Assembly (NCBI RefSeq): GCF_038025025.1
Contig: NW_027117341.1
Coordinates: forward strand, 1,426,001 to 1,490,000
Reading direction: 5' to 3'
Source of the DNA: Phyllosticta citribraziliensis
Lineage: Eukaryota
DNA length: 64,000 bases
Within the stretch, counting starts at the first letter, position 1; each line of letters opens with the position of its first letter. The position numbers and the translations under genes are program-made. Under the pieces are notes generated by a model. It was given only the letters and a program-made list of their open reading frames with translations. It had not been told where the DNA came from and did no database searches. Positions 1 to 64,000 of the stretch are shown here, piece by piece.

Positions 1-1646
1 GCTCTGATGCCTCAGGTTTGTGCTTTCATCTCTCTTTACATTTCAGTGTCTCCATCTCCTCCTTTCCTGTCTATTGCATCTCTCTATTTTTGCAGTATTG
101 GCCTTCTGCACACTTCAACGACACATCCTCACCCCTAGCGGCTCGGCTCGCTGGAGGACGCCATGTCGTCAGCTCAGCCGCGCCCACCCAGCTTCTTCCT
201 TTCCTCCCTCGACGCATCCGGGAACAGGGTTCAGCCGTTCGACCTCGTCTGGGAGTAGCACCACGCATCATGCCTCTTGTGGCTCTGCGCAGCCCGACGA
301 GAGCGCAACTTTGAACGTAGTCGGGCGAGCGGAGTCGGCCCCGATACAGCAGTCTTCCCTCTTAGTTGCTGCTGCCGCTGCATACATGCATGCGAGGAGC
401 ATGATTGGGGACTGGCATTGTGTATGTGCTTGCCCAGCCCGCCGTCTTGTCTGCAGCGCAAGGTCGTCTGCACTCCTTTGGAAGCCTAGTCCGCGAGCCC
501 AGTCAGCGAAAAAGAAAAGACAGCTTGATGCAGACTGAACAATGACTCCATCTCGACGCAGAGCCGGGACAGGACCAGAGGAAAAGAATCTCATGAGCTG
601 GCATCTCCAACAGGCACATACCTACATACATATCTCCTTCTCACGATCTTCCTCATCCAAGCAAGCAACCAGTCGACCAGACCAGCAAACCATGCGCAGC
701 TCCTCCTCCTCTAGTCCCTCCACACGCAACTAACCAACTTCAGGCTGGCCTGTCCATCTGCAGAGCCAGCCAGCCAGCACGCCTTAGGAGTAGCTCGCCC
801 TCTGATCCGCCCACCTGGCAACATCGAACATGGTCGGGTGTGCGGGCCGAAGCACTACCGTCGACGACGCAGGCGCTAGACAGGCGCGCGCCATGCATGG
901 TTGGTTCAAAGAGTAGTCCGAGAATGGATGAGGGGAGGGGACTGGGGAATGGTGCCAAGTTGGCTTTGGGTGCTGCGTCGCGCCGCTTGACGTCGGGCTG
1001 CCACTGTACTGTGCCCGAGTGGGGGGCTTGTCTGTGTTGGCTGGCTGGCAGAGGGAAGACGTGGACACTGTTTGTCAGCCGCTTCGCCGAAACCGTCTGC
1101 GCTCTTCATCTGCTGCAGGTGGACACGCTTGCTTGCTGGCTCGCGTTCACACTGCAAGTCCCTATTCATTCGGCACTCTCCTCGCTCCTCCTGTCCTCGA
1201 TCATCACCTCTCCACCCTCACACCCTATGCACAGCGCAGCGCAACACAACCAGCCTATCAACCACCCATCTCCCCCACACAGAACTCCCCCAGCCCAACA
1301 CGCCCCCCGACACACCACCGCCTCTCCCCTCCGCAACCAGCGGCAACACCAGCCGCAGAGCCAAAAGAGACCACGAGCCTACGCCGCAGCGGCCGCATGC
1401 GGCAGTCGGGCTTGCAGGCGGCATTTTTTTGCCTTTGGCGTAGATGTTTGAAGTTGTCGAGGCGCGGCGCGGTGGGCGGGGTGCGTGGCGGCGCGTGGCG
1501 TTGCGTGGCTGGCTGGCTGGCGAGCTGAGCAGCCTGAGCTGAATTACAAGAGAAAGAAAGAAAGGGAGCGGAGGACGACGAAAGATGTGGTTTGGTTACG
1601 ATGGCACTGTTGGTCCACGGTCCCACTCACCCACGACACCATCCCC

Positions 1647-1994
1647 ATGCCCACCACCTCACGCACTCCCTCCCTCTCTCCCTCCCTCCGACCGGTCTAC
1701 CCACCACGACCACCAAAAAGCGCGCCAAACAAAGACTACCCTCCCGCTTGGTCAATCCAGGCGTCTAGAGCGGTAGAGCGAGCGCTGAATGGCTGGTCGA
1801 CGCAACTTCGAACGCCGCGAGTGAATCAGGCAGCGAGGGCAAAGGCGCGACGGATGCGTGCGGGCGCGATGGGGGACGTGTGGCGTGGTACGCTAGTGTT
1901 TAAGTTGGACCGAGAAACGGAGGAGAGGGACTTCTGGCTTCTGGCGAAAGCCTTGGTGCTCGGTGTGGGTATCGAGGTAGTAGACACAAGGTAA
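1647..1994 (+). CDS. Possible small hypothetical protein (115 aa)
   Basis: ATG at 1647 lies within ORF 1485-1994. The C-terminal half (VWRGTLVFKLDRETEERDFWLLAKALVLGVGIEVV) looks protein-like. No family recognised. Confidence 0.3.
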   Translation: MPTTSRTPSLSPSLRPVYPPRPPKSAPNKDYPPAWSIQASRAVERALNGWSTQLRTPRVNQAARAKARRMRAGAMGDVWRGTLVFKLDRETEERDFWLLAKALVLGVGIEVVDTR

Positions 1995-2502
1995 GGCTGA
2001 TGGGCAGTGCATATTCAAGTTGCGTATCGGACGAAGTCAATTTGGAAAAAGATATATCTTGTTGTGTTTATCTCTGAATCGATAAAATCCTCGCAAAAGG
2101 AAAGGGGTATCTCAGGGGTATATATAAACAAAGCGGATGGTGAGCGCAAGATCAGAAGAACAAGGGGTATCAAAAAGGAAACCTCAAACCCAAGCCGCGG
2201 GCAACGACGCCAGCTCCATCAGAGCGCCAAACTCCGGCTCTCCAGCCAATGAAAGGAAAAGATCAGCCACGTTGGGACGTACTGGGGTATATACAAACGT
2301 ATGAGTAGATGGGAAGAGAGGAAGGAAAGGCGGACACCTTTGCACCGCCGCTCGAGCGGCTGCCAACTCGTCTCGCACAAACTGGCAGTCGAAGACATCA
2401 AACAGCTCTCTCAGGCAAGACAGGAAAGAAAGATCTCATGGCAAGGATACCGAGCGCGCTCGACAAACAATATGGTCAATCTCGGCAGCCACAGGGAATG
2501 AT

Positions 2503-3963
2503 CTAGGGCGAATTGAACACCCGGACCCGGTGCTTCTGAAAGTCACCCAGGACACTCCCGCCCGTCTTGTGCTTCCGACGCTGGACGAGTCTGCCGCTGC
2601 TGTCACGGCGAATCTCAATGTCCCCGTCGCCAGCGGACACCCGGCGCTTGGTCTTGTTGTACTTCATGCGGGCCTCGGCCTCGGCCATCTCGGCTTCCAA
2701 AAGGGCTTGCTTTGTCTTCATAGACTGAAGGCTTGGAATTTCCTCGGATCGATGCCGGAGGTGCCTTGGCGGGCTGTAGTGGTCCTTGACGTAGTGGTCC
2801 TTGTGGGAGCGGTCCTTGTCCTTGCGATCGGAATACGTCTGACGGGACTCCGACTCGTACAGCCGGGAGAATTCCGCGTCAGGCGACAACGAAGTGGAGG
2901 GAGTGTAGCGAGGAGTGAATGCCTCGGCCGGGTGGGAAGACGGCACCGCTGGAGTGTGCGTGTACGGGCTCCTGATGCGCTCACTCGTCGGCGACCTCTT
3001 GAGCTCCTCTGTGTAGTACTGGCCCCTCTTGATCCGGTCGTTGTACGTGCCTGAGCTCCAGGTCGGCGAGGATTGGTCCTCGGCAGGTCGCTGACGTGCT
3101 TCGTCTCGCGCTTTTTCACGATCCGCCAAAAACTTGACATAGGCGGCGCTCTCAAGGCCCTGTTTTTCGGACAGTTCCTTCTCGAACTTTTCCTTTTCCT
3201 CTCGCTCCCTTTCCTTGGCTTTCATGGCCCGCATCTCTGCGCGATGATCTCCGCGTGGGGCTTCGAATTGGGCGTAGTAGTCGTCCTTGGCCTTTTCTTC
3301 CTTCTCCCGCTGACGTTCTTCCTCGCGGAGCTCATCCATGGCAGCGTCGCGAGCATCACGGGACTCCCTGGCTTTCCTGGACTTGGTGTAATCGTTGTCC
3401 TCGGACGCTGGTGTGCGACGGTAGGCGTCATTCAGTACGACAGGCGGCGGGCTCATGGCTGGAAGCGAAGTGTCAATTGGGGCCGGGCGCCTTTGCTTGC
3501 GTCTTGACCCCTCCGAGTCGGAACCAGGGTCTGCCGCAGCTGCTGCACGGTTTGGCGGCCTGGGCGGCCCTCTAGGAGGATCCGCAAACTGCACTGTAGG
3601 CTTTGAGTCTCTCCGGCCCATGTCGTAGCTGTAGTGAGAGTCCCGGGTTGCTGTCGATCCTTGACGGTGATGTCTCTTGCTGTGGGACCGATCAGGTTTC
3701 CTCTCCGGAGACGAAAGTCCAAGGCCATATCCAGGCGAGTGCGTAACCGTGGTGTACGTGGCCTCATGAGTTGGAGTGGGTGGACCTAGTTCCGTGGTTG
3801 GAGTTGAGAAGCCGGATGAGAATGAGGGAACATTCCTTGACGGGCCAGCACGACGATGTTCTCCGATGTAAGTCCTTTCAGGGCAGTGCGGTCCGGCACG
3901 AGGGTGGCTGCACTTGTGTACCAGCTCGTCCCCGAAGCGGCTTGTCTGTTCGAAGATGCACAT
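2503..3963 (-). CDS. Hypothetical protein (~486 aa): Cys-containing N-terminus, low-complexity and coiled-coil body
   Basis: Long intronless ORF. The likely start is GCCATG at 3963 (MCIFEQ...KC...HC). It has a charged coiled-coil segment (EEERQREKEEKAK) and coding-like composition. Confidence 0.75.
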   Translation of the reverse strand: MCIFEQTSRFGDELVHKCSHPRAGPHCPERTYIGEHRRAGPSRNVPSFSSGFSTPTTELGPPTPTHEATYTTVTHSPGYGLGLSSPERKPDRSHSKRHHRQGSTATRDSHYSYDMGRRDSKPTVQFADPPRGPPRPPNRAAAAADPGSDSEGSRRKQRRPAPIDTSLPAMSPPPVVLNDAYRRTPASEDNDYTKSRKARESRDARDAAMDELREEERQREKEEKAKDDYYAQFEAPRGDHRAEMRAMKAKEREREEKEKFEKELSEKQGLESAAYVKFLADREKARDEARQRPAEDQSSPTWSSGTYNDRIKRGQYYTEELKRSPTSERIRSPYTHTPAVPSSHPAEAFTPRYTPSTSLSPDAEFSRLYESESRQTYSDRKDKDRSHKDHYVKDHYSPPRHLRHRSEEIPSLQSMKTKQALLEAEMAEAEARMKYNKTKRRVSAGDGDIEIRRDSSGRLVQRRKHKTGGSVLGDFQKHRVRVFNSP

Positions 3964-6900
3964 GGCTGGTCTCGAGGGTCGACGGGAGACCCTGCGATAT
4001 CTTCGGTGCTGGTACCGGTAGCCAGCACACTCGGTGGTCAGGCGAGGAGTACGAGGTAGAGCAAAAGAAGAATTGCTGTCGAGCCCGTAGTAGCGAGATT
4101 GGTGCCAGAAGCGACGAAAACAGGAACCAAGTGGATTTGTTGCGAGCGGCGAGGCCTCGACGAAGTAAATACCTGCCATGACTTAGAAACAGATCATGAA
4201 GGGATAGCGCGTGGCCAAAGAAGGCAAAGTATGGCACAGTGAGGGTTGGCAGATGACTGGCAGAGGGCTAAGACATGAGGCCTACCTGTTCTTGGAACTT
4301 ATAGCAAGAGGACAACAAGACAATGGTGGAAGTTGTTGTGAAATTGTTGGAGCGAGTTGGGACTTGAGTTGGAAGCGCTTGTTGGTCTCGAGTTGGTTGG
4401 ATCAGGAAAAGTGGAGGTGTTGTTGGGTGGATCCTGAAGGGGGAGGCGTGGACTTTTGAGAGCAGGCCTGACTGGATCAGAGGAGGGCGTTGATGCCTGG
4501 GAGGTCGCGGGAGGGCCTGCGCTATAGTCGCGACAACATTACACAAAAAGCACTGCCGCTGGTCGCGGACGTCGCGTCTGCTAGGATTGACGCCTCGCTG
4601 CCGCGACGTGAGCGAGGTCGGTGGCTAAGCCCCAGTAAGCAGCGCCCGTTGAATTGAGCCTTGCCTCACCACCGCAGCGCCCGCTCCGCGTCGCGCTCGG
4701 CTGTCCATGTCCTGCTGCTGCGGGAGCGACACGCCCAGGCGACATGGAGGGCTGCAACGTGACGGCATCAGGGCATGCCGAGTGGATGTTGGACGATAAC
4801 GTCGTCGCTGTCTGCGGGGCGCGCCAGGCACCAAGTCCAACGGGAAACCAGAGGTCCAACAAACCCACGGGAACACGGTCAGAGGGACGCTAGGCGGGCC
4901 GGTCCAGCACCTCAGCTGGCCGGGGGGTCGTGTGGGCGAGTTGGAGGGAGGGTGGCTGGTTGGATTGGGTCATTTGCCAGTTGGGGAGGTAGCGTGGTGG
5001 TGAGCTTCGACGAATGACGAGGCAAGCGACCGTGACCTCATCCGCCGCCCTCTGCTTCAGTTCCTCTCCTCCACCTCTGCTCCCACCACCAACAACCAAC
5101 CCGGACCATGACGCTCCGACCTGGCCCGCCATCAAACCAACGCCCCGACGCTCTGCTCGCGTCCACTCGAAATCCGCCTCATCGCCTGCTATTAGAACTG
5201 TTGCTGACATTGCAGCAGTGCCATGCCCTGCGCCAATCAGGAAAATCCGACCAGTCCTCATTATGCATCCACTGGCCTTCCCAGGCAACTGCCATGATAG
5301 TCGCCGCTAACGAATTCATGTCCTCTCCGTCCAGCTGCCCAAGACCCCAACAAGCCACCGTCTCGTGGGGTTACACTGATGATGAGATTCTATTTTCCTC
5401 CAACTTGCATCCTCGTTTTAGAAACCCTCTTTCTTTCCTCTCCGCCTCAGTGGCCATCATCTCCTCAAGTTGAAACCTGCCCGAGAAGGGCGCAGTAAAG
5501 GCGGTGGGTGTCTGTCAGGAAGCATTCAAGCCCCGTCCCTTGGCACTACTACAGCCACAGACGCTTCACGACGTCCTCAAAATTGGCCCCCAACGAAAAG
5601 CCCGTCATCCGCCTTCCTCGCTGCCGGGTCCCCTTCTCTTTCCTCGTCCATGCTCTTCTCTGTCCCGGGCCGTCGGAAATCGCTTCACTCGAGACTGGCC
5701 ACGAGACAGATTGGTTGTTAAGCAATGCGTCTGTGCCGCAAGGCTGCTCCGATTGGACTTTGCGGATGCTCCGGCGAACAGGACCTCCAACAGACTACGC
5801 GCGGGGTTTGCCGCGCGCTCAACACCTGGAGTCTCGCAGTGTTTCGAGAATTAATAGTGACGAATGGGCAGAGAGACGGAGAGACAGCAAAAGTCCTCTC
5901 ACGCCATGCCAGTACATTCTTTCCGTCCAAGTGCCGCGGCTACGCCTGAAGCGGACAAGCCGCGCCAACTATTTTGGTCGCAAAAACTCACCTTGACGCT
6001 CGCCGTCGAAGGCGCCCTGCCCCGGTCCTACGGACTACACTTGACGACAATCAACGTCAGACCAGAGCAGACGACTGCTCACACATGTCCCGGGAAGCGG
6101 GCAAGAATTTTCTCCATCTTGGGCTAGTACGCGGCTCTGCTCGCACTGTCGGCTCCGCTGCAAGAAACAATCCTTGCTCAGCTGGACTGGGATTCAACGG
6201 ATGCAAGGCTGGCGAGTATTCCGGGTCGCTCGCTTGGTCAGAGGCAAGCGGGCGGGATCGACTGATGCGTCCGGCTTTCCCTCTCCACACAAAGCCGCCA
6301 ATGTTATTTGCTGACGCTACCCACCCTCCGAGGTCCTGGCCCCCCGTATTTGGTGGTAATGAGCGACGACCTGGATGATCGGCCAAGGCAAGCGGTGATG
6401 GTCGGTACCCTCCGTGGGAGGGGAATGGGACGGATAACGCATGCGGGCTGCATTTCTAATGAGCAAAGCCTTGCGACGGCTTACTGTCGAAGGGTTTGCG
6501 CGTGGCTGTGGCATTGAAGAGGATGATGATAATAATCCAGCCACAGCGCCACGATGCCACATTGAAGCCACAATGCCGCATGTGTAACTTTTGGTGGGGA
6601 GCTTGTGAGGCGCAAGTCTGACAGGTATGCAGGCAGGTCGACGGCTGGTCCCGTCAGTCAATGCCTTGATCAGAGAAGTATGCCTGCAAATTTCGGAGGA
6701 GTGGGGCAGGAGGGACGAGCAGCAAAAGAGGGAGGATGACAAAGGTTTGGAGTCGTGGTTGGTGTCGCTCTTATAAGACGATGGGTTCGGCCTGCCAGCA
6801 CATTGCGAGCTCCCAACTCTTGTGTGCACTGCTGGCCACTACTGACACGGTCAATCTTGACTGCCCCGTGCAGATGAGCGCCCACTTTTGTCTTGGCTGC

Positions 6901-7914
6901 CAATCAGGCTCGACCTTTTGATGGCCAATGGGGAGGTTTCTGTGCGCTGTCAAGTTGCGTCATCTTGGCGGACTTCGTGCGCGGTCCTGGATTGGAAATT
7001 TTTCGGGTTTCGCTGATGCGGTCAGTGGAAGGGTCAAGGGCAAGAGGTCGTGATGATTCGGCGGTGGTCAAACGGGGACAGGAGTCGAGAGAGGCCTGCC
7101 GTGATGGCGTCCGGGTGTACTGCCACAGCAGGGACGTCAGTGGCTGTGAGGGTCCGGCGCTAGATCAAGGCAGGACCCTGAGCCTGAAGGCAGCTTGATA
7201 CAGTTGCACTCAGCCAAAACAAACTAACCTCGACGCTGGACAGGACAGGCCCGTCGTCATTGTTTTGCTTTGGCTTGACAATGGCCAATCGAGTCGCCGT
7301 ATCGTGTCTCTGCAGTCTCCACGCGGGCCGTCCAGCTGCAGCTGGCCGAGTCAATCTCGTCGACGTGGCGTCAGCGGACCGTTTATTCCAAGAAATGCGG
7401 CAGTCGACCTGATGCCGTGCAATACTTGGCGCCCGCCAACGTCGCCGGAATCGCTGGATTGGCACTGGTCAAGCACTGCAGAGAAAGGCTTGAGCGTGCT
7501 TCGTCTCGGGCACCATGGCCAGACAATTGGACGCTGTCGCTTGACGAGTCAGGTTGTGGCTGGACAACCACGAGTCTGTGCACCGACGGGGATCGCTCCC
7601 TCCTCGTTTCAAGCCACTATGCGGAGATATTATATCCTTCCAGATCCCCATCTCCCTTTTCCCACACTTCTTCGCCCTCTTCCTACGCCCCTCGCTCTCG
7701 AATCCCTAGAAAAACACGCCGAACCCTTCTCACACAGCCTCTATCCCTCCGACGCACCATCCCGGCTCGTATCCATCGAAATTGCCCTTCAACACCGCTG
7801 TCCGCCGCGCTTCTGCTCAAGCTTTGATTGCTTGACGCTGGGGCACCACCTTAAACCCAGACTCTCCGCCCTGAGCTCCCAGCTGCGCAAGCACAGATCG
7901 ACCTCGAACACACC

Positions 7915-9399
7915 ATGGCGGAGCCCAGCCCTGAAAAAGATGCAAACCACACGGCCGAGAAGGCGGGCGAGCGCGATCACGGCGGCACCAAACGCCCCCA
8001 TCCCAAAAACAGAACCCTTCCTCTCTTCAACCACAACGGCCACAGAGTAACGACTGGCATCAACCCGGACGGCGAGAGTGGCAGGAGAGGCATACATCCA
8101 ATCGAATTCTTGCAAATATGCTTCAGGAGTTCGGCACCATGGTCCAAATACGTCAATTTTCTCTGGCCATTTGTCCCTGCTGCCATAGCTATCGTAAGTC
8201 GGATCCTCTCAAACAGTCAAGGAAAAGGATGCTAACTTTTGTTTTAGCATTTTGCCGCTCCCTCTGCGCATTTGTGGATTTTCATTCTCAACTTCATCGC
8301 CATGGTGCCGGCCGCCAACCTTATCGGATTCGGAGGCCAGGAGCTGGCACGCAAACTGCCCAAGGTTTTTGGCGTCCTGGTCGAGACGACATTGGGATCA
8401 GTCGTCGAAATCGTGCTTTTCATGGTGCTTATTACGCGCCCAGCAAGCGACGGCTTCGACCCAATCCAAGTCATCCAGGCCGCCATCCTGGGCTCCATCC
8501 TCGCCAACTTGTTGCTCTGCATGGGCATGTGCTTTTTTGTCGGCGGACTCAAGCGCGAAGAGCAGACCTTCCACAAGGCCATTAGTGAGACCGGCAATGG
8601 ACTGATTCTCGTCGCGGGCATGGCGCTGGTCATGCCGTCCGCCTTCATCGCCTCGCTGCGCAACACGACCGAGTACGGAAATCACGATTTCGGTCCCGAG
8701 TCGCTGCGCATCTCGCGCGCCACGGCCATCATCCTGCTCATTTCCTACGTCGTCTACATCTGGTACCAGATGCGCTCGCACCACGGACTGTATGACGACG
8801 TGCTCGAGGCGGACGAGCTGCGCGACGCGGATCGGCACCACGACCTGGCCAAGGCCAAGCTGACACTTACGGAGTGCATCATTGCGCTGGCCATTGCGCT
8901 GACCTGCGTGTCGCTCATCGCCGTCTTCCTGGTCGACGAAATCCACTACATCGTGCACGAGCGGCACGTCAAGGACGCCTTCGTGGGGCTGATCCTCGTC
9001 CCCGTGGTCGAAAAAGCGGCCGAGCACCTCACAGCCATCGACGAGGCATACGACAACCAGATGAACTTTGCGCTGGCGCACGTGCTGGGCGCGTGCGTGC
9101 AAACCGCGCTGCTCAACACGCCGCTCGTCGTCTTCGTCGGCTGGGGCCTCGGCAAGGACATGAGCCTCGACTTCGAGACGTTCCACGCCGTCGTCATCAT
9201 CCTGGCCATCCTCGTCGTCGGCAACTTCCTCCGCGACCAGAAGAGCGACTACCTCGAGGGCTTCCTCTGCGTCGTCGTCTACGTCATCATCGCCATCTGC
9301 AGCTTCTACTACCCCAACCCGGCAGAGGGCGAGAGCGAGTCGACGGTTGTTGGCGAGGCTGCGGCGGCCGAGGCGGGCCATCGCTTGCTGCGGGCTTAG
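7915..9399 (+). CDS. Ca2+/H+ exchanger (CaCA family, VCX1/CAX-like)
   Basis: Exons 7915-8193 and 8248-9399; intron GTAAGT...CTAAC...TAG, phase 0. Alpha-repeat motifs GSVVE/LGSILANLLL and VEKAAEH; multiple TM helices. Confidence 0.92.
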
Positions 9400-10076
9400 G
9401 TCGTGTAACGGAGGACTTTTTCTTTTCCTGTGGTGTTGAAGAGCGTTGGAGATGTTGCTACTCCCTGAGCAAAAGAGACTCCTTTTCCTCTCTGGTCCCG
9501 TGATAAACTATCCATTTCCTTCCTGTCCCTCCCTTCTCTTTTCTCTGCTCTCCTTCTTCCTCTGAGCAACTGAGCAGACGCGGCAACAGCGGCGGCGATT
9601 CTTGGCAGCAAGCACGGCGTTCACGGTCCAGACCAGGCACGATTGAAGTAGACGAGTCTGGTGGTTCTTTGGGTTTCGATACAGATCAATTCGATTCATT
9701 CTATTCAGTTCGGGTCATCCAGACGACGGTCAGGAGGAGGACGCGAGTAGGCACCTCCCGTCATGATGCAAGCCGTTTGGGTGCAGACAGATGGGAAGAC
9801 CATTGCCGTTGCCAATGTCTAGACACTGATTGACTGCGCCGTGCCACCTTGATAGATGTTAATACGCACAGCACGATGTGAAATGCTTTCTGGATCGTGG
9901 ATCTATTGGCTATGTCGTGCTTACGCTACGCTACGCTACATCTAAAGCACAATCATTACATCCGCCGCCACCACTTCTTCTCTCCATTCTTCTCTTCTCG
10001 AACGCGTGCTGCACGCCAGCAGCACACTGACACTCCTCCACCGTTGCTTCCACCACACCAACCCATCCCAGCAAAC

Positions 10077-12471
10077 CTACACCTCGTCCTCATCCCCGGC
10101 GACGGCCTCATACCCGCCGCCTCCCGCACCGCCATTCCGCCTCCTCATCGTCATGCGAGGCGGCACGTCATACACCCTCGTCCAGTTGATGCGCTCGCGG
10201 CCCAGCACGGCGTCGCCGTTTTCGCGGTTGCGCCACAGCGGCACGCCATCGCACCAAAAGTCGCTGCAGTTGGTCAGGCAGCCGCGGGTATATGGGTTCT
10301 CGCGCCGCTGCGCCAGGACGGCCGGCGCGTTGGACCCGTGCAGCGCCGTCGCCATGAACGTGTCCAGCCCCAGCAGGCGGGTCCATTGCGCGAGGCAGCC
10401 GACGTGGTTGTGGCCGCCGCCGCGGCGCTGCTGCCCTGGGGGTTGCTGGCCAGGGCCGCCGGGTCGCGGGGCGCCGTTGGGGGCGTTGGCGCTGGGGGCG
10501 CTGCTGGCGGACGGTTCTGCTGAGCTGAGCGGGTCGAGCTGCGCGGCGTCGGGCGATGTCGAGCCCGTTGTGACGAACGAGGTGAGGGGGTCGGGCGTGG
10601 GCGCGCCAAAGTGGTTGTGGGAGCGCATGGCCTCGAACGTGGTCTGCGCGCGGGCGATTTGAAGGAGCTGGACGATGACGAGCATCGAGACCCACACGAG
10701 CTGGATCGTGGTCCAGATGGTGAGGAGAATGGTAAAGGGGTCCTTGTGCAGGGTCTCGCAGAGCGAAGGGGCCAGAAACGTGCACTGCAGGGACTCCGAG
10801 TTGGAGATGGGCGGGAGGAGGGATAGGTAGGAGAGGATGATGCGGTCGAACAGTATAATGCCCACCTCCATGAAGAGGATGTAGAGGACAAAGTGTCGGT
10901 GGTTGTTGTTGGCGACGCAGTTGTCTACCCAAGGGCAGTGGTGGTCTTGTTTGGCGAGACACCGGTTGCAGCGCTTGCAGTGCTTGCTCCTCAGCGGGCG
11001 CCGTACCATGCAATGAACGCAGAAATTTTGCTCGTCAAACTTGCGAGTGGTGATGAGCTCGTCGATGATGGCCTTTTGCTGTGCGCGGGATGACGACTTT
11101 GGGATGTAGCCTGGATCCGTGAACATGGTGAGCAAATAAAAGTAAGTGGTCGCTGTGAAGAAAATCACGAAGAAAATGTTCGTGAATGGATTAGAAGTAA
11201 ATGTCCCTGAATAAGTCAGCGGAAAAACTTGACGTTGGAAATATTGGCCATACATGGGAGGACGTGGGTAATGTATCGAACACCGACCCAGAAAAGCGTG
11301 CCTGCAAAAACGCCTGACAGGTACGGCTACTCTTCGTTAGAATCAGACCGTGTTGCTCTCTAAGAAGCCGACTTACAGTCTTGTGTATATGCTTCATATC
11401 GCTTGGAGCCCATCTCAGCAATTGCTGTGCGGACCACTGCAAAATATACAGTGCGCCTAATGCCAACGGAATAGCCACGTAAACGACGGCGTGGCTTAGA
11501 ATGTAGAGGCCAACGATGATCATGAGGAAAGGCCAGACGAAGAAGAACTTGTTGAAAAAGGATCTCCGGTCCTTGATGATGCTCTGTAGCGGGAAGTATT
11601 TGGCGCTGCCGTCCGGGTTGTATCCTGAATCCGAGAGCGCCTTGTGCCATTGCCGTACGGAATTCATGTCTTGCGCAGTAATGGCGGGGGTTTTCCCCTC
11701 GTTGTTTTCCGCGAAGCGATCCGAGCCGTATTCAATGAGCTTTTGTATGCAGCCTAGGCTGCCTTTTACCAGCGCCCAGTGCAGCGCCGTAAAACCTTGG
11801 TCGTCCCGCGCATACACATTGGCGCCCCATCGCACGAGAACCTCGACCACAGCGGGAAATCCCTTGTATGCCGCCCACATGAGCGCTGTATGTCCCTGGG
11901 CGTCGGGTATGTCGACGGGGATGTCTTGGTGTAGAAGAAGGACGAGCTGAAAAACATTTCCATCCAATGTTGCGCTGTGGAGTAGGTTGAATCCTTGGTC
12001 GTCGGTCAGGAGAGGGTCGGCACCGCGCGAGAGTAGGAGCGCCACGATGTAATAGTTGCAGCGCTTTGCGGCCCAGAGCACGGGAGTCGCGACGGCATCA
12101 CCGCCTCGCGCATTCACGTCGGCGCCGCTGGTGATGAGAAAGTGGCATAGGGCGTGGTGGTTGTTTATTGCGGCCCACTGCCATCAAGACATGTCAGCGT
12201 CCACGGTAAGCCTTGGATTGGAGGTACAGGCCGGTAGGCTGCGGCATACATGTAAAGGTGTGATGCCCTGCTCGTCGCGGTAGGTTGCATCATACTTCCC
12301 GGTGTCGAACAACTTTTGAATGGCGCGAATCTCGCCAAGGCGAGCCAACTGCATGACATCCTCCTCGACCGGGAGGCTGGGCTGCTGTGCGGCCATGTCC
12401 TTGAGCTCGTGTTGGTCTCCGGCGGAAGGCGTGCGCGTGAGGGCGTCGCCTGCAGCGGGAGTCGAGGACAT
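10077..12471 (-). CDS. AKR1: Ankyrin-repeat DHHC palmitoyltransferase Akr1
   Basis: Introns 12178-12249, 11327-11376 and 11207-11253 splice in frame. Ankyrin repeats (TPLHWAA, TALMWAA, TALHWAL), TM helices and a DHHC-CRD ([26 protein letters not shown]). Confidence 0.95.
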
Positions 12472-13214
12472 TGCGGGCGGCGGATGTACGGTAAGGGAGG
12501 TATTATGTGCCAGAGGAGAGCGCAAGAGTCAACGATTACAGCATCATCGGCAGTACATGATTACTGGCTCTGGGATTGGACGGGCGGTGGAGAGTGAGAG
12601 TGAGAGTGGTGGCGGCGACAAATGTGCGGATTAGAGGCAGACTTGACCTGAGCAGCTCATAGCGAGGAGGAGAGGGCCGCGGGCACCGCCACACGCCACA
12701 GCCTCTCCCGCGAGGTTTCGAGGATCTGGGTACCTAGGCACCTTGCGCCTTGCTCCATATTGTCATGTCAATCCGTTTCGTGTCGCAACTTGAGTCTCAA
12801 ATTTGCTCTTGTGCGGCAGCTGGCACGTCCACGCCGCGACGCGTCTTTGATGGCGACGAAGACTGACGATCATAACCTGCCATTCGGCCGAGCGTGTTGA
12901 TGTGGATGCCTGCTCGTAGCAATCGTGCATGTAATTGTTTGTTTCTACCATGAGTGCCTATGAGCGCGAGATTTCTACTCCGCTTCATCCTGCTCAAGTT
13001 GGGCTCTTCATCCTTTTCCGCCGTTCGACCCAATCGTCCGCCACTCGGCTGCCTTGGAGCAACCCCTGAAGACTACAATGAGGGTATAATCACTAAATCC
13101 GCAATCATCATGTCATGGCAGCCTCAAAGAGTGTGCAAGATTTCCGACTAGACTTTTGGAGGCCCTCATCTACCGAACACTGAAAGAAACGCCGTATGAG
13201 ATGCACCCAACAAC

Positions 13215-14230
13215 CTAAGTAGATTTCTTCGCAAATTCGACGCGCAGGATGAGGTGACCAAAACCGTCTGCGCATAGTTAGCACCGACGAATCAAGTTTC
13301 CTGGCCTTCCAGATCAACTTACAGCCATCCACCTTCTCGCATGCCGTCTTGGCGTCGTCCCTGTCGGCGAAGCTGACAAAGGCAAAGCCCTTTGCGCGTC
13401 CGGTCTCGCGGTCCTTGGCAAGGAAAACTCTGGTGACGTGACCAAACCTCGAGAAAATGTCCCGCAGGTCTTGCTCTTCGGTGAACTCGCTGACCTGTAT
13501 GCTCCGTCAACACCTCATCTCCCATAGGATATCTCGTTGTACGTACGTTGGTGACGCGCAGAGTCGCGAGGTCGTCCCGCTCGTACTTGCCGCCCATCTT
13601 CTCGCCGGCGGCTGCAGCACCGCCGCGGTTGCGGAGGTGCGGCGGCACGTAGCTGGATGAACCCGCGCCCAAACCACCAGCAGCGTCCACTTCGTCGAGG
13701 TCAGGGTGGCCAGCGCCAGTCTCGCCCTCGGGAGCCATGGTGTCCTTGAAGGGACACTTGGTGGTCCAATGGTCTCCGCTGCAAATACGACACTTGATTT
13801 TGGCGTTCTTGAGTTCGGCCTTCTTCTTCTCGGTCTCATTCTTCTCATCGGCGGCCGATGCCTTCCAGTTGGCCTGGGGCCGGAAAACAATGTTTTCAGC
13901 AACGCTGGTCGTGTCGGTCGACGGGCCGGCAGGCTTCGCAGCGTCCTGACCGAATTTTGTCCATTGCTTGCGCTCGGCGACGCGTGGGTTTACGACCTGC
14001 TTGACGACCGACTTCTTGATGCGCCGGGTAGTCTTGACCTTCTTGCCATCTTCGCGGAACGACCAGGAAACAATGGTCTCGGTGCCGTCCTTGTTCTTGG
14101 TAACTTGGGGCGCGGGAAGCGAGAGGCTGTCCTCGTCCTCCTCTTCGGCCCAGTCGGTGCGTCTGCGCGCCTGGTCAGCGTCAAAATTTCAAGGGCCCGA
14201 CATGAAGCCTCACCCTGCGACTTTGGACAT
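13215..14230 (-). CDS. TIF35: Translation initiation factor eIF3 subunit g
   Basis: Introns 14163-14213, 13495-13546 and 13268-13322. N-terminal DWAEE, Zn knuckle [14 protein letters not shown], and a C-terminal RRM ending [16 protein letters not shown]. Confidence 0.95.
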
Positions 14231-14901
14231 GGCGGCAACGTTGGTGGTGATGTAGGCGGTGGTTGGCGAGATTTCGTTGTGTGGGGTACGGCGGCGAACT
14301 TTCGAGTGCCACCAGATCCGCGAGCGCGTTCGGCGCCAAGCCCAGCCTGCCTCAGCTAACACAACCACCCTGCCACCTTTCTTTCAACCACGAAACCAGC
14401 CCTCATGCACCCACCAGCGACTCGCGCCGCCGCAAGCCGCGCATGACATCCTTCAAAGCTTGTCGACAGCTTCTGTCTAAAGCATGCCATGGCACAGGAA
14501 CCAGGGAGTTCCCTTCCCGCCCCACACGTGAAGCAATTCTACAAGGACAACTTACCAATGATTACATGATCATCAGTCACAGCGCGAATACGGTGGTTTG
14601 TATAGCGTCATGTGCGCCGTGAGAACGTCGTGGATGGTGCTCGCAAAGCTCAACACCACTCGGTTTACCCAAAAGCCGAGAGAATTGTAAGCAACCAGCC
14701 GCTCTCGGGCCCCGGACGCTAGCGCAGACGCCGAGCATCACAAAGCCACACCAGCCGTGGCTGTCTCAGCTACCCCGAAGCAGCCACATAAAAGCACGAC
14801 TCTTTCACCATGCAGTCAGTCAATCAGACAGTCAAGCAATTTCCTCGCTTAGCTCTTCAAGAACTCGTTCAATCACTCTCATCTTCAATCCACCTACAAC
14901 A

Positions 14902-15819
14902 ATGACCAAGTCCATCCTCATCACCGGAGCCACTGGCAAGCAGGGCGGAGCCACTCTCAAAGCCCTCCTCCAGTCCAATGGCGACTTTCAACTCATCGCC
15001 GTCACTCGCGATGCCAACTCGGCGTCTGCTCAGAAGCTTCTCGGCCTTTCCAACAACGTCAAAGTTGTCCAAGGCAACCTCAACAACTCAACTCAACTCT
15101 TGTTGGATGCTCAGAAGACTGCCGGGCAACCTATCTGGGGCGTCTTCAGTGTCCAAGTTCCCCTGGGCCCCGGCCAGTCGGTCGAAATCGAAGAAAAGCA
15201 AGGAAAGGCACTGGTCGACGCCGCCCTTGCTGCTGATGTGAAGCACTTTGTCTACACGTCCGTCGACCGCGGCGTCAATGGCGAGAACGACCCAACCCAC
15301 ATCCCGCATTTCATCAGCAAGTTCAACATTGAAAAGCATCTGGCTTCCAAGACCAACGGCAGCGACATGACCTGGACCGTCCTTCAGCCCGTGGCCTTTT
15401 TGGACAACTTCGGGCCCGCTGGCTCCCCGTTTGCTTCTGCCTTCCCGACCATGTGGAAGGTGACCTGCGGAGGGGACACGAAGTTGCAGTTCATCGCTGC
15501 CACTGACATTGGCCGCATGGCAGCCAAGGCCCTTGTCGAGCCCGAAAAGTACGCTGGCAAGAAGCTTGGCCTGGCCGGCGATGAGTTGACCCTGAACGAG
15601 GCGCGGTCCATCTTCAAGGACACGGTGGGACAAGATCTGCCCGAGGCGCCTGATGCCATGGCCCAGGGCATTTTGAGCCAGAACGACGACATGCACAAAA
15701 TGTACCTTTGGTTCAAAAACATTGGTTACGCTGTTGACATTTCCAAGGTCAAGCAAGAGCTCGGACAAGTCATTGACTACAAGGCCTGGCTCCAGCAGGA
15801 GAGTGGTTACTTGATGTAA
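14902..15819 (+). CDS. NmrA-like NAD(P)-binding protein
   Basis: Intronless 305 aa. Motifs ILITGATGKQGG, KHFVYTSVDRG, PHFISKFNIEKHL and PVAFLDNF. TATA-like ATAAAA near 14788. Confidence 0.9.
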   Translation: MTKSILITGATGKQGGATLKALLQSNGDFQLIAVTRDANSASAQKLLGLSNNVKVVQGNLNNSTQLLLDAQKTAGQPIWGVFSVQVPLGPGQSVEIEEKQGKALVDAALAADVKHFVYTSVDRGVNGENDPTHIPHFISKFNIEKHLASKTNGSDMTWTVLQPVAFLDNFGPAGSPFASAFPTMWKVTCGGDTKLQFIAATDIGRMAAKALVEPEKYAGKKLGLAGDELTLNEARSIFKDTVGQDLPEAPDAMAQGILSQNDDMHKMYLWFKNIGYAVDISKVKQELGQVIDYKAWLQQESGYLM

Positions 15820-16480
15820 GAGGCAGGATTGATGGAATCCAAGATAGTTTTAAATGAGTCACAATGAATCTCTTGCTTGCCAACATAATTGATCTAAACT
15901 CATTCAACCAACTTTGAATGGCTTGTGTTGTGCGACTTTTGAATGGAGTTGTTTGCGGCAACCAAGTTGGAACACGTCAAAAGCATGGCAGCCAATCAAG
16001 GTGTAGACGTCATGCGCTAGGAGTGACCTTGATAAGCCATCTCGGCCCGCTTCCAACAGCTGTAAACAGTAAGGCCCAGCCGGGATTCCGCCTATCGCTC
16101 CACCATGTCGTCTTGCGGCTTTGCATCATGTGCCCGATCCGCCGCTGTTGTCGTGATTCCAACCTCCCATCACAAACTCATCCACCAGGGCGTCACGCAC
16201 GGCCAGACAACGGTATTCAAAAGAGCTAGGGAGCAGGCTGTCCTGCAGGTCGATTGTCCCGGCACTTCCATCTCAAATTATCCTTCCGCTGTTCCCAGCT
16301 CAACACCGCTCTTTGGATATACGTCAACAAGCGCGGAACTGGCCGTCACCGCCGTGCATTAGCCACCAAAGGACTGGCGCACCACCCGGGACCGTCTAGT
16401 AGCGGAACGGTCTGTCACAGTCAAACCAGCCCCAGGAAAGGAAGAAAAAATCGTTGCACGTACTAGGCACGCCCGCCATC

Positions 16481-18358
16481 ATGGTGACCCAAACGCAAAA
16501 TGGCGGCGGGAGCCTCGACGAGCGGACGCCGCTCCTCGCGGGCGACGACGACCAGCCAAACGACGCGGCCAAACCACCACACCAGCACGGCGCTTTGAAG
16601 ATGGAAATCGCCCATTTTTCGCCAGACGATCCAGAGGACCCGCGCAATTGGCCACGATGGAAGAAGTGGCTCATGATTGGCCCAATCCTGCTGATTGATC
16701 TTTCCGTCAGTTGGGCTGCCTCTGGCTATTCTCCTGCCAGTCACAAGTTCGCCGAAGACATGGGCGTCTCGACCGAGGTTGCGACGTTGGGGCTCAGTTT
16801 GTATGTTTTGGGGCTGGCGTTTGGTCCGATGAGCTTGTAAGTACCACGTCCCTTGATTTGTTGCATCGTGCTCACAAGTTTGATAGAGCTCCCCTTTCAG
16901 AGGTATTTGCTTGCCCGAGCGTGTGGAATTTTCCGAAACTCATTCTTGCCAGTACTTTGGTAGACGGCCCATTTACATTTACAGCTATGGCATTTTCCTC
17001 CTCTTTCTCATGGCCACGGCCCTCGCTCCAAGCGTTGGCGTATTCCTCGTCTTCCGCATCATCTCAGGCTACTTTGCTTCTGTGACAATCGGTATAGTCC
17101 TCCAAACGCACACCACAGCGATTGTTGAAAGAAATGGCAGCTCCCTGGTCATGTCCAGCTGTATTTTGGTGCCAGGGGTTGCCATCCATTCAACACTCGC
17201 TGTACCCCAACTGCACCTTCTAACACCACCTCCAGCCAATTTCGGCGGCACAATCGCCGACCTATACCACGCCCACGACACCGGCCCAGCCATGTCGCTC
17301 TTCCTCTGGGCCGCAACCTGCGGCTCGCCCTCGGGCTTCTTCCTGCTATCCTTTGTCGCGCAGACGCACGGCTGGCGCACCGTCTTCTGGGCGCTGCTGG
17401 GCATGAACGGCAGCCTGTGGGCCATCATGAGCATTACCCTGATCATCTGCGGCGAAACCCGCCACAGCATCCTCCTCGCGCAGCGCGTGGAGCGCGAGCA
17501 CGCGCAGGGCAACACGTCCATCGAGCTGCCGCACGAGATGCAGAAGCGCGGGCCGCGCGAGCTGTTCGGCGTTGCACTGACGCGCCCGTTCCGCTTCCTC
17601 TGCACCGAGCTCGTCATTCAGTTCGCCGCCCTGTACAACGGCTACCTGTACGGTCTGAGCTTCCTGTTCAACACGGCGTTCGGGCTCGTCTTTGGAGTCG
17701 GCCACGGCTTCGACACCATTGGCGTCGGCTTGTGTTTTCTGGGCATCGCGACGGGCATCTCGATTGGCCCCGTGACGAACATCTGGCAGGAGCGCTACTA
17801 CCAGCGCAAGGTGCATGAGGCCGAGGGCAAGAATGTGCCCGAGGCGAGGGTGCAGATGGGCAAGCTTGCCGCGTGCAGTGAGTTTCATGTCCCCAAACGC
17901 TCCTAAGCCAACTGACCAAGCGTCCCCTCACAGCGTTCCCCCTCTCCCTCCTCCTCTTCGCCTGGACAACCTCCCCCACCCTCCCCGCCATCCTCCCCGT
18001 CCTCTTCTCCGCCCTCTGGGGCTGGTCCTTCTACACCCTCATCCTCATGTCCTTCACCTACACCGAGGACAGCTACAAAACCTACTCTGCGAGCGCCTTG
18101 GCCGGCATCGGCCTGATCCGCAACCTGGCCGGCGCCGCGTTCCCCCTCTTCGCCCGCCAGCTGTTTGTCAGTCTGGGCTACCAGTGGGCCGGCACGGTGC
18201 TGGCGGCGGCCGCGCTGCTGATGGTGCCGATTCCATTCGTGCTCGGCCGGTACGGGTGGAGGTTGAGGAAGGCGAGTCGCTGGGCGAGTGCCCATGTGGA
18301 CGATGATGGGGAGGGCGAGGGCGCGGAGGTGGAGAGTGAGGGCGCGGTTGAGGCGTAG
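16481..18358 (+). CDS. MFS transporter (DHA1 drug:H+ antiporter-like)
   Basis: Introns 16837-16886, 16903-16952, 17092-17235 and 17878-17933 splice in frame. Motifs DDPEDPRNWPRWKKW, APLSEYFGRRPIY, GGTIADLY and ASALA...RNLAGAAFPLF. Confidence 0.92.
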
Positions 18359-18731
18359 AGTGCGGACCGAGCGGTAGTTGGAGAACGCCGTGGCGTTAAG
18401 AACAAGAGCTGTACAGCGCGTCAAAAGCAGTGTCAGCTTCTAGCACTGCGACTGCACCCAGGGAGCTGCCATCTCGTTTGAAACCTACTGCGGCTATGGT
18501 TAAGAGGCAAGAAGACCATTCCATTTGTTTGTCTGCCTTGATGCAAAACTGCACAATATTTTTCTTAGATAGACTGTTCGGACGTACAGGAGTTTTAGCG
18601 TCAAAGACCAATTTTGCGCCGAAGAGCAAAGAAAAGAGGACGATGTTTATTCCAGCGATACATGGATCCCTTAAAATAATTAATTTCCTGTGACTTGCTC
18701 CATGAACATCGGCCGCCAGGACCACATTGTA

Positions 18732-18997
18732 CAGGACTACCTCGACTGCCACTGATGCGGCTGGATCTAAGGAGCATTCGTTCACCACCACATTGCCAGG
18801 GGCAAGGAGCTGTTGCTCGCCATCACCATCACCCCCACTGGCCGCGTCGAAGGAGCATTCATTCATCACGACAAGCTAAGTAAAAGGAGCTATCATTCAC
18901 CACGCCCACCGCTACCACATGCCATGTCCAAGGAGCAGTCATTCACCACCACATGCCACGTTCATGGAACTGTCTCTAGGCCCATAGATTCTGTTCC
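18732..18997 (+). repeat. Degenerate tandem array of ~34-nt units (core AAGGAGCnnTCATTCACCACCACA)
   Basis: AAGGAGC cores start at 18769, 18804, 18850, 18884 and 18930 (spacings 35, 46, 34, 46), with a weak sixth unit near 18964. Confidence 0.8.
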
Positions 18998-19140
18998 AAC
19001 ACGGCCAAGATTCCCGATAGAGCCAGGCTCACCCAGCCCAATTCGAAGAGCCTGAAAGGACCGTGGTGGACGAAGCAGCCTAGCTTGTTCACGAAGCGTG
19101 GGCAGAACTTTATGTTTGTTGCCGGATGCGCCCTTCTTTG

Positions 19141-19312
19141 GAGAACAGGGGAACGGGAGGACAAAGGAGCAGGGGATTAGGAGATTGGGAGATCAGGGGA
19201 GTAGGGGAGTAGGGGAACAGGGGAATAGGCGAGCCGGGGATCAGGGGACCAGTAGGCTAAGATACTAGGAGATAAAGAGACTAGTAGACTAGAATACTAG
19301 GAAGCTAGGAGA
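19141..19312 (+). repeat. Degenerate AGGGGAnn short-period repeat grading into CTAG/TAG-rich sequence
   Basis: aggggagt-aggggagt-aggggaac-aggggaat... followed by ctag-rich decayed units. Confidence 0.7.
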
Positions 19313-19320
19313 CCCTTTAT

Positions 19321-20024
19321 CTTCTCTCTCCTCCTTCTCCTCCTCCTCTTCTTCTCCCTCTTCTTCTTCTTCTTCTTCCTCTTCCTCTTCCTCTTTCTCT
19401 TCCTCTTCCTCTTCCTCTTCCTCTTTCTCTTTCTCTTCCTCTTCCTCTTTCTCTTCCTTTTTCTTTTTCTCTTCCTCTTTCTCTTCTTCTTCCTCTTCCT
19501 CTTTCTCTTTTTTTTTTTTCTTTTTCTTTTTCTTTTCCTCTTTCTCTTTCTCTTTTTTTTTATTTTCTTTTTCCTCTTTCTTTTTCTCTTCCTTTTTCTC
19601 TTTCTCTTTCTTTTCCTCTTCCTTTTCCTTTTTCTTTTCTTCTTTCTTTTCCTTTTCCTCTTCTTTTTTCTTTTTTTCTTTTTTTTTCTTTCTCTTTTTC
19701 TTTCTTTTTCTTTTTCTCTTCCTCTTTCTCTTTCTTTCCTCTTTCTTTTTCTCTTTTTCTTCCTCTTCCTTTTCCTCTTTCTCTTTCTCTTCCTCTTCCT
19801 CTTCCTCTTCCTCTTCCTCTTCCTCTTCCTCTTTCTCTTCCTCTTCCTCTTCCTCTTCCTCTTCCTCTTCCTCTTCCTCTTCCTCTTCCTCTTCCTCTTC
19901 CTCTTCTCCCTATTCTCCCTATTCTCCTTCTTCTCCCTATTCTCCCTGTTCTCCCTCTCCTCCTCCTTCTTCTTCTCCCTCTCCATCTTTTTATGCGCGG
20001 GGGGGTTTTTTTTTTTTTTTTTTT
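19321..20024 (+). repeat. ~670 bp polypyrimidine tract ((CTTCCT)n/(CTCTTT)n) followed by G7 and T19
   Basis: The plus strand is almost purine-free from 19321 to 19992. T19 at 20006-20024. Confidence 0.95.
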
Positions 20025-23000
20025 GCATCATTGCCTTTGCCAGAAAAAGGACGTCAAAGGGCTGCATCGTGCCGATCTGGGTTGGTATGCGATGAGTGAG
20101 GGGTCCATCACCCCCAGCCAGCACGCGGAGCAATATCTTCGCGTCGATACTAGTAGTCCCCCATCCAAGGATCGTCGTCGTCTTTGGATTGTATCCGGCT
20201 TGGAGGATATCACGACGCAACTGTGATATCGTCACGCTCGGCAGTTTTCCGTCGTAAATCCTGTTGAGCGTACCATTCCACCGAGCGGTCAACATTGGAC
20301 ATACCGTGATTGTGGTTTTTGCCGCCTCAATGAGGTCTTCGTCGGACATGTTGTAGTCGATGCTCGGGGCATGTACGATGATGGCCCCGTCTCCCGCATT
20401 TCGGATGGTCATTTGAACGACGATTGGGTAGAATGGGAGGGCGGTAGGGATAAAATCGCAATCAATCAGCCAGCACTGGGTGCTTTCGCTGTGATGGAGC
20501 CTCTTCAAATCTCGAAGGTCTTTTGAGAACTTCGGGGTGAGCCAATCGGAGTTGGTGCTCACGTCGAAGAATTCCGGTGGGGTTACCTTGCGCAGCCACT
20601 CGAGGACTATCTCGGCATGTAAAGAGCAGAATGAAATCCCTGGTTGAAGGCCGATGTGACAACCAAACACGAACGAACATGCATATTGGCGGTCCATGAA
20701 TACATTTGGCCTGGCGTTCCACCATCGTGAGCGCTTCGCCATTAATGCCTCCGCTTCTTCATCGAGTCGCCCTCCAGTGCGTAGCCGTAGATGAGGGTCG
20801 CCAGGTCGACGACTCCGGTACATCGGCGAGCAAAGCTCCCTGCACATTGCGCGTCGTCGAATGCGTACACCTTGGAGTAGCATTCGTTTTTCGGCAAGAA
20901 AAACCCCACTTCGTCTGAGAGTTCAAACTTCTCTTCCACGAGTAGCGGATGCTGGCCGGCCGGTTGGCATGTTGATGTGCTGGCAGGTTTGCTCCAAAGT
21001 CTGCGGCTTATATTCTGCCCTCACGAAGGGAATGTCGATTTTCGAGACATTTGCGAGGCCCAAGAGCGGCACTGGAAAAGCCCACGAGAGCGCCTGTAGT
21101 CTCTCGGCGGGCGAGACGCTGATGACCTCCGTGAGGTATTGTTGCAAGCCTGTGGCAGTGAATGACTGCTCCTTGGACGCAGGCACGTGGTAGTCGGCAT
21201 TAAACTATTCCTCCGCCGAGACGGGTGTCTATTAGTCGTCTCCTGGGTTGCACTTGTCGCAATTGACCTCATCTTCGTAAAGGATTGGGGTCGTGGCCCA
21301 GACGCCCTCTTCTTTGTAGTAGTTGATGTGGCGGCGAGCGATCTCGGCGTTCACATTCTTCTCCATCAAATTGCTGGCGAGTTGCCAGACTCCGTAGGCG
21401 TTGAACGCGCTGATGAGGCTCGTATTGGACAGCTTGTGCAGCTTAGGGAGATTTCCTTTTTCGCTGAGGGGTCTTTCGGCGATCATGGGGTGCTTGCATG
21501 TCGTGGTCGTCGTGGTCGTCGTGGTCGTCGTCTCTGGCAAAGTTAGCATATGAGGCTCGTGATTTTTTTCCTTCGGGGGGTGTCGGAAGCGCCAGTCAAC
21601 CCAAGAAGCGGGTTTTAACAATCATTCCGTCTCCAGACTGTCCATGAAGACAGACATCTCCTCAACGAGCCTCAACGAGGCCAATCTTCATAGGGTAAAT
21701 GGTAATCCTGCTCAAGGCCTCACGTACCTTTTCTTTTGCGGCAGTGGGGACCTGGCCGCGCGCCTCTTGCCATCATGGCGGGTCAAGGATCTTGCCGTCC
21801 AAATTGATAGGGAAGGCATGTGGCAGTGAATAACAGCTCCTGGGCGCAGACCTGTGGTGGTAGACGGCAGTTCCCTGCACGAGGTCTGTAGTGGCGAACG
21901 AAAGCTCCTTGCACGCATTGACAGGGCCGGTGCTGCGGAGCTTCTCTGACTGCTTGGCCTTGCCGCGGGGCTTCTTGATGGCCGATGGTTGTGATGGCTT
22001 GGAGGCCGATCGCTTGTTCTTTTTCTCCGGGGTTGCAGGCGCCAGCTGCTCAGGTTTGTTGAAAACCTTCAGAATCCCTCGGAAGCTTCGTGGTAGAACT
22101 GGTTCACCTGCTTCTCATCCTTGAGGGGCAGCTTGTTGAAAGGTGCCTCGAGGGTGATCTCAACATCCCCCGCCAAGATTTGCTTCTTCATGATGCGAAG
22201 AGTTATGTCTTTGTCCTCGCGAGACTTGTAGATTCGACCCATGGATGTGCCTCGCTCGCCTTCCTCCTTGTCCGCGATGTACCAGAGGACGGTACCGCCC
22301 GCCTTTCCAACACGGATGCGGTTGTCGGGGTCGTAGGAAAACGTGATGCCCGTGTTTTTGTGTTTCATTTGGCAGTGAATAACAGCTCCTGGGCGCAGGC
22401 CTGTGGTGGTAGATGGCAGCTCCCTGCATGAGGTCTGTAATGGGGAACGAAGGCTCCTTGCACGCAGCTGGCATTTGGTGATGAGCGAAAACTCCCTCGA
22501 TCCGCCAAGAGAGTGCTGGCATTGAGGTAGTCCTGGGACGTAGAACGAGGTCGAACTTGTCGAGAGCCATGCAGTCGAAAGCCTTGAAGTCAACTTTCTC
22601 CGGCCAGTGGATTGCCCGTGCCACCTTGGTGATTTCATCTGCCAGCGCCTCAATCATCTAGAACCTGGGACCTTGCGGGCGTGCTGCGTACACCTGAGTC
22701 TCGACTCTCCCAAGGTTCCAGATGTGTTGGTATCGCCTTGGCGTAAAGCCAGGCTGGTCATCAGGACCTTTGCAGGTCAACGGGAAGACATCCGAAGCCG
22801 CAAGAAGATGTGCTCCTTTGAACTTTTCATGGTGCTTGTCGTCGAAGACGGTGTCCTTGTTTTCGCGGGCTGACGTCCGTTTCGTGAGCTTCCATCCCGC
22901 CGACGCGTGCTTCTTGTCGCCGACTTTGACGACATCTTGAGAGCCCCATAGCAACAGATGTAGGGGCAGGATTAATTCTCGCTGATCCGCCGTCTTGATT

Positions 23001-23080
23001 ACGGCCGCGTACTGTTGTGGGACATGAGCAGAGGACACGTCCCGTGTCATGCGGTAGTCGTAGTGTATTCGAACCGGCAC
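20025..23080 (-). pseudogene. Disrupted large gene; C-terminal part resembles a DEDD/RNase H-like 3'-5' exonuclease
   Basis: Collinear protein-like fragments. 22658-23080 and 22160-22657 share a frame and are separated by one TAG. 21232-21621 and 20923-21186 share a frame and are separated by TAA, TAG and TAG. The last fragment has WLIDCDF...TILGWGTTSIDAKIL...PFDVL. Confidence 0.55.
21821..22466 (-). repeat. 97-bp direct duplication (21821-21917 and 22370-22466), each copy made of three 34-nt units
   Basis: 90 of 97 positions identical by manual alignment; 6 of the 7 differences are transitions. Confidence 0.9.
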
Positions 23081-23608
23081 CGCCGATTCGATGTTCAGAA
23101 GATGTCCTCATGGTGTGGGTTAACCTCTGGTGCGTACGGGTCGCTCAAGCAAACTCGGGTAGGTAGGGATAGGGAGCATTCAGGCTCTGCAGAGGAGCGA
23201 GACAAGAAGCATTCAAGCCGTGGCTCACAAATGGGCGCTCGTACGATTCCTTGCAGCGGCACAACGCGCAGGCGTGAACAAACGAGGCAAAGCGAGGTGT
23301 GCGGGCGACGGCGTAAAGCGTCGCGACGTGTTGTCTGTGGTGTGAGAGGCGGAAGTCCTCTCACATCGCCGCGGAACTGACTGCTAATGACAGAGAGAAG
23401 CACGGCTGAGGCCGGGGAGGTGTGGATTGCGGTGTGGTGACGTCAAAGGTGAGCCTTGAGGTCGAGTGGCGGCGGACGGGACGAGAGACTGCAGCCAGCC
23501 GTCTGAGGTCGCGTAGCAGAGGGCGATCGTACGTGACGATCGAACGGGAGGGCCCGTAGCCTGGTAGAATCAAGAACGGCCAAAGGAACGAAAGTTACGG
23601 TAGTTGGT

Positions 23609-23616
<8 letters not shown>

Positions 23617-23650
<34 letters not shown>
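23617..23650 (+). repeat. (GA)n microsatellite
   Basis: Perfect GA run preceded by (GT)n. Confidence 0.95.
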
Positions 23651-23653
<3 letters not shown>

Positions 23654-23951
23654 GCGCGTGACGATGGAGTCCAGTCATCGCCGCGGGAAATCGCGAGCAC
23701 TGCGCACGGGCCTGGTCCTAACCCACCACGGCAGTCACTTGGTTTAAGTATCTGGGGACTAAGGTACTCTCGCTGTATGTCAGTACACACACACAAACAG
23801 AAAAGATGAAGAAAATGAATGAGCAATCAAAGAGCAAAGAAGCAAGAATGCTGCAACCACAAAGCAACATCGTATTTACACCTGCTCTAATGCCTCCTCT
23901 GCAGGCAAAAACAAGCATTCCTCTTCATCTTGAAATGTCTCTTGTGAGAGG

Positions 23952-26295
23952 TTAGGCCTCGACATGAGCAACGCCGCGCTTGCGGCGTCTGCAAGTCTTA
24001 CCGCTGCGGGTCTTGCCAGCCTGAGCCGGGACAGCAGTCGGCCAAGAGCCGTACCACCAGCCATCGCTGTTGGAAGCGCCAGCAGCGACGCTCTCAGAGG
24101 GCGTGATGGCGGCGGGCGAGGCGATTACGGTGGAGGCTCCGTTTGCGCCCTGTTGCGCCGCCGAAGCCGACGAGCCGATCAGCGTCTGAAGCGTGGTAGG
24201 GGAGGCGACAGAGGGAGTAGTAGCAGCAGCGGACGAGGCGACGGCCAGCGCCGCCGTGGTGCTGGATGCTACTGCGGCCGAGGAGGACGCGGACGACGCA
24301 CCTGCAGTCGAGTTGCTGGAGGAAGAGGAGGAGGAGCTCATGCAAGCAAACGACATCTTCTTAGTCGTCTTGGAGCTCAGGCCGAGCGCCATGACGCTGT
24401 CGCTAAGGTCCCAGGTCATGCTCACGTAGGGCCAGCAAATGCGGCCGTCGGACATGGTCACCATGTCACCTGCGACGTACTGTTTCGACGTTGTTAGTGT
24501 TGCTTTCAAAATAGATCAATGGGAATCTTAGGTTCATCCTCAAATGCTATCAGGATATGAAATGGTTAAACTCACAGTGTCCTTGACAGTGATGGCGTCG
24601 CCGACAGTGGCGCCAGTCGAGTCGATTTCCTGGAACTTGGTGCCCTCAAAAGTACCAGCACATCCCATTGCAATGACTGCTCTTGTGTTAGCGATGCCAG
24701 TCTTCTTCAAGTCTTTCAATTCGACTCACAGTTGCACTGAGGGTTGGAAGCCTCCTCCCAAGTGAGCAGAGCATTGCTCTCGCCAAAGGTAGCAACATGA
24801 GCGTTGGAGCAGTCATTGGTGTTCGACTCAGGAACAATCCAGTTAATCTGGCTGTCTCCGCTCTTGGCGCCGACCTCAGACGTAGCCGCTTCGCCGTTCA
24901 GCGTCTTCTTGTCGCTCATGAGGGCGATGGCAACGCGTCTTGCGATAGTCCGATTTACAGAACTTACGTAGCCGTCTCCCATCCAATCGTAAGCAGTCAA
25001 GTCAGTAGCTCCACGGGACACCCAGGTGAGGATGTATTTGGTGCTGCTGCCGAAGCGAGCGAGCCCGCTGTAGCTGCCGCTCATGCCACCCAACGCTTCG
25101 TTGGTCGCGCCATTGGTTACATTTTCATTTGAGATCTTCGTAGCCACAGTTGTATCCATGCCGCCGTTACCGCTGTTGAGAGCAACATAGCCCTGGTCGA
25201 GACCGGGTGTTAGTTTTACGTACTAATTAATGGTTGGGAGGATCAGGAGTTTTGTGTTGTGGTGTGGAAAGCGTGGGAGGTCGAAATTTGAGCAACCCCC
25301 GGTTCCCACGTCCACAACAGAACCACAGCTGGATTCAAGTCCCAACAAGAGATAGTACTCACCAGTTGCACACACTGAAGCGTAAGGAGTGGCGTCCGCA
25401 GCCTCTAGGGCGATTCCGGTGTTGTGGGAGCATCCCCACGAGCTAGTGCCTTCAATAGACTCGTCGAGCTTTCCCTCAGATGTCACGTAGAGTAGGTTGT
25501 CTCCATAATGGCCTGACGCGTCTGGTTTCCAAGCTTTTGCGTTAGCACAGCCCAGTTTTGAAAAAGGACGGAGAAATTTTGAGAACTCAAGGAAAGGGTT
25601 GGTTGTGGTCTGAGGAGGGGAAGCAAAGAAGCGAATGAGAAACGCACCGCCCTGATAATTTGTGACTACGAAGTACGCGCCGTATGTTTTTGATTCTTCG
25701 CTGTAAACGAGATCGCCGTTCAAATCAGGCCTGTGAAAATAAATTATCAGCTTGAATGAAATCAAGAAGTGCATGATGGATCTTACGAGCAAGAGAGGCC
25801 CATGCTGGAGTCTGAATGAACGTTGGGACCACCAAGCCAGGTCTTCCAGGTCTGCTTTCCGCTCGTGTAGCGGTAGAGGACTGCAACCGGAGTGTCGCTG
25901 GGAGGGGTCTCTCCCGAAGTCGAGCTGGGCATGACCTCGTTGGTCAAGAGAGCGAAACCGTCATTGTGAGCGACGAGACCACCAGCTTCCTTGCCGCCCG
26001 TGACGGTGACAGTGGTTCCAGTGGCCGCAAAGGTGGACGGGCTGACTTCCTGGACGTGGACGTTGGTGCCGGAGCTGTCCAGGTAGGCAAGGTAGGCACT
26101 CTTGCCGTCAGGGGAGACGGCGAACGGAGTACGACGGTGGTGCGGGAGGCCAGTCCAGTAGGCCTCCTCGACAGGGTTGAAAGCGTTGTCAAGCGTAAGG
26201 ACATCGACATGCTTGTTCAAGTTGGACGTCGTGAGAGCTGCAAGCGAGCTCTGCGCAGCAGAGAGCAGCAAAAGAGCGGAAGAGAGCACCAGCAT
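23952..26295 (-). CDS. Secreted hypothetical protein with a Ser/Ala-rich C-terminal linker (multi-exon)
   Basis: Signal peptide MLVLSSALLLLSAAQSSLA. Globular region (YWTGLPHHRRTPFAVSPDGKSAYLAYLD; WGCSHNTGIA; YVAGDMV). Four canonical in-frame introns plus one anomalous junction at 25193-25363. Confidence 0.8.
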
Positions 26296-27862
26296 GCTGG
26301 GCAACGTAAAGAATGACGATGCGAGAAAGAATGAATAGTCGGAGCCAGTAAGCTGCACCGTAGCGAGTAGAGAGTGGGCTTTCGAGCCCTTCTATAGTGA
26401 TTTTCCTGGGCCTATTTCATCTTAGCAGTCATGTGCTTTACGAACCAGAACGTCCTGGCTGTCGAAGGCCTGACAGTTCACACGCCACAGGAGGCGTGCA
26501 CGTCTTGCAATTCATGGGGCTCCACGGCGTGACATCTGGGACGGTGTATTTCGCCGAAATGCATTTTCCGCTTGAAACGCGTGCAAGGGTCGCGGCCCGG
26601 TCGGCTTTCGTTTCAACATGCCGTCTCCACAGGCTCCAGCCAGCCGGTGTAGGAGCACCACATTCAATGTGAGCTGTGTTGGCAGTTGTTGGCGAGACTC
26701 TGGCCTCTCCTGTGGCGGAAGGTTCCGGCTACACAGCGTGATCATATCCGGATATGCACAGTCCAAATCCGAAGGTTTCTCCCGCACTACTCTATCTTTA
26801 AATTGTGGGCCTCGACAACCAATTGGGTAAGTAGAATCACCCTTAAACCGACGTCTGGCTGCGGAGAAGCATGATCCCCTGGGGAGTCTCGTGAGACGGC
26901 TCTGCCCGTCCGCATCACGTCCTCTACTCGACCATGTCTCATGTCGTGTGGGCTGTGGTTGGACCTCTTCTTTTGAAGAAACGGAGCGCCGGAAGTACGC
27001 AGACCTCTGGCTGCTACGGTGTGGAAGGCCGTCTCAGGAAATAATGCCCCGACAATACTCTAAGACGCTGAGGCTGACATTGAAATGCTTCGGGATTTTT
27101 CTCTTCATAACCCAACGTCGTCTGAGTCTTTTCAGTGCCCATGCCTGTGAAGAGATGGCAATGTTGGTCACTGACGTTTTGGAGAAATTCGACGAGACCG
27201 CTCCTCATCATCGCAGCCACGAACAAATCGAATTCCAGAAATGATCGGGTTGGGTCCAGCAGACCGTGGGAAGAGCCTGGAAGAAGTTACCGCCTGTTTG
27301 TAAAAGGGGGTTGTTGACCGCATATGGTGAGTTCAAACACTCCAGGCCCAAGACGACGGCCTGGCCCGACGCATCTTCTCTTTCCTTTGTCGTTTCCTCG
27401 GCGTCCTCTCTGGGTCTTTCCGACAGGTTTTTGACCCGGGGGCGTCATCCGAAGAACGAATCCACAAATTGTTGACGCGTCGTCGACCAATTGGCTGTTG
27501 TTTGGCGCTTGCAGACGTGCAGTGAAGGATACTGCCAAGCTTGATTAATGAACTCGAGACACGGCCTTCAGCGGGTGGACCCGCCAATCAGAATTGCATA
27601 TCTGCCGGTCCCGAATACGACAACGGTCGCGGTTCTCTGTCGTTGAACCTTTTGCTGGTAGACGTGGAGCCGTTCAAACATGGCAAGGTGCAGCTTAAGA
27701 GACGGCCAGGGTGTAAGGGAGATTCATTGGTTGTCTTTCCATGAACTAAAGTGAGTGCCGTTCTGATAGCCATGACATTTCTTTCGTAATCTCATGAGGG
27801 CTCGACTCGATTGTTAAACTGCATTTCAACATCTTCCAAACCCCATGCTCTTGATGCCAACC

Positions 27863-28479
27863 TCACTGCAAAGCCCAGCCTTGGAAAGAAGCTCTCTCCA
27901 AAGGCTCTCTCTCTGTTTCCCACGCCAGCCAGTCACTCCGTGTCGTTGGCAAAAGCCCCATCTTGTTGACTTTCCATATACCCAAGGCAAGTGCGAGACA
28001 GTTGGTGGCAACGAAGACGAGCTTGACGCCCAGAAGGCGAGACGAGGTTCCAGGAGTCTCGAAGTTGGCAAAAGTGCGATTGATGTTGAACAGCGCCGTG
28101 ATGGGGTTCTTGAAAAGCATGAATACCATCATGATGGAGAATATTTGTAGCGAGTTGCCCGTCATGTACATGCCTAGCTCTGTCAGTGGTTGAAGATGGG
28201 AAGCTCGACGTGCTACTCACCAATGGCATTCATGGGCAAGCTCTTTGCCGGGGCGATGGCTAGCTCCCAGGCCTTCTTCAGCTTCAAAGTATCCATCTCC
28301 TCAGCCGAGGGTGGTTTCCTTGCCGGAGCCTTGTCCTTGGGGTTGCGCGTCTGTTTGTTCGGGGCCGTGTAGCCTGGAGGATCGGGTACGCTCGAGTTTT
28401 TGGGAGGCGCAGGAGCCTTGGAGTTGAGGTCGAGAACCCATGACGGCGGCGGTGGGGGAGAGAGCTGAAGCGTCGCCAT
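27863..28479 (-). CDS. EMC4: ER membrane protein complex subunit 4
   Basis: Intron 28174-28220. Motifs LKLKKAWELAIAPAKSLPMNAIGMYMTGNSLQIFSIMM and KMGLLPTTRSDWLAWE. Confidence 0.95.
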
Positions 28480-28942
28480 GGTCTATAGCTTTTGAATGGC
28501 TCTGGCGCACGCGTCGAGTGATGGAGGTGTCTGGTCGGAGGTGACGTGCGGCGGACGGAGATTGCCCGGCGGTGGTGTCGAGGGCGGAGATTAGTCATGG
28601 CCACCGAGCGCCGATGCGTTCGCAGGGGAGAGGGGCAACGATTAACATTGCTTGGGTCAGTGGGTCGAATTACCCCAGGCCGGCCCCTTCTCACCACCAC
28701 AAGAACACCATCATCCTCTCACTCGACTTTCCGTACCTCCGAATCGCCTCTGTTGTCCCTCTGCCGCCCAGTAATGGCCGTTCGGGTCGTCAACCTTTTC
28801 CGATAACCTTGTACAATCGCGGTACCACCAAACAAGGGCATTCAACGCGCGGTCGCATCGGATTGGCGGAGGACAGGATCAAGCCTCGTCGAGGAGGAGA
28901 GGAGCACATGCATGACGACGCCTCTTCATTAGGCAGATAATC

Positions 28943-31507
28943 ATGAGTACAAGCGGCCAAGATGCAAAGCTCTTTGCGAGGGTAGGTCTACCTTGACTAC
29001 GCTCCCTATCCCATGTCGCGTCGTTGCTTCCTCACCACTCCCAAGCCCAAGCCCAACCCCCGCACACCTTCCCGCCATGCGGCTCTCGCCCATCGCTCGT
29101 CTTCGTCCTCCTGTCGCCCCCTGAAGCCATCACCATGGCCACAGCCATGATGGTCATACCTGCTTTTGTCTACAATGGCCCCAGCTCACTCAATAAACAA
29201 CAGGGCAAGGTCGCCGAGTTGCGCCTCGAGCTCCAGAGCGGCGGCAAAAAGGACAAGAACCACTCGGCCAAGAAGATTGCGCTGAAGAAGATCGTCGCAA
29301 ACATGACCATGAGCAACAACGACATGGTCGCCCTGTTCCCGGACATTGTCAACTGCATGAACATTCCGAGTCTCGAGGTCAAGAAGATGTCAGTACAGGG
29401 CAGATGAACATGCTGGACAGGACATGGCACTGATGGACGCGCAGGTGCTTCCTATATCTGGTCAACTATGCGCGCATCAAGCCAGAGGTCGCGCTCAAAG
29501 CGCTACCCATCATCGTCAACGTGCGTATATGCAGGGACGTCTTCGCTGGCATTCGATGCTAATCGGTGGTGCAGGACATGGAGGACAACAACCCACTCGT
29601 GCGCGCCCTTGCTCTGCGGACCATTTCATACATCCATGTCCGCGAATTCGTCGAAGCTACCATGAATCCTCTCAAAGCACTCCTCAAGGACGGCGACCCC
29701 TATGTCCGCAAGACGGCTGCTTTTTGCGTCGCAAAGCTCTACGACCACGACCGACACTTGGTGGAGCGTTCCGATCTCATCGAGAGGCTAAACGGAATGT
29801 TGAGGGATGAGAACCCAACTGTGGTGTCCAGTGGACTGGCAGCACTGATGGATATCTGGGAAAGAAGCGAAAACATCAAACTTACGATCGACTACCCGAG
29901 CGCTTCAAAGATTATCCAGATCCTGCCTGATTGCTCAGAGTAATGCCCCATGGACCTTAAAAAAGCAACTTGCTTACATTTTACAGATGGGGTCAAACAT
30001 ACATCCTGGAAGCCATGATGAATTACATACCGCACGATACCGGCGAAGCTGCCCTTCTTGCAGAGCGCATAGCTCCTCGGCTTTCACATTCCAACTCGGC
30101 TGTCGTACTGACATGCATAAGGGTCATTCTCTACCTTATGAACTACATCTCGGACCAAAAGGTCATCTCCTCACTTTGTAATAAGCTTTCTCCGCCACTC
30201 GTTACTCTTCTATCCAAGGGCCCTGAGATTCAATACCTTGCACTTCGTAATGCGCTTCTGATCTTGCAGCGGCGCCCAGAAGTCCTCCGCAACGATATTC
30301 GGGTGTTCTTTTGCAAATACAATGACCCCATTTACGTCAAGGTGACCAAGCTGGAGTTGATTTTCATGCTTGCCACGGAGAAAAACATCAATGAGGTCTT
30401 GACTGAGTTGCGCGAGTAAGGAGACCCCTGGCAGCTCATCCATCTCTTGCTAAATCTTCCAGGTACGCCACCGAGATTGATGTCGACTTTGTTCGCAAGT
30501 CCGTCCGGGCTATTGGCAAGCTGGCCATTAAAATTGAGCCTGCCGCGCGACTCTGTATAAACACGCTCCTTGAATTGGTTGCAACCAAGGTGTCGTACAT
30601 TGTACAAGAAGCAACCGTGGTCATCCGAAACATCTTCCGCAAATACCCCAACCAATACGAATCAATCATCTCGACATTGTGCGAAAACCTGGATTCTCTG
30701 GATGAACCCGAAGCAAAAGCGGCCATGATTTGGGTCATTGGACAGTATGCGGACCGTATCGACAACTCGGATGTCCTCCTGGACGACTTTCTGTACACCT
30801 TTGCCGATGAGCCGCATGAAGTGCAATTGGCGCTATTGACGGCCACGGTAAAACTTTTCATCCAGAGACCAACAAAGGGCCAAGAGCTCGTTCCCAAGGT
30901 CTTGAAATGGGCCACAGAGGAAACGGACAACCCAGACTTGCGCGACCGTGGATACATGTACTGGCGATTACTTTCTTCGGAACCAGCGGTTGCCCGAAAG
31001 GTCGTCATGGGCGACAAGCCTGCAATCACGGCGGAATCAGAAAAGCTGGACCCTGCAACTCTCGAGGAAATGTGCCTAAATGTAGGCACTCTGGCCACCG
31101 TGTACCTGAAGCCTGTTCAGCAAGTCTTCCGTTCCGCACGTCCGAGACGCCTGGCCGAAAGTCCGGCTCTGCAGCGTCACACTCTTCCAACCGTCCAGGC
31201 GGCTGCTGATGCCCAGAAACGGACATCTCCCGCGTCTCTGGACACTTCAGGCTTCGTTTCGGCGCCAGTGACAGCGAACACTAACGGCGGCAACATGACG
31301 TCGGCAGTAGACGCAGCAGACCTCTACTTTGCAGGAGTTGGGACTCAACAAATGGCCAATATGAACTTGGGCAATGGAGGTTCATTTGGCGGCAACAGCC
31401 CAGTGGTGGGGTCGCAGTCGAATATGTACGTTGTGAACCAGAACCAGCCGCAGCAAGTTTACCAACCGGCCGTGGGGGCTGGCAACGGTGATTTGCTACT
31501 ACTTTGA
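28943..31507 (+). CDS. APL1: AP-2 adaptor complex beta subunit
   Basis: Exon 1 (28943-28981) encodes [13 protein letters not shown]. Introns 28982-29203, 29389-29444, 29521-29574, 29940-29986 and 30416-30462. Adaptin_N motifs [20 protein letters not shown] and [16 protein letters not shown]. Confidence 0.93.
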
Positions 31508-32837
31508 GAAGGATTTGCAAGCGAGAAGCGATTCAGGTATACCGGGGTCTGCAAACGGGAACATCCGTGTGGGGTGTCTTGGAGGGAGTTAGGCGGCGGC
31601 ATAGGCGCTTGATCGAGGTGGGTACGTTTTTCATGGGTGAGTGTTCATGTTGACTTGACTTGGTTCGATAGATTCCTTTGTAGGATTTCGCAATTGAGGA
31701 CGATAGCATCAAAGTCGTTTCTCACTGCATTGAATGACGTTTTAATCGACAGTGCCTGTGCCGGATTACTTACGGAGAGCGCCACGGCAGAAAGTGGCGC
31801 GCTGACAGCCGCTACTTCGTTTAATTACTCTTCTCTTCCATCCAGTTTTGAGGCTTCTGGGAGCTCATGCACGCCGGTGACCCTGGAGAGCAAGACTGCC
31901 ACCTACTCCTGCAAAATATTGGACCTTTATTCAGCGACCAAGGAACAGGATAAGAAGTCATGTACCCCAATGCAATGACTCGTTTTACCTCTCAGAATTT
32001 CGAGGATGTATGTATCTTTCAGACTGATTTACGACTATCAGCCTGTCTTTTCAGGTTCAAGTCACAGATCTTGAGTGGACCAAAATAGCGTCGGACCCAA
32101 AGCAAAAATAAGGTCGCTTAGGAATCCCAGACCCGGCTCGTCGGGCCAGCGAACGATGCGGAGAGCGGCCCGTTCCAACATCGGGAAGCGTTCAACTCTA
32201 TGGTCAGTGTTCTCCATATCATGCATCTGGGAAGATGTTGGACCGCGCTCCTTTCGCAAGAGGCCCGGCAACGGAATCAAAACACCTCAAATAATGGAGC
32301 AGATGTCGCCAGGCGTCCATCCGGTATCGAGCAGCCGCAGGCGGGTGACCGTAAAAACAGCTGCTTTGCCGAGACCAATTCCGCTCCCGTGGCTTACGCT
32401 TGACCAGACAGTCAGACGCGCAGTCGGCTCACAGCGTGGTACCACTCAAGGTCGGCAATTGCACACGCTGGGCGGACGCCCGCCAATGGGGCGCTGCGTC
32501 CCGGCCAGAGCGGGTGACGGTGGATACCAGCCGTTGGGGGCGGTTTTGCCAAACGGCGCAGCGCGGCCTGGAATCGACTTCGCCCTCGCACCTTATGATG
32601 TGCCTAGGCCCTGTGCGAGGCTGATTCCTGGCAGAAAATCAAGAACGCCCAGCCAGTCTGCCTACGACGTGCGATTTGCGGCTCAGCCAGTGCGACCATT
32701 ACATCGCAAGGGCCCGTCATCACGATATATCGGGGCTTTGCAGCTGCAATCCTTCATCCCCCACTGCACGCCTCTCTCTCCCTCACCCAGTCGCCGCGAT
32801 TATATCCTGCCAGCGCCGTCTTTCTCATGCCGACAGA

Positions 32838-34010
32838 ATGACAGCCACGAACCCGGTGTATACAGCAATGTATCCGTCCAGGCCCAGAGGATGTTCGATT
32901 TCAAAGTTCTTGTACTGGACCTGCGTCATTCTCATCGGTGTCATATCGCCCGCGGTGCTGGGTCTAATCGCCCATGTCCTCGTCAAAGTACACGACATTG
33001 AGGATATCCACCGCACCAGCTCCTATCTCATTCTCTTCAGCGCTGCAGTCGGGGCTGTGGATGGCTTCGTATTCACAGTGCTTGGACTGATGGGCAAGGA
33101 CTTTCATTGGAGGGCCAACATCACTGGCAAAAAGGTAATCCAATTCACTAGCTTGGAGGATCCATCTGACATCAAACAGTACGAAAGCTTTCGACTCCGA
33201 ATTCCGGCCATCGGCGCTACCATTGCTTTTGGTGCGATTCTGCGATCGATTGCCGTGGCAAGCTATGCGCAATACGACTACTACGACGCTCAAGGCAAAA
33301 TCGCCAACTGGACTGACCAGCACCTTGGAGAGGACACACACTACATGACGCCGGAACTCTGGTTGTGCCACAACGGAACAGCCTCTTCGACGGCGTGTCT
33401 GGAAGGAGAAGGAGCTCGATGGTTGACTGTTCCCCTCGCGCTGCTCAGCTGCTTGACGTTCTGCCTGATACTCTGGATATGGCGCCGGGGCAACATGGAA
33501 GCGGCAGGATTCATCCGCACGAGCAAAGACATGTCGCAGCCCAGCGAATCGACCCTGGAAGAAGGAAACTCGACGCCGATGAGTCTGAAAGACGACGCTT
33601 CCGAGGCACGACGGCCCGTCGAGCTGCACTACCAGCACGTGAACGAGTTGGAAGAGACTGAAATTCACGAAATGGACGGCTATCCCGCACAGGCGTCTCC
33701 GAGCCCCAAACCGAACGAACCGACCCAGGAGTCGACGGAAGCGTTGTCAGAAGAACCTCATCCACGCTTTTCGTGGGAGGGCTCGGCGAAGACGCCCGCT
33801 GCAGCCGAAGCCCACTCTCGCTTCTCGTGGGAAGGCATGGCGAAGTCGCCAACCGTATCGCCGCTGACCGAAACACTTCAATCGCAAAGCAAGGCGCGCC
33901 GCAATCGCGACAATAACAACAACAGGAACGGGAACGGCACTGACAACAGCAACGGATCCTCATGGCACCATGATGACAATGCCGACGTACCGGAGTGGTG
34001 GAGGGACTGA
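32838..34010 (+). CDS. Four-TM fungal membrane protein with a disordered C-tail
   Basis: Four hydrophobic segments and a Cys pair in the last loop (TPELWLCH...ACLEGEGARWL). The start could be 32838 or 32868. Confidence 0.75.
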   Translation: MTATNPVYTAMYPSRPRGCSISKFLYWTCVILIGVISPAVLGLIAHVLVKVHDIEDIHRTSSYLILFSAAVGAVDGFVFTVLGLMGKDFHWRANITGKKVIQFTSLEDPSDIKQYESFRLRIPAIGATIAFGAILRSIAVASYAQYDYYDAQGKIANWTDQHLGEDTHYMTPELWLCHNGTASSTACLEGEGARWLTVPLALLSCLTFCLILWIWRRGNMEAAGFIRTSKDMSQPSESTLEEGNSTPMSLKDDASEARRPVELHYQHVNELEETEIHEMDGYPAQASPSPKPNEPTQESTEALSEEPHPRFSWEGSAKTPAAAEAHSRFSWEGMAKSPTVSPLTETLQSQSKARRNRDNNNNRNGNGTDNSNGSSWHHDDNADVPEWWRD

Positions 34011-36089
34011 GACTGGATCTTGCCTGGCGGTCTTGGGGGCGGAACAAAAGTCCCAAAAATAACATGCATCATGCACCCACCCACCCCTGAAGAGGCAGGT
34101 GGGCAGGCCGATCGGCAAAAACGCGTGGCTGGGCCAGAGCTAGGACTCATCACCGACGGACACATTATTGCAGCATGCCGCGTCTTGATTTGCTGTTGCC
34201 GGGCAGGTTTCTGTCGCTGCTGCAAGCCCGCCCCCCAGCGCAGCGATTGCCAAAGCAATGCGCACAGTGCTCCCCCGCAAACCGACCAACCACGCGGCGT
34301 CGTCGATGCGCGCCTCTATTACATCTGGCGATCTTTCCCTGCGAGAGCAATGTTGCACAAGCAAGCAAGCAGCCATGCTGCAGATGAGAGGACCCCTTCC
34401 GCGTCAGAGGAACGCATCGGGAAACAAAAACATGGCCATGAAAAGAGCGCCGAGAGTAAGAGCTGGGGCTGGGGCAGCAAGACCAAGATTCGGCACTCGT
34501 TCTCGCCAGGAGGGCCATTTTTAGACTCGGTTAAATCAAACGACGTCGTCCTGCAGACAGACATCGGCGGCGTGCACAAGGTCTGAGGCGCGAACTCCAT
34601 TCTCAGCCAAGTACAGTGCACACGTACAGCAGAGAAGTGCTGTGGCGTCCGTACTCCATACTGCCCACCGCAGCGCAGCACAATACCGACTCGAATACGT
34701 CACTGCCTACATACCTATTCCAGGGACGCAGCACAGCAGGGGAGAACCTAAGGGGGCCGCAACGGCGTCCGACGTAACATGTAACCCAAGCCAAGTCGCC
34801 GCCCGCCGGACACCTGGAACTTTTCGGCCCCCTCGTCGTCGTCGAGCTCCTGCGATTGACTGGACTCTTTGTTCACGCAGATGAGTGGATGGATGGATTG
34901 CATTGGATGGACCCCACGGCCGAACACAACGCCCGCCCCTTTGTCGCCTCTTCGCGCCGCCCGTCGATTCCTCTGTCGCGCACCGGTAGCTTCGGCTCCT
35001 CTCAACTCGTAAATCCCAAAAACGTGCCTGGAGAGGCGAGTTAGCAATCACCGTTCCGCCGCCGCTCAGAGAGGCTGCGGTCGCACAAAAGCCCACTTCC
35101 GAGGCGCGTTGCCGCCGCTGAGCTGACGACATCCGGCATCATGCAGCGCTGCGCCGCGGCTGGGCGGTAAGGCTGTGGCGCGAAGCTGATCAGTAGGTAG
35201 GTGAGGCGGACAAGCTGTGGCCGTAGGAGTGACGGAAAGAAAGAAAACAAAGGAGAGCGCGAGAGCAATGAGACCAGGACCAGGTGTTTTGAAATCTGCT
35301 GTGTTTTGACGGAAAACAATCGTTGAGATGGATGTCGTGTCGTGGTATGAACGAGGCCAAGGTAGTGGAGACTGGAGCTTTGTGATGAAGGGGTTTCGAT
35401 GTATGTGAGCTATAGAGGTGCAAATGCAGATGTGTGGAGATGCACTCATTTGGCAGACAAAAATGGCAAGCATGACAGAATCAACTTCACATCCACACTG
35501 GGTCTCCTTCCAACTAAACCAAGGCAGCTCCGGCGTTGATTGTTCATTTTCGTTTTCGCCTCCTCAGTAGAAGCTGGGGCCGTGACGATTCATCCCATTT
35601 TGACAATAGCTTTTTCCAATGGCTACCTACCACAAGATAACAAGGTATAAGAGTACACTATGTATATGTGCGTGTGATGTCATGATACCTCCTCTCTCCG
35701 CCGCGCCACTTGCTGCTGCTGCTGCTGCTGCATACCAAAGAGACCAAAACCCAATCGACCCAATACGTGAGTGAACTGTTGACGACTATTCACATGCGTC
35801 GCCATGTCCTCCTGCTCATCTGTCTCTTGTCGATCCACTCCGTTTTGTTTTGTTGTGTCTGGCCAAGCCGACTGATGGCTGATTCCATCTCGCCAATGAT
35901 TGGTGGGAGAGGATGCGCAGAAGAGGGGCAAATGCTTCAATGAAGCACGTGTCGCTGTAGACACGCTTTGGCCCAGTGCACCTCTGACAGACCGATACAA
36001 ACACATCTGCTGCATCGACGTGCCAAGAGAAGCGCCGCGCAGACGCTTAGACGACTGCCGACCGCAAGGCGACGAGGGAATTGCCATCA

Positions 36090-37793
36090 TCACCGAATCA
36101 TCCGAAAAGGATGGCCCTCAGTATTATAAACCCACTGATCCAGACTGCCAACCTCGACATCCGCAAACGTCAAATACAAATACTTGAGCGTCTCGGCCGT
36201 CCAAAAGCTCTCAGCCTCATCAAGATGGGTAGGCTTCGGCTTGCCGCGGCCGCCAAAGCCGGCGTTGACGTCGGCGAGGCTGGCGTAGCCGTACTCGGTC
36301 TTGCAGTACTTTTCGTAGGCGAGGAACGCGTCCCACGCCCACTCGCGGTAGCGCTGCTGGCCCGTGATGCGCCAGGCGTAGAAGAGGCTCTCGACGTACT
36401 CGGGCCGCAGGCGGAAGCGCGGGTCGGCGGCCCAGAAGCCGAGGTGCGCTAGCTCCTGCTCCTGCCGCGGCGTCTGCGGCGAGAACGTCGCGTTGGGCAG
36501 GTTCGACATGGGGATCCAGGACCAGATCTCCGGGCCGATGCCCGTCGTCGTCGCGTTGTAGCTGTGGCGGCAGCCCTCGAGGAGCGCGAGGCCGAGAGTC
36601 GAAATGTCGGGCCGGTTGAGGTATTTGGCGCCCAGGAGGAGGTTGCCGGGCGCGAAGCATGCGAGGTGGGATTGCTCGTTTAAGTACCAGGGGCCGGTGA
36701 ACTTGCCGAGGAAGAGGTGTTGTGTGGCGTAGGAGGATGTATAGGAGGAGCGCGTTGTGAGGTTGTGGCGCATGGCGTGCACTGCCTGTACCCAGCGCGA
36801 GCTGTAGATTTTGGAGTACCGGTCGTGGGGAGCCAGTATTGCTGCCTTGATCAGGTATTCGTAGTAGCTGTCATGACCTGCGTCCCAGTGCCGTTCGCGG
36901 TCAACGGGGGCGCCCGTGAAAATGTCGATGGGGCCATCGACCAGACCAACAGGATCTTGAACGTACTCGTCCCATACAAGACCCGACCAGGCGCGAGTAG
37001 CGTTCGCAAAATAGTCCTGAAATGTGGTGAGACGGGTCAAAGTGCGGTACTCCAAAATGTTGGACCCTGCCCGGGCTGGTCCAATGGCTGGATGCTCGTA
37101 GCGAATCTTGTGTGGATTCTTGAGGTACACTTCGTCCGGCGTGTCTTTGGCCTCGTTGGCCGAAAAATCTACGCGAGGCCATATCATGCCAGTAGGACTG
37201 TCGAACGAAGGGCCAAGCTTGTCTGCGAGCAGCACAGCCTGGGAAAGAATCGAAGTCCTCTTCTGAAGATCCATGACGTCTTTTGGTATAATTCCGGCAT
37301 CCGACAAATCAATAATAGAAACGAGCCCTCCCAAATATCGTATAGTCGTCTCAAACGGGTCGACAAGGCCCTGGGCGCTGTAGAATGGAATATTCACAAT
37401 TCTTTCCAAGCACAAATTCAGCTCGTCCCACATGCCCATCAACGCAAGTGTGCTTGCAGAGTCGACAATGAATGCGCCCCAGCCGTTCCTGCTATTACGG
37501 TGACCTCCACTCACTGGGAGGATATCGTCGAATCCCCATGCATGCTCCTTGTATTTTCCAAAGGTGTACTTCATAGCCTCGCGGACTTGTGCGGCCCTCT
37601 TCTCTTGCGCGCGCCCACTTGCGCCATTCCATGGTCGGTGTTGTATTTCTGGACCACGAGCGCCCGCTCCTGCAGCGTCGGCATCGGGGATGCTGGGGCC
37701 GTGTACCGCAAGGTAGATGAGGTAAAAGGTGATGATGATGACGGCGCTCAGCAGCTGGAACGCTGGGGTGGGCGTCCGTCTAAAAGAGCCCAT
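36090..37793 (-). CDS. Class I alpha-1,2-mannosidase (GH47), type II membrane protein
   Basis: Motifs AWGFDDILPVS, GWGAFIVDS, FETTIRYLGG, DSYYEYLIK, LRPEYVES and ESFWTAETLKYLYL...NTEGHP. N-terminal TM helix. Confidence 0.95.
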   Translation of the reverse strand: MGSFRRTPTPAFQLLSAVIIITFYLIYLAVHGPSIPDADAAGAGARGPEIQHRPWNGASGRAQEKRAAQVREAMKYTFGKYKEHAWGFDDILPVSGGHRNSRNGWGAFIVDSASTLALMGMWDELNLCLERIVNIPFYSAQGLVDPFETTIRYLGGLVSIIDLSDAGIIPKDVMDLQKRTSILSQAVLLADKLGPSFDSPTGMIWPRVDFSANEAKDTPDEVYLKNPHKIRYEHPAIGPARAGSNILEYRTLTRLTTFQDYFANATRAWSGLVWDEYVQDPVGLVDGPIDIFTGAPVDRERHWDAGHDSYYEYLIKAAILAPHDRYSKIYSSRWVQAVHAMRHNLTTRSSYTSSYATQHLFLGKFTGPWYLNEQSHLACFAPGNLLLGAKYLNRPDISTLGLALLEGCRHSYNATTTGIGPEIWSWIPMSNLPNATFSPQTPRQEQELAHLGFWAADPRFRLRPEYVESLFYAWRITGQQRYREWAWDAFLAYEKYCKTEYGYASLADVNAGFGGRGKPKPTHLDEAESFWTAETLKYLYLTFADVEVGSLDQWVYNTEGHPFRMIR

Positions 37794-38174
37794 TGTCGGT
37801 CGAGGTCGCGTGCAAGGCCAATCTACTAGCCGGAGGCCTCATCGGATGGCAGGGTCATGCGGGCGGCGGGAGGGTCGTGTGGAGATGGCGGCGTGGTGGG
37901 CGCAATCCTATGCTGTCATGCTGGGGGTGTGTCTGCGGTTGAGGGCGAGGGTTGGCACGGCGGCAATCAAGAGGAGCGATTCAGGGAATGTACCAAACGT
38001 GAAAGACAAAGGCTGGCAGGAGACAGGGTGTGTAAAGCGACATTGCTTGCCCTCCAGGTGATGGAGACGCAGGCAGACTCGGGGGAGCAACACAAGCCAA
38101 GCACAAGCGAGCCCAAGGCCAAAGCTTCTCTCAACCTCATACCACCGTCATCATCCCCGCAACCCCAAGGCCAC

Positions 38175-38418
38175 ATGTCGCTTTGGCAGTAAGAGAAGAT
38201 TTCGCTCTGTAATGACCTTCTGTTGACAAGCAAAAAGGAACTATCGCACTTCGGCGCCCAAGACCAAACTGCTGGTCGGCGTGGGCCTCATGGCCTGGGG
38301 TGGCTTTGGCCTCCTCTCCAGTGGAAAGACTGAGGAAGCTCTCAGCTTGGTGCCGACCGAAGAAGACAACAGCAAGCTCCCCAGCATCCATGTCGTCGAC
38401 AAGCAAGAAAAGCAATGA
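38175..38418 (+). CDS. 64-aa single-TM microprotein (two exons; not in the ORF track)
   Basis: Exon 1 is ATGTCGCTTTGGCA (38175-38188). Intron GTAAGA...TTGAC...AAG (38189-38237). Product MSLWQNYRTSAPKTKLLVGVGLMAWGGFGLLSSGKTEEALSLVPTEEDNSKLPSIHVVDKQEKQ. Confidence 0.7.
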
Positions 38419-39215
38419 GGACCGTTGTTCAAGACTGCGCTAAACTTCAACCATGACTGCGATGATTGGGTCCGGTAAGAACCACGTGGAGTTTTCTATC
38501 AAAATATCTGACAAGCATAGATCGCGGCAAGCATTCATACAGCCTTGAATCTCTCGTGAGAAATTGATTTCGCATATGGATGTGCTGAGGAAGACAAGTA
38601 GAATCAGTATCAGTCACAGCCACGAGGTTAGTCGGACGGGTTGTCAAACGCTTTGCTGCAGTCCTAAATGGCTACCTGTTCATCCCACACCCGAAAGGAC
38701 AATTGATGCATCCAAAAGTTGTTGATTTAAATGCAAAGCATTAAGTGCAGAACACTAGTGACACTGAAGTTTCATTTCATTGCAGCTTTTGAGGGTTCGA
38801 GACCCCAACCTTTCTTTCCCCAGTGCATTATGCCGTAGTCTGGCATGAACAGCAGCCGTCATACTCGCTCCAACCGAAAGTGACCCGCTCAACTAGTGCA
38901 TCCTTGGTCGAATCTCTTCCCACAGTCTATCCAAACCAGTTTCGCTGTCCTTGCCCAACGCCAAACCTCTATTCAACTGAACTCGAAGCAGCTTTTGCTT
39001 CCTTCTCGCCGCCAGTCTAACCGAGGCTCTTTTCAGAGATTCATACATGCGTACATACAAAAGGAAAACCCAATGAGTGGGAGGCAGGAGTGCGCTCATG
39101 CATCCAGATCAGAATGCCAACATCGCCATGCGAAAGCGGAAGCACGGTCTGCTAAATACCAGCCGTGTCGGGAAAGTGTGCCACAAGCCGCTCAAAAGTC
39201 GTCATTCTGCGCGAC

Positions 39216-40789
39216 TCACTTACTCTCGCCATCCTTTTTGCCCTCCTTGCCCTTGGACCACTTCTCGTTGAGGTAGCGGTACGTCCGCGTTGGCCCGGCC
39301 GTGACTAGGCCCTTTATGCTCTGCACAGTGCTGGGCCACTTGACCGTGTCTCTCACCGTTTGGCTGACCTTTTCCGTGAGATTCCTTTCCCCGGCAATAC
39401 GACGGTCAAAATCGCCGCCCTGCCGCTTCTTGAAGCTCTGGTCATCCTCATCCTTGCTGTCTTCCAGCATCTTTTTGTACTCGGATCCAGAAATACCATA
39501 TTGCCGCTGGTACGAGAAGTAAATCTTTTCGCGAAATGCTTTTGGCAAGCGGCGCACCATGTTGCCGCGCTTGACCGGGTCCATGTCCTGCTCCATTTTG
39601 ATTTCGACGCCAGGCGGTATGTCGAGCTCCCACCCTTGCACCTTGCACTGCGGATCCGTATGAACAACATTGGGAAGCGTCTCCAACAAGGGATTGTAGA
39701 GTCGGCGGAAGTTGCGGAGATTGTGCGTAACGATGTTGGTGATTTTGTGGGGGTTTTCGAACCCACCTGTTGCTGATGACATGCGCGGGTCGCCCATGTA
39801 GCTTAGACCGGCAATGGCGTGGAAAAGATCTCGCTCGGTGAATTTGGCAGGGAGCATTAAAAGCGCCGTCCGCACGGCAGAGATGAGGTTTACTTGATTT
39901 GCCAATCTAATGCGGGCATCGTCGCGAAGGATTTTGACCGGCTTCTGCAGACGGCCAGCGAGGTAAAGTGTATCCCATGTGGAGAGGTCGCGGTGGAGCG
40001 TGTTTAGATTGACGACACCGTACTTGATCATTGTACCGTTTACTGTAATGTAGGGATTGAAGTAGACGCCTGCGCCGAAGCGGTCTTGGACTTGCGAAAC
40101 GGCCCAAGAGCCTGCCTTGCCCAGGAAAGAGTAATGATCGGGATGTTGAGTCAGGTTGAGCGAGTGCCAGTGCTGCGTATATGTGACGCCGAAGATGAAA
40201 TCAATGACCTTTTCTCCCCCCTGCTGCCACTTTTTGATGGCCTCTGGCGGATTCGGGTGCGGCGAGAGGGACGTGGAACTCGATGCGCTGGATTGCGGAA
40301 AGACGCCAGAGCCATATGCAAAGGCATACCGGATGGGCGCGCGAAACTGCCACAGGACCTGCCGCAGAGCTTCCGTAAAGTCGCGGTTCATCTCCACCAT
40401 GTGCTGGTTGAGTCCAAAGTCGCGGCCCGAAGGTAGCTCCGAGAAGCTTTTGATGTTGAAGTTTGGATCATCCTCCCAGCTGTCCGGGAACGACGAGTTT
40501 GCAGTGCTGGTGGTGGAAATGGATTTGGACGAGGCCGACTTGAGGCTCGGCGAGATGTGCGCTTCAAGCTGCGAGACATCGGCGAATGATGGGTGAAAGG
40601 AGGAGAAGGCGCGGGTTTTGGCAGGAGCAAGGCGGACGCAGGGCGAGGAGGATCGAAGCAAAAGCTGGCGGCTTGCAATGCGCAATTGCAATCCGTTGGA
40701 CTGCTCCGTTGTCAACGTCGAATGGTCCGGGGGAACGAGCGGGAAGAGGCATCGCGGGGCAGACGTACGCATATTTGAGCAAGGGCCAT
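39216..40789 (-). CDS. TAM41: Mitochondrial phosphatidate cytidylyltransferase Tam41 (Mmp37)
   Basis: Exon 1 (40769-40789) encodes MALAQIC; intron 40701-40768. Arg/Ser-rich presequence. Motifs YAFAYGSGVF, GVYFNPY, WDTLYLAGRLQKPV and LSYMGDPRM. Confidence 0.93.
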
Positions 40790-41179
40790 GGTTGACAGAT
40801 GGACCCTTGGGAAGAGCTGGAGGGCAGAGAAGGTAGGTAGTTATCGGCGCAGGTTGAAAGCAAAAGAAGACGAGTGACGAGCAGCCATGAGGACGGGAGC
40901 AGAGCGGAAGCTGGGGAGCGCGAGAGGCGCAGAGGGGAATTATGGAGCTTGGGCGGGCCTGAGAGCTGCGAACGACTGCCGTGGACGCTCGAGCCTTAGT
41001 AAGATGACGCTCGCTGCAAGAGGCTTGGCTTGGCACCCGGACTGTTTACTTCGGCTCGCTTTGCTTACCTCCACAACAACACCGCGACCACCATACCTTA
41101 TCCATCCCCGTCCCCGTCCCTCCCGTCCGCTCCCATTGCTACCAACTAGCACCTCGCGCATCCACTGCGCGTCGCCATC

Positions 41180-43711
41180 ATGGCCTCTTCCGACCACCTC
41201 AATTGCTACACCGGGCGCGTTGCGAGCTTCCAGGAGCCCAAACAGCTCACCAAACGACGCGCTTCCTCGACCAAAAAGAAGACTGCCACCACCGTCTCAT
41301 GGCCCCACACGGCTCCATCCATTGAGGACGTACGTTTGACGCGTAAGGGCGCCCTGAGGTGTGCCTGCTAACGGCTTGAGCAGTTGGCCCAATCGGGCTT
41401 TTACTACTCCCCCACCGCGAACCATCCAGACAATGTCACCTGTTTCATGTGCAAGCACAAACTAGACAACTGGGAACCTCATGACGACCCTGCGATTGAG
41501 CACCTGGCCCTCGCGCCCGACTGCGCATGGGCAATTTCCACGAGCGTCACTCGCCGCCGCCTGGACGAGCACGAAGACCCTATGAGCGAGAAGATGGCCG
41601 ACGCGCGCAAGGCGACTTTTGTTGAGTGGCCGCATGAAGGGAAGAGAGGATGGAAGTGCAACATCAAGAGCATGGTGGAGGCTGGTTGGTGCTTCGACCC
41701 GAGTCCAGAGTTTGACGATGGCGTGTCGTGCTTTTACTGTCAGCTGTCTCTTGACGGATGGGAGTCGACGGATGATCCGACGTAGGTGACGCTTGCGGAA
41801 ATCCCCACATTCCAAAATTGACTTGTACATTCTAGGGAGGAGCATCAAAGGAGATCGCCCGGTTGTCCCTTCTTCGAGCTGCTCAAGGTGTACGGAGGAG
41901 CGCGAAAAGCGGTCAAGGGCAAGAAGGGCCGGGCATCGACTGCCTCTAGAGCCTCACGCCTATCTGTCCAATCTTCCAAAGACTTTGACACTTTTTCGGA
42001 AGCTCCATCTCTCATGTCATTGGGAGACGACGCAGTTCACAACGAAGACAGCATTTTGACCGCTACTCAAGCAGGAACCATGGCGAAGGGCAAGAAAGGC
42101 ACTGGCAAGGGCAAAGCGGCTGCAAAGGGCGGCAAGAAGAATGCGCGGAGCAAAAAAGCCACCGAAGAGCCTAGCGCAGTGGCTGAAATGGACACAGCAC
42201 TCGAAGGCGCCGAGGAACCTCTGGATTTGGGCGATCTTGAAGCAAAAGACGAAGATAGCGTCATGACGGCTGCAACCAACACTTCGACCGCTTCAAAAAC
42301 CACAAGAGGGCGCAAAGCCTCGGGCAAGGCAAAAGCCCCAGCCAAAACAACAAGGAAAACATCTAGAACCACCAAAAAGGCAGCAGAGCCTGAACCGCTA
42401 GTCTTGGAAGACCCGGTACAAAAATCTCTACCAGCAGACGATTACATGTCTCCTGCACCACCAAGCGCCCGGACGACTCGGAACAACTCGAGGCTAGAGA
42501 CTTCGTACTTGTCCCCCGCCATCCCAAGCGCCCGGACAACTCGCAACACATCGAAGCTTGAGGCGTCCTACTTGGAGCAGAATGCCACCGAAGTGGAAGA
42601 GTCGGAACTGAAACTTCCCAAACAAAGGACAACTCGAGGAAGAAAGAAGATGGTTGTGGATGACACAACTTTAATGAGCAACGACGTTACCCAGCTGCCA
42701 TCAGAGATGCAAGATGAGGCAAACAAAGCGGCGGAATTGGCCGCAGAGCAAGCAGAGCAAGAACTGGTCAAGCCGAAGCGTGGTAGGAAACGGACGAGCG
42801 ACGGTGTCCCTAAAGACGACTCGGTGTCCGTCGTAATTCCTGCTCCTAAGGAGACGAAGAAGCGCGGCAAGAAGGCGAAGCAGCCCGAAGAACCGTCTGA
42901 GCTGCCACGGGATGTCCAGGAGCCTGAGCCCGAGCCTGAACCAGTTGCTAAGCCCGCGTCCAAGCCCAAACGCGGAAGGAAGAAGCAGGTCGTCGAAGAG
43001 AGCGTTGTCGATGCCGCTGAGGAAGAACCGCAGGTCGCACACTCGCCTCAAACGAGGGCATCGACGCCTGCTCAAGATGAGAACGAAGCTCCCGCTAAAG
43101 CCGAATCATCTGTCGTCGCCCCAGAGCCCACGCCCCTGAAGGAACCAACCCCAGCCCCAAGATCTCCCACACCGCCGCCAAAGGAACAAACCCCCTCGCC
43201 GTCACCACAGTCATCAAACGCCGAGAACAAACCACCGTCAACCCGTCCCTCTGCCACTCGCCCGCCTCTGTCCACCCGCACGCCCTTTTCCGCCCGCACC
43301 GTCCGCATCCCCCTAGCCGAAACCACCCCACGCACCTCGCCCTCCAAACGCACCAACAACAACATCGGGCCTTCCGGCCTGCGCACCGCACTCCCCTGGG
43401 AGCCCGTCGACCTCGAAAACATCTTCCTCCAATCTCCGTCGACCAAGCGCCTGATGCGCGGCCTTGGAGACACCGACACGGAGGATAAGGAAAACGACGA
43501 ACAGGAGGCCGCCGGCCTCGACGCCGCGGTCCAGCGCGTCCGTCGCCAGTTGACCAGCCCCGAGAAGCGCATGACGGTCGAGCAGTGGGTGCAGTTTCAG
43601 GCTGAGGCTGGCGAGTCTCGGCTGCGTGGCGAGTGTGAGCGGATGGTCGGCCTTTTTGAGACGGCGTCGACGCGGGCGTTGAGGACGCTGGAGGGCGTGG
43701 AGTCGGTGTGA
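41180..43711 (+). CDS. BIR1: Bir1/survivin-like chromosomal passenger protein with two BIR domains
   Basis: Introns 41330-41383 and 41782-41835. BIR motifs (GFYY...DNVTCFMC...WEPHDDPAIEH...C and DGVSCFYC...DGWE.TDDP.EEH.RRSP.CPFF), KRGRK motifs and a C-terminal MTVEQWV helix. Confidence 0.92.
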
Positions 43712-46196
43712 GCTTTCGCTTTCTTTCTCGGGTCTCGCTTTCCTTTCCCCTTTATTCTTGGGCCTGGGATGCGGTTTGCTTTGGCTCTTTATTCTGTTGC
43801 GCAGCATACTAGTTGGTAACCGGCACTTGGATGTTGGCGTGGCGAGACGTGGCGTCTTGGTGGTGGTGTAGAAAAGCAGATTAGCGCAGCGGTAGTCAGT
43901 CAGTACTCACACCTTTAGTACTGTACAGTATAGTATAGAGAGACGGCATTTCACGATATCAAGACAGACTAAACAGAACTTACCTACCTACCTACCAACA
44001 TATCCTCACTCTTCGTCCGTCCCACACTGAGTGTCTTGTTCTTGTTGCGGTGTGCTAGGTTTAATCAGCAGAGTTGGTTCCCTCGTCCTGTCTCATTGAT
44101 GCTGCGCCGGTCCTAATTCCACGCTCCACACTCCCCCACTCCCTCTCTCCCACCCACATAAACGGAGAGCTGCGCAGTAGAAGGGGACAGGAAGACAGAT
44201 TTCATACAGGCCATGCACCGCCGAGGCGGAACAATCTGCTGTCCTTTCTTGATTTTGCTTTATGACATTGATGTGTGTCCTAAGCGTGCTTCGTGCTAGG
44301 TATAGAACTCAGTTGATCAACTAACTAGTGGTGGTATGAAGATAGTATGGCATTGGTGTGCCTAATGCATGAATCCACGTCTACTATCCGCAGATTTTGG
44401 ATGGCATACCGTTGTGTACTTTCTCTAAAGTATACATGAGTACGTGGCGAAAACACTGATCTACCTACCAACTTATCGTAGACGAGACACCAAGACAGGT
44501 TAAAAAGGTATGTACTACATATTGTGCGTGTATACATATGTCGAAGAGTTAAACTGTACTCTTGATCCATGTTTAAATCCTTAGATTATTCAATCTTGCC
44601 GCGAATAAGGCATGCAAAACATTATAGATAGATAGGATGTTACGAATACAATGGCAGTCTGTCTACAGTTACAGGTACATTTACCATACATGCATTTAGC
44701 TGTGTAGCTAGTTCGCTTGCGCTTGCGCTTGCGCTGCTTATTCTTGTTGTTGTTGTTCTCGACAGTGGGAGAAGGAGGTCGACAAAGGGAAGGGAAGGGA
44801 AGCCAGTCTATTCAAACAAAGATGGTACGAGATAGGAAAAGGAGAAGGGGATGAAAAGGGGGATGAAAAGAGAGGTAACAGTCTGTTGTCAGTGATATAC
44901 GGCGCCGGGAAATGACGAGACGGAACATGGAAAAGCAAAATAGGCGCCTGTCTCTCCCCTTTCAATCAATCGGTCTGTCTGTCAGTCTGCCGTGGTGTCG
45001 ATTCACCTCATTTTCCTCTTGCGCCACCAACTCGTCCCATGAACCCCCATTGCCTCAAACTCCTCTCGACCTCCTCTTCCCTGCTCTGATTCTCCGCGTC
45101 GTTTGCCGCGAGGCGTTCGTTGCTTGCTCGCCGTCTTCGAGCCTCTACTGCGCGGGTACCATTACCACTGCTACTACATCCCATCCCATCCCGTCCCCCT
45201 TGTCTGATATGACCAGTGTGTATCGCTCGGGATCGCTCCCATCTTCCACCTCCGCCGTTTTGCTTGTTCTAGAGTCGTCGCTTTCTCCCTCGCCGAACCC
45301 CTCGTTTGTTGAGCCGGATAGCTCATCGCGTCGCGTCACGTCTGCGCTCGCTCGCTTTATGGACGTATAGTACGGTATAGAGAAGTACCGTACAGTACAG
45401 CCGTGTGTTGTCGTGGTGTTCTGCCAGAAGCAAAGACGTCGGTTCTTTGCGCCGGAGGTTGCCATTGCGTTGCAGTTGCGGTTGCGGCGAACAACGATGC
45501 CACTCACCCGCTCGCTGGTCTTGAACGGTGAAAGAGGGAGGTGGCCAGCTAGACAGCCAGCGTACCTGCTCGCGCAGATTCTGCTACTGAGATGCAAAGT
45601 CAATGCCTGAAGATAGACACAGCAGACGACGGTGGATGGATGGATGGTGCTTCGTATTCGAGCACTCGAGCTCAAACGCGTGTGGCGGCAAAAGACGAGG
45701 GACAACGACAACGACAACGACAGCGACAGCGACGAGCGAGGACAACGACCAACGCGGCGATGACGGCGGCCGCCGGAAAGCAGACAGGAATGAGCAACAG
45801 CAGCAGCGACGTACGCGACGCAGGACACGGACAAAAAAAGCGCAAAAGGCGATAACAACAGCACCAATCAATCTGTGCAGACAGAGCGCGCGATATTTGC
45901 AATACTCGCAATCAATGGATGGACAGATGATGGCACAAACGCCGCCGCCACCGCCACCACCACCGCGGCGGCGTGCGGCGCGTGGCAGCGGACAGGAGAA
46001 ACGACAACGACAACAACGATAACAACGACGACAAAACAACAAACTAGTCAATCAGATCATCTCATCTACATGCATGATACATAAGGTGTGTTATAAAACA
46101 TGAATATAGAGAGACATGGGGGAGGGAGGAGAAAAAAGAGGTAGAGCAGGATAACCGCAAAACGAAGGAGCGGACAAGAAGAAGCGGTAAAAAGGG

Positions 46197-46237
46197 GGGT
46201 TGGTTGGTTGGTTGGTTGGTTGGTCGGTCGGTCGGTC
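46197..46237 (+). repeat. (GGTT)n/(GGTC)n microsatellite
   Basis: Tandem tetranucleotide run read directly from the sequence. Confidence 0.9.
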
Positions 46238-46954
46238 GTAAAAGGAGAGTAAGAAAGGGCGGCGCGTGAACGCGAAAGAAGAGGGCAGGGAAAAGTGATT
46301 TGAGGTACAAGTGCTGGGGGAAAACGTACGTGACGTGGGGAGTGCGTGCGGCTTTGCAGTCGCCGCCCGCCGCCCGTCGTGCCCGTGCCGTGCCATCCAT
46401 CTGCCTAGGTGTCGGTCTGCCTGTCTGTGCTGGTGGTGCGGTCTGTCTATGCGTATGTATGTATAAAGGGACGTAAGGATGATGATGAGGATGGTGTTGG
46501 TGGTGATATGTACGAGGTCATGTAACGTGACGCTGTCGATGGGTGTGCGGGAGATACCCCAGGGTAATTCCCTCCCAACGAGGCGCTAACAAGCAGGGGA
46601 TGATGGGGAAAGAGGGAGAAAGGAGAGGTAGCAAAAAGAAGAAATCCACCACCCCACCCCGTGCGGGATCCGGTAAAGAGGCCGACCGTAGCCGTGGCGC
46701 AGAGTCTACTACACCCACGGGCTGTTTCTCTCGTGCCGAATTCGTCTTTCGTTCTATAAGCGTAAGAAAAGAGGGAAAATAATGGAAGGGGAGACAAGGA
46801 AATAGTGTAAAGAAATGAACGGAAGAGGCCAGGAAGGTGGAGGATCGAGGGCAATGTCGGGCGATTTGACAGCGGAGCCACAGAAAATGAAGTGTCGTTT
46901 GAATGACGACCAAGCAGTGAATGTCTCACACCACACTCAGCAGCAACGGTAGAC

Positions 46955-47546
46955 TTAGGCAACAAAGACCCAGCTCAGCGCATACACTACGCACATCAGC
47001 AGAAACAGCCCCATGCCCCCCAGCCGTACCGCCCGGCTCATCAATGCCTGTTGCTGCTTTTGCGCAAGTGCCAGCCGCCGCGAGGAAGTGCTACTGCGGC
47101 GACTGATGCTCAAGCTGGGGCCGTCGAGATCTGGGTCCGTCAAAGCTTCTTCAACGAGCGTGAGCTCGTCAAATGTCCTGCTGCTGATGTTGCCGCCACC
47201 GCTGCTGTTGTCATCAACCGTCTCCCATGCAGCTGAATCGTCGTCGCTGTCCAACTCCCACGGACGTCGGTCGTCCCCAGCGACACTGCATGGAGAATAG
47301 GGAGAGTAGGCGGTAGGAGTCGTCGCATCGTCGCGGTAGATGTAGCCTTCGCCGTCGAGGTCGAAATCGTCGACGTCAAAGTTGCGGCCGTCAAAGACCT
47401 TCGGCTGCTCCTTCATCCCCCGTTGCTCCAACTGAACGTATCGCCCGAGACCATCTTCCTCTTCGTCATCGCCGTATCGATCCCACCAACTCAGCCTCTT
47501 CCGATGTTTCCCACCACCGCCCTCCTGTCGGTGGTCCTTAGGCACG
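46955..47546 (-). CDS. Candidate alternative terminal exon of kinesin-1, or a separate 153-aa tail-anchored protein (ATG 47416)
   Basis: Frame open from about 47641 to 46955. Acidic, protein-like sequence ending in the hydrophobic stretch LGGMGLFLLMCVVYALSWVFVA-stop. Confidence 0.4.
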
Positions 47547-50500
47547 CTGGTTAAAAAACCAGGAGCTTCGTTTCGACGGTTGCTCAGGGCTCGCAATGGC
47601 GGCGAGGGGGCCGGCCTCAGCGACCGCACCACCACCCCTCAGCGGCTTCGCAATGCGGCTGCCGAATGGCACGCCAGAGCCCGTTGGGGAGCCAAGACCG
47701 CGCGTGGAGCCGACCTTGGCGGCCTCGAGCCGCTCCTTGACAGCAGTGAGCTGCGCTTCGAATCTGTTGAGGCAACAACTGTAGTTAGTCAAGCGGGTCT
47801 TCATCTACGTACACGGAAGAGCGGTGCGGTGACAATGGACGGGAGAGTGGAAAGAGAGTTGGGGAAGCGAGATATGAGGGGTGTAGTGGGGACGGAGGGG
47901 TAGGCAAGGGGGACGGAGATGATGTAGGGTGAAAGAGGTCGGTGTTTGAGGAGCGTTGAATGTAAGCATTGTATGAGATTGATTGCTCCGCCCGAAAAAG
48001 TGGAGAGAGGACTGGGGAAAGAAACAAATGCTGGGCATGGACGTGCCTGTGATTCGCCGCAGTGAGCTTCTCCTGCGAGTCTTGGAGCAGGTTCTCGAGA
48101 CTCTGGATACGCTCGTTGCGCGCAATGAGCTTGCGCTCGGCAATGGCGACTTCCTTCTTGAGGCTGCTGTTCTGCTCAACCAGCTGGCGCTGGACGACGG
48201 TGAGCTGCTCCAGGTTGCGCTCAAGGAAGGCCATCTTCTTCTGCTGGGCGCGGTTGTTGGATGTCCGCAGAACGTTGTTGTACTGTTCGCGGGTCTCGTC
48301 AAGCGAGATTTCGAGTTCGACGACCTGTATAGTCAAACACCCCGGACCAGGGGCGCAAAAGATTAGCTATGTACTTCACCAACGGCGATGCAGCTGAGGC
48401 GATATACCCTTTCACATCGGTTCTGCAGATCCCGCATCAGGCTCTTCTTCATGGCATCAAACTCGGCAATCTGCTGTTGCAGCGTCTTGCCGTTGACAGC
48501 AGTAACGCCGTTGGCCCCGTTGACGGCGGCGCCGCTCTTGAGACGCTGCTCCATCTCCTCCGTCTGGGACCTGAGCTGTTTGGCCTCTTCCACCTTGCGC
48601 GCAAGGTCCTCTTTGAGCTCGGTGATGAGGTCGGCTTGGCCATCCTGGCGAGCGGCATAAGCATCATAAAGACGCTGCTTGACCTCCTCCACGTCAGCCT
48701 CGCTAAGGTTGCGTTCGAGTATTGACTCGTATTCCTGCTGCACACTAGCAAGGCGCTTTTCGAGAGCCTCACGGCGCTGCATGTGAGCCTCGTCGAGCTC
48801 TCCCCGCTCCGTGACGGAAAGCTCCGCCTGGCGCACGATGCCCTGCGTCTCGAGCAGCTTCTGTCGAAGGTCGCGCAGGGAGTCGGGTGCGACGATTTCG
48901 CCGCCGGATGTGATTGCAATGAGCTGATCCACCTGCTCGATGGCCTTGCGGATATTCTTCTCGTTGTCGGAGAAAATCTCACCGCCGAGGTCAAACCCAG
49001 CCATCATCTGGGCCATGCGCTCAGCCTTCTTCTTCTCTTTCTCATCGAGGATGGCACCGGCTTCCTTTGCGCTCATCTTCGCATCCAAAAGTTGCTGCTT
49101 AATCTCGTCGAGCTCGGTAGTCAACTCAGAGTTGGCTTCCTTGAGGCCGTCCATTGTAATTTGTGCCTCCTTGGCCTCGAAGTTGATCTTTTCGACTTGC
49201 ATCTTCAGGTCGTTAATTTCCGAGTTGAGCTTCTCGTTGTCTTTGCTCGTCTTGGTGTCGTGCTCCTTGAGGAACGACAGCTCCTCCTTTGCATCTGCGA
49301 GGTTCTTCTCCGCCTTTGCAATCTGCGACTCCTTGTCCGCCAGCTGATCTTGCAAGTCATTCTCGCGACGGAGGAATTCTTCCTTTTCATCCTTCTCGAG
49401 CACTGTCGGAGTTGCCGCTCTTTCAAGCTCTAGCCTGGAGTCTGGCCGTGACGGCGTCTCAGACCTTCTCTTGACACTGTCCACTGCGGAGGGAGTCTCG
49501 GCACGCTTCTCTGCGGGTGCCTTCTTCTTTGGTGCCTCAACCTCAATGGCTGGGACCCACTTCTCCTGCGGCACCGGCTGGCCAGCACGCCATTGCTGTA
49601 CTTCGTCCTGTATATTTGAGATGTATTCGGTGTAAGAAGTGACTTGGGTTTGGGCCTTCTTAAGCAGCGCTTTGAGTTCGGCGGGAGACAGTTCGGCATT
49701 GACCTTGGCCTTGTTCTTGATGGATTTGGCACGGACACCGAAACGCAAGGTGCTCACGGTTTCGGCGTCGTTGTAACTCGAGGGCGAACAGTTGATGACT
49801 AGCGTTGTCCGCGAGTTACCACCCAGGGACTCTTGCAGGATACGCGTGAGCTTTGAGTCACGGTAAGGAACGTGGGTGGATTTGCCGTCGGTCAGCGCGT
49901 TGATGACCATACCAAGGGCACTGAGACTCTTGTTGATCTTCTTGGCCTCCTCCAGAGTCTGTCCAGAAGCGCCAGTTTTGCCGACCTTTTCCGAACCTGC
50001 CAAATCGACCAAGAAGAGCTGACCAGTCTTGGCCGAACCGGTATCCATGTTCTTTTGCGAGACGGTGATGACGAAGATGGAGTGCGAGCGCGAGGATTCC
50101 TGGTTCATGTTGGTCGCGGAGACGGCTCGGGCCTGCCCACCTCTCCGCATGACCTCGTAAACCTCCTGCACGTTGCCCACGTAGACTTCCAACAGGCCCT
50201 TGACGTAGACGCCCTTGTTCTTCTCTTCGTGGACGGGCAGGTTGTCATTTTGCGGGGCCAGCAGATCGCGGATCCTTTCCATGTAGATTTCCATGTAGCT
50301 GACGCGAACCGTGTACTCAATGTTGGAGGGAGAGACCAAGATGCTGGCAAAGATTTGCTCGACGATGCGAGGTATTATACCCTTGTTTTCCTCGTCGTCA
50401 ATGTCAGAACCCATCATGGTGTACGATTTACCAGCACCGGTTTGACCGTATGCGAAAACGGTTCCGTTGTAGCCATTGAGGATATCGTCGACTGTCGGGC

Positions 50501-50901
50501 GAATCGAAAAGTCGAAAATGTCCCTCTGATGAGAGTTCATGTCGAAAACGCGGTCAAAGGTGAATTCACCCGCCGCCTCCATGGACTGTGCACGGGCAAC
50601 GTGTTAGCATGGTGTGCACCGGTGGGCGAGGCCTTTACTACGCGTACCTGGATGCTACATGTGTCCTCAGATTGGAAGGACACAATCGGTTGGCCTCCGC
50701 TGGCGAGTTCGATTTTGTTTTGCGGGCGAAACCGCGCAACAACTGTGACGCGAAAGATCAGCTGCCATCCCGAATCGACGTGCAGGATTGGAGACAGAGT
50801 GTCTGGCAAACGGCAACGTACCCTTGATGCTGTTGTAGCTCCTAATTGACGCACTGTTAGCACAAGCCGTCGAGGGTAGCGGCGGTGGGGTGGACTCACA
50901 T
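47538..50901 (-). CDS. Kinesin-1 heavy chain (conventional kinesin, KinA/Nkin-like)
   Basis: Introns 50842-50899, 50743-50821, 50586-50647, 48325-48407 and 47764-48046 (GC-AG). P-loop GQTGAGKS, NQESSRSH, LVDLAGSE, coiled coils and tail RIAKPLRGG. Confidence 0.96.
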
Positions 50902-51760
50902 GGTTGCTAAGGGTCAGGGCAACTAGGCCCGGCGGCCAGGAGAGGTGTAATGGGCCGCACGCAAAGACGACCGAGATGTAGGTAGAGACAGCCGGGTGAG
51001 GGCGGTAGTGGTGTATCGCGAGCGTGACGGTTGACAGGCGAGTCGGCGTTGGTGCGGTCAAGGGATGGAGAGAGAGTTGAGTCGGGCTTGGAGTGATGCG
51101 GTGGCCGGCGGTGTACCTTGTACCTGTGCTCCAGGGTTGAGGCCTGCACCAGCGGCAGAATGCAAGCAGCGCTGAGGAAAAAAGGGAGGGTCTTTTAGGA
51201 GCGAGCTAGCAGCAGGTGCCAGTGCTACCGTGAGGTTGATGGAGGGGTGAACAGGTGGGCGGCGGGGAGAGGGGGAGCAGAGCAGGGCAGGGCACGAGGG
51301 AGCGAGGAGAGCAAAAGTTGGCGGTATTCCGCTTTGGGTCGAGGCGGTCTGCGGGCGTCGACGGGAAATTATTGTTGTTGACTGACGATTGTTGATCCCG
51401 GTGCGGGTCCACGACCACCTCACAAGTCACACCCTGGCTGCCCGGCCCTGGGTGGGCTGGCCTGCCTTGCCCTGCGCCGCGCCGCGCCTCGCCTCGGCTT
51501 AGGTCGCACGACAACACAACACCACTACCTCTCCGGACACGACCTGCGAATATATACTCTGTTCAGTTCATACCAGTGCTGCTAGCGAGATTAATCAAAG
51601 AAAGAACCCCCAGCCCTGTCCTTGACCCTGTGCGCCCGTCCCTCACGCCATGCTTAGTGACTAATTGCAACAAGCTGTTCAATCCAATCCTGAACTCCCT
51701 CCGCCTTATCCGCGGATGAACCCATTGTGCCCATGTCTGATCCTCGTCATCCCATCTTGT

Positions 51761-52474
51761 TCAATCCTCCCAGCTCTTCTCCACCGTCTCGCGCACCCGC
51801 TTGATGTACTCGCGCTTGTTGTCCTTGTACAAATTGCTAGCCTCGACGTTGGCCGGAGAGCTCGTGTTTGGATCATTGAGCAGACTGTCCACTTATCAGT
51901 ACGTGGTTCTGAACGCAGGAGGCAAACGTCCATACCTCTGAATACTCGTCAAAATCGCAGCAACGTCATACGTCGGGCTCCACCGGTTTTGCAGAATGTC
52001 CAGGCAAAGTTCGCCAGTGGCGTAGACGTTGGGGTGGAACATTTGCGAGATGAACTTGACGCCCGGGGGCTTGTTCGGATATGCCTCCTCAAAGTGCATC
52101 ACCAGTCGGAAAGTGCCATCTTCAAACGGCGTGTCGGCTGGGCCGATGATGACGGCGTTCCTGTAACAAAGTCCACATGAGTACCAGGAGCATTCCACCG
52201 AAATTTGGCATTCACGTGTGCTTGTGGCCATGTGGCGGGCGGTGGCGGTCGAGGGTTGGAGGCATGGGATCCGGCAAGGCGTGGGAGAATGGGGAAGCGT
52301 ACCAGGTCATGACATTGTCTGCGATTGGCGATGCAGAGACTCCAGCGGGAGGGTCTGTTTGCATACGCTGTTGGCGTCTAGTCAGCCAAAAGTGCCATGA
52401 GTCTTGTCGAGCCTTGTACTTCCTTGACATACCTTGAAGTCTCGCATCAGACGTCTGCGCGCGGCGGTCGACAT
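51761..52474 (-). CDS. RAD6: Ubiquitin-conjugating enzyme E2 Rad6/Ubc2
   Basis: Introns 52368-52432, 52161-52302 and 51885-51935. Sequence [21 protein letters not shown]...[21 protein letters not shown]...VEKSWED. Confidence 0.97.
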
Positions 52475-53166
52475 GGTAGAAAGATGTTGTCCTGCTGGTA
52501 CGAGAGGTTGTGTCGAGGGCAATGCAGAGGTGGCGCTTGTGCACAAGGGTGGTTGATTGAGGCGCGAAAGCCGGCCTGGGAAGCGTTGAAAGAGGGCACG
52601 AGGTTCCGTCGGCGTTGATCGAGAAGGCGGGCAGCAAGCGTCAGGGTGCGGGACGCACTTACCACCGGTCCGACCTGCCTGGGTGACAGTTTGGCTTAGT
52701 CACCTGGGCTGACAGTTTGGCTGTCACGTGGGCCTCCGTCGAGTCCCGTCCGGGCCATCACCTCAGGTCGAACCTCTTCCACCTTTCTGGGAGAAAGCAA
52801 TACAGCATCACTCAGTCATACATGCTGTTGAGTCGGGAAGTTCAAGATTGGAGATATCAGCCATCCAGACCGTCTACATACGACTACAATCAAATGAAAG
52901 GAAAAAAAGACAGAAAAAAGAAACAAGAACCCTGGTGCAACCCCAGACGGTTTCCCTTCAAACCAACCGGACGCCGTCTTTGGATATGTTCCCTTTTTAT
53001 CCGAAGAAACCAGGGCCGTGAGCGTATCTGAACAAGCTCCCTCAGCTACCGCACGAGAGGCGTCCCATCTCTTTCAAAACCCCCCATTTTGTACCCCAAA
53101 CGCCTTTCGATGCATGTGACCCATCGGGGGACATACTCGTAGCTGTAGTCTTCAACTTGGTGGCCC

Positions 53167-55449
53167 TCAGATGAAGCCCCCTTGACGGCCACCCGATGAC
53201 CCAAAGCTTCCACGACCACCCGAAGAGCCGAAGCCCCCACGGCCGCCTGAAGACCCGAAACCTCCACGACGGTCTGAGGATCCAAAGCCTCCACTGCGAT
53301 CCGAAGATCCAAAGCCACCACGAGATCCACCACGATCCGAGGATCCAAAACCACCACGGGATCCTCCACGGCCGCCGAACCCTCCACGTCCGCCTGAAGA
53401 CCCGAACCCTCCACGACCGCCTGAAGACCCGAACCCTCCACTGCGGTCTGAGGATCCAAAGCCTCCACTGCGGTCCGAAGATCCAAAGCCACCACGCGAT
53501 CCACCACGATCAGAGGATCCAAAGCCACCACGGGATCCACCACGATCCGAAGATCCAAAGCCACCACGCGATCCAAAGCCTCCGCTGGACCCAAAGCCTC
53601 CACGAGATCCAGATCCGCCTGACCTAGGTTCCTCTTGAGTGATACCTCTGACACCCGAAAGGGCACAGGCAGTGATTTGCTTTGGGGAGAAGCCTGGAAT
53701 GGGATCCAATCCCATGATGTCCGTGGCCGCCGCATTGATCTCGTCGACTACTCTCTGTTTATCAAAGCGACTTTTGCCTTGGGCATTGTTGGTAACCATC
53801 GTCCGGTACGCGTCGCGTCTCGAGTAGGGATCTGTTCCTCTCATGGCTTTCGTAACTTTGTCGAGGAGCTGCGTGGTTTCGGCACTTGGGTTGCCCAAAT
53901 CTTCCGAGGCGGTTTTCAAGCCAGAATCGAGCTTGATCGGGAATTCGCCAAGTCTTCGGAGAGCCTCCGAGCTCTCGAACTTGGGAATCAAAAGCCAAGC
54001 CTCTCCCTCTTTGCCTGCGCGACCGGTGCGACCAATCCTGTGGACATAGTCGTCTCTGGTCTTGGGAGTACCGAATTGGATGACATGGGTGACATTGGGA
54101 AAGTCCATTCCTCGAGCAGTGACGTCTGATGAAACCAGGATACCCGTTTTGCATGCCTTGAACGCGTCCGAGGCCCGACTGCGAGCCTGCTGGCTAAGTC
54201 CGGATTGAATCTCGCCAATTTCCAAACGCTTAAACTGAGGAGAGGTACCGGGCATTGACTGTAGGTTCGTGAGAGCGTCCGCAAAGAAGGGCACTTGTTT
54301 AGTGGTGTTCATGAACACCATGGCCTTGAAGGGCCGCTCAGGCGTTGCGTTCTCCGCGTCACGCTGAACAAGCTCAAACAGGGATAGCATGGCGTTTTTG
54401 TAGGAGGCTCCCTCAACAACCTTTTGCGGCACTCTCTTGTGTGTGGGCTGCTCGTCCTCGCGAATCGTCTGCACGAAATGGAAATTCGGCTTGAGCAACG
54501 AGCGAACCATGGTCTTGACACCCTTGGGGATAGTGGCAGAGAACATGAGAGTCTGGCGGTCCTTTTCTTCGGGTTTCGGGAAGAACTTCTTGATTTCCAT
54601 AATGTCGTCGTAGAAACCCACTTCCAGCAGGCGATCAGCTTCGTCAAGAACCAGGAAGTCGAGATTCGGCACAGAAACGCCCGCCTCTTTGTCGCTCAGC
54701 AGATCCATCAATCGTCCGGGTGTAGCAACAAGCAGGTGGCAGCCTTGCTCGTGGATCCTTCGGAGAGATTGGGCCTTGCCCATACCACCGACAGCCGTTT
54801 GAACTTTGATGCCAGTGTGGTAGACAACCCTTTTCGCCTCGACAGCAATTTGCTCAGCGAGCTCTCTTGTCGGAGAAATGATGATACCCCGAATGTTGAG
54901 CTGTGGGTTTGAGCCACGGCCGAAGCCGTTCCTTCTGGAGGGAGAAAACTCGGCAAGCTGGGGGTTCCTTTTGAGGATTCCTTGGAGCATTGGAAGCAAA
55001 AATCCGATGGTCTTGCCGGTACCGGTCCTAGCTTGTGCAATGCTACTTGGGTCAGCATGAAAATTAGAGGCGCTGGGAGTGCAAGCTTACACGTCGTCGC
55101 CCCGGAGAGCCTCGTTGATGGATGCTGTTTGGACCTCTGTCATTGTTTCCAGCCCCATGTCACCCGTGATGGATTTGATGATGTTCGGGTGGACAAGACC
55201 GTGCGTTGCAAGATCGTCGAATCTGCTGATGCGCTGCGTCTGCTGGTTTGATTGAGTGGCAGCGGCCGCAGCCTCAACTTGCGAGAGTTGAGAAGACGAT
55301 TGTAACGTGCGAAGAGAAACAGAGGACGGAATCGAAACGCGAGCGAGAGAATTGACGAGCGCAGTGCTGCGTGGCGCCACGCGACCAGCAGTCGCGGCCG
55401 TCAAGGCGCGCGACAGAGGAGCAGGGCATCTTCTTAGAGACGCGAGCAT
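53167..55449 (-). CDS. MSS116: Mitochondrial DEAD-box RNA helicase, Mss116/CYT-19-like
   Basis: Arg-rich presequence; intron 55043-55090. Q motif MTEVQ, ARTGTGKT, PTRELA, TPGRL, DEAD, SAT, ARGMD and HRIGRTGRAG. Basic Gly-rich tail. Confidence 0.9.
53172..53622 (-). repeat. Coding minisatellite (27- and 36-nt units) encoding GGFGSS(DR/GG)R repeats
   Basis: About 15 GGFG units in the helicase C-terminus. Confidence 0.9.
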
Positions 55450-55911
55450 GATGAGAAGTGCCGCCGAAGGGGACCGGCGGATGGCGACGAGGAATTGAGA
55501 ATTTGTAAGACCGAACGAGACGATGTATGAAGTTCAGGCAAAAGACGCGAGGTGACGAGGAGAGCACCCAAAAACTCGGAGGGATTTGACGACGATGGCG
55601 AGTTAAGGCGTTGAGTAGGTGGGTGTGGACGTCAACCAGATAATTTTCTGGCGCTGCCCGGCACAGTCGCCGTCAGATAAGCCATGCCTATTTCGGCAGG
55701 CGGTGAGAAGACCCGTGATCGCCACCTGGACAGAGCTCCGCAGCATTTTCAGGTCCATTTGTCGACGCTGCCAATTGTTTTCCTTGGCTCGAGCGACAAC
55801 CACACTGCGCATGTCTATTGCCACGTTCAAGTCGGCTTACTATTTACCCATTGTTCTACGTCTAGTGACAGATCCAAAATGCGATAAACCTTTGACAAAC
55901 CAATCTACCAT

Positions 55912-57044
55912 TTACGCCTTGCCCGTCTGCGTAACCCGAACGTCTTCTCTGGCCCCGATAATCAAAAAGCCCTCACTTACGCCCTCGTGGATCCCTCCCG
56001 TCACGGCCCTGAGCGACCAGAGCGTCAAGTCGTTTATCGCCTGGCCAACCTTGCCGTCGTTCATCTGACAAATGGCGTTCGTAACCCTGATGCTGCGCCG
56101 GCCCAGCTCGTCGACTGTCTGGATCGACGAGGCGAACAATCGCTCCGATATTCTGTGTTCTCGCTCGTACTGGTACGCCTGGCTGAGGAAAATCTTGATG
56201 TAAGGCAGCAAGAGATGTAGAAAGAGGAACAGCTGAATGATGCTGGACGCGAGCAGTCGATGCAACCACGAGGGCTCTGGAGGTTGAGTGCGCGAGTGCA
56301 TAGCTGCGTGGTGGCCATCGGAGCGGACGAGCTGTCCACTCGCCGCGTCGACATGGACGACCTTGACCGTGTCCGGTGGAAGCGCCGTCTCGATGGACAG
56401 CTTCTCATCTGCGCTCAGATCGGATGGCAGACCTTTCAAGAGGTAGGTCAGGGCGTGCAGGTACAACTGGCGACTGAAAGAGGGGGCACTGTGGTCCGGA
56501 GTACCGAGCGTCGAGTATTCCTGCAGGGCGGTTGTGAGGAGGCTGAGCCCTAGAGTTGGCCAGCGGTTAGCAGCGTTGACAAGCAAGTGAAAGGGTGGCG
56601 CAAGACACCTTGGTTGGCATATTTCCAGTTGATGCCGCTTTGCATCTCGAGGGGCCGGTACACGGGCAGCGGCGTGGCGCTGGAGGAGGACGAGGGCCTT
56701 TCATCTATCAGGGCATCATCTGACAGCGTCTGCACGGAATCGCTGTCAGAGAGGCCTGATGGGCGGCGCGTGGTGGCACTCGAGGGCCTGGAGGTATAGC
56801 GTGGAGGGGGCGTCTGCGAAGCGGAAGCATCCGGGCCGCACGTGTACGGTAACGCGGACGAAGGCTCTTTTGGTTGCGCAGTGGTGCTGTTGCGGAAATT
56901 GCTGACTGTGCGACGCAGCGACCGCAGTCGAGGTATGCGGCTCTGGATCAGAGCAGGCAGGATGGCGTAGACGGTCGAGGGCGCATCGTCCTGTTTAGCT
57001 ATCCAAGTCTCTGAATGGCATACATGGCCGGCCGGCTGCGCCAT
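55912..57044 (-). CDS. Hypothetical protein (two exons)
   Basis: Intron 56550-56608 joins SGINWKYANQ to GLSLLTTALQE...RQLYLHALTYLLKGLPSDL in frame. One hydrophobic helix. Confidence 0.8.
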
Positions 57045-60000
57045 CGAAAGAGTCGAGTCGAGTCGGGTCGAGTGGGCAACGGACGACACTACTCAGTTGC
57101 TGGCAGCGGAGGACGGGCGGCAAGGTATCGTCTCCAGTGGTTGAAGAAAATCCGGGGAGCTTATCAGAAGATGGGATGGCTGGCGAACATGTGATGGCAT
57201 GGCAGCCCGAACCAGAGGTGAGGTCCCAGGGACTCGAGGACAATTGTTGAGGGCGGCACAGGACCCGCAGACAGGACAGTGGCAATGGGACATCCAGTCC
57301 AGTCGCAGTCCTGCAGCAGCGGCACCGCACTCGACGTCGTCGTAGACTTGTGCCGCGATGCTGCTTCTGGTTGGTTCACTGCGTCGGCTGCATGCCTGCG
57401 CCGGCCCTTGGCGACGTCATTCCTCGCCGTCCAGTTGCACGTGAAGAGACACCATGGCCGGCTCCAGGTCCGCTTGCATCTGGCCGTCTCTGTCGATTCT
57501 TCCCTCCGTTTCCTCCAACCGCTGCCTTTCCTCTGCACCGTCGTGTCCCCCTTCCGGCTCCCATCTGGCGCGGTCCAAACCTGACAGCGACTCGCGTCTC
57601 CATCGGCACAGCAGCAGACTTTGCCGTCACCGCATCCTTCCGAGGCATCGTCTGGGAGGAACACTGTGCGTCAAGCCAAAGCCATCATCTCAGCCACCTA
57701 GGCTGCACCACCAACTCGCGTCCACGCGGCTCGCTCTTCGCGCTTGGTCTCACTTGGAAAAGCGTCAACAAAATGTGCTCGTGGCTGTCCAACGCCGAAA
57801 CCGCCGCACCGAAAAAATCGGAAACACCAGCGCAGAAGTACGCACTTGGACGTATCTCGCTGTCGAGACACGAATCAGCTCAAGTCGGGAAAAGTCGCTT
57901 GGTCCTTGGGGGAGGCAAACTTAACCGTCATCAGGCCATATGCTTTGCTCAACCACGCACTAACGGCGCTCTGTTTTATAGGTCGGATCCATGACCGTTT
58001 GGTACGTCCTCAGCATCAGGGTCCGCAATTGGACATTTTTGGTAGTAAACCAGCACGCTGCTCGTGTCGAGATCCCGCCCTTGCGCCTGCAAAACCCATC
58101 CTGACACGACGACATACCAACGATACGTATCGCAGCATCGCCTCTGGTGAGAAGGATCATTTTAGTAATAAACTAAAGCCCATCGCGCCGTCACCATGTC
58201 CTTGCTCTTGGCAACACACCGGAACTCGCTCGTCGAACCTTCCTGGCAGCGGCGCGGAGATGATCGGTGCATCATCTGCGATGCAAAGCGCTCGCGCAAC
58301 GACGCTCCATCGCTCCTCGCTTTGTATAGCTCTTCGACTGTGGCAATAGCCATCATTATACTACGGCCTTGGTCTAAATGCGACAAGGGCAGATGACTTT
58401 GATGTGCCCGGCAACAAGAGGTGGCGATTTTGACGTGACAGCTCCCTGTCTGTGGCACTATGCGAGTGTTGACTTGATGCATTGCTGTGGCTGGTGAGAG
58501 ATCGGATCATAATTAAGAGGGGCTGACCTCTCACACTATTCGCAACACCAACAGACAGGGCCTTCCAAACGCTTCAACGGCCAAGAGAGATTGATTCACG
58601 GCCGCGCGGTTGGCTGATCAGAACCGTTGGCTGTACGCTGTGATGCAGCTCAGGCGCACAAGTTCACTGGATCTGCCGTTCACAATGGCGTTTGAGGCGT
58701 TGAAGCTTCTTTGCAATCGTGTCGTGGAGCTGACATTAGTCATGACATCAAATCTACGTTTTACCCGAATGGTTCCAGCACTTCCGACCACACACCTCTA
58801 CCCCAGTCATCCTGGTCTGCCCTTTGGTCCATGGGGTCGAGAGCTTCTTCCCTGAAGTCAAGCAGCCGACAACCTTTTCCTCCGCCTGCCAATGCTTGCT
58901 ACCGGGTGCAGCTGTCTTCCAACCAAAAACAGTGCCGCATCGGAGCGTGCTTGCGACACGACAACTGGTTTGTTGGCTACCAAAGTTGTACTGCTTCGCC
59001 TCGTAGCAAGTATTTCCGGTCTACAAACAAGTCGATCGGCGGGAGCGGCGACCTATGAACAAATCGCTGGAGAAGAGGCTGTGCGGGTTCTGCCGTAAGC
59101 ACCAGGCTCACAGCCGCATCGTTGACAGGGACGACGTCTGCTGAGGCTCACTCATCTCAACAAGGCGTGCTGCTACTGTCTGCTATTTTGAGACGGCGCA
59201 GCGCCAGTCATGGCTAGCTCCCGCCCGGGATACAGCTAGAGCTCCTCGTGGGACATGGGGGCCCAGCCTGTGAGCTGACTTTGCCTCAGCTAATTACAGA
59301 TCTACCAACATGTCATGAACTTTTGCGCCAACATGCCTACTGGCCTAGGGTCTCTTTGCCTTGCGCGTCTTCTGGGATATCCCCGCCGGGCCTGGCCCTT
59401 TTTTGGTCCCCTTCTCAAATTCCCATTCCATCCCCGCCACCGTTGACCCCTTTTTGAACATGTCGCGTCTATCTCTTTCAAGAATTCTCTTGGCGTAGGT
59501 GGAGTCGGGGAACGGGGAGTCAATGTGCCAAACATACTCTCGTCATCCCACGCAAATCACTTGCCATCCATTGCAAACTGTACACGAGAGCGCGCTCGAG
59601 CAATTGGTAAGTTTGGAATTCCATCTCCAACTGTCGTCGCGTCACGATACAGGCCTTTTGGCCCGTCGCTCCCCCCGCGCAGTAAATGAAAGCTCGAGCT
59701 TGTATTCAGCCGCCGATCTGACGACCTTTAGACCTCAATCGCAAAAGCGACGCCGCCTCGACTTCATTTCTAACCACAGCATTTTATCACTGTCGCAGTC
59801 GCATCGTTAGACCTCTGGGCATGCATCAGTAGCGGAGGTCCATTCGTTCAAAACCTCCTGCCTGCCACCAGCTCGCTACACGATATTGAGCAATCGTTGC
59901 CTTCGTTAGGACCTGTCCAAACCTAGCCAATCTGGATCGATGGCATTTCGCGACCTCAGCTGTAGACAGTCTGTTCAGAATTTTCCACTTCGATCGAACT

Positions 60001-60138
60001 GCAGAAACCTTTTATCCCACCATTCCTGTGGCCAATCCCGAATACTTTTGCGACAAAACTCGGCTCTGATAGGGGTGCTTATTACTGTTCCGCAAAGGAT
60101 CAGAGCGTCTTCGGCGCGCTGGGGACTAGTGAGTGCAG

Positions 60139-62651
60139 ATGGCTGCTCAGCAATTGCCGGATAATGCATTCGACCCGGCGGAGGGCTCTCCAAGGCAAAG
60201 AGGTGGTCCTGATGCGCCCAACTGGAATCATTTCAACTTTCCCCCGGATGCTCCCAACACCGAACTCCCACCCTTCTCTCCCGGGTTTCCTCCTGCACCG
60301 TTTCCAGGTGCTCAGACCGTGGCGCCTTTGCCCTCTGGTTCGCAAGGACAAGCACCTGGACAACCCACAACTCTCGACACAGAAACCTTGACATTTGGAA
60401 ATCCAGCCAACACGCCTCCGGTTTTGGATCCAGCCAGGCCTTCAAGACCTTCCTCAATTCCGGGACCATCTTCTACCGTCACGACTCCGAGACCGTCGTC
60501 GACCTTTGACCCCAATGATTCGGATGTCTATGTTTGTGGATCAATACCTTTTGTCCCTGCACAGTATACTTGCTACGCTAATAACGTACTATGCCCTGTA
60601 CTGAATGGAAAGCGACTGGTTCCTTGCGGCGAATCTTGTTATGACCCCACCATTTACGGTTGCGGAGACGGCGGTCTTGAGCAAATTCACAGCGGTCGAC
60701 TTCCGAACGGATCACCTGCGACAAACACAGTTCCATTGGGAGTGAGCGCATGGCCAACCGGGGTTCCCATTCCAACACCTGAGCGAAGTTTGCGCTCAAG
60801 CTCGAGCTCTTCAAGTTCATCAACCTCGTCCAGTACAACGTCCGAGTCCAGTTCCTCAACTTTGATTAGAACATCATCCTCTCTGTTACCTACCACCTCT
60901 CAACCCGCAGCAACAAACGGGACGATGGCGTCTGCACCTGCAGATTCCTCGCTGTCGGGTAATCAAATTGCGGCGATTGCAGCGAGTACCTCATCGGCGG
61001 TCCTCATCTGTGCTGTCGTCGTTCTCCTTCTTTTTCGACGACACGCTTCCAAACGAAAACTTCTCTCGCAAAAGCAAGTTTATCCCGAAGTTGCGTTCCT
61101 TTACGATCCTCCTGTTCCGCCTCCTATTGGCACGGAAGGGATGGGTTCGAGCGGAGAGAACAGTTCTACGAGTCGCCGCAGTTACATGGTATCCCAGGGC
61201 CAGCTGCCACGATCAGAACCGCCCAGTTCAGACAGCTCGTTACGTGGAGTAGGCATAGCAGAGGCCGGGGCCAGTATCTCTGCGGCGCAAGCTGTAGAGC
61301 GGTTGAAGAATGAGAGGCGCGCCATGCGACAAAAGAAGCCCAAGCTACGGCCAGATCCTCAGCCTCTGAAGCTCGCAAAGGGTTTGGCTGCAGGCGCCGC
61401 GGGTGGATTCGGACTGCTCTCTTCGAATGGTAAAGGATCTTCTTCGGCGACAAATTTGGAGGCGGAGCGGAGTGCTGGTGCACCTTCCAGGGTTCCTGCC
61501 TCTTCGACGAGTTTGTGGGATGAAATAGACATTGCCGCGGGTGAGGCAAATCTGATGCCTTCTCCGGGCATGCCTCAACACTCCGAAACGCAAAAGTCTA
61601 CCTCGCCTCTATTGCCACCTCCAGATCTCTCTACTCCTCCGCAAGCGCTGCATTCACCTCCAGACACCTCAGGATCGTCACCCACGGCAATTGAGCGGCA
61701 GTCCCAAGGGGAAATTGAAGACGAACCTTTTTATCGACGATTACAGCAGCGGCTGTCTCCCACCCGCAATCCGACTTCTTTCTCACAACCTCGACCTTTC
61801 CCATACCACGTTCAGCGAGGTTCAGGCTCCTCGCTCTTGAACTCTCCTCACTCATCGTTGTCACCCTCGCCGTCCACACGCTCACCGCTCTCAACTCTGG
61901 ATCCCACTCCCATCTCCTTCCCCCGGAGTACCGCAACCCCATTTTCCGCTATGACTTCCGTTTCACCCTTTACACACCAAGGCGGCACCGGCTCAACCTC
62001 GACCCCTTCGCCCTGGCCCCCAGGCACTGGCGGCCCCTCCGCCCCAGCACGCACGCTCCCCTCACCTGACGTGCCTTTCGGCCTCACAACCGCCGGCGCA
62101 GCCCCGGGCACCAGCACAACACGGGGCGGGCCATCGTCATCGCCATACCCGAACCCGTATCCCGCGTACCCTTACTCTCGCACCGGCAACTACACCTTCC
62201 TCCAGCCCGAACTCTACCACCCGCCCTCTCCAAAGCCCACGCCGCACAACAGCAGCGGGTCGGGCGAGCTGAGCGGTCTCAGCACGCTCGACACGCGGCT
62301 CGAGAGCGGCGACACGTGGGCGGGCGAGGTGCTGGGCGCCATGGGCAGCAGCAGCATCTTCGGCACCTATGGCGCCGGCAGCAGCGACGACGCCGCAGGC
62401 TCGCCGTCGACAGGAGGCGGGGGTCATGGCAGCTTCGCGGCGGCGCGGTCTGCACAACAGCAGCAGCAGCACGGCTCGGCCAGCCTCCCGCGGTACGGCT
62501 CGCGGCTGCAGGTCCCGAGTGCGGGCCTCGAGCCCCCCGAAGACAGCGGCAGTCCCCAGAGCGTGCAGTATGTGCCGCACGTGCACGATCCGGAGAGTAG
62601 CGGCGACGAGGGGGAGAGGGACGTAGGCGCAGGCTTGCAGTTTGGCGGCGG

Positions 62652-62682
<31 letters not shown>

Positions 62683-62895
62683 GGCGGTGGCATGGGCTTG
62701 GGGTCGTCGGGGCTCGGCAACATTGCAGAGGAGATGAGTGGCGGGAGCGGCAACGAGGGGTTACTCGGCGGCGGCGCGGCAGGGGGTCAGGAGGCCATGG
62801 GCATGGGCATGGGGCCCGGTCCCACGACCACCACCACGACGGAGGCTGGCAGCGCGAGTGGCAAGAGGCGGCTCACGGTGCGGAACGAGTTTTGA
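60139..62895 (+). CDS. Single-pass membrane protein: CBM52-like Cys-rich module, Ser/Thr stalk, TM helix, long disordered tail
   Basis: CGSIPFVPAQYTCYANNVLCPVLNGKRLVPCGESCYDPTIYGC resembles the fungal Eng1-type Carb_bind (CBM52) pattern. TM IAAIAASTSSAVLICAVVVLLLF followed by RRHASKRK. The 5' end is uncertain. Confidence 0.8.
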
Positions 62896-64000
62896 GCCCC
62901 CCCGTCCGTCCAGCCGTCTGTCGTCCACCTACACCCCGACCAAACCTACCTAGCATGACGAGAGGCCCATGGGGGCCGCATGGCACGGAATAGCAATTGG
63001 GGATTGGACACAGCCTTGTCTGCGAAAAGGGGGTGTGCGATCTGCGATTCGATTGGTTGCTGGACGGGCGGCATGGAGTACTGAAACCCCAACCACCCCC
63101 ATATCCGCCACGGCTCCACGCTCCACACTCCAAACTCCGGTTTTTTTTTTTTTTTTTTTCCCGTCGTCGCTTTCCCTTGTTCATACGCCGGGACTGCGAG
63201 GCAGGCAGCTATCCGGCTGGCCTTGTTGCGAGCTCCTGGCCAAAAAGGTTTCCTCTCCAGATCAGTATCATCATTATCACGGCAAGGCGAATTCGCCTGG
63301 CACCGACAGCATCCATCTATTGCATCAAGTCAAAATTCCCAAATTCCCTTTCCCTGTTTCCTCCCCCTCCCCAATCTCCTTGCCTATCCACCACTCCAGC
63401 GTGTCTCTCCTTCTAAAAGGCCGTGTTTTTGCCATATCCTATTACTCTGTGGTACTATGTCCTTTGACTGCTCCTTCGCCCACATTTTCCCTCCTTGGAT
63501 TTTGGACCCCCCGTTTTTTGCATCTGTTTGGCGCACCGCACGCTCGCGTATCGGCTTTTCGGCCGCTTGGCTTTGAATGCTCCTTGCTAGCCAGCCTCTT
63601 CTTCTTCTTTTGTCGTTGTTGTTTTGGTGGTTGGATGGAGTCTTACTTGCCCTTCCTTTCGCCCATGTTGTTGAGATACCATACCACGAGACTAAACTGG
63701 CGGGGTCGAGGAGAGTGGAGGTGGCAAAGTAAATATGTAATCTACCCATCTATATACGCATGTGTGTATTCTCTCTAGCCACTAGGCGCTTCTCTCTGCC
63801 GCTGCTGAGACGGCAACTATTGATTGAATGAATGGATGGGCGGGTTTGGTTTGGTTTATCCGTGGTAACTACCTTTTGCTATTATTCTCGTGTGAGGTTG
63901 ATGCGGCGAAATTCTCGACAGGTGTTAGGATCCGTCTGTGCCGCTTCTCCGAGGGCTATTATGTATGTGTGGAGTGGGATTGGGAGTATGAGGGGCATGC

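Follow-up and report, generated by a model that had tools for sequence, protein, structure and literature searches.

A conserved reading frame behind the kinesin-1 stop codon of Phyllosticta citribraziliensis probably encodes a separate tail-anchored protein

Directly behind the kinesin-1 gene of Phyllosticta citribraziliensis lies a conserved open reading frame that probably encodes a separate, unannotated, tail-anchored protein, which would be made without an AUG from RNA shared with kinesin-1. We put the probability of this reading at roughly 0.55. The shared RNA would be either a bicistronic message or a nested transcript. On this view, the kinesin-1 transcription unit would contain a second gene toward its 3' end, read in the +1 frame, and we take its product as a separate polypeptide rather than the alternative kinesin tail that an earlier sequence-only reading of this DNA had proposed. 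Positions refer to the window, that is, the whole 64,000-nt stretch of DNA that was analyzed; features are collected in Table 1.

The stop-to-stop frame spans 46955..47638 on the minus strand (227 codons), corresponds to the +1 frame of the kinesin-1 last exon, and extends 585 nt beyond the kinesin-1 stop. This bears out the earlier observation of a frame that overlaps the last kinesin exon and runs far past its stop. Conserved coding begins at GTG 47545, 5 nt ahead of the kinesin-1 stop, and overlaps the kinesin coding sequence by 8 nt. The acidic linker and C-terminal hydrophobic helix that had been noticed are both present. The Kyte-Doolittle profile, computed over 19 residues, has its maximum of 2.32 in the segment 178-196 of the 196 residues, while windows starting before residue 150 score no higher than 0.08, leaving a single hydrophobic segment; by the same measure, the 196-residue product has no N-terminal signal peptide and no second hydrophobic segment. 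AlphaFold2 places a helix at residues 176-195 (block pLDDT 90), one residue short of the end, and assigns pLDDT <50 to 127 of the 196 residues, so that the protein outside the helix is predicted to be disordered. Judged by these predictions, the product is an acidic, largely disordered protein of ~196 aa with the layout of a tail-anchored protein: one transmembrane (TM) segment at the extreme C-terminus and none elsewhere. The membrane it would enter is perhaps the ER, a guess made because no basic residues follow the TM helix. WETV and FDELT might suggest LIR or FFAT-like motifs, but the P0004 clade does not preserve the hydrophobic positions, and we set these readings aside.

Table 1. Features at the 3' end of the kinesin-1 gene and in the frame behind it
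Feature	Positions	Strand	Description	Basis
Penultimate coding exon of kinesin-1	48047..48324	-	Conserved tail coiled coil; ends ...LTAANH + 2 nt (phase 2)	Translation
Last intron of kinesin-1	47764..48046	-	283 nt, GC-AG, pyrimidine-rich	RNA contig joints
Last exon of kinesin-1	47538..47763	-	IAK region; C-terminus ...SKRSSWFFNQRA; stop TAA 47540-47538	Sequence, translation
Upstream part of open frame, within kinesin-1 last exon	47546..47638	-	31 codons	
Proposed distal acceptor TTTTTTAACCAG	47547..47558	-	In kinesin codons W-F-F-N-Q; T6 tract + CAG	
Conserved coding region of the predicted tail-anchored protein	46955..47545	-	196 codons from GTG 47545; stop TAA 46957-46955	
RKRLSWWD motif	47480..47503	-	Conserved in all five family members whose sequence extends to it	Alignments
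Out-of-frame ORF of 18 codons	47413..47469	-	ATG 47469, second ATG 47454; TGA overlaps ATG 47416 (ATGA)	
Acidic stretch with conserved Trp, DSDDDSAAWETVDD	47210..47251	-	W[EK][DT] in relatives	Alignment
Predicted C-terminal transmembrane helix GGMGLFLLMCVVYALSWVFVA	46958..47020	-	21 residues	Hydropathy, AlphaFold2, invariant columns
Transcribed region behind the ORF stop	46477..46954	-	On the same contig as kinesin	X2 record 13; X6/X7 records 15, 16, 23

Several lines of evidence suggest that the frame is a genuine gene and more than a product of chance. Dinucleotide shuffling of the downstream 1 kb left at least 196 codons open in only 0.16% of 5000 trials, and 5 of 5000 shuffles of the ORF itself were without a stop. 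GC content follows codon position across 46955..47545 (0.64/0.46/0.69). Five related proteins were found, all of them products of an ORF caller: P0003, which shares 169 of 196 residues (87%), and P0004-P0007, at 43-46% identity. Despite many in-frame indels, P0004-P0007 keep the TM helix, RKRLSWWD, F[DE]E[LM]T[LI]VE, and RRSS..SRRL, and the TM helix, present in all six members of the alignment, is the best conserved part of the family. The earlier caveat that long ORFs arise by chance at this GC content is thus answered both by the shuffles (5-8 of 5000 open) and by the existence of relatives.

Nucleotide changes point to purifying selection on this frame. Among the 10 substitutions listed against the relative in RNA runs X6 and X7 (83 further rows lie outside the count), seven are synonymous in the ORF frame (P 0.002-0.006). 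Scored in the other five frames, the same 10 listed substitutions include six synonymous changes in the antisense frame and 2-3 in each of the remaining four. All 12 indels listed in the close relative fall behind the ORF stop, at 46536-46780 (7 further are outside the listing). The ORF product matched no Pfam family, and a metagenome scan with the ORF alignment returned 420 pattern matches, none of which was confirmed.

The frame appears to be restricted to a lineage, since none of 63 other fungal kinesin-1 loci has a comparable ORF; off-frame ORFs across the stop in those loci run at most 306 nt past it (median 43). A tblastn search with P0002 and P0003 against 80 fungal kinesin-1 loci gave a best E of 0.29. 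The N-termini of P0004-P0006 are the kinesin-1 last exon read in +1, and many fungal loci match residues 16-110 of P0004 just downstream of their tail exon (e.g., L070/L071, 42% over 76 aa), which indicates that both the position behind kinesin-1 and the frame have been kept in a distant clade.

Where would translation of this frame start? The upstream 31 codons (47546..47638) have no ATG and offer only near-cognates (GTG x3, CTG x2, TTG, and AGG), and from its upstream stop the frame carries no ATG until the one at 47416. The conserved RKRLSWWD thus has no in-frame AUG ahead of it, and we infer that initiation must use a non-AUG codon, either GUG 47545 or one close to it. The first in-frame ATG (47414..47416, minus strand) is residue 44 of the conserved region and would give 153 aa. 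An ordinary small gene starting there, with the conserved stretch upstream of it serving as a 5' leader or a kinesin 3'UTR element, is an unlikely alternative. This ATG is the first in frame, an 18-codon upstream ORF that ends on it (ATGA) could feed re-initiation, and a short form, P0007, is called from an internal Met in one species. However, the Met is Q in P0003, whose next Met lies only 27 residues before the C-terminus; conservation over the 43 upstream codons equals that of the remainder (6 of 44 positions differ); and RKRLSWWD is retained in the distant clade. The sequence-only reading had kept such a 153-aa gene, with an exon-embedded promoter or dicistronic RNA, as its fallback. The separate gene and the RNA arrangement come close to the reading we favor, and the start does not.

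The starts of the relatives tell us little more. An ORF caller that seemingly accepts GTG and TTG supplied the leading M of P0003, P0005, and P0006, with P0006 beginning on the branch-point TTG, so these starts are uninformative. P0004 and P0006 have an in-frame Met shortly behind the end of kinesin, and that clade may therefore use ordinary AUG initiation. In P0007 (115 aa, seen on 40 contigs) the start is the internal Met, and the N-terminal part may thus be dispensable, or broken, in one species.

RNA contigs place kinesin-1 and the frame together. We used four RNA runs (X2, X6, X7, and X10) from at least three organisms, as assembled contigs and not raw reads. X2 record 13 (4347 nt, 0 differences, word depth ~2300) covers 46477-47763, 48047-48322, and 48406-48800, and X7 record 23 (4296 nt), from a second organism, has the same exon structure. 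Spliced kinesin-1 and the whole ORF therefore lie on single contigs in X2 and X7, and partly in X6; contigs of X10 (organism E) have no coverage of 46135-47739. A contig that spans two genes may stem from one molecule or from two and does not mark where the RNA starts, and assemblers often merge adjacent same-strand fungal genes. Two other candidates were rejected. We did not take the A12 loose end at 46132 in X7 as a 3' end, since a poly(A) tail of the kinesin/ORF transcript would be on the other strand. Coding on the plus strand is not favored either, as plus-strand ORFs under the frame reach at most 113 aa (one of 155 aa meets the frame at its start alone) and splicing is in the minus orientation.

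For the separate protein, the mechanism that we prefer, tentatively and at well under even odds, is that ribosomes on a bicistronic mRNA terminate kinesin at UAA 47540-47538 and resume translation close by. A shorter nested transcript, from the long CT-rich last intron or from the last exon, with near-cognate initiation, has about the same probability. Re-initiation is normally very inefficient after an ORF of ~930 codons, the length of kinesin here. Upstream of the kinesin-1 stop there is no TURBS-like TGGGA, with two copies downstream (47513 and 47485); the RNA fold around the stop shows no notable structure (z -0.12); and Rfam at E up to 1 returned two chance-level matches, far below gathering scores.

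The second ORF of fungal bicistronic pairs is understood to have its own AUG, in contrast to the frame behind kinesin-1, which has none before its conserved N-terminus. Viral termination-reinitiation needs an upstream 18S-complementary TURBS (UGGGA core) or a pseudoknot, and in this respect the kinesin-1 stop, in a cellular gene, is unlike the viral systems. Filamentous fungi have both natural and engineered bicistrons, in which re-initiation behind the stop of the first ORF yields the second product as a protein of its own (PMC10352335), and for Fusarium graminearum 914 polycistronic transcripts are described, with 321 loci giving polycistronic long reads (bioRxiv 10.1101/2021.11.08.467853). 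Like the IGG1 pairs of Glarea lozoyensis, the IGG6 system, and F. graminearum, the kinesin-1 locus would have two same-strand ORFs on one RNA, here judged from contigs alone; the pairs in those systems are separated by a short spacer, whereas the kinesin-1 locus has its 8 nt overlap in the +1 frame. In viruses, the stop and start of ORF1 and ORF2 overlap or lie within a few nt (PMC3542737; PMC2699510), and termination-reinitiation tolerates non-AUG restart codons (PMC3542737). The arrangement at the kinesin-1 stop resembles that of calicivirus VP2, influenza B BM2, the hypovirus CHV1 UAAUG, and the victoriviruses in that stop and start would overlap or nearly do so.

Kinesin-1 cargo adaptors such as SKIP and calsyntenin carry Trp-acidic motifs that bind the TPR domain of the light chain, and fungal kinesin-1 is, to our knowledge, without light chains. 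SKIP has been found to bind the kinesin-1 light chain (PMC3240744). The predicted product resembles these adaptors in that acidic residues flank a conserved Trp (DDSAAWETVDD; in P0004, DDWEDTDDD) within a predicted disordered cytosolic region of what would be a membrane-bound protein, a likeness that we offer as a lead only. A more elaborate version of the separate-protein reading would be a true cellular bicistron with a non-AUG restart overlapping the stop, whose product is a Trp-acidic, tail-anchored membrane receptor for the motor; in a variant, a minor splice or frameshift product would weld the anchor onto kinesin-1. We consider this version improbable.

One rival to a separate protein is a kinesin-1 that carries the anchor itself. 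The GC donor at 48046 would sometimes be spliced to the acceptor at 47547, replacing the IAK tail by the 196-aa tail and giving a membrane-anchored kinesin-1, as the sequence-only reading had proposed. Parts of that proposal hold up: the joint 47763|48047, with intron ends GC..AG, is in contigs of all four RNA runs; the CAG|C acceptor at 47547 is in phase with donor 48046 by correct arithmetic; and the branch site for the distal acceptor is, as had been conceded, poor. The exon limits taken from these RNA contig joints define a penultimate exon with 90-99% identity to 26 other fungal loci aligned. The GC donor is unusual, with GT in 52 of 52 distinct intron-bearing kinesin-1 loci elsewhere, as is the length of the intron (46-228 nt in those loci). 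The lack of an AUG ahead of the conserved N-terminus and the persistence of the ORF behind kinesin-1, in the same +1 frame, in the distant clade would also fit a fusion. A natural kinesin with such an anchor exists in Dictyostelium Kif9, in which a C-terminal TM of ~23 residues holds the kinesin in the membrane (PMC11816917). Kif9 is an analogue of the proposed motor, but it is a kinesin-13 with its TM in a single constitutive ORF, whereas at the kinesin-1 locus the TM is in another frame behind a stop.

Against the fusion, the joint 48047|47546 is absent from the contigs of all four runs (at least three organisms), which weighs little since contigs drop rare variants, and X2 record 13 continues through the two proposed splice points without a break. 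Within 70 nt of acceptor 47547 there is no CTRAY branch site, while the canonical acceptor has TGACTAAC 21 nt upstream of its AG. The CAG of the distal acceptor is accounted for by the conserved Gln of the kinesin C-terminus FFNQR, and a KR[ST]SWFF C-terminal motif is common to other fungal kinesin-1 loci. The tail was in none of 2788 candidate proteins of 399-2000 aa, which is likewise weak evidence. Altogether, the anchored isoform by this splice is not borne out, and we regard it as unlikely.

A fusion by programmed +1 frameshifting at UGG UUU UUU AAC, which would add the tail-anchored region to full-length kinesin-1 and retain IAK, is more doubtful still. The +1 frame is open through the last 31 kinesin codons, tRNA-Phe could re-pair perfectly after a +1 slip on U6, and an ORF without an AUG would fit. 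Yet there is no slow 0-frame or rare A-site codon at the T6 site and no stimulatory structure (z -0.12), and no long fused protein is on record (0 of 2788 candidates). Of 47 distinct kinesin-1 genes without the downstream ORF, 7 contain TTTTTT as well, and TTT makes up 7 of the 21 Phe codons of kinesin here, so the T6 run is not unusual; the slip, also raised by the sequence-only reading, finds no backing here. It is equally improbable that the frame goes untranslated and is open only incidentally, within 3'UTR sequence that is conserved in a GC-rich genome: the lack of a Pfam family and relatives that are ORF-caller products only would fit this, but a frame kept open at 43-46% identity through many in-frame indels, the synonymous excess, GC that follows codon position, the shuffle tests, and the listed indels confined behind the ORF stop all argue against it.

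We thus favor a separate protein behind kinesin-1. If the frame is translated, it would be a conserved protein-coding gene missed by annotation, overlapping the stop codon of a housekeeping motor and lacking an AUG. It would then offer a clean natural system for testing how ribosomes of fungi gain access to a second frame, whether by re-initiation, a near-cognate start, or a nested promoter, and would illustrate how the long 3' region of an old gene can give rise to a new membrane protein. If it is merely a neighboring small gene, the lesson concerns annotation. The frame has stayed in place behind kinesin-1 in two diverged clades, which invites the idea that it is functionally linked to the motor, and if this is a true bicistron, motor and membrane anchor would be made together from one message.

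The long open frame that the sequence-only reading had noticed in the +1 register of the last kinesin-1 exon is present on the minus strand at 47638-46955 (227 codons, 585 nt beyond the kinesin stop), and its acidic stretch and terminal hydrophobic helix are both as described there. The ORF is more than chance. In 5000 dinucleotide shuffles of the downstream kilobase, at least 196 codons, the length of the conserved part, were open in 0.16%, and shuffles of the ORF itself were stop-free in 5/5000. Control loci came from a metagenome search with the kinesin tail exon as query (best 80 of 283 confirmed fungal kinesin-1 loci); the last exon was located in 78 of these 80 and the stop in 75. Where at least 450 nt of sequence followed the kinesin stop (63 loci), ORFs crossing it in another frame extended a median of 43 nt past it (95th percentile, 187; maximum, 306). 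The GC content at the three codon positions (0.64/0.46/0.69) and GC3 (0.69 vs 0.72 in kinesin) look like those of coding sequence.

No Pfam family was found for the ORF product, but relatives exist. The close database relative P0003 (195 aa) is identical at 169 of 196 residues. A distant clade comprises P0004, from an HMMER search of 1.84 billion representatives (2 matches in total), and P0005, P0006, and P0007, from a profile search (5 matches in total). Identity in this clade is merely 43-46%, with numerous in-frame indels; kept are the C-terminal helix GG[LM]GLF[LM]L.C[VI][VL]YALSW, RKRLSWWD.Y, a Trp within the acidic stretch, F[DE]E[LM]T[LI]VE, and RRSS..S.R. In a ~95% identical relative represented by RNA runs X6 and X7, 7 of 10 substitutions are synonymous in the ORF frame (expected ~23-27%, P 0.002-0.006), these ten being a sample, namely those inside the ORF among 40 of 123 rows of the comparison. 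Read in the other five frames, 2-3 of the ten are synonymous in four and 6 in the antisense frame. All 12 indels listed for this relative fall past the ORF stop, at 46536-46780, with 7 others outside that list. Of the metagenome loci, 0 of the best 80 of 283 encode a relative, so the ORF is not general to fungal kinesin-1. Very probably, it is a genuine coding sequence, unannotated and restricted to a lineage, for a predicted tail-anchored protein.

The predicted structure of the product has helices at 157-169 (juxtamembrane) and 176-195 (terminal), the remainder being disordered (mean pLDDT 50.6), and its net charge is -14; as modeled, it conforms to the definition of tail-anchored proteins. 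Its acidic Trp stretch resembles the Trp-acidic motifs through which cargo adaptors of kinesin-1 bind light chains; fungal kinesin-1 is established to lack light chains. Among the titles and abstracts listed by a narrow full-text search, none described a tail-anchored protein partner encoded downstream of kinesin-1 in fungi.

Kinesin-1 features and the retained ORF motif, in window coordinates
Feature	Position	Strand	Remark
Kinesin-1 main exon	within 50603-48363	minus	746-codon open frame; exon end 48408
Kinesin-1 tail exon	48324-48047	minus	92 codons
Last kinesin intron	47764-48046	minus	GC donor; 283 nt; very pyrimidine-rich
Kinesin-1 last exon	47763-47538	minus	IAK region and C-terminus SKRSSWFFNQRA
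Kinesin-1 stop	47540-47538	minus	TAA
RKRLSWWD	47503-47480	minus	ORF motif retained in distant clade

The kinesin tail exon shares 90-99% identity with the 26 other fungal loci aligned. In 52 distinct other fungal loci the last intron has a GT donor in every case and spans 46-228 nt (median ~60). Here, its canonical acceptor has the branch point TGACTAAC 21 nt upstream; if the intron is unspliced, the upstream exon's frame is open for ~87 codons, to a TAA within the branch point. From the intronic ATG 47804 to the branch point (47784-47804, minus), the sequence reads MKTRLTN, and P0004 residues 1-7 are MRTHLTN, a match by which the intron sequence appears conserved to an unusual degree. This ATG is in the kinesin frame in the window and in the ORF frame in P0004.

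Four RNA runs, as assembled contigs throughout, were compared with 45600-48800 at 80% likeness. In X2 (same organism, 0 differences), a single 4347-nt contig covers 46477-47763, 48047-48322, and 48406-48800, i.e., fully spliced kinesin-1, its stop, and the entire ORF, unbroken to 480 nt past the ORF stop. The same structure occurs in X7 (second organism; single 4296-nt contig) and, split over two pieces, in X6, and spliced junctions are present in X10 (third organism); the GC..AG junction 47763/48047 is in 4/4 runs. This shows the canonical splice form and co-assembly of kinesin and ORF; contigs reveal neither RNA ends nor single molecules, and co-assembly is not proof of one bicistronic molecule carrying both.

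Further downstream, a separate 1891-nt X2 contig over 45600-46506 overlaps the kinesin contig by 30 nt and has about one-third of its word depth. A contig in this stretch ends at 46506 in sequencing-adapter letters, so many fragments stop exactly there; it could be an RNA end or mark a second transcript on either strand. The ~3.2 kb between the ORF and a convergent BIR-domain-like gene (43712-46954; the gene is on the plus strand and ends at 43711) is transcribed at least partly and has no long conserved-looking ORF; its low-complexity, strongly A-skewed part at 45.6-46.1 kb is matched by many unrelated high-depth contigs. Among the metagenome loci, kinesin-1 contigs L009, L010, L018, L060, and L061 lack the last intron, L060 also the preceding one, and look like cDNA. 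Behind the stop they carry 320-2260 nt, running into a convergent gene in L060, or just 18 nt in L009; kinesin-1 genes of fungi may commonly have long 3' regions.

The sequence-only reading had also offered a separate 153-aa gene, implying an exon-embedded promoter or dicistronic RNA. A separate product is favored, but not that start: 47416, the first in-frame ATG, falls at residue 44 of the conserved region, its Met is Q in P0003, the 43 codons upstream are conserved in P0003 to the same extent as the remainder, and RKRLSWWD, which they encode, is retained in the distant clade. A start at this non-conserved ATG receives a smaller share of the probability. Upstream of 47416, back to its preceding stop, the frame contains near-cognate codons only and no ATG; one of these codons, GTG 47545, has A at -3 and lies 5 nt ahead of the kinesin stop. 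Out-of-frame ATGs at 47469 and 47454 open an 18-codon ORF (47413-47469, minus), whose TGA shares bases with ATG 47416 of the tail-anchored frame (ATGA, 47416-47413). P0006 starts MTN, evidently on the branch-point TTGACTAAC, so the ORF caller seems to accept TTG/GTG starts; the leading M of database relatives does not settle the true start. P0004 and P0006 have Met a few residues past the kinesin end, P0005 has Thr there, and P0007 (115 aa, on 40 contigs) begins at an internal Met, so an AUG start is not conserved across the family. In P0005, the sister of P0007, the frame stays open as far as the kinesin exon; in the P0007 species, the frame may be interrupted by a stop, frameshift, or intron.

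The N-terminal ~100-odd residues of P0004-P0006 correspond to the kinesin last exon in +1 reading. In many unrelated fungal loci, the sequence just past the tail exon matches P0004 residues 16-110 (L070 and L071, for example, at 42% over 76 aa), and by our own reading SKLSSRPSRSGSRRR is FEAQL..VKERLEAA read in +1. Both the position behind kinesin and the frame thus appear kept in the two clades, a suggestive but weak sign of linkage because chance alone would give the same frame once in every two or three cases; a +1 frame of at least 100 codons crosses the stop in 14/63 control loci. KRLSWW in the ORF (47480-47503) resembles KRSSWFF, kinesin-1's conserved C-terminal motif (47553-47573, minus), only ~20 codons upstream in the other frame, perhaps by chance.

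A fusion isoform, in which GC donor 48046 is spliced to the distal acceptor 47547 and the anchor is placed on kinesin-1, had been proposed as a membrane-tethered motor. The donor and the phase of the CAG/C acceptor were read correctly, and a kinesin anchored in a membrane would have a precedent in Dictyostelium Kif9, which has a C-terminal transmembrane segment (PMC11816917). However, the joints listed for the four runs' contigs, which lose rare variants and do not speak to a minor isoform, include only the canonical junction here and none from 48047 to 47546. The distal acceptor, flagged earlier for its poor branch site, lacks a CTRAY within 70 nt; its CAG encodes the Gln in FFNQR, the kinesin C-terminus, which is widespread among 56 distinct loci; and the tail is on 0/2788 candidate proteins of 399-2000 aa (evidence that the tool itself rates as weak). 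We consider this isoform unsupported and unlikely. Programmed +1 frameshifting onto the ORF frame at the T6 run, also suggested earlier, is very improbable: the run occurs in 7/47 distinct kinesin-1 genes without the ORF, TTT serves for Phe in 7/21 kinesin codons here, and RNA structure near the kinesin stop is not notable (z -0.12). Rfam gave no match above gathering, and TGGGA is absent upstream of the stop.

Altogether, we infer that the ORF is expressed as a separate polypeptide (probability roughly 0.7). Ribosomes that have terminated on kinesin might restart on a bicistronic mRNA, or a nested transcript might start in the last exon or in the long, CT-rich intron before it; the two routes share this probability roughly evenly, and in this species both would require initiation near 47545 at a non-AUG codon. 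As precedents, fungal bicistrons are translated by re-initiation (PMC10352335), Fusarium graminearum has 914 polycistronic long-read transcripts (bioRxiv 10.1101/2021.11.08.467853), and viral termination-reinitiation tolerates non-AUG restart codons near the stop (PMC3542737). Most likely, the kinesin-1 transcription unit of this fungus contains a hidden second gene with an unusual start that lacks an AUG.
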